From NCBI GenBank assembly GCA_017472545.1, contig JAFUPZ010000060.1, positions 1-43,840 on the forward strand: a DNA stretch of 43,840 nt, written 5' to 3'. Positions within the stretch are counted from its first letter, which is position 1; the number at the start of each line of letters is the position of its first letter. Shown one piece after another: positions 1 to 43,840 of this stretch. The translations under genes were made by a program, and so were the position numbers. Under the pieces are notes generated by a model. That model did not search any database and was not told the origin of the DNA. It was given only the letters and a program-made list of their open reading frames with translations. Source of the stretch: a bacterium. Its GTDB lineage: Bacteria; Cyanobacteriota; Vampirovibrionia; Gastranaerophilales; Gastranaerophilaceae.

Positions 1-2212
1 ACTGTTTAACCGCTTGCGCAGTTTGAGAAGTCGCATTTTTGATATTTTGAGATTCATCCAAGATAACATAGCGGAAATTGATGTCTTTTAACTTATCAAT
101 ATCACGTCTTAAAAGCGCATAACTTGTAATTACAACATCATATTCAGGAATTTTCTTAAAGAACTGTTTACGCTCTCCACCTTGCAATTTCAAGCAAGAT
201 AAAGTTGGTGCAAATTTCTGAATTTCAGATTCCCAGTTAAATACAACTGTAGTTGGCGCAACAACCAAAGTTGGCATTGGACCATCTTCTTCTTTAGCTT
301 TTTGCAAAACAGTCAAAGCTTGCAATGTTTTACCAAGCCCCATATCATCTGCCAAAATACCGTTCAAGCCGTACTTGTACATAAACCACAACCAGCCAAA
401 ACCTTTCATTTGATATTCACGGAATTCCGCATTGATACCTTTTGGTAATGACAAATCTTCTGCAGTTGAGAACGATGACATTTGCTCCCAGAAAGTTTTA
501 AATCTATCACTCAAAATTAAATCAACATCAAGGTTTTTAAGCTCGTTAATCAAACCTGCACGATATGTTTTTACAGTAAATCTATTGTCAGGATTTCTAA
601 ATACATCAAAAGAGTTGAACGAACGCATCATTGAATAGATATTTTGCGCAGGATATTCAACAAAGCCTAAACTTCTGATACGAGCGTATTTTTCACCACT
701 TTGAATAGTATCGTAAATCTCATCAAAATCAATAATTTCTTCACCAGCTTGACCATAAATACTAATATCAAAACTATCAGGTTGTTCGTCAGAGAAATCG
801 ATTTTTGCACATAATCTGAACGGATTTTCCATCAGTTTAAAGAATTGCATATCGTCTTTTTCTTCAAACTTCCAACCTTCACCTGCTTGTTTTAGATAAT
901 AATTATAGAAATCAATAGCATTTTCTTTTTCCAATGCCAAGTTGTTAGTCTGCATTGGAACAAACTTACAAGCCAATAACATTGCATAAGCTTCATTTTC
1001 GTGCTTGATATTACGTTTTACCCAATAAATCAAATCTTCATCAGCTTTTTTTACAGTAATATACTGAACTTTATCTGCTGAAGATTTAGAATAAGGGACA
1101 CGAACACCATCATATTCAAAATCTAAAGAGGCTTTTAATGATTGGTCGTAATCGATACCCATAGTAACGACATTCAAAGGTGGACGTTGTTCAAGCATTA
1201 ATTTTGAAATTTTTTCATCAACAACAACATCCATAACCTCTTGTAATTTTGGCAAATCTTCATAAATAAATTTTCCACCTTCAGAATCTTTCAAATCTGT
1301 AAATGAAGATTTGATGATATTTTGTGGAATATTCTGAATTGCAACATTTGTAGGGAATATAATATTTTTATAACGACCCCATTTCAAATGTCTTGAGAAA
1401 TATCTAACTTCTTCAAACGGATAAACATCATCACTATCAGGTCTTTGCCATTCTAAAGACAACAACAGTGTTCCTGCAGTATTAGACGTATTCACATAAA
1501 GAACAAGTTTCCATTCATCATCGGTAAATTTGAGTCTATCTTTTGTTTTTTCATCTAAAACTTCATCAGCCTTAGCTAATAAAGAAAACATTGGACCAAA
1601 TTTTGAGATTGGAATATCATACCAACCAGCTTTTTTGTCTTGACGAGAAAGCTTCAAAAGCTGTTGGAATATCATAATTTCAACTTTTTGAGAATTATTC
1701 AGCTCAAAATTCTTATCTTGTTTTTGAGATTCAATCAATGCTCGTAAAATAGGTTCGATTTGACGAACGATTTTACCATTTTCACGAGAACGAACAAGTA
1801 TTGAGAAGAAGTTAGCTTTTCTTTTTGGGTTAAAGTGGAAAATATAGCTACCTTGAGGTTCTTCTTTTAAAGCTGTATTTTCATCAGGAAATTCAAACTC
1901 TAAGCCAAATTTAGTTTCTAACCAATCTTCATAAGCATGCTCATCAATAGCCTGTAAAGCAACAGCTACAGCGTGCTTACACCATTCTTCCTTTAACGGA
2001 CAGTTACATCTAACTTCGACCTTATTTTTCTTAAAAATCAAATCGGTATTATAGTGATCCTGAAAATTCCCTTTAACCTTTGCCATATAGAAATTCTTCT
2101 CAGGATAATTATCGAACACCATATCCTTTGTATGATATTCGTAACCTCGACGCCAGCTTCCCGCACTTGCATTTTCTTTTATAAACTTGTAATTAAATTC
2201 CGTTGTACTCAT
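1..2212 (-). CDS. SNF2-family helicase with N-terminal SWIM zinc finger (5' part only; the C-terminus lies beyond the left window edge)
   Basis: Reverse translation from the ATG at 2212..2210 gives MSTTEFNYKFIKENASAGSWRRGYEY...VRCNCPLKEEWCKHAVAVAL (CxC..CxH SWIM motif). Near 300-370 it reads ILADDMGLGKTLQAL (Walker A, SNF2 motif I). At 1-120 it reads YVILDESQNIKNATSQTAQAVKQ (DExx box plus NIKN). Both ends are in the same frame, and the track lists no closed minus-strand ORF here, which fits one ORF running off the edge. Confidence 0.85.
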   Translation of the reverse strand, partial: MSTTEFNYKFIKENASAGSWRRGYEYHTKDMVFDNYPEKNFYMAKVKGNFQDHYNTDLIFKKNKVEVRCNCPLKEEWCKHAVAVALQAIDEHAYEDWLETKFGLEFEFPDENTALKEEPQGSYIFHFNPKRKANFFSILVRSRENGKIVRQIEPILRALIESQKQDKNFELNNSQKVEIMIFQQLLKLSRQDKKAGWYDIPISKFGPMFSLLAKADEVLDEKTKDRLKFTDDEWKLVLYVNTSNTAGTLLLSLEWQRPDSDDVYPFEEVRYFSRHLKWGRYKNIIFPTNVAIQNIPQNIIKSSFTDLKDSEGGKFIYEDLPKLQEVMDVVVDEKISKLMLEQRPPLNVVTMGIDYDQSLKASLDFEYDGVRVPYSKSSADKVQYITVKKADEDLIYWVKRNIKHENEAYAMLLACKFVPMQTNNLALEKENAIDFYNYYLKQAGEGWKFEEKDDMQFFKLMENPFRLCAKIDFSDEQPDSFDISIYGQAGEEIIDFDEIYDTIQSGEKYARIRSLGFVEYPAQNIYSMMRSFNSFDVFRNPDNRFTVKTYRAGLINELKNLDVDLILSDRFKTFWEQMSSFSTAEDLSLPKGINAEFREYQMKGFGWLWFMYKYGLNGILADDMGLGKTLQALTVLQKAKEEDGPMPTLVVAPTTVVFNWESEIQKFAPTLSCLKLQGGERKQFFKKIPEYDVVITSYALLRRDIDKLKDINFRYVILDESQNIKNATSQTAQAVKQ

Positions 2213-2404
2213 CTAAGAGTATATCTCTTTCCTTTTCGTAAGGGAGCAACTTTCATTACGATTCAGTTTTCGTAAAACCCTTATCTAAGAAAATTATACA
2301 CAACAAAATAAAAAAAGGCAAGGGGGTTAAAAAATATCACAGAATAATCAAATTTCATCTATATCATTGATGAAAAAACTCCAATAAAGCTTTAATATAA
2401 AAGA

Positions 2405-3328
2405 ATGGAAAAGATTAAAAAAATATATCCAGATTCAGTGAATGTAGTTATTGCAACAAACAATAACTATGCGCCATACACAGTTGTGGCACTAACTTCA
2501 CTAATTGCACACACATCCGATAAAAACAATTACGATATTATAGTTCTTGAAACAGATGTAAGTGATGAATACAAAAATATATTATCCACATTAAAAAAAG
2601 ATAATATTTCAGTTAGAACTTATAACGTAAACAAATTTTTTGAACGAAATGAGTTTTGGCATTATTCATATTGGTCTAAAGAAACTTATTCTAGATTATG
2701 CATCCCTGAAATTATGGAAGATTACGAAAAAGTTTTGTACTTAGACGTAGATGTAATCATACAAGCTGACGTTGCAGAATTATACAATACCGACATATCC
2801 GACTATTTAATTGCAGGTAATAGAAATTACGGTTTGATAACAAGCATTAGACATAGTCCATCATTACAATATTACTATGGTACAATTTTCCCTATTAAAA
2901 ATGTTAAAAACCTCATCAACGCTGGTGTAATCTTAATGAATATACCAAAATTGAAAGAACTCCAACTAGAAGATAAAGCAATTAACATATTAGACCAGCA
3001 TAAAAAATTATTATTCCAAGATGAGGATTTGCTTAATAAATTATGCGAAGACAGAATTTTATATATAGACAGCAGTTGGAACTTTAGATACGCAGTTCCA
3101 GAAAAACTCGTCTACGATTGGCAACTATTAGATATAGCACAACAATGGGCAACAGGCCTGCACAAACAAAATATCATACATTATGTATCTAAAGAAAAAC
3201 CTTGGGATTACCCAAACCTATACTACTCTGAAATCTGGTGGGCTTGGGCAAAGAAATCTCCAATATACCAACAACTTTTAAAAGCTTATTTTGATAAAAA
3301 TTCACCAGAACAAAAGGTTCAACAATGA
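2405..3328 (+). CDS. glycosyltransferase family 8 (LPS/glycogenin-like retaining GT), copy 1
   Basis: 307 aa with GT8 hallmarks: NNYAPYT near the N-terminus, YLDVDVII (DxD), NAGVILMN, FQDEDLLNK, IIHYVSKEKPW. Confidence 0.8.
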   Translation: MEKIKKIYPDSVNVVIATNNNYAPYTVVALTSLIAHTSDKNNYDIIVLETDVSDEYKNILSTLKKDNISVRTYNVNKFFERNEFWHYSYWSKETYSRLCIPEIMEDYEKVLYLDVDVIIQADVAELYNTDISDYLIAGNRNYGLITSIRHSPSLQYYYGTIFPIKNVKNLINAGVILMNIPKLKELQLEDKAINILDQHKKLLFQDEDLLNKLCEDRILYIDSSWNFRYAVPEKLVYDWQLLDIAQQWATGLHKQNIIHYVSKEKPWDYPNLYYSEIWWAWAKKSPIYQQLLKAYFDKNSPEQKVQQ

Positions 3329-4248
3329 AAAAACTTAAAAAAATCTACGAAAATTCAATAAATGTAGTATTTGCATCAGACAACAATTATGCACCTTGCA
3401 CAACTGTTGCAATATACACTCTTATTGCCCATACATCAAAAGAAAACAATTATGACATTGTTATTTTTGAATCTGGAATATCTGATGAAAACAAGCAAAT
3501 AATAGAAGATTTAGCTAAAGAACATGATAATATATCTGTTAGATTTTATAGTACAAAAAAATTCTTTGAAGATTATGACTTTTTCCACTATGCATATTAC
3601 ACAGCTGATACATATTCAAGATTATTTATCCCAAACGTTATGGAAGATTACGACAAAGCAATATACCTAGACGGAGATATAATCGTACTTGCGGATGTTG
3701 CCGAATTATACAATTTTGATCTTGGTGATGCAATTTTAGGTGGTGGAAGAAATTATGGGCTTATTTCAAGCTATTATCACAATGCCGAAATTCGTAACTA
3801 TTATGACAAAATGTTCCCAATAAAAGATATTAGAAATAGTATCAATGGTGGCGTATTGGTTATGAACCTAGAAAAATTACGCGAAATAGATCTTTTAAAA
3901 CAAGGTATTGGACTTTTGGATAAATACAAAAGACTTTTATGCCAAGATGAAGACATCTTAAATAAAGTTTGCACAGACAGAATTAAACATATAGAAAGTG
4001 CTTGGAACTGGAGATTTGCCACACCTCAACCACTATTGTATGACCATAAATTACTGTGGCTGACTCAGGAATGGAGTCAAGGTCTATATGAACAAAAAAT
4101 AATCCATTATATATGTAAAACAAAACCTTGGGACGAAGCAAATATGTATTATGGAGAAGTATGGTGGGCTTGGGCAAAGAAAACCCCTATATACCAGCAA
4201 CTTCTAAAAGCATACTTTGATAAACACCCAGAACAACTTAATGCATAA
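3325..4248 (+). CDS. glycosyltransferase family 8, copy 2 (tandem paralog)
   Basis: Also 307 aa and collinear with copy 1, with the same motifs (YLDGDIIV, NGGVLVMN, CQDEDILNK, IIHYICKTKPW). Its start overlaps the copy 1 stop (ATGA). Confidence 0.8.
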   Translation: MKKLKKIYENSINVVFASDNNYAPCTTVAIYTLIAHTSKENNYDIVIFESGISDENKQIIEDLAKEHDNISVRFYSTKKFFEDYDFFHYAYYTADTYSRLFIPNVMEDYDKAIYLDGDIIVLADVAELYNFDLGDAILGGGRNYGLISSYYHNAEIRNYYDKMFPIKDIRNSINGGVLVMNLEKLREIDLLKQGIGLLDKYKRLLCQDEDILNKVCTDRIKHIESAWNWRFATPQPLLYDHKLLWLTQEWSQGLYEQKIIHYICKTKPWDEANMYYGEVWWAWAKKTPIYQQLLKAYFDKHPEQLNA

Positions 4249-4282
4249 AAAAAGAGTTCTCAAAATGAGAACTCTTTTAATA
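4247..4282. terminator. bidirectional Rho-independent terminator between the convergent GT8 and nrdJ genes
   Basis: aaaaaAAGAGTTCTCaaaatGAGAACTCTTttaat: an 11-bp perfect stem with an A-run on one side and a T-rich tail on the other. Confidence 0.6.
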
Positions 4283-4297
4283 TTTAATATTTGTAAT

Positions 4298-6340
4298 TTA
4301 CGAACAACCAGAGTAACCGCAATTCAAACAAATGAAGCAACCTTCCGCCATTTGAATTTCAGTACCACATTCAGGACATTTTACAGTTTTAACTTCGCCT
4401 GTTGGGTTGTATTCTTCCACAATCTCCTCTTCCTTAACGATAGGCTCTGATTCTACAGCCTTCATTTCAACTGTTTTTTCTTTTTTCTTGTCATCCAAGT
4501 TCATTGGTTGGAATTGACGAGAATTATTTCTGTATACAGTTATACCTTTTAGGTTATTTTTGTAAGCAAGAATATAAGCTTCTTCAATATCTTCACGAGT
4601 AGCTTGCTCTACAAAGTTAACTGTTTTTGAAACAGCATTATCTGTGTGTAATTGGAATGCTGCTTGCATTTTTACGTGCCAATATGGTGAAACATCATGA
4701 GCTGTTGCAAAAATTTGTTTTACTTTATCAGATACACCTTCCACGTGAGCAATTGTACCTTCTGATGCAATCTGTGACATCAACGCTTCAGAATATAAAC
4801 CATTTTCAATCATATAATCTTTGAAAATTGGATTAACTTCTAGCATTTCAGTTCCATCCATAATCAATCTAGAAAATACTAGACCAAATAATGGTTCAAC
4901 ACCACCAGAAGCTGATGCGATCATTGAAATTGTACCAGTTGGAGCAATACAAGTTGTTGTTGCGTTTCTCAAACCATATTGTTTGATACCAGCATCAATT
5001 TCAGCCCATTTTTCATCAGAAATTTTACCAGCAGATTTGCCTCTATATTTGTTGAACAAGTAATTATCTGAATCGTAGATACTACCTTTAAAGTTGTTGA
5101 AACTTCCACGTTCTTTTGCTAATTCAATTGACTCTGTTTTAGATACATAGTCAATAAATTCCATTACTTGACCTGCTAATTTTGTACCTTCTTCTGAGTT
5201 GTATGACAAGCCCATTTTCATAAGCATATCAGCCCAACCCATTACACCAAGTCCAATTTTTCTGTTATTTTGAACCATTTCAGAAATTTGAGGTAGTGGA
5301 TAATTATTTACAGCAATAACGTTATCCAAGAATCTCATAGCAGTTCTTGTAGTTTTTTCTAGTAAATCCCAATCTACTTCCCAACCTGCAGAACCTTTTT
5401 TCATCATCAAACCAAGGTTAATAGAACCCAAGTTACAAGCTTCATAAGAAAGTAATGGAACTTCACCACAAGGGTTTGTTGATTCAATTGGTCCAACATG
5501 CGGAGTTGGGTTGTCATAATTCATTTTATCAATGAATACAATACCAGGTTCACCGTTTCTCCAAGCACCATCAACAATTAAGTCGAACACTTCTTTAGCG
5601 TTCATTCTTCCAACAACTTCATTATTTTGCGGATTTACAAGATCATAATCAGTACCAGCAAGATAAGCTTCCATAAATTTATCAGTAATAGCTACTGAAA
5701 TATTGAAGTTGTTTAGTTTATTGTTATCAGATTTACAGTTAATAAAATCAATAATATCAGGGTGGTCAACTCTCAAGATACCCATATTCGCGCCACGACG
5801 AGTACCGCCTTGTTTTACAGCTTCAGTTGCAGCATTGAACACTTCCATAAATGATACAGGACCTGAAGAAACACCCATAGTTGAACGAACAACACTGTTT
5901 TTAGGTCTTAATCTTGAGAATGAAAAACCTGTACCACCACCTGATTTGTGAATTAAAGCGGTATTTTTAACAGTTTCAAAAATACCTTCCAAACTATCCT
6001 CTACAGGAAGTACAAAACAAGCAGCCAACTGACCTAATTCTCTTCCAGCATTCATCAATGTTGGTGAGTTTGGCATAAAATAGCGATTTGTAATAGCTTC
6101 ATAAAATCTATCTGAAAGTTCTTTCACTTCAGCTTCAGATTTTCCGAATTGTAAATCACCTGAAGCAATTGTATCTGCAACCCTACGGAACATATCTGCA
6201 GGAGTTTCAACACAATTACCATCTTTATCTCTCTTCAAATATCTTTTTTCTAAAACTTTTACAGCGTTTTCTGACAAATTTAACGCCTCTTTTACACATG
6301 TGGTATCTGACACATTAACCTCCATAATCTGATTAAACAC
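4298..6340 (-). CDS. nrdJ: adenosylcobalamin-dependent (class II) ribonucleotide reductase
   Basis: 680 aa. Contains the RNR active-site region STNPCGEVPLL, the N-terminal motif NAVKVLEKRYLKRD typical of NrdJ, and a C-terminal Zn ribbon CPECG..CLNCG. The start is ambiguous: GTG 6340, ATG 6325, or GTG 6313 preceded by GGAGG at 6323..6319. Confidence 0.9.
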   Translation of the reverse strand: MFNQIMEVNVSDTTCVKEALNLSENAVKVLEKRYLKRDKDGNCVETPADMFRRVADTIASGDLQFGKSEAEVKELSDRFYEAITNRYFMPNSPTLMNAGRELGQLAACFVLPVEDSLEGIFETVKNTALIHKSGGGTGFSFSRLRPKNSVVRSTMGVSSGPVSFMEVFNAATEAVKQGGTRRGANMGILRVDHPDIIDFINCKSDNNKLNNFNISVAITDKFMEAYLAGTDYDLVNPQNNEVVGRMNAKEVFDLIVDGAWRNGEPGIVFIDKMNYDNPTPHVGPIESTNPCGEVPLLSYEACNLGSINLGLMMKKGSAGWEVDWDLLEKTTRTAMRFLDNVIAVNNYPLPQISEMVQNNRKIGLGVMGWADMLMKMGLSYNSEEGTKLAGQVMEFIDYVSKTESIELAKERGSFNNFKGSIYDSDNYLFNKYRGKSAGKISDEKWAEIDAGIKQYGLRNATTTCIAPTGTISMIASASGGVEPLFGLVFSRLIMDGTEMLEVNPIFKDYMIENGLYSEALMSQIASEGTIAHVEGVSDKVKQIFATAHDVSPYWHVKMQAAFQLHTDNAVSKTVNFVEQATREDIEEAYILAYKNNLKGITVYRNNSRQFQPMNLDDKKKEKTVEMKAVESEPIVKEEEIVEEYNPTGEVKTVKCPECGTEIQMAEGCFICLNCGYSGCS

Positions 6341-6554
6341 ATATCAAATTTATTGATATTCGCCATCTTTGACGATTTTCTACACTTACCCCAAAGCATG
6401 CTCAAACACGCTTTACAAAATTGTACAACGCTGAGGAAGAAATTTGCAATAGATTTATTAAGATATATCAACAGATTTAACAAGATTTATCAATAAAATT
6501 TAAAATTAACCACCAAGCGAATACTTTTAACACATTTTATGTTATATTAAAAGC

Positions 6555-8396
6555 ATGATTAGGAGAGTGTTTAGGGCTTTATTAGTAATAATAATTATCG
6601 GCGTGCTTTGCAAAGCTTGCCTTGTTAAAGACGTGCAAAACCCAGAAACTCATATCAAATCTAGTAAAAACAATTTACTTGCAACAGATTATCCAACCCC
6701 AACAACTGTTAACATAAATGGTATTGATTATCTTCAATCCCAAGCTCCTATTGGAAAATTTGGCGGAGAGATAATATTTTCAACTATTGGAGAAGGTCCA
6801 AAGACATTCAATCCATTTAACAGCAAGGATAATACTTCATCTACACTTTCAGCAATTATGTATGATGGACTATTATCAACTCACCCAATAACAGGTCAAC
6901 CGAGCCCAAAACTTGCAAAATCTTATACAATTTCTCCTGATGGAAAGACTTATACATTTAAACTTAGAAAAGGGATTAAATGGTCAGATGGAAAGCCAAT
7001 CACAGCAGATGACGTTGTTTTCACTTGGCGCGACATAATTTTTGCAGGATTTGGTGATACCTCGTTAAGAGATTCAATCTATATTGACGGAAAACTTCCT
7101 ACAGTAAGAAAAATAGATAATTACACCGTAGAATTTAAAACCGCAAAACCATACGCTCCATTTATAAGAGTATTAGGAGCATCAATAGCACCTAAACATA
7201 TATTCATGCCAGCAATAAAAAAAGGACCTAAATATTTTGACAGTTTTCTTTCAACAACTACAAAGCCTGAAGATTTTGTAGTTTCTGGAGCCTTCAAACT
7301 AAAAGAATATGTTCCAGCTCAACGAGTTGTCTATGAAAGAAACCCGAATTATTACGAAATCAATACTAACAATGAATCTCTACCTTATCTTGATAAATTA
7401 ATATACCTAATAGTTGGAGATTTAAATAATGAAGTTCTAAAATTCGAAGCTAAAGAAATTGACGTAATAACCTTGCAAGGTTCAAAAGTTGCGCGTTATA
7501 AATCACTTGAGCCTCACTCTGATTTTGATTTATACAATCTTGGACCTAACACAGGAACAATGTATTTATCAGTAAATTTGAATGATAGAAAAAATGACAA
7601 AGGAAAATATTACGTTGACCCAATTAAACAAAAATGGTTCCAAGATCTCAACTTTAGAACAGCTATAGATTACACTATAGATAGACGAAATATGGTGTTC
7701 AATATTGCAAACGGAATCGGCGCACCGCTTCACACTCCAGAAAGCTTAAATTCTATTTATCTGAATAAAGAGTTAAAAGCTTTTGAAAAAGATACTCAAA
7801 AAGCTAAAGAGTACTTATACAAATCTGGTTTTTATACAGATAAAAAAGGTCATTTATACGATAAAGACAACAACCGAGTCGAGTTTGACTTATTTACAAA
7901 CGCAGGAAACACTGAACGAGAAGCAATTGGAGTTATGGTAAAACAAGACCTCGAAGAGTTAGGAATGAAGGTCAATTTCAAGCCTATAGAATTCAACTCA
8001 TTAGTTAATAAACTAGTCAGCACATTCGATTGGGATATGGTAATTATGGGACTTACAGGCTCTCCATTAGAACCAAACGGAGGGAAAAATGTATGGATGT
8101 CAAACGGCAGACTCCATATGTTTAATATGCGAACACCTCAAGAAGGAAAGCTCAACATCCTATCTTGGGAAAAAGAATTAGATGAAATGTTTGAAAAAGG
8201 CGCCTTAGCAACAAAATTTGAAGATAGAAAAAAATACTACGACAGATACCAAGAAATTATTTATGAACAACGCCCAATGATATATATATACTCACCGGTT
8301 ATAATTGTAGCAATAAGAGATAAGTTTAAAAATATCTATCCGTCATCATTAGGCGGAATAACACATAATATCGAAGAAATTTATATTGGAGAATAA
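6555..8396 (+). CDS. ABC transporter substrate-binding protein, family 5 (peptide/nickel, OppA/DppA-like)
   Basis: 613 aa with a hydrophobic N-terminal signal or anchor (LLVIIIIGVLCKAC). Family-5 SBP-like blocks are present (KWSDGKPITADDVVFTW, ERNPNYY). The gene sits directly upstream of two Opp/Dpp-type permeases. Confidence 0.85.
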   Translation: MIRRVFRALLVIIIIGVLCKACLVKDVQNPETHIKSSKNNLLATDYPTPTTVNINGIDYLQSQAPIGKFGGEIIFSTIGEGPKTFNPFNSKDNTSSTLSAIMYDGLLSTHPITGQPSPKLAKSYTISPDGKTYTFKLRKGIKWSDGKPITADDVVFTWRDIIFAGFGDTSLRDSIYIDGKLPTVRKIDNYTVEFKTAKPYAPFIRVLGASIAPKHIFMPAIKKGPKYFDSFLSTTTKPEDFVVSGAFKLKEYVPAQRVVYERNPNYYEINTNNESLPYLDKLIYLIVGDLNNEVLKFEAKEIDVITLQGSKVARYKSLEPHSDFDLYNLGPNTGTMYLSVNLNDRKNDKGKYYVDPIKQKWFQDLNFRTAIDYTIDRRNMVFNIANGIGAPLHTPESLNSIYLNKELKAFEKDTQKAKEYLYKSGFYTDKKGHLYDKDNNRVEFDLFTNAGNTEREAIGVMVKQDLEELGMKVNFKPIEFNSLVNKLVSTFDWDMVIMGLTGSPLEPNGGKNVWMSNGRLHMFNMRTPQEGKLNILSWEKELDEMFEKGALATKFEDRKKYYDRYQEIIYEQRPMIYIYSPVIIVAIRDKFKNIYPSSLGGITHNIEEIYIGE

Positions 8397-9369
8397 TTTG
8401 GAAACATTCAAATACATACTAAAAAGAATAGTTCAAACAATACCATTACTCATAATGGTATCTATCATAAGCTTTTTTATAATTAGATTATCTCCAGTAG
8501 ATCCTCTTGCAGAATTAAAGCTTAATCCATCTATTTCACCAGAAACCGTAGAAAGAGAAAAACAACGACTTGGATTAGACAAACCAATTATTGTCCAATA
8601 TGGTAAATGGGCTATTTCTTTCGTACAAGGGGACTTAGGTGTAACTTCAACAGGAGAAAAAGTTAGCCAAAAGCTTAAAGAAAGAATTCCAAACACTCTT
8701 CTTCTAACAAGCTTAGTAATTCTATTAACTTGGCTTGTCGGAGTACCGCTAGGAATTATTGCTGCAACAAAATGGAAAACTAATTTTGATAGAATACTAA
8801 CAGTCCTCACAAGTATAGGAATGGCTATTCCGTCATTCTTCTTTGCCGTGCTACTTTTAATGTTTGCAGTAAAAACAGGGTGGTTCCCTATAGGGGGACT
8901 AACTAGCCCTAATTTTGCAGAGATGAATTTCTTAGGTAAATTTATCGACTTAGCACACCACTTAATCCTACCTGTAATTGTCTTATTTACAATTTCTTTG
9001 GCAGGATTACAACGCCAAATGAGAGCAAATATGCTAGATGTATTGGATAGCGATTACGTAAAATTTGCAAGAGCAAAAGGCTTACCTGAAAATCTTGTAA
9101 TATATAAACACGCACTAAGAAATGCCGTAAACCCAATGATTACACTTTTAGGATTTGAATTTGCAGGATTATTATCTGGAGCTGCACTAACCGAATATGT
9201 TTTCCAATACCCAGGACTAGGTCGACTCATATTAGAAGCTGTTTTAAAGTCCGATATAAATCTTGTAATGGCATCATTGATGATGGGTGCTGTTATGCTT
9301 GTTGTAGGTAACTTAATTGCGGATATTCTTCTTATCATCACAGATCCGAGAATAAGGGTGAAATCATGA
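8386..9369 (+). CDS. ABC transporter permease (OppB/DppB-like)
   Basis: 327 aa, multi-TM. N-terminus FKYILKRIVQTIPLL and the EAA-loop region YVKFARAKGLPENLVIYKHALRNA are typical of this family. The start may instead be the TTG at 8398, just after the SBP stop. Confidence 0.85.
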   Translation: MENNLETFKYILKRIVQTIPLLIMVSIISFFIIRLSPVDPLAELKLNPSISPETVEREKQRLGLDKPIIVQYGKWAISFVQGDLGVTSTGEKVSQKLKERIPNTLLLTSLVILLTWLVGVPLGIIAATKWKTNFDRILTVLTSIGMAIPSFFFAVLLLMFAVKTGWFPIGGLTSPNFAEMNFLGKFIDLAHHLILPVIVLFTISLAGLQRQMRANMLDVLDSDYVKFARAKGLPENLVIYKHALRNAVNPMITLLGFEFAGLLSGAALTEYVFQYPGLGRLILEAVLKSDINLVMASLMMGAVMLVVGNLIADILLIITDPRIRVKS

Positions 9370-10433
9370 TAAAAGAAGTATTACAACAATTATGGAAAGA
9401 TAAATTTTCTAAAATAGCCCTTATCGTTTTAGGTGCAATATATTTCTGCTTACTTTTTGCCGATATAATTGCACCATATACAAAAGATTTTTCAGATAGA
9501 ACGATGGCATATGTTCCTCCATCAAAAGTTTTCACAATTGATGAAAACGGTAAATTTTCAAAGCCTTATACATACAATTACATAAGAGAATTTGACCCAG
9601 TAAATCTTGAAATAAAATATACGCTTGATCGAAGTGAAAAACACTATATAAAATTTTTCTCAAACGGTCAACCTTATAAATTTTTAGGGCTAATCCCTAT
9701 GAAATTCCATCTATTTACCACAGATGATAACGGCAGGATTTATCTACTAGGGACTGATATAAACGGAAGAGATGTATTTTCTCGACTATTATTCGGCGGT
9801 AGAATATCTATGACAATTGGCTTTTTAGCCTTATTAGTACTCTTTCCAATAGGTCTATTATATGGAGGAATTTCTGGGTACTTTGGTGGAAAAGTTGATG
9901 TTTTAATGATGAGATTTGCAGAAGCTATTATGTCTATTCCAAGCTTTTACTTATTAATAATCCTCGCATCAATTCTACCTTCAGGAATGACAAGTACGCA
10001 AAGGTTTATGCTTATTGTCTTGATTCTTGCACTTATTGGATGGGCTGGATTTGCCAGAGTTGTAAGAGGAATGGTTTTATCTATAAAAAATCAAGAATAT
10101 GTTCAAGCCGCTCAATCAATCGGAGCATCTAAACTTAGAATAATCACAAAACATATTTTGCCTCAAACTACAAGTTTTGTCATAGTTGCGATGACATTAT
10201 CTGTACCATCTTATATCTTGTCTGAATCAGGATTAAGCTTTCTTGGTTTAGGTATTCAACAACCAGATGCAAGCTGGGGGAATATGCTAAAAGAAGCACA
10301 AGAATTTACAAATATTTTATATAGACCATGGCTTTTAACTCCAGGATTTTTAATTTTTGTATCAGTTTTGGCATTCAACGTAATAGGTGATAATATAAGA
10401 GATATATTAGATCCAAAAAGTAAGATTAGATAA
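9366..10433 (+). CDS. ABC transporter permease (OppC/DppC-like)
   Basis: 355 aa. Contains LLGTDINGRDVFSRLLFG and YVQAAQSIGASKLRIITKHILP, both typical of OppC/DppC. The start overlaps the preceding stop (ATGA). Confidence 0.85.
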   Translation: MIKEVLQQLWKDKFSKIALIVLGAIYFCLLFADIIAPYTKDFSDRTMAYVPPSKVFTIDENGKFSKPYTYNYIREFDPVNLEIKYTLDRSEKHYIKFFSNGQPYKFLGLIPMKFHLFTTDDNGRIYLLGTDINGRDVFSRLLFGGRISMTIGFLALLVLFPIGLLYGGISGYFGGKVDVLMMRFAEAIMSIPSFYLLIILASILPSGMTSTQRFMLIVLILALIGWAGFARVVRGMVLSIKNQEYVQAAQSIGASKLRIITKHILPQTTSFVIVAMTLSVPSYILSESGLSFLGLGIQQPDASWGNMLKEAQEFTNILYRPWLLTPGFLIFVSVLAFNVIGDNIRDILDPKSKIR

Positions 10434-10450
10434 GTTTAGGATTTGGGAGA

Positions 10451-11155
10451 ATGAAAACAGACACTAAAATCGCAATAGGGATTTCTTCAATAATGATATT
10501 TATTGGATTATTTTTGTTTGTCTGGATTTTACCATTTTTATTTGTTTGGCTATCTTTTGGTACTGAACTTTCTAACGAAGAAAGCCTACCATACCTCCAA
10601 AAAGCTGTAAAATACTCAATATTCAAGCCCCAAAAACTATATACACTTGAAACTATAATCCCAACATTACTTGTTTTGGATAAAAATAAAGAAGCTATTT
10701 CTTATTATGAAATCTATGAAAAACAACATCCAGATAATGATAATTTGAATACAAAAGCAACTAAAACACTTGTTACTTATGCCTACATCAAGACTAACAA
10801 TTATGATAAAGCACTGAGAATTGCAAAAGACACAAATAATTTGTATCAACAAGCTAAAATTTATATCGCAACAAACAACTTAGATATGGCTAAAAAGACT
10901 GTTGAAGAGATTTTTTCTACAAAAACTAAATCTAAACTCCCATATCTTTATGTTGCACAAATTCAATTAAAAGAAGGTTATCCAAAATCGGCAAACACTT
11001 CTATTGACAAGCTTCTATTAGTTAACCCTCAACACACAGAAGCTCTTGAAACAAAAGCAGAAATATTAAAAGCTTTGGGGCTAACAGATGAATATAATAA
11101 ATATGTTAGAAAAATAGAAAAACTAAAAAAAGAGAGAAAAATTAAAAGAAAATAA
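10451..11155 (+). CDS. membrane-anchored TPR-repeat protein
   Basis: 234 aa with an N-terminal TM segment (IAIGISSIMIFIGLFLFVWILPFLFVWL) followed by TPR-like helical repeats and a Lys-rich tail. A GGGAGA RBS precedes the start. Confidence 0.55.
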   Translation: MKTDTKIAIGISSIMIFIGLFLFVWILPFLFVWLSFGTELSNEESLPYLQKAVKYSIFKPQKLYTLETIIPTLLVLDKNKEAISYYEIYEKQHPDNDNLNTKATKTLVTYAYIKTNNYDKALRIAKDTNNLYQQAKIYIATNNLDMAKKTVEEIFSTKTKSKLPYLYVAQIQLKEGYPKSANTSIDKLLLVNPQHTEALETKAEILKALGLTDEYNKYVRKIEKLKKERKIKRK

Positions 11156-11167
11156 TAAGAGGATAGT

Positions 11168-11911
11168 ATGGAAACAACAAGTATTGAAAACTTAACACAC
11201 ATATTCAATTTAGAATATTTTGTAAGATTGTTATTTGCAGTAATTTTTGGGTTCTGCATAGGTCTAGAAAGAGAATTAACAAACAAATACGCAGGATTAA
11301 GAACTCACATATTAGTTTGTTTAGGCGCTTGTGTATTTACATTAATATCAATTTACGGATTTCCGACATTTGCTCCCGGTGATAACGTAATTGTTGATAA
11401 TTCTACAGGTATCAGAGATACCTCCCGTGTTGCAGCTCAAATCGTTACAGGTATCGGTTTTATAGGTGCAGGTACAGTATTAAGAAACGGTCCAATTGTT
11501 CTTGGTTTAACAACTGCGGCAACATTATGGATTGCTGCAAGTATCGGTATGGCTTGCGGTGCAGGCATGTTTGATATTGCTTTTGCAGGAACAATTCTTG
11601 TAATTTTAACTCTTGTTTCTATCAGAGTTTTTGAAAGAAAAGTTCTCCCAACAAGTACTAAAAAAACTAGACGTATCAAAGTTGGTTTAGTTTGCGCAAA
11701 CGAAAACGCTCAAAAAATTCAAGAATACATAATTGATAAATACCCAAGTATTACAGAACTTACTAAAAAACAACTAGTAGCAGATTCAAATAGCATAAAG
11801 ATTACTTGCGTAATAGACGTTGCAACTAAAAAACCAATCAAAGATTTATATAAAGTTTTCCAAAAACAACAAGGTATTGAATCAATTTCAATCCAAGAAA
11901 CTTTAGACTAA
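11168..11911 (+). CDS. MgtC/SapB family membrane protein
   Basis: 247 aa. Contains GLERELTNKYAGLRTHILVCLGA and AAQIVTGIGFIGAGTVL, both characteristic of the MgtC family, plus a soluble C-terminal domain. An AAGAGGA RBS precedes the start. Confidence 0.75.
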   Translation: METTSIENLTHIFNLEYFVRLLFAVIFGFCIGLERELTNKYAGLRTHILVCLGACVFTLISIYGFPTFAPGDNVIVDNSTGIRDTSRVAAQIVTGIGFIGAGTVLRNGPIVLGLTTAATLWIAASIGMACGAGMFDIAFAGTILVILTLVSIRVFERKVLPTSTKKTRRIKVGLVCANENAQKIQEYIIDKYPSITELTKKQLVADSNSIKITCVIDVATKKPIKDLYKVFQKQQGIESISIQETLD

Positions 11912-11979
11912 TTAACAATTAGCTTTACATCAACGTGCCTTTACGTTACGATAAAGCAAAGAGTAAGGGAGAAATTATT

Positions 11980-12690
11980 TTGAAATATAAACGTATTTTA
12001 TTAAAAATTAGTGGGGAAGCACTTTTAGGCGAACAACAATTTGGGATTGACCAAAATCCTGTAAAAATGATTGCTAACGAAATCAAAAAAGTTAGAGATA
12101 TGGGAGCCGAAGTTGCTGTTGTTGTCGGCGGAGGTAACATTTTCCGCGGAATGAAAAACAGTGCAAAATTAGGTATGGATCAAGCTTCTGGAGATTATGT
12201 TGGTATGCTTGCAACTGTAATGAATGCAATAGCATTACAAAGCGCACTAAATCAAATCAACGTAGATTGTAGAGTTCAGTCAGCAATTGCGATGAATCAA
12301 ATTGCAGAACCATACATCAGACACAGAGCAATCAGACACCTTGAAAAAGGTAGAGTTGTTATTTTTGCGGCAGGAACTGGAAACCCATTTTTCACAACAG
12401 ACACCGCTTCAGCTTTAAGAGCATCTGAAATTAATGCAGAAGCAATGTTAATGGCAAAAAATGGAGTTGATGGGGTATACACAGACGACCCTAACACCAA
12501 CCCTGAAGCTAAGAAAATAGATAAAATGACTTATGATGATATTATCAAAAATGGCTTAAAAGTTATGGATACTGCAGCTTGCGCACTATGCAAACAAAAC
12601 AGTATTCCAATTGTTGTTTTTGACTTTAAAAAAGAAGATGGAATTAAGAACATCCTTGATGGTAAAGAAATAGGAACATATATCAGTTAA
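11980..12690 (+). CDS. pyrH: UMP kinase
   Basis: [22 protein letters not shown] and [17 protein letters not shown] motifs. I prefer the in-frame TTG at 11980, preceded by AAGGGAG (11966..11972), over the track start at 11935, which adds 15 non-conserved residues. Confidence 0.9.
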
Positions 12691-12709
12691 TATACGAAAG
12701 AGGTAAAAA

Positions 12710-13276
12710 ATGTCAGAATCTTTAGAAGAATTATTTTTATTCGGCGAAGAAAAAATGGAAAAAGCGATTGCCCAACTTCAAAGAGAATTTGGTTCAATCA
12801 GAACTGGTCGTGCTAACCCAGGTATTTTAGATAAAGTTATCGTTGAATACTACGGAGCGTTAACTCCTCTAAGACAAATGTCACAAGTTACAGTTCAAGA
12901 CGGTACAACTTTGGTTATCACACCATATGATAAAACTATTATGAAAGAAATCGAAAAAGCTATCATCAAAGCTGAAATCGGAATTACTCCAAACAGTGAT
13001 GGTACTTGCATCAGATTAACTTTCCCACCTCTAACAGAAGATAGAAGAAGAGAAATTACAAAAGACGTTAGAAAAATCGGCGAAGATGCAAAAGTTGCAG
13101 TTAGAAATATCAGAAGAGATATGACTGATAACCTTAAAAAACTTGAAAAAAGTGAAAATCTTCCTGAAGATATGGTTAAAGATAACCAAGACAAAATCCA
13201 AAAACTAACAGACAAATACACTGCAAACATTGATGCAGCAGTAGCAGTAAAAGAAAAAGAGGTTATGACTGTATAA
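12710..13276 (+). CDS. frr: ribosome recycling factor
   Basis: 188 aa. Contains FGSIRTGRANPGILD, and LTEDRRREITK..AKVAVRNIRRD is diagnostic of Frr. An AAGAGG RBS precedes the start. Confidence 0.95.
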   Translation: MSESLEELFLFGEEKMEKAIAQLQREFGSIRTGRANPGILDKVIVEYYGALTPLRQMSQVTVQDGTTLVITPYDKTIMKEIEKAIIKAEIGITPNSDGTCIRLTFPPLTEDRRREITKDVRKIGEDAKVAVRNIRRDMTDNLKKLEKSENLPEDMVKDNQDKIQKLTDKYTANIDAAVAVKEKEVMTV

Positions 13277-14145
13277 TGATAAACTTAGGCTTGAATAATC
13301 ACGCAACAAGGATGCTAACAGGATTTATAATGGGTACAATCGTTATGGGTTGTATTATATTGGGTGGGTACGCACTACTAGCTCTTTTATTATTTATGCT
13401 TGCTGTTGGCTCTAGAGAGTATGTAAAAATTCTAAACAATAAAGGTTTTTATCCAAGCCTAAAAGTTATCTATTTTACGGAAATAATTCTCGCAACTGTA
13501 GTTTTTTGCAAAAGATTTGATTTAGTTGCAATCACATTGACAATTTGTGCAATGTGCTCATTTATGTGGGTTCTATTCAGAGGACGTCAACCATATATCG
13601 CCAATGTTGCAACAACATTACTAGGTATGGTTTATTGTGGTTGGTTCCCACTACATTTAATCTTTTTGAGAGATTTGTCTTGTGACAAATACGATAGCGG
13701 ACTTGGCTTCGTCGTTTTAATGTTTACAGCAATATTATTAACTGACATTGGCTGCTATTATGTTGGTTCAAGGTTTGGCAAAAACAAACTTGCACCTGTT
13801 ATTAGCCCAAATAAGACAATCGAAGGTTCAATAGGTGGCGGAATTTGCGCAATTATCGGTGCGGTTATCATTGGTTATTTTATTGAATTACCTTGGTATA
13901 TGTCTATATTTGCCGGCATAATTTGTACAATATTTGCTCAAATTGGTGATCTTTGCGAATCTCTTATTAAACGTGATGCAGGAGTAAAAGATTCAGGCTC
14001 AAGTTTACCTGGTCACGGCGGATTTTTAGACAGATCTGACAGCTTTGTATTGACATTGCCTATAATGTACTATTTCTGCAAATGCTTTATTTTTAACACA
14101 GAATGGATGACAACATTGGGTAATTTTGTGAAAGGATTGTTTTAA
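13276..14145 (+). CDS. cdsA: phosphatidate cytidylyltransferase
   Basis: 289 aa, polytopic. Carries the signature SRFGKNKLAPVISPNKTIEGSIGG...GDLCESLIKRDAGVKDSGSSLPGHGGFLDRSDS. Confidence 0.85.
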   Translation: MINLGLNNHATRMLTGFIMGTIVMGCIILGGYALLALLLFMLAVGSREYVKILNNKGFYPSLKVIYFTEIILATVVFCKRFDLVAITLTICAMCSFMWVLFRGRQPYIANVATTLLGMVYCGWFPLHLIFLRDLSCDKYDSGLGFVVLMFTAILLTDIGCYYVGSRFGKNKLAPVISPNKTIEGSIGGGICAIIGAVIIGYFIELPWYMSIFAGIICTIFAQIGDLCESLIKRDAGVKDSGSSLPGHGGFLDRSDSFVLTLPIMYYFCKCFIFNTEWMTTLGNFVKGLF

Positions 14146-14828
14146 TGAAATCTGTGGCTGAAATCTTTGGGATAGAAACCGTTACAGAAGAATATTATAA
14201 ACACGCACTTACACATTCGTCTTATACCAAAGAACACGAACTTCCAGAAAACCAATGTTATGAAAGACTTGAATTTCTGGGAGATGCTGTGCTTAAGCTT
14301 ACAATTTCTGATGTATTATTCAAAACTTATCCAGACTCTAGAGAAGGGGAGCTATCTAAAATTAGAAGTATTTTAGTTTCGGATAACACATTGGCAGAAA
14401 TTGCAAAATCTAATGGGCTTCAACAACTTATAATAATGAGTAAACACGAAGAAAAACAAGGTTGCAGAAACCTAAATTCTATTTGTGCTTGTGCTTTTGA
14501 AGCTGTTTTAGGTGCATATTATTTAGACGGTAAATTTAATGAAATTATCGAATATATAGAAAAAACCTTTAAACCTTATATTAAAGAAGTAGCTCAACAC
14601 TTTGAAAAATTTAATGCTAAAGCCATTTTACAAGAATATACACAAGGCTTAAACAAGAAAACTCCAGTTTATAAAGTTGTTAACGAATCTGGACCTCAAC
14701 ACAAAAAAACTTTTGAAGTTCAAGTTATATATAACGATGAAATTCTAGCAACAGAAACAGGATTAAGTAAAAAAGAAGCTGAACAAAAATGTGCACTTTC
14801 AGCTTGTAAAAAGTTAGGAATAGTATAG
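14145..14828 (+). CDS. rnc: ribonuclease III
   Basis: 227 aa with the RNase III signature ERLEFLGDAVL and a C-terminal dsRBD (GPQHKKTFEVQV...SKKEAEQKCA). Confidence 0.9.
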   Translation: MKSVAEIFGIETVTEEYYKHALTHSSYTKEHELPENQCYERLEFLGDAVLKLTISDVLFKTYPDSREGELSKIRSILVSDNTLAEIAKSNGLQQLIIMSKHEEKQGCRNLNSICACAFEAVLGAYYLDGKFNEIIEYIEKTFKPYIKEVAQHFEKFNAKAILQEYTQGLNKKTPVYKVVNESGPQHKKTFEVQVIYNDEILATETGLSKKEAEQKCALSACKKLGIV

Positions 14829-14830
14829 TT

Positions 14831-15475
14831 ATGTCAGAAATTATAATTTCACCATCAATATTATCTGCAGATTTTGCAAACTTAGAAAGAGATATTAAAG
14901 CTGTTGAAAAAGCTGGCGCAGATTGGATTCACGTAGATGTTATGGATGGGCATTTCGTACCAAATATTACTATCGGTTCTCCTGTAGTAAAATCACTTCG
15001 CGCGGTTACAGATTTACCTTTAGATGTTCATTTGATGATTGAAAACCCTGAAAAATATATCGAACCATTTGCAAAAGCAGGAGCAGATATAATCACTTTC
15101 CACTACGAAGCTGTAGCTACTGAAAACATCCAATCAATTATTGATAATATTAAATCATTTGGCATAAAAGCAGGAATGTCAATTAAACCAAAGACTTCTG
15201 CTGATGAAATTTTGAAATATTTACCACAACTTGATATGCTACTTGTTATGACAGTTGAACCTGGTTTTGGTGGTCAAAAATTCATGCAGGATTGCGCTGA
15301 AAAAATCCCAACAATCAAAGCTAACGCTCCAGACAATCTAATTATACAAGTAGACGGCGGAATTAATGCTGAAACTGCAAAAATTTGCACAAATCTTGGC
15401 GCAACTTCACTTGTTGCAGGAAATTATATCTATAAAGCTGAAGACATTGAACAAGCAATAAAATCTCTACGCTAA
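14831..15475 (+). CDS. rpe: ribulose-phosphate 3-epimerase
   Basis: 214 aa with SILSADFANL, HVDVMDGHFVPN, VEPGFGGQKF and VDGGIN motifs. Confidence 0.9.
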   Translation: MSEIIISPSILSADFANLERDIKAVEKAGADWIHVDVMDGHFVPNITIGSPVVKSLRAVTDLPLDVHLMIENPEKYIEPFAKAGADIITFHYEAVATENIQSIIDNIKSFGIKAGMSIKPKTSADEILKYLPQLDMLLVMTVEPGFGGQKFMQDCAEKIPTIKANAPDNLIIQVDGGINAETAKICTNLGATSLVAGNYIYKAEDIEQAIKSLR

Positions 15476-16582
15476 TTGGTCATTACCAACATTTTCACCT
15501 TTTCTAATTTTGGCTTTTAGAATTTTATCCAAATCAGCACTTGCAACTTTATCCGTTTCTGTTGCATTAGATTTTGCTGGGTCATTTTCAGCTTCGTCTG
15601 AATTGTTTTTCTTATCCGTATCAACTGCAATTCCTGCAACACCAGTAACATTTTCAAGCTCACCTTTATAACTTTGAGCTTTTGAAATATTATCTGAATT
15701 TGTTGATAATGAAGCTTCTTGAACAGCAGATGCAGTTTCCGAAGCATTAACCGCACGATGTCCTGATGCCTCTGCTCTAACACCGAATACTAAAGCTCTA
15801 AGATTTAGCCATCCACGTCCTCTTATTGATGCTAATAAATCTTGCCCAACACCAATAGTTTCTGTACCAAAATCTAAAGTATTCAAAATAACACCACTTT
15901 GAGCATTTATAGTTGATTCATAAACATTTAAGTCACCCTCAACTCCTGCAATATTAGCTTGTCCATCAGCTCCAAGTCTTTGTAGTTGAGAGTTCAATCT
16001 ATTAATTTTACCGAGCGCACCAGCATCATTTTCGCCATCATTCACACTCTTAACTTCATTTTTTAACTCTGTTTGAGTAGCTTCTGCTTTTGAAAGAAGT
16101 TCTTTCATATAATTATCAAGAGCTTGAATTTCATTATTTGATAGCTTTGCGGTTGTAGACATAAGAGCAGCTGATTCTAACGCTTCACCTCGAACTTGTC
16201 TACTATCACCTATGAAAACTCTAGCAACATCTATTAAAGTTGCACCAGATGCTTCCATATTTTCACGTTTTTCTTGTGCTGCTGTTTTAGGTTCTTCTTC
16301 AACTTCTGTACCTTCATCAGGTTCTGTTGATGCATCTGTAGAACTTGTTGTTGTAGCCGCAGATTCTGCTGATGGGGCAACAGTAGTTTGAGAATTTGCA
16401 GATTCAAACGTTGTTTCATCAGAATCACCAGAATTGACATCATTTAAAAATTCCTGAGCCCATTGTAAATATTGGCTCGGAACTTCGACACCTTGTTGTT
16501 CATATTTAATTATTTCTGGGGCGGTCAATTTACGCCATTCGATTTGTCTTGGTGAAATTGCCTCTATTCTTGAAACGTCCAT
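15467..16582 (-). CDS. hypothetical acidic protein with a low-complexity S/T/E-rich linker and a coiled-coil segment; sigma-28-type promoter upstream
   Basis: 371-aa ORF with an AAGGGTG RBS. I see no signal peptide or TM segment and recognise no family. The 3' end overlaps the rpe 3' end by 9 nt (convergent). Confidence 0.6.
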   Translation of the reverse strand: MDVSRIEAISPRQIEWRKLTAPEIIKYEQQGVEVPSQYLQWAQEFLNDVNSGDSDETTFESANSQTTVAPSAESAATTTSSTDASTEPDEGTEVEEEPKTAAQEKRENMEASGATLIDVARVFIGDSRQVRGEALESAALMSTTAKLSNNEIQALDNYMKELLSKAEATQTELKNEVKSVNDGENDAGALGKINRLNSQLQRLGADGQANIAGVEGDLNVYESTINAQSGVILNTLDFGTETIGVGQDLLASIRGRGWLNLRALVFGVRAEASGHRAVNASETASAVQEASLSTNSDNISKAQSYKGELENVTGVAGIAVDTDKKNNSDEAENDPAKSNATETDKVASADLDKILKAKIRKGENVGNDQLA

Positions 16583-16610
16583 AGTACACCCTTATTTAGT
16601 TATATATGAT

Positions 16611-16637
16611 ATGACGGCAAAAATTTTAAAAACTTTA
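16611..16637 (-). promoter_or_regulatory. sigma-28 (FliA/SigD)-type promoter
   Basis: The minus strand reads TAAAGTTT (16637..16630), an 11-nt spacer, then GCCGTCAT (16618..16611). It lies 28 nt upstream of the ATG at 16582. The established consensus is TAAAGTTT-N11-GCCGATAA. Confidence 0.6.
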
Positions 16638-16736
16638 ATTTCTAGCAACAAAAATAACAAAATGTAAACTCCCTCATCTGATTAAGGGATAACTTTTTGA
16701 AAAATTATGAATATAATAGGTTAAAAGAGGTAGCTT

Positions 16737-17147
16737 ATGACTAATAAAGAAATAACAAAAAAACTTTATGAAGAAATGATGGAAAAAGCCATCGAAGTTT
16801 CAAAAAATGCATACTGCCCATATTCCAAATTCGCAGTTGGTGCTTGTATTCTAACCGATACAGGAAACATCTATACAGGGTGTAACTATGAAAATGGAAG
16901 CTTTGGAATGACAATTTGCGCAGAACGAAACGCCGTTGGTACAGCCATCGCAAACGGCGAAAAAAAGGTAAAAGCTGTTGCTATATACTCTCCAAACAAA
17001 GATAATTGTGCACCTTGCGGAGCATGTAGAGAAGTTTTACACGAATTTAGCATCAATGACGAAGAACTTGATGTAATTCTTAAAGATAAAGATAAAATTG
17101 TAGTCCATAAATTATCATACTTATTACCAGAGAGCTTTAATCTATAA
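16737..17147 (+). CDS. cdd: cytidine deaminase
   Basis: 136 aa with the zinc-binding motifs CAERNA and PCGACRE. An AAGAGG RBS precedes the start. Confidence 0.9.
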   Translation: MTNKEITKKLYEEMMEKAIEVSKNAYCPYSKFAVGACILTDTGNIYTGCNYENGSFGMTICAERNAVGTAIANGEKKVKAVAIYSPNKDNCAPCGACREVLHEFSINDEELDVILKDKDKIVVHKLSYLLPESFNL

Positions 17148-17378
17148 ATGTACATTTTTGAACTAATAGCACAATATCTTAAGCCGAAAAAATATACGGC
17201 AAAATACTCCTACGATCCTTTGAACGAAAATGAAGTTGATGAGGATTCAGAAAATTGTGAGCATTTATTTTTACCTCTTGATAGCTCAAATGAGCATTTT
17301 GCTTGTAAATATTGTGGATTAGTTGTACCAAAAGAACAATTGAAAAATAAAAACATCTTTGAAAATAAGTCTTTTTAA
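17148..17378 (+). CDS. hypothetical small acidic protein with a C-terminal CxxC
   Basis: 76-aa ORF that starts immediately after the cdd stop (TAAATG). No recognised family. Confidence 0.35.
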   Translation: MYIFELIAQYLKPKKYTAKYSYDPLNENEVDEDSENCEHLFLPLDSSNEHFACKYCGLVVPKEQLKNKNIFENKSF

Positions 17379-17440
17379 TAATCAACAGTTCAATATAAAA
17401 AATCGACCTCCTTGTTTAACATAATTTCAGGGAGGTTTTT

Positions 17441-17734
17441 ATGAGTAAAAATTTGGGTGAAATAATCAACAATATAATGAAAGAAAATGCCACAAAACAG
17501 GTAATGATAATAACTGACAATATGTATATAATCGGAACAGTTCACGACTATCACGATGATTGCAAGAATTGCCACGATTGCTTAATAGCACTTAAAAATG
17601 TTAAAATATCAAAAATTGAAGATCTAGGTCATTGCAAATTTAACGAATGCGAATGTAATTTTGAAGCATTCTTAGAATACAAATGGTTCAATGTATCCAC
17701 CAATGCAATCGTTGGCTTTAGTATTTTAGGCTAA
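17441..17734 (+). CDS. hypothetical small Cys/His-rich protein
   Basis: 97 aa with a strong GGGAGG RBS 5 nt upstream of the start. Contains DDCKNCHDC...HCKFNECEC. A terminator follows the stop. Confidence 0.5.
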   Translation: MSKNLGEIINNIMKENATKQVMIITDNMYIIGTVHDYHDDCKNCHDCLIALKNVKISKIEDLGHCKFNECECNFEAFLEYKWFNVSTNAIVGFSILG

Positions 17735-17738
17735 ACGT

Positions 17739-17772
17739 AAAAAAGGGAAGCTCTGATTGAACTTCCCTTTGA
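17739..17772. terminator. bidirectional terminator hairpin between the 17441 ORF and rpsU
   Basis: aaaAAGGGAAGctctgattgaaCTTCCCTTtga: an 8-bp G/C-containing stem flanked by an A-run and a T-run. Confidence 0.5.
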
Positions 17773-17789
17773 GATTTATTAACTAAATC

Positions 17790-17963
17790 TTACACTTTTC
17801 TTTTACGAGCAGCTTCAGATTTGTGTTTTCTTTTTACGCTTGGCTTTTCGTATCTTTCACGTTTTTTAACTTCAGAAAGAATACCAGCTTTTTGGATTTT
17901 CTTTTTGAAACGTCTTAAAGCGCTTTCAATACTTTCGTTTTCGCCAACTTTAACTTCTGCCAT
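17790..17963 (-). CDS. rpsU: 30S ribosomal protein S21
   Basis: Absent from the ORF track because it is only 57 aa. The minus strand translates to [57 protein letters not shown], a typical bS21. An AAGGTGGTG RBS precedes the start. Confidence 0.9.
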
Positions 17964-18055
17964 TTATATTTTCACCACCTTTATAGCTTGTTTAAATTTG
18001 GATTACACCCAATTATAAAACAAACCAATTAAAAAAACAAGGGGGCAGACCATCC

Positions 18056-18286
18056 TTATCTGTGGAAATAGTCACAAATAAGCTTTTCTTGACGCGGAAG
18101 CAGATGTTTAATTCGATTAACTAATGATTTATTTTTCAAATCATCAAGTTGTTTATTCAATATAGCTTTTTCGATAAGAATTTTATTGTATAAATCTGAA
18201 CAAACTTCGCTTTTATCAATATGTTCTTTTAATTTCGACAGCTGTATTTCTTTTTCACGTATAGAAGAAATAATTTCTCGTTTCAC
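18056..18286 (-). CDS. hypothetical small coiled-coil protein
   Basis: 76-aa ORF downstream of, and co-oriented with, the oxidoreductase operon. Heptad-like, Lys/Glu-rich sequence. Confidence 0.35.
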   Translation of the reverse strand: MKREIISSIREKEIQLSKLKEHIDKSEVCSDLYNKILIEKAILNKQLDDLKNKSLVNRIKHLLPRQEKLICDYFHR

Positions 18287-18368
18287 TTTAATTAAACCTC
18301 TTATATATCACATGTAAAGAATAAACTGTCTTGTCAAATTTTAAATCAACTTTTTAGGTGATTTCAAA

Positions 18369-18917
18369 CTAAAGATTGAATAAATCATACTCATAACCGA
18401 GTTTTAAAGCTTCAATATTTTTAGGTATTAAGTTCTTACGATGCGCTGGAATCACGTTATTCAAAGCTTTTTCCAAAATTTCAAGAGAAAATAATCCACT
18501 AACTTTTGATAAAATTCCTAATGCAAGAATATTAGACATTTTTATATTTTCTAACTTTTCCTGCGCCATTTGGGTGATAGGAACAAATACATAATTTATA
18601 TCATCCCTAGTTTTTTTCACATTTGCCAAAGATGAATTTACAATAATTGAACCACCTTTTCTCACCCAAGAAGTAAATTTATCAAAAGATGCTTGGTTAA
18701 GAACAATGATATAGTCAGCTTTGGATTTTTGTACAGCACTAACTTCATCATCAGACATTACAACAGTACAATTAACAGTACCGCCGCGCATTTCTGCACC
18801 ATAAGAAGGATACCAAGTAACTTTCTTATCATCAATCATAAATGCATTAGCTAACACTTCACCTGCAAGCAATACACCCTGTCCGCCAAATCCTGCAATT
18901 ATAAAATCTTTTTCCAT
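18369..18917 (-). CDS. 2-oxoacid:ferredoxin oxidoreductase, gamma subunit
   Basis: 182 aa. IIAGFGGQGVLLAGEVLA and YPSYGAEMRGG are typical of the gamma subunit. Confidence 0.85.
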   Translation of the reverse strand: MEKDFIIAGFGGQGVLLAGEVLANAFMIDDKKVTWYPSYGAEMRGGTVNCTVVMSDDEVSAVQKSKADYIIVLNQASFDKFTSWVRKGGSIIVNSSLANVKKTRDDINYVFVPITQMAQEKLENIKMSNILALGILSKVSGLFSLEILEKALNNVIPAHRKNLIPKNIEALKLGYEYDLFNL

Positions 18918-18928
18918 CTAAATAATCC

Positions 18929-19684
18929 TTACTTAATATCCGCCGTAACGTCTTTATAAACACCAGGTTTAAACGTTTGCATCATTTCATCTCTAACTCT
19001 ATCATGTGCCTGAGCAGGGGACATTCTCCAGTTAGTTGGACAACCTGCCAATATCTCAACAAACCCCAATCCTAAACCTTGCAATTGAACCTCAAAAGCT
19101 TTTTTGATAGCTTGTTTAGCTTTTCTAATATTTGGGACAGAGTCCAATGAAACTCTTGCACTATAAGCTACACCATCGCACAAAGCCATATGCTCTGCCA
19201 TTTTTATTGGGTAACCATAATATTCAGGATTACGACCAGTAGGAGAAGTTGTAGTAACTTGTCCCATCATAGTTGTTGGTCCTAATTGTCCACCTGTCAT
19301 ACCAAAAGTTGTGTTATTGATACATATTGAAGAAATTTTTTCACCTCTCAAACCTGCATGCATACTTTCTGCCCAGCCAATAGAAGCAAAATCGCCATCC
19401 CCTTGATACGTAAAAACAAACTTATCAGGTTTTGCACGTTTAATCCCTGTTGCAACAGCCATAGCTCTACCGTGAGGAGATTCTAGAGCGTCAATATTAA
19501 GAAAATCATAAATTGTAACAGAACAACCAATCGCAGCTGCCACAATAGCATTTTCCCTAATTCCTAATTCATCTATTACTTCAGCAACAAGCCTTACTGC
19601 AACTCCATGGTCACAACCTGGACAGAAGGTATATTTTACATTTTTCTTAAATGAATCTGCAATTTTAAAAACTTGAGTTGTCAT
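18929..19684 (-). CDS. 2-oxoacid:ferredoxin oxidoreductase, beta (TPP-binding) subunit
   Basis: 251 aa with FCPGCDHG and the TPP-binding GDGD motif (TYQGDGDFASIG). Confidence 0.9.
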   Translation of the reverse strand: MTTQVFKIADSFKKNVKYTFCPGCDHGVAVRLVAEVIDELGIRENAIVAAAIGCSVTIYDFLNIDALESPHGRAMAVATGIKRAKPDKFVFTYQGDGDFASIGWAESMHAGLRGEKISSICINNTTFGMTGGQLGPTTMMGQVTTTSPTGRNPEYYGYPIKMAEHMALCDGVAYSARVSLDSVPNIRKAKQAIKKAFEVQLQGLGLGFVEILAGCPTNWRMSPAQAHDRVRDEMMQTFKPGVYKDVTADIK

Positions 19685-20751
19685 TATAATAAACCCTCCA
19701 CTTGAGCTGCAATATCTTCTGGGTCAGGCGGAGCACCAACACCTTTATGAACAAGCTCTACAGGAACCAAACCATTTACTGCTAGTTTCACATCATCAAT
19801 CATTTGTCCCATATTAACTTCTACAGACACAAACATTTTTACACGTTTTGCCAATTCTGCTAATCTCTTACTTGGGAATGGGAATAACGTAATTGGTCGG
19901 AAAGTTCCAACTTTCAAACCTTTAGCCCTTAATAATTTTGCTGCAGTATTTACATTACGGGAAGTCGAACCAAAACTTACAAGTACAACATCAGCATCAT
20001 CAGTATCATTTTCTTCCCAAAGAGTTTCGTTTTCCTCAATAGCTTTATATTTTTCAAATAGCTTTTCTAAAAACTCACATCTGTCTTCTGCCAAAGGCCC
20101 ATAAGATCTAATAATTCTAGGTTCTCTACCTTTAGCTCCAGACAATGCCCAATCAGAATTTTCAATTTCTGAATATGGATAAGGCTTAAATTCAACAGGT
20201 TCCATCATTTGTCCTAACAAACCATCAGCCAATAAAATAGTTGGGTTTTTGTACTTATGAGCTAAGTAGAAAGCTTTATACGTTAAATCTGCACATTCTT
20301 GAACAGTTGAAGGTGCAAGAACTATTGTTCTATAGTCCCCATTTCCGCCACCTTTGGTAGATTGATAATAATCACCTTGAGATGGGTAAATATTACCTAA
20401 ACCAGGACCACCTCTCATAACACTAACCAAAACTACAGGTAATTCATCTGTACAAGCATACGAAATACCTTCCTGCATAAGAGATACTGCGCAAGAAGAT
20501 GAAGATGTCATGGCTTTTGCGCCTGTTGAACAAGCACCGATAACCATATTTATCGCAGCTAATTCACTTTCAGCAGAAACATACGCTCTTCCTAGTTCTT
20601 GCATTTTTCCACTTAAATATTCACCAATTTCAGATTGAGGAGTAATTGGGTAACCGAAATAACATTCACAACCTGCCAATACAGCAGCCTGAGCAATCGC
20701 ATAATTACCCTTCATTAAAACTTTTTTACCGGTTAAACATTCAACTACCAT
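19684..20751 (-). CDS. 2-oxoacid:ferredoxin oxidoreductase, alpha subunit
   Basis: 355 aa. N-terminus MKGNYAIAQAAVLAGCECYFGYPITPQSEI is typical of the Por/Kor/Vor alpha subunit. Confidence 0.9.
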   Translation of the reverse strand: MVVECLTGKKVLMKGNYAIAQAAVLAGCECYFGYPITPQSEIGEYLSGKMQELGRAYVSAESELAAINMVIGACSTGAKAMTSSSSCAVSLMQEGISYACTDELPVVLVSVMRGGPGLGNIYPSQGDYYQSTKGGGNGDYRTIVLAPSTVQECADLTYKAFYLAHKYKNPTILLADGLLGQMMEPVEFKPYPYSEIENSDWALSGAKGREPRIIRSYGPLAEDRCEFLEKLFEKYKAIEENETLWEENDTDDADVVLVSFGSTSRNVNTAAKLLRAKGLKVGTFRPITLFPFPSKRLAELAKRVKMFVSVEVNMGQMIDDVKLAVNGLVPVELVHKGVGAPPDPEDIAAQVEGLL

Positions 20752-20753
20752 AA

Positions 20754-20966
20754 TTAACCTCTATAAACTTCTGTAATAGCTAAATCTGGACATCTTGTCG
20801 CACACATTGCACATCCTAAACACTCATTATTTGGATCACAGAATTCAACAACTCGATTACCTAAATTATTAGTTTTTTCACTAACCCTGATCAACTTTTT
20901 AGGGCACTCTTTTACACACAAATAACAAGCTTTACACCTGTTTTCATTAATTACAATGTGACTCAT
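20754..20966 (-). CDS. 2-oxoacid:ferredoxin oxidoreductase, delta subunit (4Fe-4S ferredoxin)
   Basis: 70 aa with Cys motifs characteristic of a 2x[4Fe-4S] ferredoxin (CKACYLCVKECP and CLGCAMCATRCP). Confidence 0.85.
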   Translation of the reverse strand: MSHIVINENRCKACYLCVKECPKKLIRVSEKTNNLGNRVVEFCDPNNECLGCAMCATRCPDLAITEVYRG

Positions 20967-21127
20967 TATATCCCTCGTCTTAATATTCCCTCACCTAAAT
21001 AATACTCCAAAAAAATTTATTCTTGTAGAAATCTTAACATTTGTAATAAAAAAAAGAAATTAAATTTACTAAAATCTATATGCTTGGTAAAATTATTGTG
21101 TAGGGATATATTTTTAAGGATAGAAGA

Positions 21128-24100
21128 ATGGCTCAAGAATTAGAACAAATTGTTGAATTGTTAAGGGAGATGACTAGAGCTAACAACAATAATACCGAGA
21201 GTTTTGACAAATTGTTAGCTAGTATAAATAGTAAGTTAGAGTTGATGGATAAAAATGCCGCAACTGCTGATTTGATTAGAGCATACTTAGGCGAATTGGC
21301 AAAAGCCACTGACGATAAGTATTCTAAAACAATGGACAGACTTACTGACATTGAAAAAGCGTTAAAAGCAATCTTTAACGACCAAGAAGAGCATGTTCAT
21401 AACAAAGATTTTAATGAACTTTTTGAAGTTTTTACAACTAACTTAAATGGATTCTACTCAGAAGCAAGACAACAAAAGGCATTGATTGCAGGTATTGAAA
21501 CTCGTCTTGCTGACATTTCTAATGACAAATCCGATAAAGAAGACATCCTTCGCACAATCACATTACTAAGAAACGATTTTGAAAACCTAAACCATGGTTA
21601 CAAAAGTACTATTGACAGCGTAAATTCTGACCTTAAATCAATCCTTACAAACCTAATCAAATTAGACCAATCTGCTGTCAACACTCAAATAAAAGAACAA
21701 GTAGAAATTATGTACAAAGCGGTAAGCGATATTGTTAACTACTTGAATTCTATCGACAAAAGAGATGCGAACTTAGAACAATTACTAGCAAATGTAGCTA
21801 CGAATGAAAATCTAAAAATTACACAATCTGTAATTGATTCAATCATTAAGAAATCAGAAGAAATTTCTGAAAAAATTGTCACTCTTGCAAACAAAACAGA
21901 TATTGAAGAACTTCAAGCTGCCGCTAGTTATATGAACAAAAAACTAGATGAAGCAGCTACTAAAGAACATTTTACAGAATTAGCTAACAAAGCTGAATCT
22001 CTAACAACTTCAACTGATGAAATTAAACAAACTCTAGCTAAAGTATCAAAAGATATTGATACCATTCCTGATACTTCTGACCTTGAAAATTCCCTACAAA
22101 ATCTATTCAAAAAGTTAGAAAGTATTTCAAAAGATATAGAAAAAGCTAGTAGTAAAAAAAGTATAACTACGCTTGATACAAAGCTAACAAACCTTACAGA
22201 AGACCTTTTCACAATCAAAAACATTGTTGGAGATCTTAATGAAGTTGTAACCCTAAAAGTTTTAACATCTATCAACGACCTATCTTTTGAAAAAGAATGC
22301 TACGAGATAAAAGATCACGTATCAAAAATGTTAGCAATTCTTCCTCAAAAAGAAGATATAGATAGACTTTTAGAAAATAACGAACTTTCTAAACAAGCTG
22401 TTGAAGATTTAATCAAGAAAACGGATATTCTTGCAGATAGACTTGATACTCTGCCAACACATGATGATATGGCAGCTCTTAACAGCAATCAACTTAGCTT
22501 GGTCGAAAACCTTCAAGCTGTAGCAAACAAAGATGACATAGAAAATCTTTCCGCAAAAGCTGATGAAATCGAAGAAATGATAGACAAACTTAATTTTGAT
22601 AATGAGTTTGGAAACATCTATGACAAAACTGCGTCAATTGAGAATTGGTTAATTTCTTCAAAAGTAAAAGAAAACACTGAAGAAATCGCTTCAAAAATTG
22701 GCGATAAAGCTGAACAAAAAGACATTTTAGCAATTTTACAAACCGTAGAAAATATCGTTAACGAAATTGACGAATTGTCTAAAAATGTTGATGTAAAAAA
22801 AGTCAACAGAACAGTTGCTGAAGTTTACCAAATGATTGAAGAGTTGAAAAACGACTTCATTAACACAACTGAAATGCATAACGATTCAGTAATCGTCAAC
22901 CTTTCTGAGTTACAAAAATCTATTCAAAACATCGTAACTGGAGATGAATTTGATGATTTTGTAGAAGACCTAAAAGCCTTTGTTGTGAATACCGTAAGCG
23001 ATACTGAAGATTACAAACAAAAATTCTCAGATATTAAAGAACTTCAAGAAAAGATCTTGGAAAAACTAGACGAAATCAACACATCTTCAATCGAAGAAGC
23101 TATAAATCGCTCTGCATTAAACATTGAAGAAAAACTTGATTCTATCTCAGATTATTTAACAAATGTCAACAAAACCAACGCTGAAGACATTAAAAATTCA
23201 ATAGCAGAAATCAAAGAAATTCTTGAAAATAAAAAATCTAACTTCAAAGATTTTGAAAAAGAAAATCTTGAAACTGTTCGAACTATTGAAAATTACTTAA
23301 AAGAAATAAAAGTGATTCTTGATACATCTGACAAGGACCTAAGCGAAGATGTTAAAGCGAAACTTGAAGAAATTGAAGCAAGCCTAAAATCTTATCAAAA
23401 TTCAAACGAAAATGCGATTACTGCTGTAATCGAAAAATTAAGTGAATACCAAGCTAAAATAGATATTCAAGAACCTGCACCTCAAGTTGATTTAACTCCA
23501 ACAATGTCTGAAATTGCAGATATTAAAGAAAAAATTGTTGCCTTGGGTGAATCATTCAACTCTATCAATTTTGAAAACAAAGAAGAGGCTGATAACTCAG
23601 CGTTTGTATCTGAAATTCTTAACGAACTTGGTGCAAATTTAGAAGAACTTGCAGGAAATATTGATGAAAAACTTCAACACGGATTTGCTTATAATGCAGA
23701 ACTTGTTGAAGAAAAAACTGCAGTTGTAATTGATTTTATCAACGAATTAAGAGAAAACACCTCTAATGATTCAGAATTATATGAAAAATTATCAAGTGCA
23801 AACACTCAACTTGATGATTACAAACAAGAACTTGAGTTTATCACAACAGATATTACAAACTCTTTAGGCGCTCAAACAGAACACTTGTTACAAGAACTTG
23901 AGCCAATTAAAGAAATGCTTTCTCAATTATCACAAAATCCTGATATTGAAAAAGAAAATGTAAAAGAAAACTTATCGGAACTTCATGATTCAGTCTTAGA
24001 TGACCTTGCAGAATGCACTAAGTATTCAAAAAGTACATACGATAAGCTAGAAGAATCCTATGAAAAAATCACACGAGATTTAACCGATACTGAAAACAAC

Positions 24101-25870
24101 TTAAAAGATTTCATCTTGAGTGACATAGATTCAGTTATCATAAAAATCGACAACCTAAGAGAAGACCTTGAAGAAACTCTTAACAGAATAGCTCCTCCAG
24201 AAGCTGATCATATGGCTGAATTCAAGAAATTTGTAGACCAAATTTCTAAATTCAAAGGGGATCCACAAGAAGTAATAAAAGAAGCAACCAAAGAAATTGC
24301 AACTTCCGTATGTGAAACACTAAACCAACATCACGAAGATTTAAAATCTATGCTTGCAGTTTCTATAAATAATGAAGAAATTATTGCAGCAATTGAAGAA
24401 CTTAAAGCTTGCTTCTACGCAAAACTTGGCGATTTGAGCGCAATCAAACACGCTAATGAGGATGCAGATTTTGAAGGACTAGATGATTTCGGTTCAAACC
24501 AATACGAAAAAGCTTTTGAAGCTGATAAAAATGCAGAAATCATTGAAGAATTAAAGGGCGACTTCGAAAAATTCTCAACATTAGTAAAAGAATTATCTGA
24601 AGAAAATACTGAAATTAATGAAGTATTAGAAGCTATTAAAGGAAAAATGGAAACTATAACTATTGCAAAAGTTTCAGATATTGCAGAAGATATAGACTCC
24701 CTTGATGCTTCAGATTCAGACTACGATGCTGATGCAAAATCTGATAAAGACGAAGAAGTTATTGTTGGGGTTGGCAATTTCAATTTCGTAAAAGCTCTTG
24801 AGCTAATGAAATTAGATGTCAAAACTTTACAAGAAAAAGTTGCAAAAATCTTCCCTAAAGAAGAACAAAAAGAAACCTCTACAAAACTTGCATCTATACC
24901 AACAATTCAAGTTAGTGGAAGTAATAATGAAGAAAACACAAAACTTCTAACTGACTTAAACGAAAAAGTAGAACTTCTAACCCAAACAATCAATCCAAAA
25001 GAGTGGTTAGAAGAAATTAAAACATACATTGCTGGAGATGAAATTCACTCAATACTTAATGAAATCAATAGCAAAATTGATATTTTAACACTAAGCGACA
25101 ATTCTGACATTTTGGTAGAAATCAGAAATGTTGTTGCTCAATTAAATGCAGAAGAAGCTTCAGTAACATCAGATCCTGAAATCCAATCAATGCTTGCTCT
25201 TATCAACGACAAAATTGATATTCTTGCAACAAATGATGATTACGAATTAATTGAAGAAGTTAGAGATGCAATCGATAGAATTGATATTGGTGAAGAAACT
25301 GGCAAACTTCTGAATGTAATCAGTGACAAAATTGATATTATTGCAGCTAGTGATAATACTGAAGACATCTTAGACATCAAAGAATCTTTAGAAAGCCTTG
25401 AAGATTTCAAAACTTCATTAACTACAATTGAAGACGTTAAGACTTCATTAAGTTCTATCGAAGATGTTAAAACTTCTATTTCTTCAATTGAAGAACAATT
25501 TGAGTCAGTAAAACATCTATCTGAATCTGACGCAAAAATAACTTCAATGTTAGAAAATTTAAGCAGCAAAATTGATAACATTTCTATAGGTGGCGATTCT
25601 CAAAAAGAATTTGAAGATGTTAAAGCCTTAATTATGGCGCAAACAGATTTTATCGATAATTTAGAAAAAAATGGTAAAACTGAAGCTGTAAAAAAATGCT
25701 TAGAAAAATTAACTCTTGAAGTTAACAACCTAGTTACAGGGGATAATACTAAACAAATTCAAAAATCTATAAAAGAGATGAAAGAATCAATTATGGCGGC
25801 AATTGTAACCATATTTGAACAAGTTTCATTTATAGAAGAATCAGAAGATATTAAAGATTTTGTTGAATAA
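21128..25870 (+). CDS. giant acidic coiled-coil-rich protein (first 1580 codons; the frame continues after a single TAA)
   Basis: A 4.7-kb ORF, Glu/Asp/Lys/Ile/Leu-rich with a heptad-like pattern throughout. No TM segment or enzymatic motif recognised. Carries internal repeat modules near the 3' end. Confidence 0.7.
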   Translation: MAQELEQIVELLREMTRANNNNTESFDKLLASINSKLELMDKNAATADLIRAYLGELAKATDDKYSKTMDRLTDIEKALKAIFNDQEEHVHNKDFNELFEVFTTNLNGFYSEARQQKALIAGIETRLADISNDKSDKEDILRTITLLRNDFENLNHGYKSTIDSVNSDLKSILTNLIKLDQSAVNTQIKEQVEIMYKAVSDIVNYLNSIDKRDANLEQLLANVATNENLKITQSVIDSIIKKSEEISEKIVTLANKTDIEELQAAASYMNKKLDEAATKEHFTELANKAESLTTSTDEIKQTLAKVSKDIDTIPDTSDLENSLQNLFKKLESISKDIEKASSKKSITTLDTKLTNLTEDLFTIKNIVGDLNEVVTLKVLTSINDLSFEKECYEIKDHVSKMLAILPQKEDIDRLLENNELSKQAVEDLIKKTDILADRLDTLPTHDDMAALNSNQLSLVENLQAVANKDDIENLSAKADEIEEMIDKLNFDNEFGNIYDKTASIENWLISSKVKENTEEIASKIGDKAEQKDILAILQTVENIVNEIDELSKNVDVKKVNRTVAEVYQMIEELKNDFINTTEMHNDSVIVNLSELQKSIQNIVTGDEFDDFVEDLKAFVVNTVSDTEDYKQKFSDIKELQEKILEKLDEINTSSIEEAINRSALNIEEKLDSISDYLTNVNKTNAEDIKNSIAEIKEILENKKSNFKDFEKENLETVRTIENYLKEIKVILDTSDKDLSEDVKAKLEEIEASLKSYQNSNENAITAVIEKLSEYQAKIDIQEPAPQVDLTPTMSEIADIKEKIVALGESFNSINFENKEEADNSAFVSEILNELGANLEELAGNIDEKLQHGFAYNAELVEEKTAVVIDFINELRENTSNDSELYEKLSSANTQLDDYKQELEFITTDITNSLGAQTEHLLQELEPIKEMLSQLSQNPDIEKENVKENLSELHDSVLDDLAECTKYSKSTYDKLEESYEKITRDLTDTENNLKDFILSDIDSVIIKIDNLREDLEETLNRIAPPEADHMAEFKKFVDQISKFKGDPQEVIKEATKEIATSVCETLNQHHEDLKSMLAVSINNEEIIAAIEELKACFYAKLGDLSAIKHANEDADFEGLDDFGSNQYEKAFEADKNAEIIEELKGDFEKFSTLVKELSEENTEINEVLEAIKGKMETITIAKVSDIAEDIDSLDASDSDYDADAKSDKDEEVIVGVGNFNFVKALELMKLDVKTLQEKVAKIFPKEEQKETSTKLASIPTIQVSGSNNEENTKLLTDLNEKVELLTQTINPKEWLEEIKTYIAGDEIHSILNEINSKIDILTLSDNSDILVEIRNVVAQLNAEEASVTSDPEIQSMLALINDKIDILATNDDYELIEEVRDAIDRIDIGEETGKLLNVISDKIDIIAASDNTEDILDIKESLESLEDFKTSLTTIEDVKTSLSSIEDVKTSISSIEEQFESVKHLSESDAKITSMLENLSSKIDNISIGGDSQKEFEDVKALIMAQTDFIDNLEKNGKTEAVKKCLEKLTLEVNNLVTGDNTKQIQKSIKEMKESIMAAIVTIFEQVSFIEESEDIKDFVE
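25400..25489 (+). repeat. 3 x 30-bp in-frame tandem repeat inside the coiled-coil gene
   Basis: Encodes EDFKTSLTTI / EDVKTSLSSI / EDVKTSISSI. Confidence 0.7.
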
Positions 25871-25963
25871 AAAACCGACGAAATCAATCAAAACTTAGCA
25901 ACAGTAACAAGTCAATTAAAACAAATCACAAGTACTGAAGATGACTCAGATTATGTATATTCT

Positions 25964-26746
25964 ATGCAAGACATAGAGTCTGATTTGGCAAAATTAAGAC
26001 TTGCGCTAAGCAATCTTCAAGAAGCTGAAGACGAAAATAAAACTCAACAATTAACTTCAATCCTTGAAAACATAAACACAATTGGAGCATCAGTTGCTGA
26101 TATTCAATACTCAATAACAAAAGATGACGAACTTAAAGCTAAATTTGAAAGAGTAACATCTGACATTAACAGTTTAAGCATACTTACAAACCAATTAATT
26201 ATCTCATCTGGCGAAACTTACAATGCACTTAACTCAAGCTTTGAAGGTTTTGGCAAATTGATTACAGACAAATTGGCAACAAAAGTTGATAGAGTAACTA
26301 AATTACTAGAAACCTCACACGCTTCAGACAAAGTGATGAGACAAGCCCTTATTTATATGGGAGAATGGATTGATTCAGCTAGTGAAAGTATGAATAAAAT
26401 ATCTACAAACTCAGAAGAAATCGTTGATATTAAATCTGCAATCAATAGTTTGAAAAAAGAAGTTCCAGAACAAACAGATATTCTAAGCTCTATCGAAGAA
26501 AAATTCGATGAACAACAAGAACGCCTAGCATATTTTGAAAAACAAATTGCTAAACTTGGAGGACTAGAAGATAAATTTGAAGCTCAGCAAGAACGAATTG
26601 ATAGATTAGAAATGTCATTAGAAAAAATATTGTCAGCTGTTGAAGATATTGATGATTCTAAAGTAACAAGAAAAATTGATAAAATTGACAAACAATTGGC
26701 AAAATTAAGTACAAATATCGAAAAACTAGCATCATATGTTGACTAA
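25964..26746 (+). CDS. C-terminal continuation of the coiled-coil ORF (same frame; independent translation doubtful)
   Basis: (25964-21128) is divisible by 3, and the 31 codons at 25871..25963 contain no stop. There is no SD in front of ATG 25964. Composition is the same coiled-coil type. Confidence 0.5.
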   Translation: MQDIESDLAKLRLALSNLQEAEDENKTQQLTSILENINTIGASVADIQYSITKDDELKAKFERVTSDINSLSILTNQLIISSGETYNALNSSFEGFGKLITDKLATKVDRVTKLLETSHASDKVMRQALIYMGEWIDSASESMNKISTNSEEIVDIKSAINSLKKEVPEQTDILSSIEEKFDEQQERLAYFEKQIAKLGGLEDKFEAQQERIDRLEMSLEKILSAVEDIDDSKVTRKIDKIDKQLAKLSTNIEKLASYVD

Positions 26747-28121
26747 TAATTTAATAAAAGAATTAAATAAATCACTAAACAGAACAAACGTATTATCAGA
26801 AATTGAAGAAAGATACGTCTATTCTGTTGATGCATCGAATGACCCACATATCAAAACACAGTTACCCGATGCGGTAGTATTTGTTGAAACAATTGAACAA
26901 GTACAAGAGGTTGTCCGTATTGCAAACAAACATATGACTCCAATCATTTGTAGAGGTGCAGGAACAAACACCGTAGGAGCCTGTGTTCCAACTCACGGCG
27001 GAATAATATTAAACTTTTCTAAAATGAATAAAATTTTGGAAATTAATGCTGAAAATATGACCGCTAGAGTTCAACCTGGCGTAATCGTTGGAGATTTTCA
27101 AAGAGAAGTCGAAAAATTAGGACTTTATTATCCGCCTGATCCATCAAATTTAAAAGTTTCAACAATTGGAGGAAGTATTGCACAAAATTCAGCAGGTGCA
27201 AGATGTTTCAAATATGGTTCTACAAAAGATTACGTCATCGATATGCTTGTAGTTATGGCAGATGGTAAACTTATTAGAACTGGTTCTAATACTATAAAAA
27301 ATGCGACTGGATACAATCTTGGCAGCTTGTTTATCGGCTCTGAAGGAACGCTTGGCATTGTAGTTGAAGCAACAATAAAACTTATAACAAAGCCACAGAT
27401 GTCACAAGTTATAATGGCTTATTTTGACAAAGTTGAGGATTCAATTTCTACAGTTAACAAGATTATAGAAAAACAAATTTGTCCGACTACAATAGATTTT
27501 ATGGATAAAAATGCACTCCTAACAGTTGAAAAATTTTATCCTACAGGTTTGCAATGCAACAAAGAATGCGCATTGATTATTGAAATTGATGGATTTGCAT
27601 CAGTTATCGATGAGCAAAGACAAACTATATGCTCAATATTAAGAGAAAATTGTGCTTCTAGCATTCAGTATTCTAGAAACAAAGAAGAAGCTGATAACAT
27701 TTGGTCTGCAAGACGTTCATCTATGGCTGCCTGCACAAAACTAAAACCTAACGTTACAACAGATGATGTCATTGTACCTAGAGAAAATTTAGCAAAATTA
27801 GTAACAGGGATACAAGAAATTTGTTCACGTCATAAACTTGATATTTGTATGGTTGGACACGTTGGAGATGGCAGCGTACATCCTCAAATCCCTATTGATT
27901 ACAATGATGATGACGAATATAGAAGATATAAAATTGCCAAATCTGAAATTTATCAATTAACAATAAAACTTGGCGGAACTTTATCAGGAGAACACGGAAT
28001 TGGACTTGAGAAAAAGGCTCATATCTCAAAAGTAGTGGAAAGCGGCGCTCTAGATTATATGCGTCAGATAAAAAAAATCTTTGACCCAAACAACATCCTA
28101 AATCCATATAAAATATTCTAA
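26736..28121 (+). CDS. FAD-binding oxidase (GlcD / D-lactate dehydrogenase family)
   Basis: 461 aa. FAD-binding PCMH-type region (RGAGTNTVGACVP, GGSIAQNSAGARCFKYG, GSEGTLGIVVEATIKL) and a C-terminal GEHGIGLEKK motif. The start overlaps the preceding ORF by 11 nt. Confidence 0.85.
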   Translation: MLTNNLIKELNKSLNRTNVLSEIEERYVYSVDASNDPHIKTQLPDAVVFVETIEQVQEVVRIANKHMTPIICRGAGTNTVGACVPTHGGIILNFSKMNKILEINAENMTARVQPGVIVGDFQREVEKLGLYYPPDPSNLKVSTIGGSIAQNSAGARCFKYGSTKDYVIDMLVVMADGKLIRTGSNTIKNATGYNLGSLFIGSEGTLGIVVEATIKLITKPQMSQVIMAYFDKVEDSISTVNKIIEKQICPTTIDFMDKNALLTVEKFYPTGLQCNKECALIIEIDGFASVIDEQRQTICSILRENCASSIQYSRNKEEADNIWSARRSSMAACTKLKPNVTTDDVIVPRENLAKLVTGIQEICSRHKLDICMVGHVGDGSVHPQIPIDYNDDDEYRRYKIAKSEIYQLTIKLGGTLSGEHGIGLEKKAHISKVVESGALDYMRQIKKIFDPNNILNPYKIF

Positions 28122-28223
28122 TATTGTCTTAGACTTCCAGATTTTGCAGTTCTTGAAGTGTTATAATATTTACCACCATAAGCTGCTCTTTGTTGTGGTG
28201 TCATTTGTTTTAAGATTTTACGA

Positions 28224-28440
28224 CCCCTGTCATTCTGAACGTGTGAAACACGTGAAGAATCCTTTGCAAGATTTGTTAGAGATCCTTCGGTGCGGCTCGC
28301 ATTAAACAGATGAGCTTTCGCTCTCATCCTCTGCTCGCCTTCCTCAGGATGACTGATACATTTACCCCCGTCATTCTGAGCGGAGCGAAGAATCTCATTA
28401 TTTGATGTGATTACTACACCACTATGAGGCTCGTTATGAC
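28224..28440. repeat. cluster A of nested GTCAT-type palindromic repeat units
   Basis: Units are gtcattctgaacgtgtgaaacacgtgaagaatcc (28229..28262), gagatccttcggtgcgg, cctcaggatgac, ccgtcattctgagcggagcgaagaatctc (28369..28397) and gtgattactacaccactatgaggctcgttatgac (28407..28440). All have close relatives in cluster B at 43035..43308. Confidence 0.7.
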
Positions 28441-28584
28441 ATTTATTATTTTAATTTTATCATAGTGCACTTAATACGCTCTCTCACCAGTAAATTTTTA
28501 TTAAAGCATATCCCTAAGGGTTGAAAACACATTACCCTTGTGATACTCTAGACTTGCTAAAATATAAAGAAAGAAGGCGATAAT

Positions 28585-30057
28585 ATGTCAGAAGTTAGAG
28601 TAAGAATTGCACCATCTCCAAGTGGCAACCTTCACGTTGGTACTGCGAGAACTGCTTTATTCAATTATTTATTTGCTAAAAAAAATAACGGTAAATTCGT
28701 TCTAAGAATTGAAGATACAGATGCTGAAAGAACTAGCCAAGAATATGTTGATAACATTTTTGACTCTCTTAAAGCTCTTGGACTTAACTGGGATGAAGGT
28801 CCAGATGTTGGCGGAAACTACGGCCCTTATACTCAATCTGAAAGATTCGATATTTATCCTAAATATATCCAAGAATTACTAGATAAAGGCTTCGCTTATG
28901 AATGCTTCTGCACTCCAGAAGAACTTGAAGCTGAAAAAGAAGAAGCTACAGCTAATAAAAAAGCTTACGTTTATTCTAAAAAATGCGAAAACTTAACAGA
29001 AGAAGAAAAAGCTAAATTAAGAGCAGAAGGCAGAAAACCTGCGATTAGATTCAATATTGCAAAAGCTCAAAAAGCTTTTCACGATTCTTCTATCCTAAAA
29101 TTTGACGACCTTGTAAAAGGTGAATTACAAATGGATACAGACCTTATCGGTGACTTTGTAATTATGAAATCTAACGGCGCACCAACTTACAACTACGCAG
29201 TTGTAATCGATGATGCTCTTATGAAAATCACACACGTTATTCGTGGTGAAGACCATATTTCAAATACTTACAAACAAATTCTAATCTTTGAAGCTCTTGG
29301 CTTTGATGTTCCAAGATTTGGTCACTTAGGTATGATTTTGGCTCCTGATAGAAGTAAACTTTCTAAACGTCACGGTGCTACAGCTGTTTCAGATTTCGTT
29401 GAACAAGGCTACTTAACAGAAGCGCTAGTAAACTTTGTAGCTCTTCTTGGTTGGGCTCCATCTGACGGAGAAGAAGTTAAACCTGTTGAAGCTATCGCTG
29501 CAGACTTTAGAATTGGCGAAATTTCTTCATCTAACTCTATCTTTGAATACGACAAACTAAAATGGATGAACAGCCATTACATCAAAATGTTACCTATGGA
29601 CACATTGAAAGAAATGTTGAAACCATATTTAACACAATATGATTTAACAGAGCTAACAGATGAACAATTCACAAAAATGGTTGAAATCACAAGAGAACCA
29701 TTAACATTGTTATCTGATATAACTGATGCTGTTCCTTACTTCTTCGGTCAAGATGTAGCAATCGACCCTGAAGTTCAAGCTAAAGTTTTAGACCTTGAAG
29801 ATTCTCAAAAAGTATTGAACGATTTTGTTGAAAAAGCTCAAACTTGGGATTGGACAGAAGAAAACCTACACAACAAACTTGAAGAATTCCGTGGAACTTG
29901 GAAAGAACAAGGCATAAAACCAAAAGCTACTATGTGGGCTATTAGAGCAGCTGTTTCTGGTAGAACTCGCGGAGCTGATATGATTGGTTTATTAGAAGTT
30001 CTTGGCAAAGAAAGAACTATCCACAGAGCAAAAAGAAGTTGCAAAGTTAGCAGATAA
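28585..30057 (+). CDS. gltX: glutamate--tRNA ligase
   Basis: 490 aa with the class I HIGH motif (PSGNLHVGTART) and KMSKS motif (KLSKRHG). RFAPSPSG-like N-terminus. Confidence 0.95.
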   Translation: MSEVRVRIAPSPSGNLHVGTARTALFNYLFAKKNNGKFVLRIEDTDAERTSQEYVDNIFDSLKALGLNWDEGPDVGGNYGPYTQSERFDIYPKYIQELLDKGFAYECFCTPEELEAEKEEATANKKAYVYSKKCENLTEEEKAKLRAEGRKPAIRFNIAKAQKAFHDSSILKFDDLVKGELQMDTDLIGDFVIMKSNGAPTYNYAVVIDDALMKITHVIRGEDHISNTYKQILIFEALGFDVPRFGHLGMILAPDRSKLSKRHGATAVSDFVEQGYLTEALVNFVALLGWAPSDGEEVKPVEAIAADFRIGEISSSNSIFEYDKLKWMNSHYIKMLPMDTLKEMLKPYLTQYDLTELTDEQFTKMVEITREPLTLLSDITDAVPYFFGQDVAIDPEVQAKVLDLEDSQKVLNDFVEKAQTWDWTEENLHNKLEEFRGTWKEQGIKPKATMWAIRAAVSGRTRGADMIGLLEVLGKERTIHRAKRSCKVSR

Positions 30058-30074
30058 TTTTATCGATTAAGAAC

Positions 30075-30108
30075 AAAAAAGACCTGATAAATTCAGGTCT
30101 TTTTTATT
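30075..30108 (+). terminator. Rho-independent terminator of gltX
   Basis: aaaaAAGACCTGAtaaatTCAGGTCTTttttatttg: a 9-bp stem followed by a T-run. Confidence 0.7.
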
Positions 30109-30141
30109 TGTAAACAAATGTAACAATAACCTCTAAAATCC

Positions 30142-30168
30142 TAAAGTTTAAAAAATTTATGCCGACAT
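30142..30168 (+). promoter_or_regulatory. sigma-28 (FliA/SigD)-type promoter
   Basis: TAAAGTTT (30142..30149), an 11-nt spacer, then GCCGACAT (30161..30168). It lies 45 nt upstream of ATG 30214. Confidence 0.6.
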
Positions 30169-30213
30169 ATTAGGTAACAAGTTACGAATAAAACAAACGA
30201 AAGAGGTCTAGAT

Positions 30214-30420
30214 ATGGAATTTACATTATTTGAACACAAAGAGAATGAGTTAAACGAAATCAACTCTTACATGATTCTTTCAAGAAGCGAAGCAGTTGCA
30301 GAAGCTGATTTGCAAAATGTTATCCAAATCATTGATGAATCAGGTATTGAAGTTAATTGTACTTACAACAAATTTGTTGAAATATTCGATCAGGAGGGCT
30401 TGGCAGGCTTTATTATTTAA
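30214..30420 (+). CDS. hypothetical small acidic protein (68 aa)
   Basis: AAGAGG RBS. The gene is bracketed by its own sigma-28-type promoter and its own terminator. No recognised family. Confidence 0.5.
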   Translation: MEFTLFEHKENELNEINSYMILSRSEAVAEADLQNVIQIIDESGIEVNCTYNKFVEIFDQEGLAGFII

Positions 30421-30441
30421 AACTAAATAGCTTTAAGTATG

Positions 30442-30473
30442 AAAAAAGACGAGGTTTATCCCTCGTCTTTTTG
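30442..30473 (+). terminator. Rho-independent terminator
   Basis: aaaAAGACGAGGtttatcCCTCGTCTTtttg. Confidence 0.7.
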
Positions 30474-30492
30474 TTTATGTTAATATAAGTTT

Positions 30493-31428
30493 ATGGCAGA
30501 TTTTAAACATTACACAGTTATGAAAAACGAAGCCGTTGATGCTCTAGAATGCAAAGACGGACTTATTTATGTCGATTGCACATTAGGCGGTGGAGGACAC
30601 AGCGAACTCATCCTAAAAAGAATTTCACCTAATGGGAAATTGATTTCTTTTGACATAGACCAAGACGCGATTGATGCAGCTTCTGAAAGATTGAAAGAAT
30701 ATAAAAATCTTACTATCGTCAAAAGTTCATACACAAACATCAAACAAGTTTTAAAAGATTTAGGAATCGAAAAAATCACAGGCGGTATTCTTTTTGATTT
30801 AGGCGCATCATACCATCAATTAACAAAACAGGAACGCGGATTTTCATTTTCTAAAGAAGCACCTTTGGATATGAGATTCAATATGGATTCAGATTTTTCA
30901 GCATACGATGTTGTAAATACATACAGCGAAAATGATTTGGTGAGAATTTTTTCTGAATACGGAGAAGAAAGATTTTCTAAAAGAATTGCAAAAGCTATAG
31001 TTGAAAAAAGACGTATAAAACCAATTAAAACAACAACCGAATTAGCAGAAATTATTGTCAATTCAACACCAAAGATAAAATCATCTATACACCCTGCTAC
31101 AAGGGTGTTTCAGGCTATCAGAATTGAAGTGAATTCTGAGTTACAAAATGTTAAAAACACATTGAACGATGTATTGGAATTATTAGAATTTGGTGCTATA
31201 ATTAGTGTAATAAGTTTTCATTCGCTTGAAGACAGAGTAGTCAAACAGGTTTTTAAATACCACTCAACAAAATGCCACTGCGATAAGACCCAAATGATTT
31301 GTAATTGTCCGCCTCCGGCACTTGAGTTGATTAATAAAAAACCAATTATGGCAACAGAAGAAGAATTGAATGAAAACCCACCTTCTAGAAGTGCAAAACT
31401 AAGAATCGCGCGCTACATAAGAAGGTAA
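30493..31428 (+). CDS. rsmH: 16S rRNA (cytosine1402-N4)-methyltransferase
   Basis: 311 aa with HYTVMKNEAV, DCTLGGGGHS, DLGASYHQL, SFHSLEDRVVK and PSRSAKLR motifs. Confidence 0.9.
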   Translation: MADFKHYTVMKNEAVDALECKDGLIYVDCTLGGGGHSELILKRISPNGKLISFDIDQDAIDAASERLKEYKNLTIVKSSYTNIKQVLKDLGIEKITGGILFDLGASYHQLTKQERGFSFSKEAPLDMRFNMDSDFSAYDVVNTYSENDLVRIFSEYGEERFSKRIAKAIVEKRRIKPIKTTTELAEIIVNSTPKIKSSIHPATRVFQAIRIEVNSELQNVKNTLNDVLELLEFGAIISVISFHSLEDRVVKQVFKYHSTKCHCDKTQMICNCPPPALELINKKPIMATEEELNENPPSRSAKLRIARYIRR

Positions 31429-31465
31429 ACCGAGTAGTAGAGTTTATTGGCAGGTAGTTTAGGGA

Positions 31466-31942
31466 ATGAATTTAAATTCATCAAGAGTAAGAATAGAAGA
31501 GCGTGAACTACTTTACAAACAAAGCAGTTATACAACCACTCCAATAAAAGAAAATGCTGTTATTGAAGGTTCTTTCTATCAAGAAAAACCAATGACAGTT
31601 AGAGAAATGGTAACTCGCAGAATCAACAAATCTCTATGCTTCTGTCTTGTTATTGCAATTTGCATTACTTTTGTTAGCTACTACATCGCTATGAACTATG
31701 AGGCAAAACTTAACAGTCTTGATAACGAGATTGTTAGACTTAATGCTGAAAACCAAGATTTACAAGCTGAATTAGACAGATACAAATCGTTTAATAACGT
31801 AGATAATAAAATTGGCGCTTTTAATCTATTACAAAAAGCAGATAAAGTTATTGAAGTGACAGCTCTTAATGCTGCAAATAAAGAAGTTGAAGATACAGCA
31901 AGAACTGCTTCTAATAACTTTGATTGGGCTATAGGTTATTAA
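31466..31942 (+). CDS. FtsL/DivIC-like septation protein (single TM plus coiled coil)
   Basis: 158 aa with a TM helix (LCFCLVIAICITFVSYYIAMNY) followed by a leucine-zipper-like stretch (LNSLDNEIVRLNAENQDLQAELDRY). It occupies the position immediately after rsmH, as ftsL does in dcw clusters. Confidence 0.5.
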   Translation: MNLNSSRVRIEERELLYKQSSYTTTPIKENAVIEGSFYQEKPMTVREMVTRRINKSLCFCLVIAICITFVSYYIAMNYEAKLNSLDNEIVRLNAENQDLQAELDRYKSFNNVDNKIGAFNLLQKADKVIEVTALNAANKEVEDTARTASNNFDWAIGY

Positions 31943-32047
31943 TTCTTTTAAATTGCCAAACATACTCCTCTAACGAAAGTTAGAGATATTTTGCATTAGT
32001 ATTGTTAAGAAATATCTCATACTTTAGTATGAATTTTATAAAATAAT

Positions 32048-32074
32048 TAAAGTTTTGAAAATTTATGCCGTCAT
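32048..32074 (+). promoter_or_regulatory. sigma-28 (FliA/SigD)-type promoter
   Basis: TAAAGTTT (32048..32055), an 11-nt spacer, then GCCGTCAT (32067..32074). It lies 35 nt upstream of ATG 32110. Confidence 0.6.
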
Positions 32075-32109
32075 ACATATAGAAGGCATGTTTTTTAAAA
32101 GGAAAAATT

Positions 32110-33348
32110 ATGGATAAAGAAGAGAAAAAACAAGTAGGTGTCTCACTTTTCGGACAATCTGAATTTTTGGTAGGAGATGATCCGTTAGAGGAAATGTTTG
32201 CCCTAAACTTAGGTGATTTTATATCTGAAACATTGATTTCAGAAGATTTAGCTAAGAAAATTAGTGTAAAAGCAAACAAAAAAGAACGTCTTCAAAATCA
32301 ATTAAAGGAATTGACAGACATTTACTCTTCAAAAAATACATTATGCGTCTTAAACTTTACTTCAGGTGAAGAACAGGCTATCTATACATCTATCGCAAAA
32401 TCTATTGTACAAATGCTAGAGGTAGAAGATTGCAAAATTCACCTAATAAAAGATGATAAAATTGTTCCAGTTGGACTATCTTCAGATAGCGAAAGCTGGA
32501 ACGACATAACCATCAATGACTTGCTATATCAAGAAGTAATCGAAAAAGATCCATACACATACATTCCAATGAGAAGTTCTACAATGCCTGTTGGTATGAT
32601 TGAAATCAAAAGTGAAGAAAAACTTGAAGAAGATTTCTCAGAACTTGTAATGAATATTGCAAACTTACTTGGAACAACAATAACATTACAAAACGAAGTT
32701 GAAAATACTAACAAGTTAATTGAAACTCCTGAAACTTCAGAAGTTGAATTAAAACAAGCAAGAGCAGAACTAACAGCATTAATCGGTGACTTATGTGATT
32801 ATCAACAAAACTTTGTAGAAGCATTAGCAAATGCGGTTGACAGAAAGGGTCAATACACAGTTTCACATTCTAGAAATACTGCAAAACTTGCTCGAAGCAT
32901 CTGTAAACAATTAGGCCTAAACGAAAAAACAACCGACCTAATCTACTATGCTGGCTTATTGCAAAACATTGGTAAAATCACTCTTCCTGAAAAGATTTTC
33001 GCAACAAACGGAAAACTTTCTCCTGAAGAATTACAAAAAATCAAAAACCACACAAATGTTGGGGTTAACTTACTTATGAATATTAACTTCTTATCAGAAG
33101 TTGTACCATACATTACATATCAAACAGAAAGAGTTGATGGTTCAGGTGGACCAGAAGGATTGAAAGGTCAGTCAATTCCATTCGGTTCAAGAATTATCGC
33201 TGTAGCTGATGCCTTTTGTGCAATGACTTCTGATAGACCATACAGAAAAGCTATGGAAAATGCAAAAGCATTAGAAATTATCTCATCTGAAATCGATACA
33301 AAATGGGATAAAGATGTAGTTAACGCATTACACCAAGTAATCAAATAA
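32110..33348 (+). CDS. HD-GYP-domain protein with degenerate catalytic motifs and an N-terminal sensor-like region
   Basis: 412 aa. The C-terminal half aligns by eye with HD-GYP domains (SHSRNTAKLA.., GKITLPEKI, ERVDGSGGPEGLKGQSIPFGSRIIAVADAFCAMTSDRPYRKAM). However, HD is QN (32962..32967), HHE is QTE, and GYP is GGP. Confidence 0.8.
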   Translation: MDKEEKKQVGVSLFGQSEFLVGDDPLEEMFALNLGDFISETLISEDLAKKISVKANKKERLQNQLKELTDIYSSKNTLCVLNFTSGEEQAIYTSIAKSIVQMLEVEDCKIHLIKDDKIVPVGLSSDSESWNDITINDLLYQEVIEKDPYTYIPMRSSTMPVGMIEIKSEEKLEEDFSELVMNIANLLGTTITLQNEVENTNKLIETPETSEVELKQARAELTALIGDLCDYQQNFVEALANAVDRKGQYTVSHSRNTAKLARSICKQLGLNEKTTDLIYYAGLLQNIGKITLPEKIFATNGKLSPEELQKIKNHTNVGVNLLMNINFLSEVVPYITYQTERVDGSGGPEGLKGQSIPFGSRIIAVADAFCAMTSDRPYRKAMENAKALEIISSEIDTKWDKDVVNALHQVIK

Positions 33349-33369
33349 TAATTTAATTCCATATATAAA

Positions 33370-33403
33370 AGATCCGGCTGAGCATCTGCTCAGCCGGTTT
33401 AGA
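33370..33403. terminator. bidirectional terminator between convergent genes
   Basis: aaaagatCCGGCTGAGCatctGCTCAGCCGGttt: a 10-bp GC-rich perfect stem. Confidence 0.7.
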
Positions 33404-33412
33404 TTTATATAC

Positions 33413-34498
33413 TTATTTTGTTTCTATGAACTCAACATTTGGTGAATATTCAGATTTTGAATCTGACAAATTCAATTTACTAACGATACTTGCACGTTTT
33501 TTGCGGAACAACATATCTACAAATGCTTCAATTCTTGTTACAAAACCCGCTTCTCCAGTTTGTTCATCGATTGTTAAATTTAATAATGGTTTATTAAATT
33601 GTTTAGCACGACGAGTAATACGTTCAACCATCAATGAATCAGGTCCACAACCAAATGCGGTAATTGTTATAACACCATCAACTTTTGAATCTTTTAAATA
33701 ATGACCTGCTGTTCCTGTCATTTCATCTTCATTTGCCCAGTATTTTTCGTTTCCTAAACTTGAAATACCTTCATCCAATTGTTCATCGGATAATTGCAAT
33801 GATGTATAAACTTGAACATCCATTTTTTCAAGCTTATCAATAACCTTCATACAAACACGCTCGTCATAAATATTATATCCGTGACCTACTAACGCGATTG
33901 AAATAGGATATTCTTTAGATTTATTTCCAATAACAACTTTACCTTGCAACGCATAACTCAAAGCTTTTGAATATGGCATACCTGATTTTGACATAACGTG
34001 GAAATTGTTATAACATCTCCAACCAGCTTTTGAGGCTTTTTTAATTAAATTCATATCAGTAATACCAAAAGGTTTTACGCATTCAGCTAAAAATTCATAC
34101 AAACCTTGATTCTTTTCAGATTTATCAAGAGTTGCTTCAATCATTGTGAAAGGTTGTTTAATAACGTTTCTAACTAAATCAGGCAAACCTCTAATTTTTG
34201 AACAATTATAGATTTTATGATCAATTGACTGTAAAGATGGAACAAAAATTTTATCCACACCTTTATTTAATAAGTTCAAAATATGACCAATATAAACTTT
34301 TATTGGCAAACAAGTTTCAGTAACAACTAACGCTGCACCTTCTGACATTGTCTGTTTTGTAGTAACATCTGACAATATAATTTTTATTCCAAGATCTGTA
34401 AAAAATCCATAATAGAACGGGTAATTGTTATAAAACGACATCGCTCTAGGAATACCAATAACTTTTTCTTCACTCATATTTTGTGTCATGTCATTCAT
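33413..34498 (-). CDS. acyl-CoA dehydratase activase-related protein (DUF2229-like)
   Basis: 361 aa. N-terminus IGIPRAMSFYNNYPFYYGFFTDLGIKIILS..TCLPIKVYIGH resembles, from memory, the conserved DUF2229 / CoA-enzyme-activase accessory domain. No BcrA-type ATPase domain is present. Confidence 0.5.
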   Translation of the reverse strand: MNDMTQNMSEEKVIGIPRAMSFYNNYPFYYGFFTDLGIKIILSDVTTKQTMSEGAALVVTETCLPIKVYIGHILNLLNKGVDKIFVPSLQSIDHKIYNCSKIRGLPDLVRNVIKQPFTMIEATLDKSEKNQGLYEFLAECVKPFGITDMNLIKKASKAGWRCYNNFHVMSKSGMPYSKALSYALQGKVVIGNKSKEYPISIALVGHGYNIYDERVCMKVIDKLEKMDVQVYTSLQLSDEQLDEGISSLGNEKYWANEDEMTGTAGHYLKDSKVDGVITITAFGCGPDSLMVERITRRAKQFNKPLLNLTIDEQTGEAGFVTRIEAFVDMLFRKKRASIVSKLNLSDSKSEYSPNVEFIETK

Positions 34499-34562
34499 CC
34501 CTAATTGTAAATTCTATATATATAATAGCCTAAAAAAATATTTTTTGATAGGCAATATGATT

Positions 34563-36221
34563 TTATTTTACATTTTGAATAAATAAGAAGAATTTGTTCA
34601 ACAATAATGGAATATATTTTGCATCCAAAGAGCTAAAATCAAAAACGAATTCATTTATTCCAGCATTGTATAATTCTTCAATATTCGAAAAATCATCCAT
34701 TATAGAATCTTCAAATAAATGCATTCTGCAAAAACCATCACAAACAAACGGAAGCATTTTCTTTAAAGATGGATCTTTTAGTGCATATTGCCCATTATAG
34801 CAAGGTGCCGCACAAGATAATCTTGAAACAATCGCACTGTCATTATTTAGCGGACATAAACCCATTGACGAAACTCTTATATTACCTGCTATAGTGTATT
34901 TCTTATTCGGAATATCATTTTTTACTTTTTTCAAGGTTTTTAGGGTAGAGGCATAATCTTTAAATGACGTAAAATCAATTGTATCAATATTAGCCAAACC
35001 ATTCAGACATTTTATTGACATACTATTTAAAAGATTTATACCTTGACCTATTTCAAATGGAATATGATTAATTTCAGGATCATTAATAAACGCCCAAAAA
35101 TAACCAATATTATTGATAATCAACGAATCAGGTTTCGGATTAGCCAACAACAAGTTCTTTTCATATTCGTACACCCTGTCAAAATCTCGCTCAATCAATA
35201 TACTAGGAGTAGATAATTGAAATTTTATTCCATATTTATGACAGAATTTTTTAACTTTAGTAATAACTTCAGAAAAACTACTAGTTGCCAAATCACAAGT
35301 CGAAACAATTTCCCCATATTCTATTGAATATATAGGACTAAAACCTAATTTTTTAATATACTTTTCCAACTCTTTAATTTGAGCTAAAGAAGTTAAACGT
35401 AAATTTATACGATATTTGTAATCAGGATTACCTGCTTGTGGAGAAACTTTTTCAATGTCGTTTACCCCCCAATCAAATCGCGAAATATTACGACTAAACT
35501 TAAAATCTTTACCTTCTGCACTAACCATATCCCCTGAAAAATGGTTAGTCATATAAAAACTTTTTCTTACGTGTTTAAACGGTAATTTTTGTTTCTTAAA
35601 CAACTTTGGCTTATCTAAAATATTTTCAATAAGTTCAATACCTTCTAAAATATCATCAGAAGTTTGGAATTTACCTTTAATAACCACACTATCAATCGCC
35701 TTCAATTTAATAATATCTTCCGCACACCAAGGTAAATTATCCGAATCAATTGCTAGAGGAAGCTTTGTAAATTTTTTAATTTTTGCAATATTTTTTAAAT
35801 AAATTTCTTCTGTTATGATAATCCCATTAACTTTGTGGAAACTATTTATAAAATCAATTCCTGAAAGATTATGAATATCAAAATAAGAATCTACAATCAC
35901 TCTAAAAGGTAGCTTAAAAACCTTAATAGCCTCTAATATTGCAAAACTATTTATAAAAATTCCATCAATCTCAGAAGTTTTCAAATACTTCAAAAACTTT
36001 TTAATTTCTGCTAAATCTTCCTCAATAATATCGTGTTTAAAATTGACAAAAATTCTAGAATCTGAGTCTTTTGCAGCTTTCACAAACTCAGAAATATACT
36101 CAAAGTTCCCATCCAAGAACTTTGTATAATAGACATAATAATCTCTACAGCGAGTTAATTTTGAAAACCTTAGGATGTCTTCTGGTTTCTTGACCGGTGA
36201 AATGATTCTTATCTCTTTCAT
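34563..36221 (-). CDS. hypothetical protein, possibly peptidase-U32-family-like (duplicated TIM-barrel-like halves, Cys-rich C-terminal region)
   Basis: 552 aa. Two segments resemble the U32 core (DGIFINSFAILEAIK..VDSYFDIHN and DSLIINNIGYFWAFIN..GQGINLLNS). The C-terminal Cys cluster is GLCPLNN..SCAAPCYNGQYALKD..FVCDGFCRMH. The assignment is by eye only. Confidence 0.35.
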   Translation of the reverse strand: MKEIRIISPVKKPEDILRFSKLTRCRDYYVYYTKFLDGNFEYISEFVKAAKDSDSRIFVNFKHDIIEEDLAEIKKFLKYLKTSEIDGIFINSFAILEAIKVFKLPFRVIVDSYFDIHNLSGIDFINSFHKVNGIIITEEIYLKNIAKIKKFTKLPLAIDSDNLPWCAEDIIKLKAIDSVVIKGKFQTSDDILEGIELIENILDKPKLFKKQKLPFKHVRKSFYMTNHFSGDMVSAEGKDFKFSRNISRFDWGVNDIEKVSPQAGNPDYKYRINLRLTSLAQIKELEKYIKKLGFSPIYSIEYGEIVSTCDLATSSFSEVITKVKKFCHKYGIKFQLSTPSILIERDFDRVYEYEKNLLLANPKPDSLIINNIGYFWAFINDPEINHIPFEIGQGINLLNSMSIKCLNGLANIDTIDFTSFKDYASTLKTLKKVKNDIPNKKYTIAGNIRVSSMGLCPLNNDSAIVSRLSCAAPCYNGQYALKDPSLKKMLPFVCDGFCRMHLFEDSIMDDFSNIEELYNAGINEFVFDFSSLDAKYIPLLLNKFFLFIQNVK

Positions 36222-36243
36222 AGAAGAATTATAACATAATTAA

Positions 36244-38007
36244 TTAAGCCTGAAAACGTTTTATTAAATTTGTTTCATTATTATCATTCTTAGGAAGTTC
36301 AAACTTTTTAGTCTCAACTTTTTGAGAATAATCAGCATAATGCCTATAATCTTCTAATTCTTTCAACGCTAACATATCAGCAACGCGTGAAGCTTTCTTT
36401 TGAGCTTTTGTTGTAAGAATATCAATTACAATAATTGGTAGCATACAGAACACAAAAGGAGCTAAGGTTTTTGTTGTAATTTTCACTAAAGACATTTTTG
36501 AAAAATTAGGATCAGAAAACATCTTTGCCATCATTGAATAAGAAACACCCATTGCAGCCAAAGAACCAACGGTTGATGCTCCCTGCATAACCAATTGCCC
36601 CATTGCTTCAACACTTTCTGAATAATTTTGAGACTTTTCATCTACCTTGTTGAAAGTCTTGAATACATTTTTTTGTAAATTCTTAGCTTGTTGCAATTGC
36701 TCTTCTGACAACTCAATTTGATCCAAAACTTTATGACGTTTTAACTGTTCTGCCCCATTTGTTTTTACATAATTTTGGTATTCTTTATTATCTTTAACTA
36801 ATTGGACAAAGAATTTGAACACATTTGGTTTCTTAGCTTTTTCAGGAGCTTTAACATCTGACATTTTTTCAGATTCTTTTTCGTCAACGTAAACAAGTTC
36901 TGCAGGATTATTTAACATTTCTTGTTTTGTTTTATATCTAGCAATTCTAGAAGCTTGTTTTTGGATTTTTGCAGCATAAATACCTAAAGTTAACGGAATT
37001 GTTAAACCTACCGCCCAAGGAACAATTTTTGCAGCAATTCCACCACTAATTTTTAAACCCTTCATCAATTTATTAGAAACCCAACCTACCAAACCTCCAG
37101 TACCAAGAGCCAAAGTACATATAGTATTAGTTGCCATTTCTGCATTTTCTGCATAATCTTGAGAAGCTATATCAATTTTTCTAACCATATTAGCTAGAAT
37201 CTGTTGATCACGCTTTGCATCTTTTATTTGTTTTTCAGTTAAATCATTAGCAAATTTTGATTCATCTTCTTTTAATTTTGCATCAAAATCAGCTTTTGCT
37301 TTTTGGTATTCATCTGAACCCTTATAAAGTTTTTTTAGGGTTCTAAATGATTCAGCAGGATTAAAATTCAATCCTTTATTCTTTTCTAAACGTTTTTTCT
37401 CTTTATCTTCTAGAACTACATCTTTTGCAAGTTCATCAACTTTTTTCTGTTGCTCTGGAGTAAGTACCGCAAATATGGCAGGATCTTTCAAATCCTTGCT
37501 CATTGCTTCAAATCGACCTCGTCTAGAAGCCCCAACTTTCGCTTTTGTAGACAAAACTATAGCAGGAAAACTTGCAATCGTACCTAAAATCAAACCAATA
37601 ACTGTCGGAGCTGCACCTAAAAACAACCCCAATCCTTTATTTTTAAGTGAAACTTTCTCTATAAAATTTTGAAAAGATTTCATAAGAAGAAGAGGACTAC
37701 CAAGAGCCATACCACCCATTGTAGCAAGACCAACGACTTGACCTGTTGCCACTTGAGTTGCAACTTCAGTATCTTCAGCATTAGATTGAGAATATTCATC
37801 CATTACATCAATTGCATGTAATAAATTTTTCCCTCTTTCTATATCCTCTTTACTCATTTTATCAGGATTTTGTTTTAAATACTCAACACGTCTAGCATTT
37901 TCTAAATCTTGCTTTTCAGACCAGTTAGAATATTCTGGGAGGTATTGTTTATAGCTTTTATAATTATTTAAAATTTCCATAGGCAATAATATAATGAAAC
38001 TGAACAT
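36244..38007 (-). CDS. hypothetical polytopic membrane protein with long charged coiled-coil loops
   Basis: 587 aa with several hydrophobic Gly/Ala-rich segments (VVGLATMGGMALGSPLLL, GLFLGAAPTVIGLILGTIASFPAIVL, ALGTGGLVGWV, VPWAVGLTIPLTLGIYAA, APFVFCMLPIIVIDIL). It sits 22 nt upstream of the next gene, so it is probably the first gene of a 3-gene operon. The start could be the second Met (MEILNNY). Confidence 0.5.
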   Translation of the reverse strand: MFSFIILLPMEILNNYKSYKQYLPEYSNWSEKQDLENARRVEYLKQNPDKMSKEDIERGKNLLHAIDVMDEYSQSNAEDTEVATQVATGQVVGLATMGGMALGSPLLLMKSFQNFIEKVSLKNKGLGLFLGAAPTVIGLILGTIASFPAIVLSTKAKVGASRRGRFEAMSKDLKDPAIFAVLTPEQQKKVDELAKDVVLEDKEKKRLEKNKGLNFNPAESFRTLKKLYKGSDEYQKAKADFDAKLKEDESKFANDLTEKQIKDAKRDQQILANMVRKIDIASQDYAENAEMATNTICTLALGTGGLVGWVSNKLMKGLKISGGIAAKIVPWAVGLTIPLTLGIYAAKIQKQASRIARYKTKQEMLNNPAELVYVDEKESEKMSDVKAPEKAKKPNVFKFFVQLVKDNKEYQNYVKTNGAEQLKRHKVLDQIELSEEQLQQAKNLQKNVFKTFNKVDEKSQNYSESVEAMGQLVMQGASTVGSLAAMGVSYSMMAKMFSDPNFSKMSLVKITTKTLAPFVFCMLPIIVIDILTTKAQKKASRVADMLALKELEDYRHYADYSQKVETKKFELPKNDNNETNLIKRFQA

Positions 38008-38162
38008 TGAAAATTGCCTATATGTTAAGTTTTGTAAATATAAATTTCAAAAAAAGGCAATTCTGAGAAATAAAAAAACTTTATTATTATATAAAGGAAT
38101 ATCTAGGATTTCATTTTACAGGAAACAGGATGATTATTACAAATCAATAGGGAGGACTTCGC

Positions 38163-38399
38163 ATGGGCGTTGGCGCAGAAGATTACATCGATAAGATGCT
38201 TGTACAAAAGTATCAAGAGGAAAAAGTTGACAATCACGACAACATGGAATCAATGGTTGATCCAAATAAAATGTTGGAAGCTATGAATGATTACGCATCA
38301 ACATTACGTAATATGATGGAGCTTCGACAAAGATTAAATATTGCTTGTTATGCAATTAACGCACGAACCGCAAGATACCAAAAATCTATGGGTCGATAA
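38163..38399 (+). CDS. hypothetical small protein (78 aa)
   Basis: A strong GGGAGGA RBS lies 6 nt upstream of the start. No recognised family. Confidence 0.45.
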   Translation: MGVGAEDYIDKMLVQKYQEEKVDNHDNMESMVDPNKMLEAMNDYASTLRNMMELRQRLNIACYAINARTARYQKSMGR

Positions 38400-38462
38400 A
38401 AAAGTTTTGTGTTGAATTGTGCTCATTTTTGCGCAAAAATGAGAAAAACAAGGAGACACGCA

Positions 38463-39032
38463 ATGGGAAAAATCATCCTAGGCTCTTCTTCTCCCAGAAG
38501 AGCAGATATTCTAGAAAAACTAAAATTGGATTTTGAAATCATTCCGTCTTCTTATGTGGAACCACATGACCAGACGGATTTCTCTTATGCTTATGTTGAA
38601 GATTTAGCATATAACAAAGCACTTGACGTTGCTAAAAATTTAAAAGAAGAGGCGTTGGTTATAGGAGCTGACACAATTGTTGTTTTAGACAATAAAATTT
38701 TGGGCAAGCCTATTGATAAAGACGATGCCTACAAGATGTGGAAAAATTTATCAGGAAAAACTCATTTTGTGGTGACAAGTATTGCTGTAATAAATTCAAA
38801 AAATTTAAAATCTAAAGTCAAATCAACAACAACTTATGTAACCTTTGAAAACTTAACTAATTCACAAATAGAGTATTATATAGAAAACTTCAAACCTTTT
38901 GATAAAGCTGGGGCATACGGCATTCAAGAATTACCAGACGGCTATGTAAAAAGTTTTGATGGGAGCTTTGACAACGTTATAGGCTTACCTTCTGAAACTT
39001 TGCTTGAGCTTTTGCAGGAAAATTATATCTAG
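38463..39032 (+). CDS. maf: Maf-family nucleoside triphosphate pyrophosphatase
   Basis: GKIILGSSSPRRADIL, GADTIVVLDNKILGKP and KAGAYGIQ motifs. I prefer ATG 38463, preceded by AAGGAGA, over the track start at 38409. Confidence 0.85.
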   Translation: MGKIILGSSSPRRADILEKLKLDFEIIPSSYVEPHDQTDFSYAYVEDLAYNKALDVAKNLKEEALVIGADTIVVLDNKILGKPIDKDDAYKMWKNLSGKTHFVVTSIAVINSKNLKSKVKSTTTYVTFENLTNSQIEYYIENFKPFDKAGAYGIQELPDGYVKSFDGSFDNVIGLPSETLLELLQENYI

Positions 39033-39043
39033 AACTACAAACA

Positions 39044-39073
39044 TTGACAAAAACAAAAAAATACAAATATAAT
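39044..39073 (+). promoter_or_regulatory. sigma-70-type promoter of the pilin-like gene
   Basis: TTGACA (39044..39049), an 18-nt spacer, then TATAAT (39068..39073). The ORF-track TTG start is the first codon of the -35 hexamer. Confidence 0.6.
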
Positions 39074-39106
39074 AACAGAAGAGAGAGTAGAATTATAGGT
39101 GGAATT

Positions 39107-39859
39107 ATGAGCAAAAGATTTGGTTTTACACTTGCAGAAGTACTAATTACTTTAGGTGTCATTGGTATAGTTGCAGCAATGACTGTTCCTGTCTTAATTT
39201 CAAATACTAACGGTGCCAAGTTCAGAAACCAATATAAAAAAACTGTATCTACTCTAAACCAAGCTGCTCTACTATCTAAAGCTAATTTTGGATATGACTT
39301 TGCTGCGACAGAAAAAACTTGTCCTGAAGATGTTGCAGAAGCTGCAAACCAACATCCAGAAGAACACATGACTTTTTGCTCAATTTTAAACGGCACTTTA
39401 TCAGGAATGACTTATTATGGCAAAGTTACAAACATCAAAAGACATTCTAAAGATGGTGAAGTTGAGTACAGATTAGAATCTAGAGATACTATACCTGACA
39501 ATTACACCAATTACCTTGCTTACGCGCTAAACGACGGAGTAATTATCGCATTTCACCCTGATGCAAAAGCTTGTGAATTACCAATGGGTAGACGTCCAGT
39601 TCAAGCCGTATTCTCTGGAGAAGTTGATGGTGCAAATATGTCACACTGCGTAGGTTTTATTGATGTAAACGGAGTTTCTCTACCAAACAGAGAAGTCAGC
39701 TGCTCTAGAGGAGAAAATAAAGTAGAATTCGGAGCAGGTTGCGTTGTTGAAAACAATGCGAACAGACTTCTTGATGTATACCCAATAGTATTCAACGGAG
39801 CTTCTGTTGAACCAGCATCAGGCGCAGCTAAATTCGTTCTTGATACTGAAAAGATTTAG
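39107..39859 (+). CDS. prepilin-type N-terminal cleavage/methylation domain protein (type IV pilin / pseudopilin-like)
   Basis: From ATG 39107 (AGGTGG RBS) the protein reads MSKRFGFTLAEVLITLGVIGIVAAMTVPVL. This is a class III signal: G|F cleavage site, Glu at +5, then a hydrophobic helix. Confidence 0.8.
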   Translation: MSKRFGFTLAEVLITLGVIGIVAAMTVPVLISNTNGAKFRNQYKKTVSTLNQAALLSKANFGYDFAATEKTCPEDVAEAANQHPEEHMTFCSILNGTLSGMTYYGKVTNIKRHSKDGEVEYRLESRDTIPDNYTNYLAYALNDGVIIAFHPDAKACELPMGRRPVQAVFSGEVDGANMSHCVGFIDVNGVSLPNREVSCSRGENKVEFGAGCVVENNANRLLDVYPIVFNGASVEPASGAAKFVLDTEKI

Positions 39860-40530
39860 ACCATACCTTCTTTTACCGCTTTTACGGCAGCTTGAACTCT
39901 ATCATTCACGCACATTTTCTGCAAAATTGAGCATACATGCGCTTTTGCAGTATGAACACTAACAATTAATTCTTTTGCTATTTCAGTATTACTCTTACCT
40001 GCAACAAGATGTTTAAGCACCTCAAATTCTCTTTCAGTTAAAGGAATTCTTGCTTGTTCAGATAATTGATTACTCAATAGTCCAATATTTTCTACTTTTG
40101 GAATTGACTTTAACGCTAAGTTTGCAACGACAGAATCTATCCAACAAACACCTTGATAAACATCTCTAATAACATCTGCAAGTTTAGTTGGGTCAATATC
40201 TTTTAAACAATAAGCATTAGCACCTGATGCTAACGCAGCAACAACTTCTTCTTCTCTATCATGTGAAGTCAATGCGATAATTTTAATGTCTGATGAAAAT
40301 TCTCTAATTTTCACCATCGCCTCAATCCCGTTCATCTTTGGTAGCCCCAAATCCATCAGCACAACATCTGGATTCAATTTTTGAATTTGTTTTATCCCCT
40401 CAACAGCATCCTCACATTCAGCAACTACGTTCAAGTCCTGATTTGAATTCAATGCACATCTCAGCCCAACTCGTGTTAATTTAAAATCCTCAACAATAAC
40501 AATAGTAATTTGTTTTTCAACTGTAATCAT
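39856..40530 (-). CDS. response regulator, NarL/FixJ family (REC + LuxR-type HTH)
   Basis: 224 aa. REC motifs are present (IVIVEDF, DVVLMDLGLPKMNG, and IIALTSHD resembling the REC conserved S/T position), with the HTH LTEREFEVLKHLVAGKSNTEIAKELIVSVHTAKAHV. No histidine kinase is adjacent. Confidence 0.9.
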   Translation of the reverse strand: MITVEKQITIVIVEDFKLTRVGLRCALNSNQDLNVVAECEDAVEGIKQIQKLNPDVVLMDLGLPKMNGIEAMVKIREFSSDIKIIALTSHDREEEVVAALASGANAYCLKDIDPTKLADVIRDVYQGVCWIDSVVANLALKSIPKVENIGLLSNQLSEQARIPLTEREFEVLKHLVAGKSNTEIAKELIVSVHTAKAHVCSILQKMCVNDRVQAAVKAVKEGMV

Positions 40531-40699
40531 ATTTGTAAATCTCCATAAAAAAATAAATCGGGCTAAGCCTCACTAATTACCTACAAATTTATATCTTAAA
40601 GCGGATAATACCATTACCCTGTCAGGTAATATTGACATGTTGTAAAATAAAATTTTTCTTATGATATAATTTTTATTACATAGGGAGATATTTATATAT

Positions 40700-42991
40700 A
40701 TGTTGAATTTATTATTTAAGAAAAGAGAGCAAGAAGTTGCTAGAGACGTTGAATTAAACAGAGTTTTAGAGGAATTAAAAAAAGAATATCCGTACGAAAA
40801 TATTCCTGAACTCAGAAAAAAATACTTAACTATGCACATCCAAAAATATGGTTATCTAACTTATTCTTACCAAAAAGCTTTGGATGAATTAACAAATGAA
40901 GAAACATTATATGCATTAGAAGAAAAATGGAAATTAAATAACGTATTCAAGAATGATAAATTTACATTTAAGAATAACCAAATTAGTCCACTTGCAAGAA
41001 ACCAAGAAAAAACATCTGATTGGTTCAAAAAAGAAGGACACAATATCAAATTAATTAACCTAGCTGCACTTGGCAACGGTAACGAATCAAAAGAACCTGG
41101 TAAATTCTTCGATTGGTTAAAACAATTACTAATTCTACCTACTGGTAATTTAAAAAATGGAATCTACAACACTACAATCTATTTAATTCCATTTCACCCA
41201 AGAGAGTTTGGATGCGCTTATCTTCCAAAAAGTAGCGAAGTTAGTAGCAAACTTAAAGACGAGCACGTTGAAGAAATCACAGGCTTAAATGCAAAACAAC
41301 AGGTGCAGACTTTTATACAAATGGCTCAACTTGCTGGTCACCCTGTAATTTACGACATTTTGCCTCAAACAGGTAGATTCTCTAAATTTGTACTTGCTAA
41401 CCCACAAGTTGCACGCTGGTACGATATAACAGAATTACAAAAACAACTTTTAGCAAAAGTTGATGAAGTCGCAGAATTTCTATCAAAAGATCACGACCAA
41501 GACGACATCCAAATCGCTAAAGATGTTTATATTCAAAGATTGCAAGGAAGTTCTGGAGATCTAAGTCCTGCATTCCAAGAATTATACAACAACTTTGAAG
41601 GCATTATGATTGAACATAAGAAGAAATTTTCAAACACAATGCTTGAAAGAAGTTACCAAACAAAAATCCACAAACGTGTAAAAGATTTAGTGGCAAAAGT
41701 TCACGAATTCAAAAACGACAAGAAAAAACTTGAAGAAAGTGATATAACAAAACAAGTAGAAACAATCCAATTATTAATGAATGATGGATTGTGGCCTGCA
41801 CCAGGTGGAGCGTGGTGTTCTGCAGGGGTGCCAGTATACGATGGAATGAGCGAATGCGGTGGTTATCCAATGTTCAAACACTTTGATTACAAAGGGGACG
41901 ATGTTACAGCTTTTGCAAACTTGGATTGCCAAACTCCATATTATTTTGTAAATCTAGAAAATGGAAAATTTAATGAAGATGTAATTGATTTATTTATAGA
42001 CAGTATGAAGCAATTACAAAAAGATTACAATTTTGACGGCTTCAGAATTGACCATATCGACCACGTTGTTGACGAAGTTTCAGAACGTAACGGAGTACCT
42101 ATTAGTTATAGAGCGCCAAGATACGTGCTAAACAAATTAAACTCAACAATGAAGAAAAAATTCCCATATTTTGCAACTCTAGCAGAATATATGCTATGGG
42201 ATAATTTCTTAAAAGAATACCACCAAGATATGAAATTTGACCTATTGTGGGGTAATGATATTATTTCTCAATTTGATAAGACCCCAGAAAGAATTTCTGA
42301 AGATAACCAAAACCTTGCAGTATACAACAGCAAGTTCAAAAAAGGCAGTATGTTATCCATATTAAAAACATACAATAATCAGGACGGAGAATTTCATTGT
42401 ATTGATCAATATCCAGCTCAACTTGGAGAACAAGGAGCATTGTACAAATGGTTCAAATACAAGTTCTTGCCTGGTGGAAGATATGCGCAACGCCCTGTAA
42501 TGTATGTAGACGGAGATGAAAGCTTCACTCAAGGCGGAGTCGAATACACAATTGGCGAAGAAGTTGCAATGAAACGCTCAGATAATGAAGATTTCTATAC
42601 AAAATTCGACGCTATTGATAGATTTGTAAAAAATAATAATATTATCTGTCAAGGGGAAGCTCAAATTATCATTGATGATGAAGACGGTTTTAGCGCTTGG
42701 TTAATAACAAGAGAACCAATGAAAACAGCTTATTTGATAATTTCTAACCACAAATACCCAACAGAAAAAGTTACAAAAACAGCTGCAACAGGCGAAAATT
42801 ACAGAGAAATCGTTGAAGGTTACGCAGTATTTGATAAAGATATTTATATTCCAAGCGATTACAACTTGAAAAATGAATACATACTCAAAGAAAAGAATTT
42901 TGTAGCTCAGCAAATAGAAGATACAGAAAGCCTACACTTTGACAAACTTGAGCCTAGTGAATTCAGAATATACGAACTATCAAGAAGATAA
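40700..42991 (+). CDS. alpha-amylase-superfamily (GH13/GH77-like) glycoside hydrolase or transferase, family uncertain
   Basis: 763 aa. FDGFRIDHIDHVVDE resembles the catalytic nucleophile region (GFRxDxxxH) of the alpha-amylase superfamily. LAEYMLW and YNNQDGE could be regions III and IV. Assignment is by eye only. Confidence 0.4.
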   Translation: MLNLLFKKREQEVARDVELNRVLEELKKEYPYENIPELRKKYLTMHIQKYGYLTYSYQKALDELTNEETLYALEEKWKLNNVFKNDKFTFKNNQISPLARNQEKTSDWFKKEGHNIKLINLAALGNGNESKEPGKFFDWLKQLLILPTGNLKNGIYNTTIYLIPFHPREFGCAYLPKSSEVSSKLKDEHVEEITGLNAKQQVQTFIQMAQLAGHPVIYDILPQTGRFSKFVLANPQVARWYDITELQKQLLAKVDEVAEFLSKDHDQDDIQIAKDVYIQRLQGSSGDLSPAFQELYNNFEGIMIEHKKKFSNTMLERSYQTKIHKRVKDLVAKVHEFKNDKKKLEESDITKQVETIQLLMNDGLWPAPGGAWCSAGVPVYDGMSECGGYPMFKHFDYKGDDVTAFANLDCQTPYYFVNLENGKFNEDVIDLFIDSMKQLQKDYNFDGFRIDHIDHVVDEVSERNGVPISYRAPRYVLNKLNSTMKKKFPYFATLAEYMLWDNFLKEYHQDMKFDLLWGNDIISQFDKTPERISEDNQNLAVYNSKFKKGSMLSILKTYNNQDGEFHCIDQYPAQLGEQGALYKWFKYKFLPGGRYAQRPVMYVDGDESFTQGGVEYTIGEEVAMKRSDNEDFYTKFDAIDRFVKNNNIICQGEAQIIIDDEDGFSAWLITREPMKTAYLIISNHKYPTEKVTKTAATGENYREIVEGYAVFDKDIYIPSDYNLKNEYILKEKNFVAQQIEDTESLHFDKLEPSEFRIYELSRR

Positions 42992-42994
42992 TAT

Positions 42995-43029
42995 AAAAAA
43001 AGACCTGACAAAAATCAGGTCTTTTTATT
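42995..43029 (+). terminator. Rho-independent terminator
   Basis: aaaaaAAGACCTGAcaaaaaTCAGGTCTTtttattg. The stem is identical to the gltX terminator stem. Confidence 0.7.
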
Positions 43030-43034
43030 GAAAA

Positions 43035-43308
43035 ACTCCTCGCAATAACAGAAGATTATGAGATTCTTCGGTAGGAGTCATTCTGAGCGAAGCGAAGAAT
43101 CTATTTCAAATCCAACCTCAGAGTGACGAAAGTTGTCATTACGAGCCACGTAGTGGCGTAGTAATCGCAATATATAACAAAAGTTGTATAGTAATGCGAT
43201 TGCGACGTCGTTTCACTCCTCGCAATGACGAAAGGTTATGAGATTTTTCGGTGGGAGTCATTCTGAGCGAAGCGAAGAATCTATTTCAAATCCCACCTCA
43301 GAATGACG
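43035..43308. repeat. cluster B of nested GTCAT-type palindromic repeats, including a 94-nt direct repeat (43035..43128 and 43215..43308)
   Basis: The two 94-nt copies differ at about 8 positions. Between them lie gtcattacgagccacgtagtggcgtagtaatcgc and gcgattgcgacgtcgtttcactcctcgcaatgac. The core gtcattctgagcgaagcgaagaatct is shared with 28371..28396. Confidence 0.75.
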
Positions 43309-43323
43309 GTTTAATTTTAGCCA

Positions 43324-43480
43324 AAAATTAATCCTTAAGAATTATTTTTATTAAGAAATATAACACATAAGCAAAAAATAATTACAAATTCTTAACATTA
43401 TTTTACAATAGCAAAAGCCTTATTTTATAAGCATTTGCAACTTATTAAAAATTTTTATCTAATTCTAAAGGATTAATTTT
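43324..43480. repeat. AT-rich 157-bp cassette bounded by 21-bp inverted repeats (MITE-like or invertible-segment-like)
   Basis: IR-L is aaaattaatccttaagaatta (43324..43344). IR-R is taattctaaaggattaatttt (43460..43480), whose reverse complement matches IR-L at 20/21 positions. Confidence 0.5.
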
Positions 43481-43637
43481 GAATAATTAATGTTACTCAA
43501 TTAATTAAATTGGGTTTAGTAAAAATATAGCTAAGATATATGAGGATTATTGTAAGTACTGTCAGCAAAAACGGTATAAACAAGGGATTTGATAGCAACC
43601 TCGTCTTTTTACCCTCTCCAAAGCCGGAGAGGGTGCG

Positions 43638-43668
43638 AATCGGCAAAAGTGGCGCCAAATCGGCAAAA
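43638..43668 (+). promoter_or_regulatory. two direct repeats AATCGGCAAAA spaced 20 bp apart, just upstream of a -35 box (candidate activator site)
   Basis: aatcggcaaaa occurs at 43638..43648 and again at 43658..43668. TTGACA begins at 43682. Confidence 0.35.
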
Positions 43669-43681
43669 ATCATCCAAATGG

Positions 43682-43710
43682 TTGACAGAATTTAGAAATA
43701 ATAGTAATAT
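43682..43710 (+). promoter_or_regulatory. sigma-70-type promoter of the second pilin-like gene
   Basis: TTGACA (43682..43687), a 17-nt spacer, then TAATAT (43705..43710). It lies about 58 nt upstream of ATG 43769. Confidence 0.55.
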
Positions 43711-43768
43711 AATCGTAATGTAAAGCGTATGTTATAGTTTATTTATTTAAAAGAAAGGTGAAAAGATT

Positions 43769-43840
43769 ATGACAAGAAGATCCGGTTTTACTTTGGCAGA
43801 AGTATTGATTACTTTAGGTATTATTGGTGTAGTTGCTGCT
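43769..43840 (+). CDS. prepilin-type N-terminal cleavage/methylation domain protein (5' fragment; runs off the right window edge)
   Basis: Reads MTRRSGFTLAEVLITLGIIGVVAA, preceded by an AAAGGTG RBS. It has the same class III signal as the gene at 39107. Confidence 0.75.
   Translation, partial: MTRRSGFTLAEVLITLGIIGVVAA

Follow-up and report, generated by a model that had tools for sequence, protein, structure and literature searches.

Three intergenic copies of the bipartite sequence TAAAGTTT-N11-GCCG(A/T)CAT, found in a 43,840-nt stretch of DNA from the family Gastranaerophilaceae (the whole of which is referred to here as the window), look, judged from their sequence and its conservation, like functional promoters of the sigma-28 (FliA/SigD/WhiG) class, which is a known kind of element. 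A sigma factor of the FliA/SigD/WhiG family probably reads all three; the identity of that factor, the point at which transcription begins and any tie to motility are what we infer from the features described below. The Melainabacteria, to which the host belongs, are an uncultured, non-photosynthetic sister group of the cyanobacteria that is common in animal guts, and to our knowledge nothing has been reported on their transcription signals or promoters.

The window is ordinary chromosomal DNA of 33% G+C and makes up almost the whole of its source contig, which is 44,472 nt long. Its early genes encode a SNF2-type helicase, two GT8 glycosyltransferases, a ribonucleotide reductase, an oligopeptide ABC transporter and the pyrH-frr-cdsA-rnc-rpe group, and these are followed by the first of the three target genes, which is divergent from cdd. 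Further along are genes for a four-subunit 2-oxoacid:ferredoxin oxidoreductase and a 1580-aa coiled-coil protein, and then gltX, after which come the 68-aa second target, rsmH, an ftsL-like gene, the HD-GYP gene that is the third target, maf, genes for pilin-like proteins and a NarL-type response regulator. No flagellar gene was found beyond the edge of the window, where the contig ends about 0.7-3 kb further on, and scans of the window for Rfam families and tRNAs gave no matches. The proteins of the window were matched in metagenome assemblies only, and those homologues that carry a name are labelled Candidatus Gastranaerophilaceae, Gastranaerophilales or Melainabacteria. The giant 1580-aa protein (positions 21128-25870, plus strand) has no Pfam domain and shows only a faint SMC-like coiled-coil similarity; in syntenic relatives (L003, L004, L006, L092, L093, L216 and L219) its length varies between 1580 and 2098 aa.

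Table 1. Promoters, target genes and neighbouring elements in the window.
Feature	Position	Strand	Remarks
Site 1, sigma-28-type promoter TAAAGTTT-TTAAAATTTTT-GCCGTCAT	16611..16637	-	Exact match; 28 nt before ATG at 16582
Site 2, sigma-28-type promoter TAAAGTTT-AAAAAATTTAT-GCCGACAT	30142..30168	+	Exact match; 45 nt before ATG at 30214
Site 3, sigma-28-type promoter TAAAGTTT-TGAAAATTTAT-GCCGTCAT	32048..32074	+	Exact match; 35 nt before ATG at 32110
Target 1, 371-aa acidic protein, pI 4.45	15467..16582	-	ORF after site 1
Target 2, 68-aa acidic protein, pI 4.05	30214..30420	+	Just upstream of rsmH-ftsL
Target 3, 412-aa protein, C-terminal degenerate HD-GYP domain	32110..33348	+	PF13487 HD_5, E=1e-42
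Direct repeat TGTAAA-CAAA-TGTAAC	30109..30124	+	Ends 17 nt before TAAAG box of site 2; candidate activator site
Intrinsic-terminator-like hairpin and T-run	30443..30472	+	After 68-aa gene
Palindrome CATACT-TT-AGTATG (CATACTTTAGTATG)	32018..32031		16 nt upstream of TAAAG box of site 3; candidate regulator site
Bidirectional terminator-like hairpin	33374..33397		Closes HD-GYP unit

A sequence-only reading of this DNA had noticed the three copies and read them as sigma-28 promoters, and the positions it gave proved exact: a search of the whole window returned precisely these three matches (Table 1), and none of 100 dinucleotide-preserving shuffles returned any. The looser pattern TAAA-N15-GCCGWYAW recovered the same three sites and no others (0.08 expected). 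When up to three mismatches were allowed, two extra poor matches appeared in the window, both within genes (1.09 expected). With a position weight matrix built from 15 sites of the lineage, the three sites scored 27.3-27.5 bits and the next best position in the window scored 14.1 bits; this gap, together with the relaxed searches, indicates that the window holds no tail of weak sites. On its own, TAAAGTTT is not enriched (13 copies in the window vs 8.5 expected). Each site lies between genes and faces the open reading frame that follows it, again as had been described, and the start codons that follow at 28, 45 and 35 nt are preceded by the ribosome-binding-site-like strings AAGGG, AAGAGG and AAGGA for targets 1, 2 and 3 respectively.

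The -35 box TAAAGTTT is exact at all three sites, the distance from it to GCCG is 11 nt in each case, and GCCG itself is exact throughout. The -10 box continues as CGA at site 2 and as CGT at sites 1 and 3, and ends in CAT where the consensus has TAA or TAT; in the canonical sigma-28 -10 element CGA is the part held to matter most. The enterobacterial FliA consensus is TAAAGTTT-N11-GCCGATAA and that of Bacillus subtilis SigD is TAAA-N15-GCCGATAT, and boxes and geometry agree with the textbook sigma-28 consensus at 13-14 of 16 positions. The spacers of the three copies are also alike, with the form NNAAAATTT(A/T)T, such that 24 of the 27 positions are common to all copies. Recent spread of the three copies by copying was considered and rejected, as their similarity ends at the edges of the 28-nt motif and the closest orthologue of site 1 already has the same spacer type; since the similarity stops at those edges, the motif is not a dispersed repeat.

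We found that the motif is kept at the corresponding positions in related species. Orthologues of site 1 (L219, L003, L004, L006, L216 and L217) have the form TAAAGT(TT)-N11/12-(G/T/A)CCG(T/A) and lie 25-29 nt before the start codon, with a weakened GTCG in place of the CCG box in L217; here the target-1 proteins are 67, 53, 48, 42, 38 and 33% identical to that of the window and the intergenic region has largely diverged. For sites 2 and 3 the comparison was with six loci (L088, L090, L092, L093, L106 and L187) in which the rsmH and HD-GYP genes are 72-87% identical in DNA to those of the window. The orthologues of site 2 in these loci read TAAAGT..-N12-(G/A)CCGA(A/T/G)A(T/A), and their -10 boxes (CCGATAT and CCGATAA occur among them) include the canonical -10 cores of Bacillus and of enterobacteria, ACCGATAT and ACCGATAA. 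Those of site 3 read TAAAGTT(T/A)-N11-GCCG(T/A)(C/A)(A/T)(T/A), 32-36 nt before the start.

Across 27 sites in eight promoter families of the lineage, TAAAG is present in 27/27 and CCG in 26-27/27, counts that are somewhat circular because both strings were demanded by the regular expressions with which the sites were in part found; no such circularity affects the finding that every orthologous position has a match. The base following CCG is A in 14 of the 27 and T in 13, and the spacer is 11 nt long in 16 and 12 nt long in 11, its sequence diverging along with the flanks. The retention of the motif in related species makes the three promoter-like sequences look real, and on these comparisons their arrangement is ancestral in the family Gastranaerophilaceae.

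At site 2 the spacer has been wholly replaced between the window and relatives that are 86% identical to it, being AAAAAATTTAT (11 nt, window 30150-30160) in the former and TTATCTAACTAT (12 nt, positions 4156-4145 of L088, minus strand) in the latter, while the flanks are conserved. The version in the window resembles the spacer of site 3. This swap could reflect selection toward one optimal form, or local conversion.

The conservation data bear on two explanations in which the sites would not be promoters. The first is that three matches arose by coincidence in AT-rich intergenic DNA, and it could appeal to the lack of enrichment of TAAAGTTT by itself and to viral contigs, where the 16-base pattern was matched 69 times, which is about the chance level by our own estimate. 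However, no shuffle reproduced the motif, and all three sites are intergenic, correctly oriented and conserved at orthologous positions across species. The conservation data already refute chance, and we give it a negligible probability. The second makes the bipartite motif the operator of some DNA-binding regulator, as the unusual similarity of the spacers in the window (24 of 27 positions) might suggest. Neither box, however, repeats the other in direct or inverted orientation, and an operator is made unlikely by the variation of the spacer between orthologues in both sequence and length (11 or 12 nt). Moreover, the sites stand 25-45 nt before start codons and directly after upstream terminators, so that reading them as operators would leave the genes with no other promoter. 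We therefore consider this explanation very improbable.

The same motif is found before flagellar genes in other bacteria. A scan of 185,579 species with TAAAGTTT-N3-AAWTT-N3-GCCGWCAT gave 15 matches in total, six of them in Gastranaerophilales, Melainabacteria or unnamed low-G+C gut or rumen metagenome-assembled genomes (MAGs), five before an L,D-transpeptidase gene in Pantoea or Enterobacter, two at 29-36 nt before flgK in proteobacterial MAGs, and two that appear to be chance matches. A scan of metagenomes with TAAAGTTT-N6-TT-N3-GCCGWCAT found at least 121 sites in at least 120 loci. Among the matches listed, 70 of 121 fall inside open frames of at least 150 codons and 51 fall outside; 25 of those 51 sit 29-37 nt before flgK, and others of the matches listed precede genes for flagellin (L099), cheW (L144) and flhB-flhA (L195), the identities of all four types (flgK, flagellin, cheW and flhB) being confirmed with Pfam. 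The CGT variant of the -10 box is likewise present in flgK promoters of Proteobacteria (25 metagenome loci among the matches listed). As the exact variant of the window, including GCCGTCAT, precedes flagellar genes, it is a natural form of flagellar promoter in other bacteria. The assignment of the three sites to the sigma-28 class, made at first from the boxes and their spacing, is supported by the fit to the consensus, by conservation at orthologous positions and by the occurrence of the same pattern before flagellar genes elsewhere.

Two further groups of matches were noted. In ten Pantoea or Enterobacter loci (L077, L078, L081, L082, L091, L122, L131, L132, L184 and L189) the motif TAAAGTTTACAAATTTCTGGCCGTCAT lies upstream of a gene for a YkuD-type L,D-transpeptidase, with a gap of 90-150 nt, and this enzyme is a possible non-flagellar target of FliA. 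Eight low-G+C metagenome contigs (L125, L138, L153, L172, L181, L191, L203 and L208) contain the identical string TAAAGTTTACAAATTTTTCGCCGTCAT within a long open frame; they were rejected as promoters, being homologous coding copies, and they show that raw pattern matches need a coding filter.

Terminators made of a hairpin and a T-run stand after gltX, after the 68-aa and ftsL-like genes and after the HD-GYP gene, that of gltX (at about 30083-30105) being just upstream of site 2, and no convincing competing sigma-70-type promoter was found at sites 2 and 3. Each of the three targets looks like a single-gene unit, a reading to which the terminator-like hairpin after the 68-aa gene points directly for target 2. 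The targets themselves had been described as an acidic protein of 371 aa with no recognisable family, a 68-aa mini-gene and a degenerate HD-GYP protein, and it can be seen from Table 1 and the searches below that these descriptions hold.

Target 1 gave no family in searches of Pfam and NCBIfam. Its conserved N-terminal region of about 55 aa is joined by a disordered acidic linker to a long helical bundle (residues 100-313); an AlphaFold2 model of the protein is a confident long helical bundle (pLDDT 79.5), and a Foldseek search of the PDB with this model returned nothing with E<1e-3, only generic helical bundles (best E=7.6e-3). There are 116 full-length homologues, all from contigs of Gastranaerophilaceae type where these are named, and the synteny is fixed, the gene always lying between cdd and rpe. 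A family profile search found 201 clusters in 1.84 billion representatives, and the whole family is unannotated. On these data target 1 is a lineage-specific, fast-evolving protein. The bundle also occurs inside larger proteins of 1400-2800 aa (P0292, P0334, P0339, P0344 and others), in which Pfam recognises no domain, and the 1580-aa protein of the window itself, considered as a member of the family, was rejected as unrelated. In the divergent intergenic region between cdd and target 1, about 45 nt upstream of site 1, is a block TATCCCTTAAT (16681..16691, minus strand) that six of the seven genomes compared (the window, L003, L004, L006, L217 and L219) share without change and that has diverged in L216. 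In the window this block pairs with GAGGGA as a hairpin; the GAGGGA partner is not conserved.

Target 2, which like target 1 matched no Pfam or NCBIfam family, has seven orthologues with 28 invariant residues, a size range of 68-73 aa in the family and the C-terminal signature NVIQxIDExG...KFVEIFDxEGLxGFI, and by these features it is a real conserved gene. A match of one orthologue to Sigma70_r1_1 was weak (E=0.016, below the cut-off) and was set aside, and a single-sequence AlphaFold2 model was unusable (pLDDT 52). The gene stands with rsmH and the ftsL-like gene at 30214-31942 of the window and is not MraZ-like; mraZ is the usual occupant of the place upstream of rsmH, at the head of the division and cell-wall cluster.

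Upstream of site 2 is a direct repeat (Table 1) of the form TGT(A/T)AA-N4-TGT(A/T)A(A/C), with a 10-nt period, of which the window contains three copies vs 0.24 expected; the others are at 38023-38038 (plus strand) and 43392-43407 (minus strand). It lies at the same 17-nt distance from the promoter in all six site-2 orthologues, and also at non-orthologous promoters bearing the motif, namely L083 (3731), L086a (L086 5464, minus strand) and L218a (L218 501). The copy at 38023, which is conserved in L092 (15888), has no sigma-28-like motif downstream. The repeat looks like the binding site of a regulator, and we read it as a candidate activator site.

A potential explanation that would give this upstream sequence another role is that the three sites are housekeeping sigma-70-type promoters, in which the TTGTAA or TTGTTA hexamer 17-18 nt upstream would be the -35 element, TAAAGT the -10 element (TAnnnT) and GCCG(A/T) a conserved element of the early transcript. 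It is true that 16-18 nt separate TAAAG from the end of a TTGT(A/T)A hexamer at site 1, in most site-1 orthologues, in all site-2 orthologues and in L083, L086a/b and L218a/b; at site 1, L086b and L218b the hexamer stands singly. TAAAGT is also compatible with TAnnnT. However, the AAG at positions 3-5 and the TT that follows show little or no variation, which is not the behaviour of a sigma-70 -10 element, and the CCG(A/T) block, kept at a constant 11-12 nt, would have no role. The full bipartite motif also occurs without TTGTAA in the site-3 family and in L080 and L084, the repeat at 38023 has no suitably spaced TAnnnT after it, and the same 27-mer is found before flgK in Proteobacteria. We regard housekeeping promoters as quite unlikely, and retain the assignment of the sites to the sigma-28 class.

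Target 3 retains the fold family of the HD-GYP phosphodiesterases and has lost their signature of an HD dyad, HHE and GYP. An alignment with 5z7c, a cGAMP phosphodiesterase, shows QN in place of HD, YQTE in place of HHE and GGP in place of GYP, the motif LLHDIGK becoming LLQNIGK and HHEKLDGTGYP becoming YQTERVDGSGGP. Because these signature residues are replaced, target 3 is probably not a phosphodiesterase, and we take it to be probably a sensor-type, non-catalytic HD-GYP protein. The best 120 database matches listed are all 80-95% identical to it, from which it follows that target 3 is much more conserved than target 1. A palindrome upstream of site 3 (Table 1) is present as a single copy in the window and is conserved in L088, L090, L187 and L093, and occurs twice in L092; given this conservation it is a candidate regulator site, probably an operator for the HD-GYP gene. 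The gene also has a conserved 5' leader, AGAAGGCATGT...AAAGGAAAAATTATG.

In other Gastranaerophilales the motif precedes genes for proteins of 191, 83, 1022 and 667 aa, as well as a unit resembling a small RNA, and the four proteins, like targets 1 and 2, matched no family in Pfam or NCBIfam. Both motifs of the 1022/667-aa pair are kept in an orthologue that is 50% identical, and the 1022-aa target, from L086, has four homologues only. The RNA-like unit is in a MAG of Gastranaerophilales from rabbit gut (L080, 3353-3470, plus strand), where the motif is followed by about 85 nt without an open reading frame that contain a small hairpin, a C-rich single-stranded run CCUCCCUCCCC (anti-Shine-Dalgarno-like) and a terminator. 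This combination makes it a candidate for a sigma-28-driven small RNA; it had no match in Rfam and a folding z-score of only -0.78.

No recognisable flagellar or chemotaxis gene lies downstream of the motif in any of the eight promoter families of the lineage, as scanned with strict variants of the motif. A tblastn search of about 250 kb of fetched lineage DNA, with Escherichia coli FliA and B. subtilis SigD as queries, found no sigma gene, and neither flgM nor any flagellar gene of the lineage was seen in these loci. PMC3787301 describes gut Melainabacteria that carry flagellar genes, MEL.A1 being without those for the filament, cap, junction and L/P ring, and PMC4040986 and PMC4451040 report complete flagellar sets in only three of nine Gastranaerophilales genomes and at least one loss of flagella within the order. 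The main text of these three articles makes no mention of sigma factors. As the order carries flagellar genes according to PMC3787301 and PMC4040986, a FliA-type sigma factor is plausible there.

These considerations are relevant to a further alternative, in which the sites are real promoters read by another alternative sigma factor (ECF or group 3) that has a sigma-28-like specificity and no tie to FliA or flagella. The CGT/CGA core and the gap of about 16 nt between AAAG and CG(T/A) do resemble an ECF-type geometry, and such a factor would accord with the lack of a flagellar target among the motif-bearing promoter families of the lineage and with the many Gastranaerophilales that have no functional flagella (PMC4040986). 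On the other hand, the 8-mer TAAAGTTT and GCCG match FliA promoters exactly and do not match the AAC-type -35 boxes of ECF factors, the orthologous -10 boxes drift to CCGATAT and CCGATAA, and in other phyla the pattern goes with flagellar genes. We judge a sigma factor of this other kind to be unlikely, though less so than housekeeping promoters, and favour a factor of the sigma-28 family.

RNA polymerase carrying such a sigma-28-family factor would then read the three sites with TAAAGTTT as the -35 element and GCCG(A/T)CAT as an extended -10 element, and transcription would start about 7-8 nt beyond the latter. Each promoter would drive one single-gene unit, with a terminator closing the two units that have a visible hairpin, and the predicted products would be an acidic helical-bundle protein peculiar to the lineage, the 68-aa acidic protein and the degenerate HD-GYP protein. 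The upstream elements differ, with TATCCCTTAAT at site 1, the TGTAAA repeat at site 2 and the palindrome at site 3, which suggests that each promoter has its own regulator. More tentatively, we raise the possibility that Gastranaerophilaceae of the gut, many of which no longer have a working flagellum, have kept a sigma-28-type factor and re-used it for a conserved non-flagellar programme. The core targets of this programme may be the degenerate HD-GYP sensor, the tiny acidic protein encoded next to the cell-division genes rsmH-ftsL and the fast-evolving helical-bundle proteins, and each promoter may be further gated by an upstream regulator site of its own (the TGTAAA repeat or the palindrome). 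The sequence-only reading had raised a possible motility or c-di-GMP circuit, and the one thread that leads to c-di-GMP is the degenerate, probably non-catalytic HD-GYP domain.

The element is a textbook type of promoter, and its value is in the annotation of the Melainabacteria, with no new principle involved. With a clean, conserved class of sigma-28-type promoters, a regulon could be defined purely by computation, three or more core genes now called 'hypothetical' could be assigned to one programme, and it could be tested whether the flagellar sigma factor persisted in lineages where the flagellum was lost.

Among the known systems near to the three sites are the class-3 promoters of enterobacterial FliA, with which they share the -35 octamer, the 11-nt spacer, the GCCG start of the -10 box and a position a few tens of nt from the gene; they differ in the second half of the -10 box, which is (A/T)CAT rather than ATAA, in their non-flagellar targets and in being found in a melainabacterium. 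The geometry is also that of B. subtilis SigD promoters, with ACCGATAT in the site-2 orthologues L092 and L093 and an A/T-rich upstream region in common. The SigD regulon comprises flagellin, motility and chemotaxis genes and autolysins, whereas no gene of these kinds is among the targets here. In E. coli, pdeH (yhjH) and ycgR are FliA-dependent c-di-GMP genes, and target 3 resembles them in that a sigma-28-type promoter precedes a member of a domain family related to c-di-GMP (HD-GYP); however, PdeH is an active EAL phosphodiesterase, whereas in target 3 the HD and GYP signature residues are gone and catalysis is improbable. Sigma-28 of Chlamydia (late genes such as hctB) and WhiG of Streptomyces (sporulation) are members of the sigma-28 family that serve non-flagellar programmes, and the present case is like them in having FliA-type promoters on non-flagellar genes, perhaps in a lineage whose flagella have been reduced or lost. 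Those regulons were defined experimentally, whereas the promoters described here are known from their sequence; if the re-use that we tentatively propose is correct, it would resemble these two systems, in a sister lineage of the cyanobacteria.
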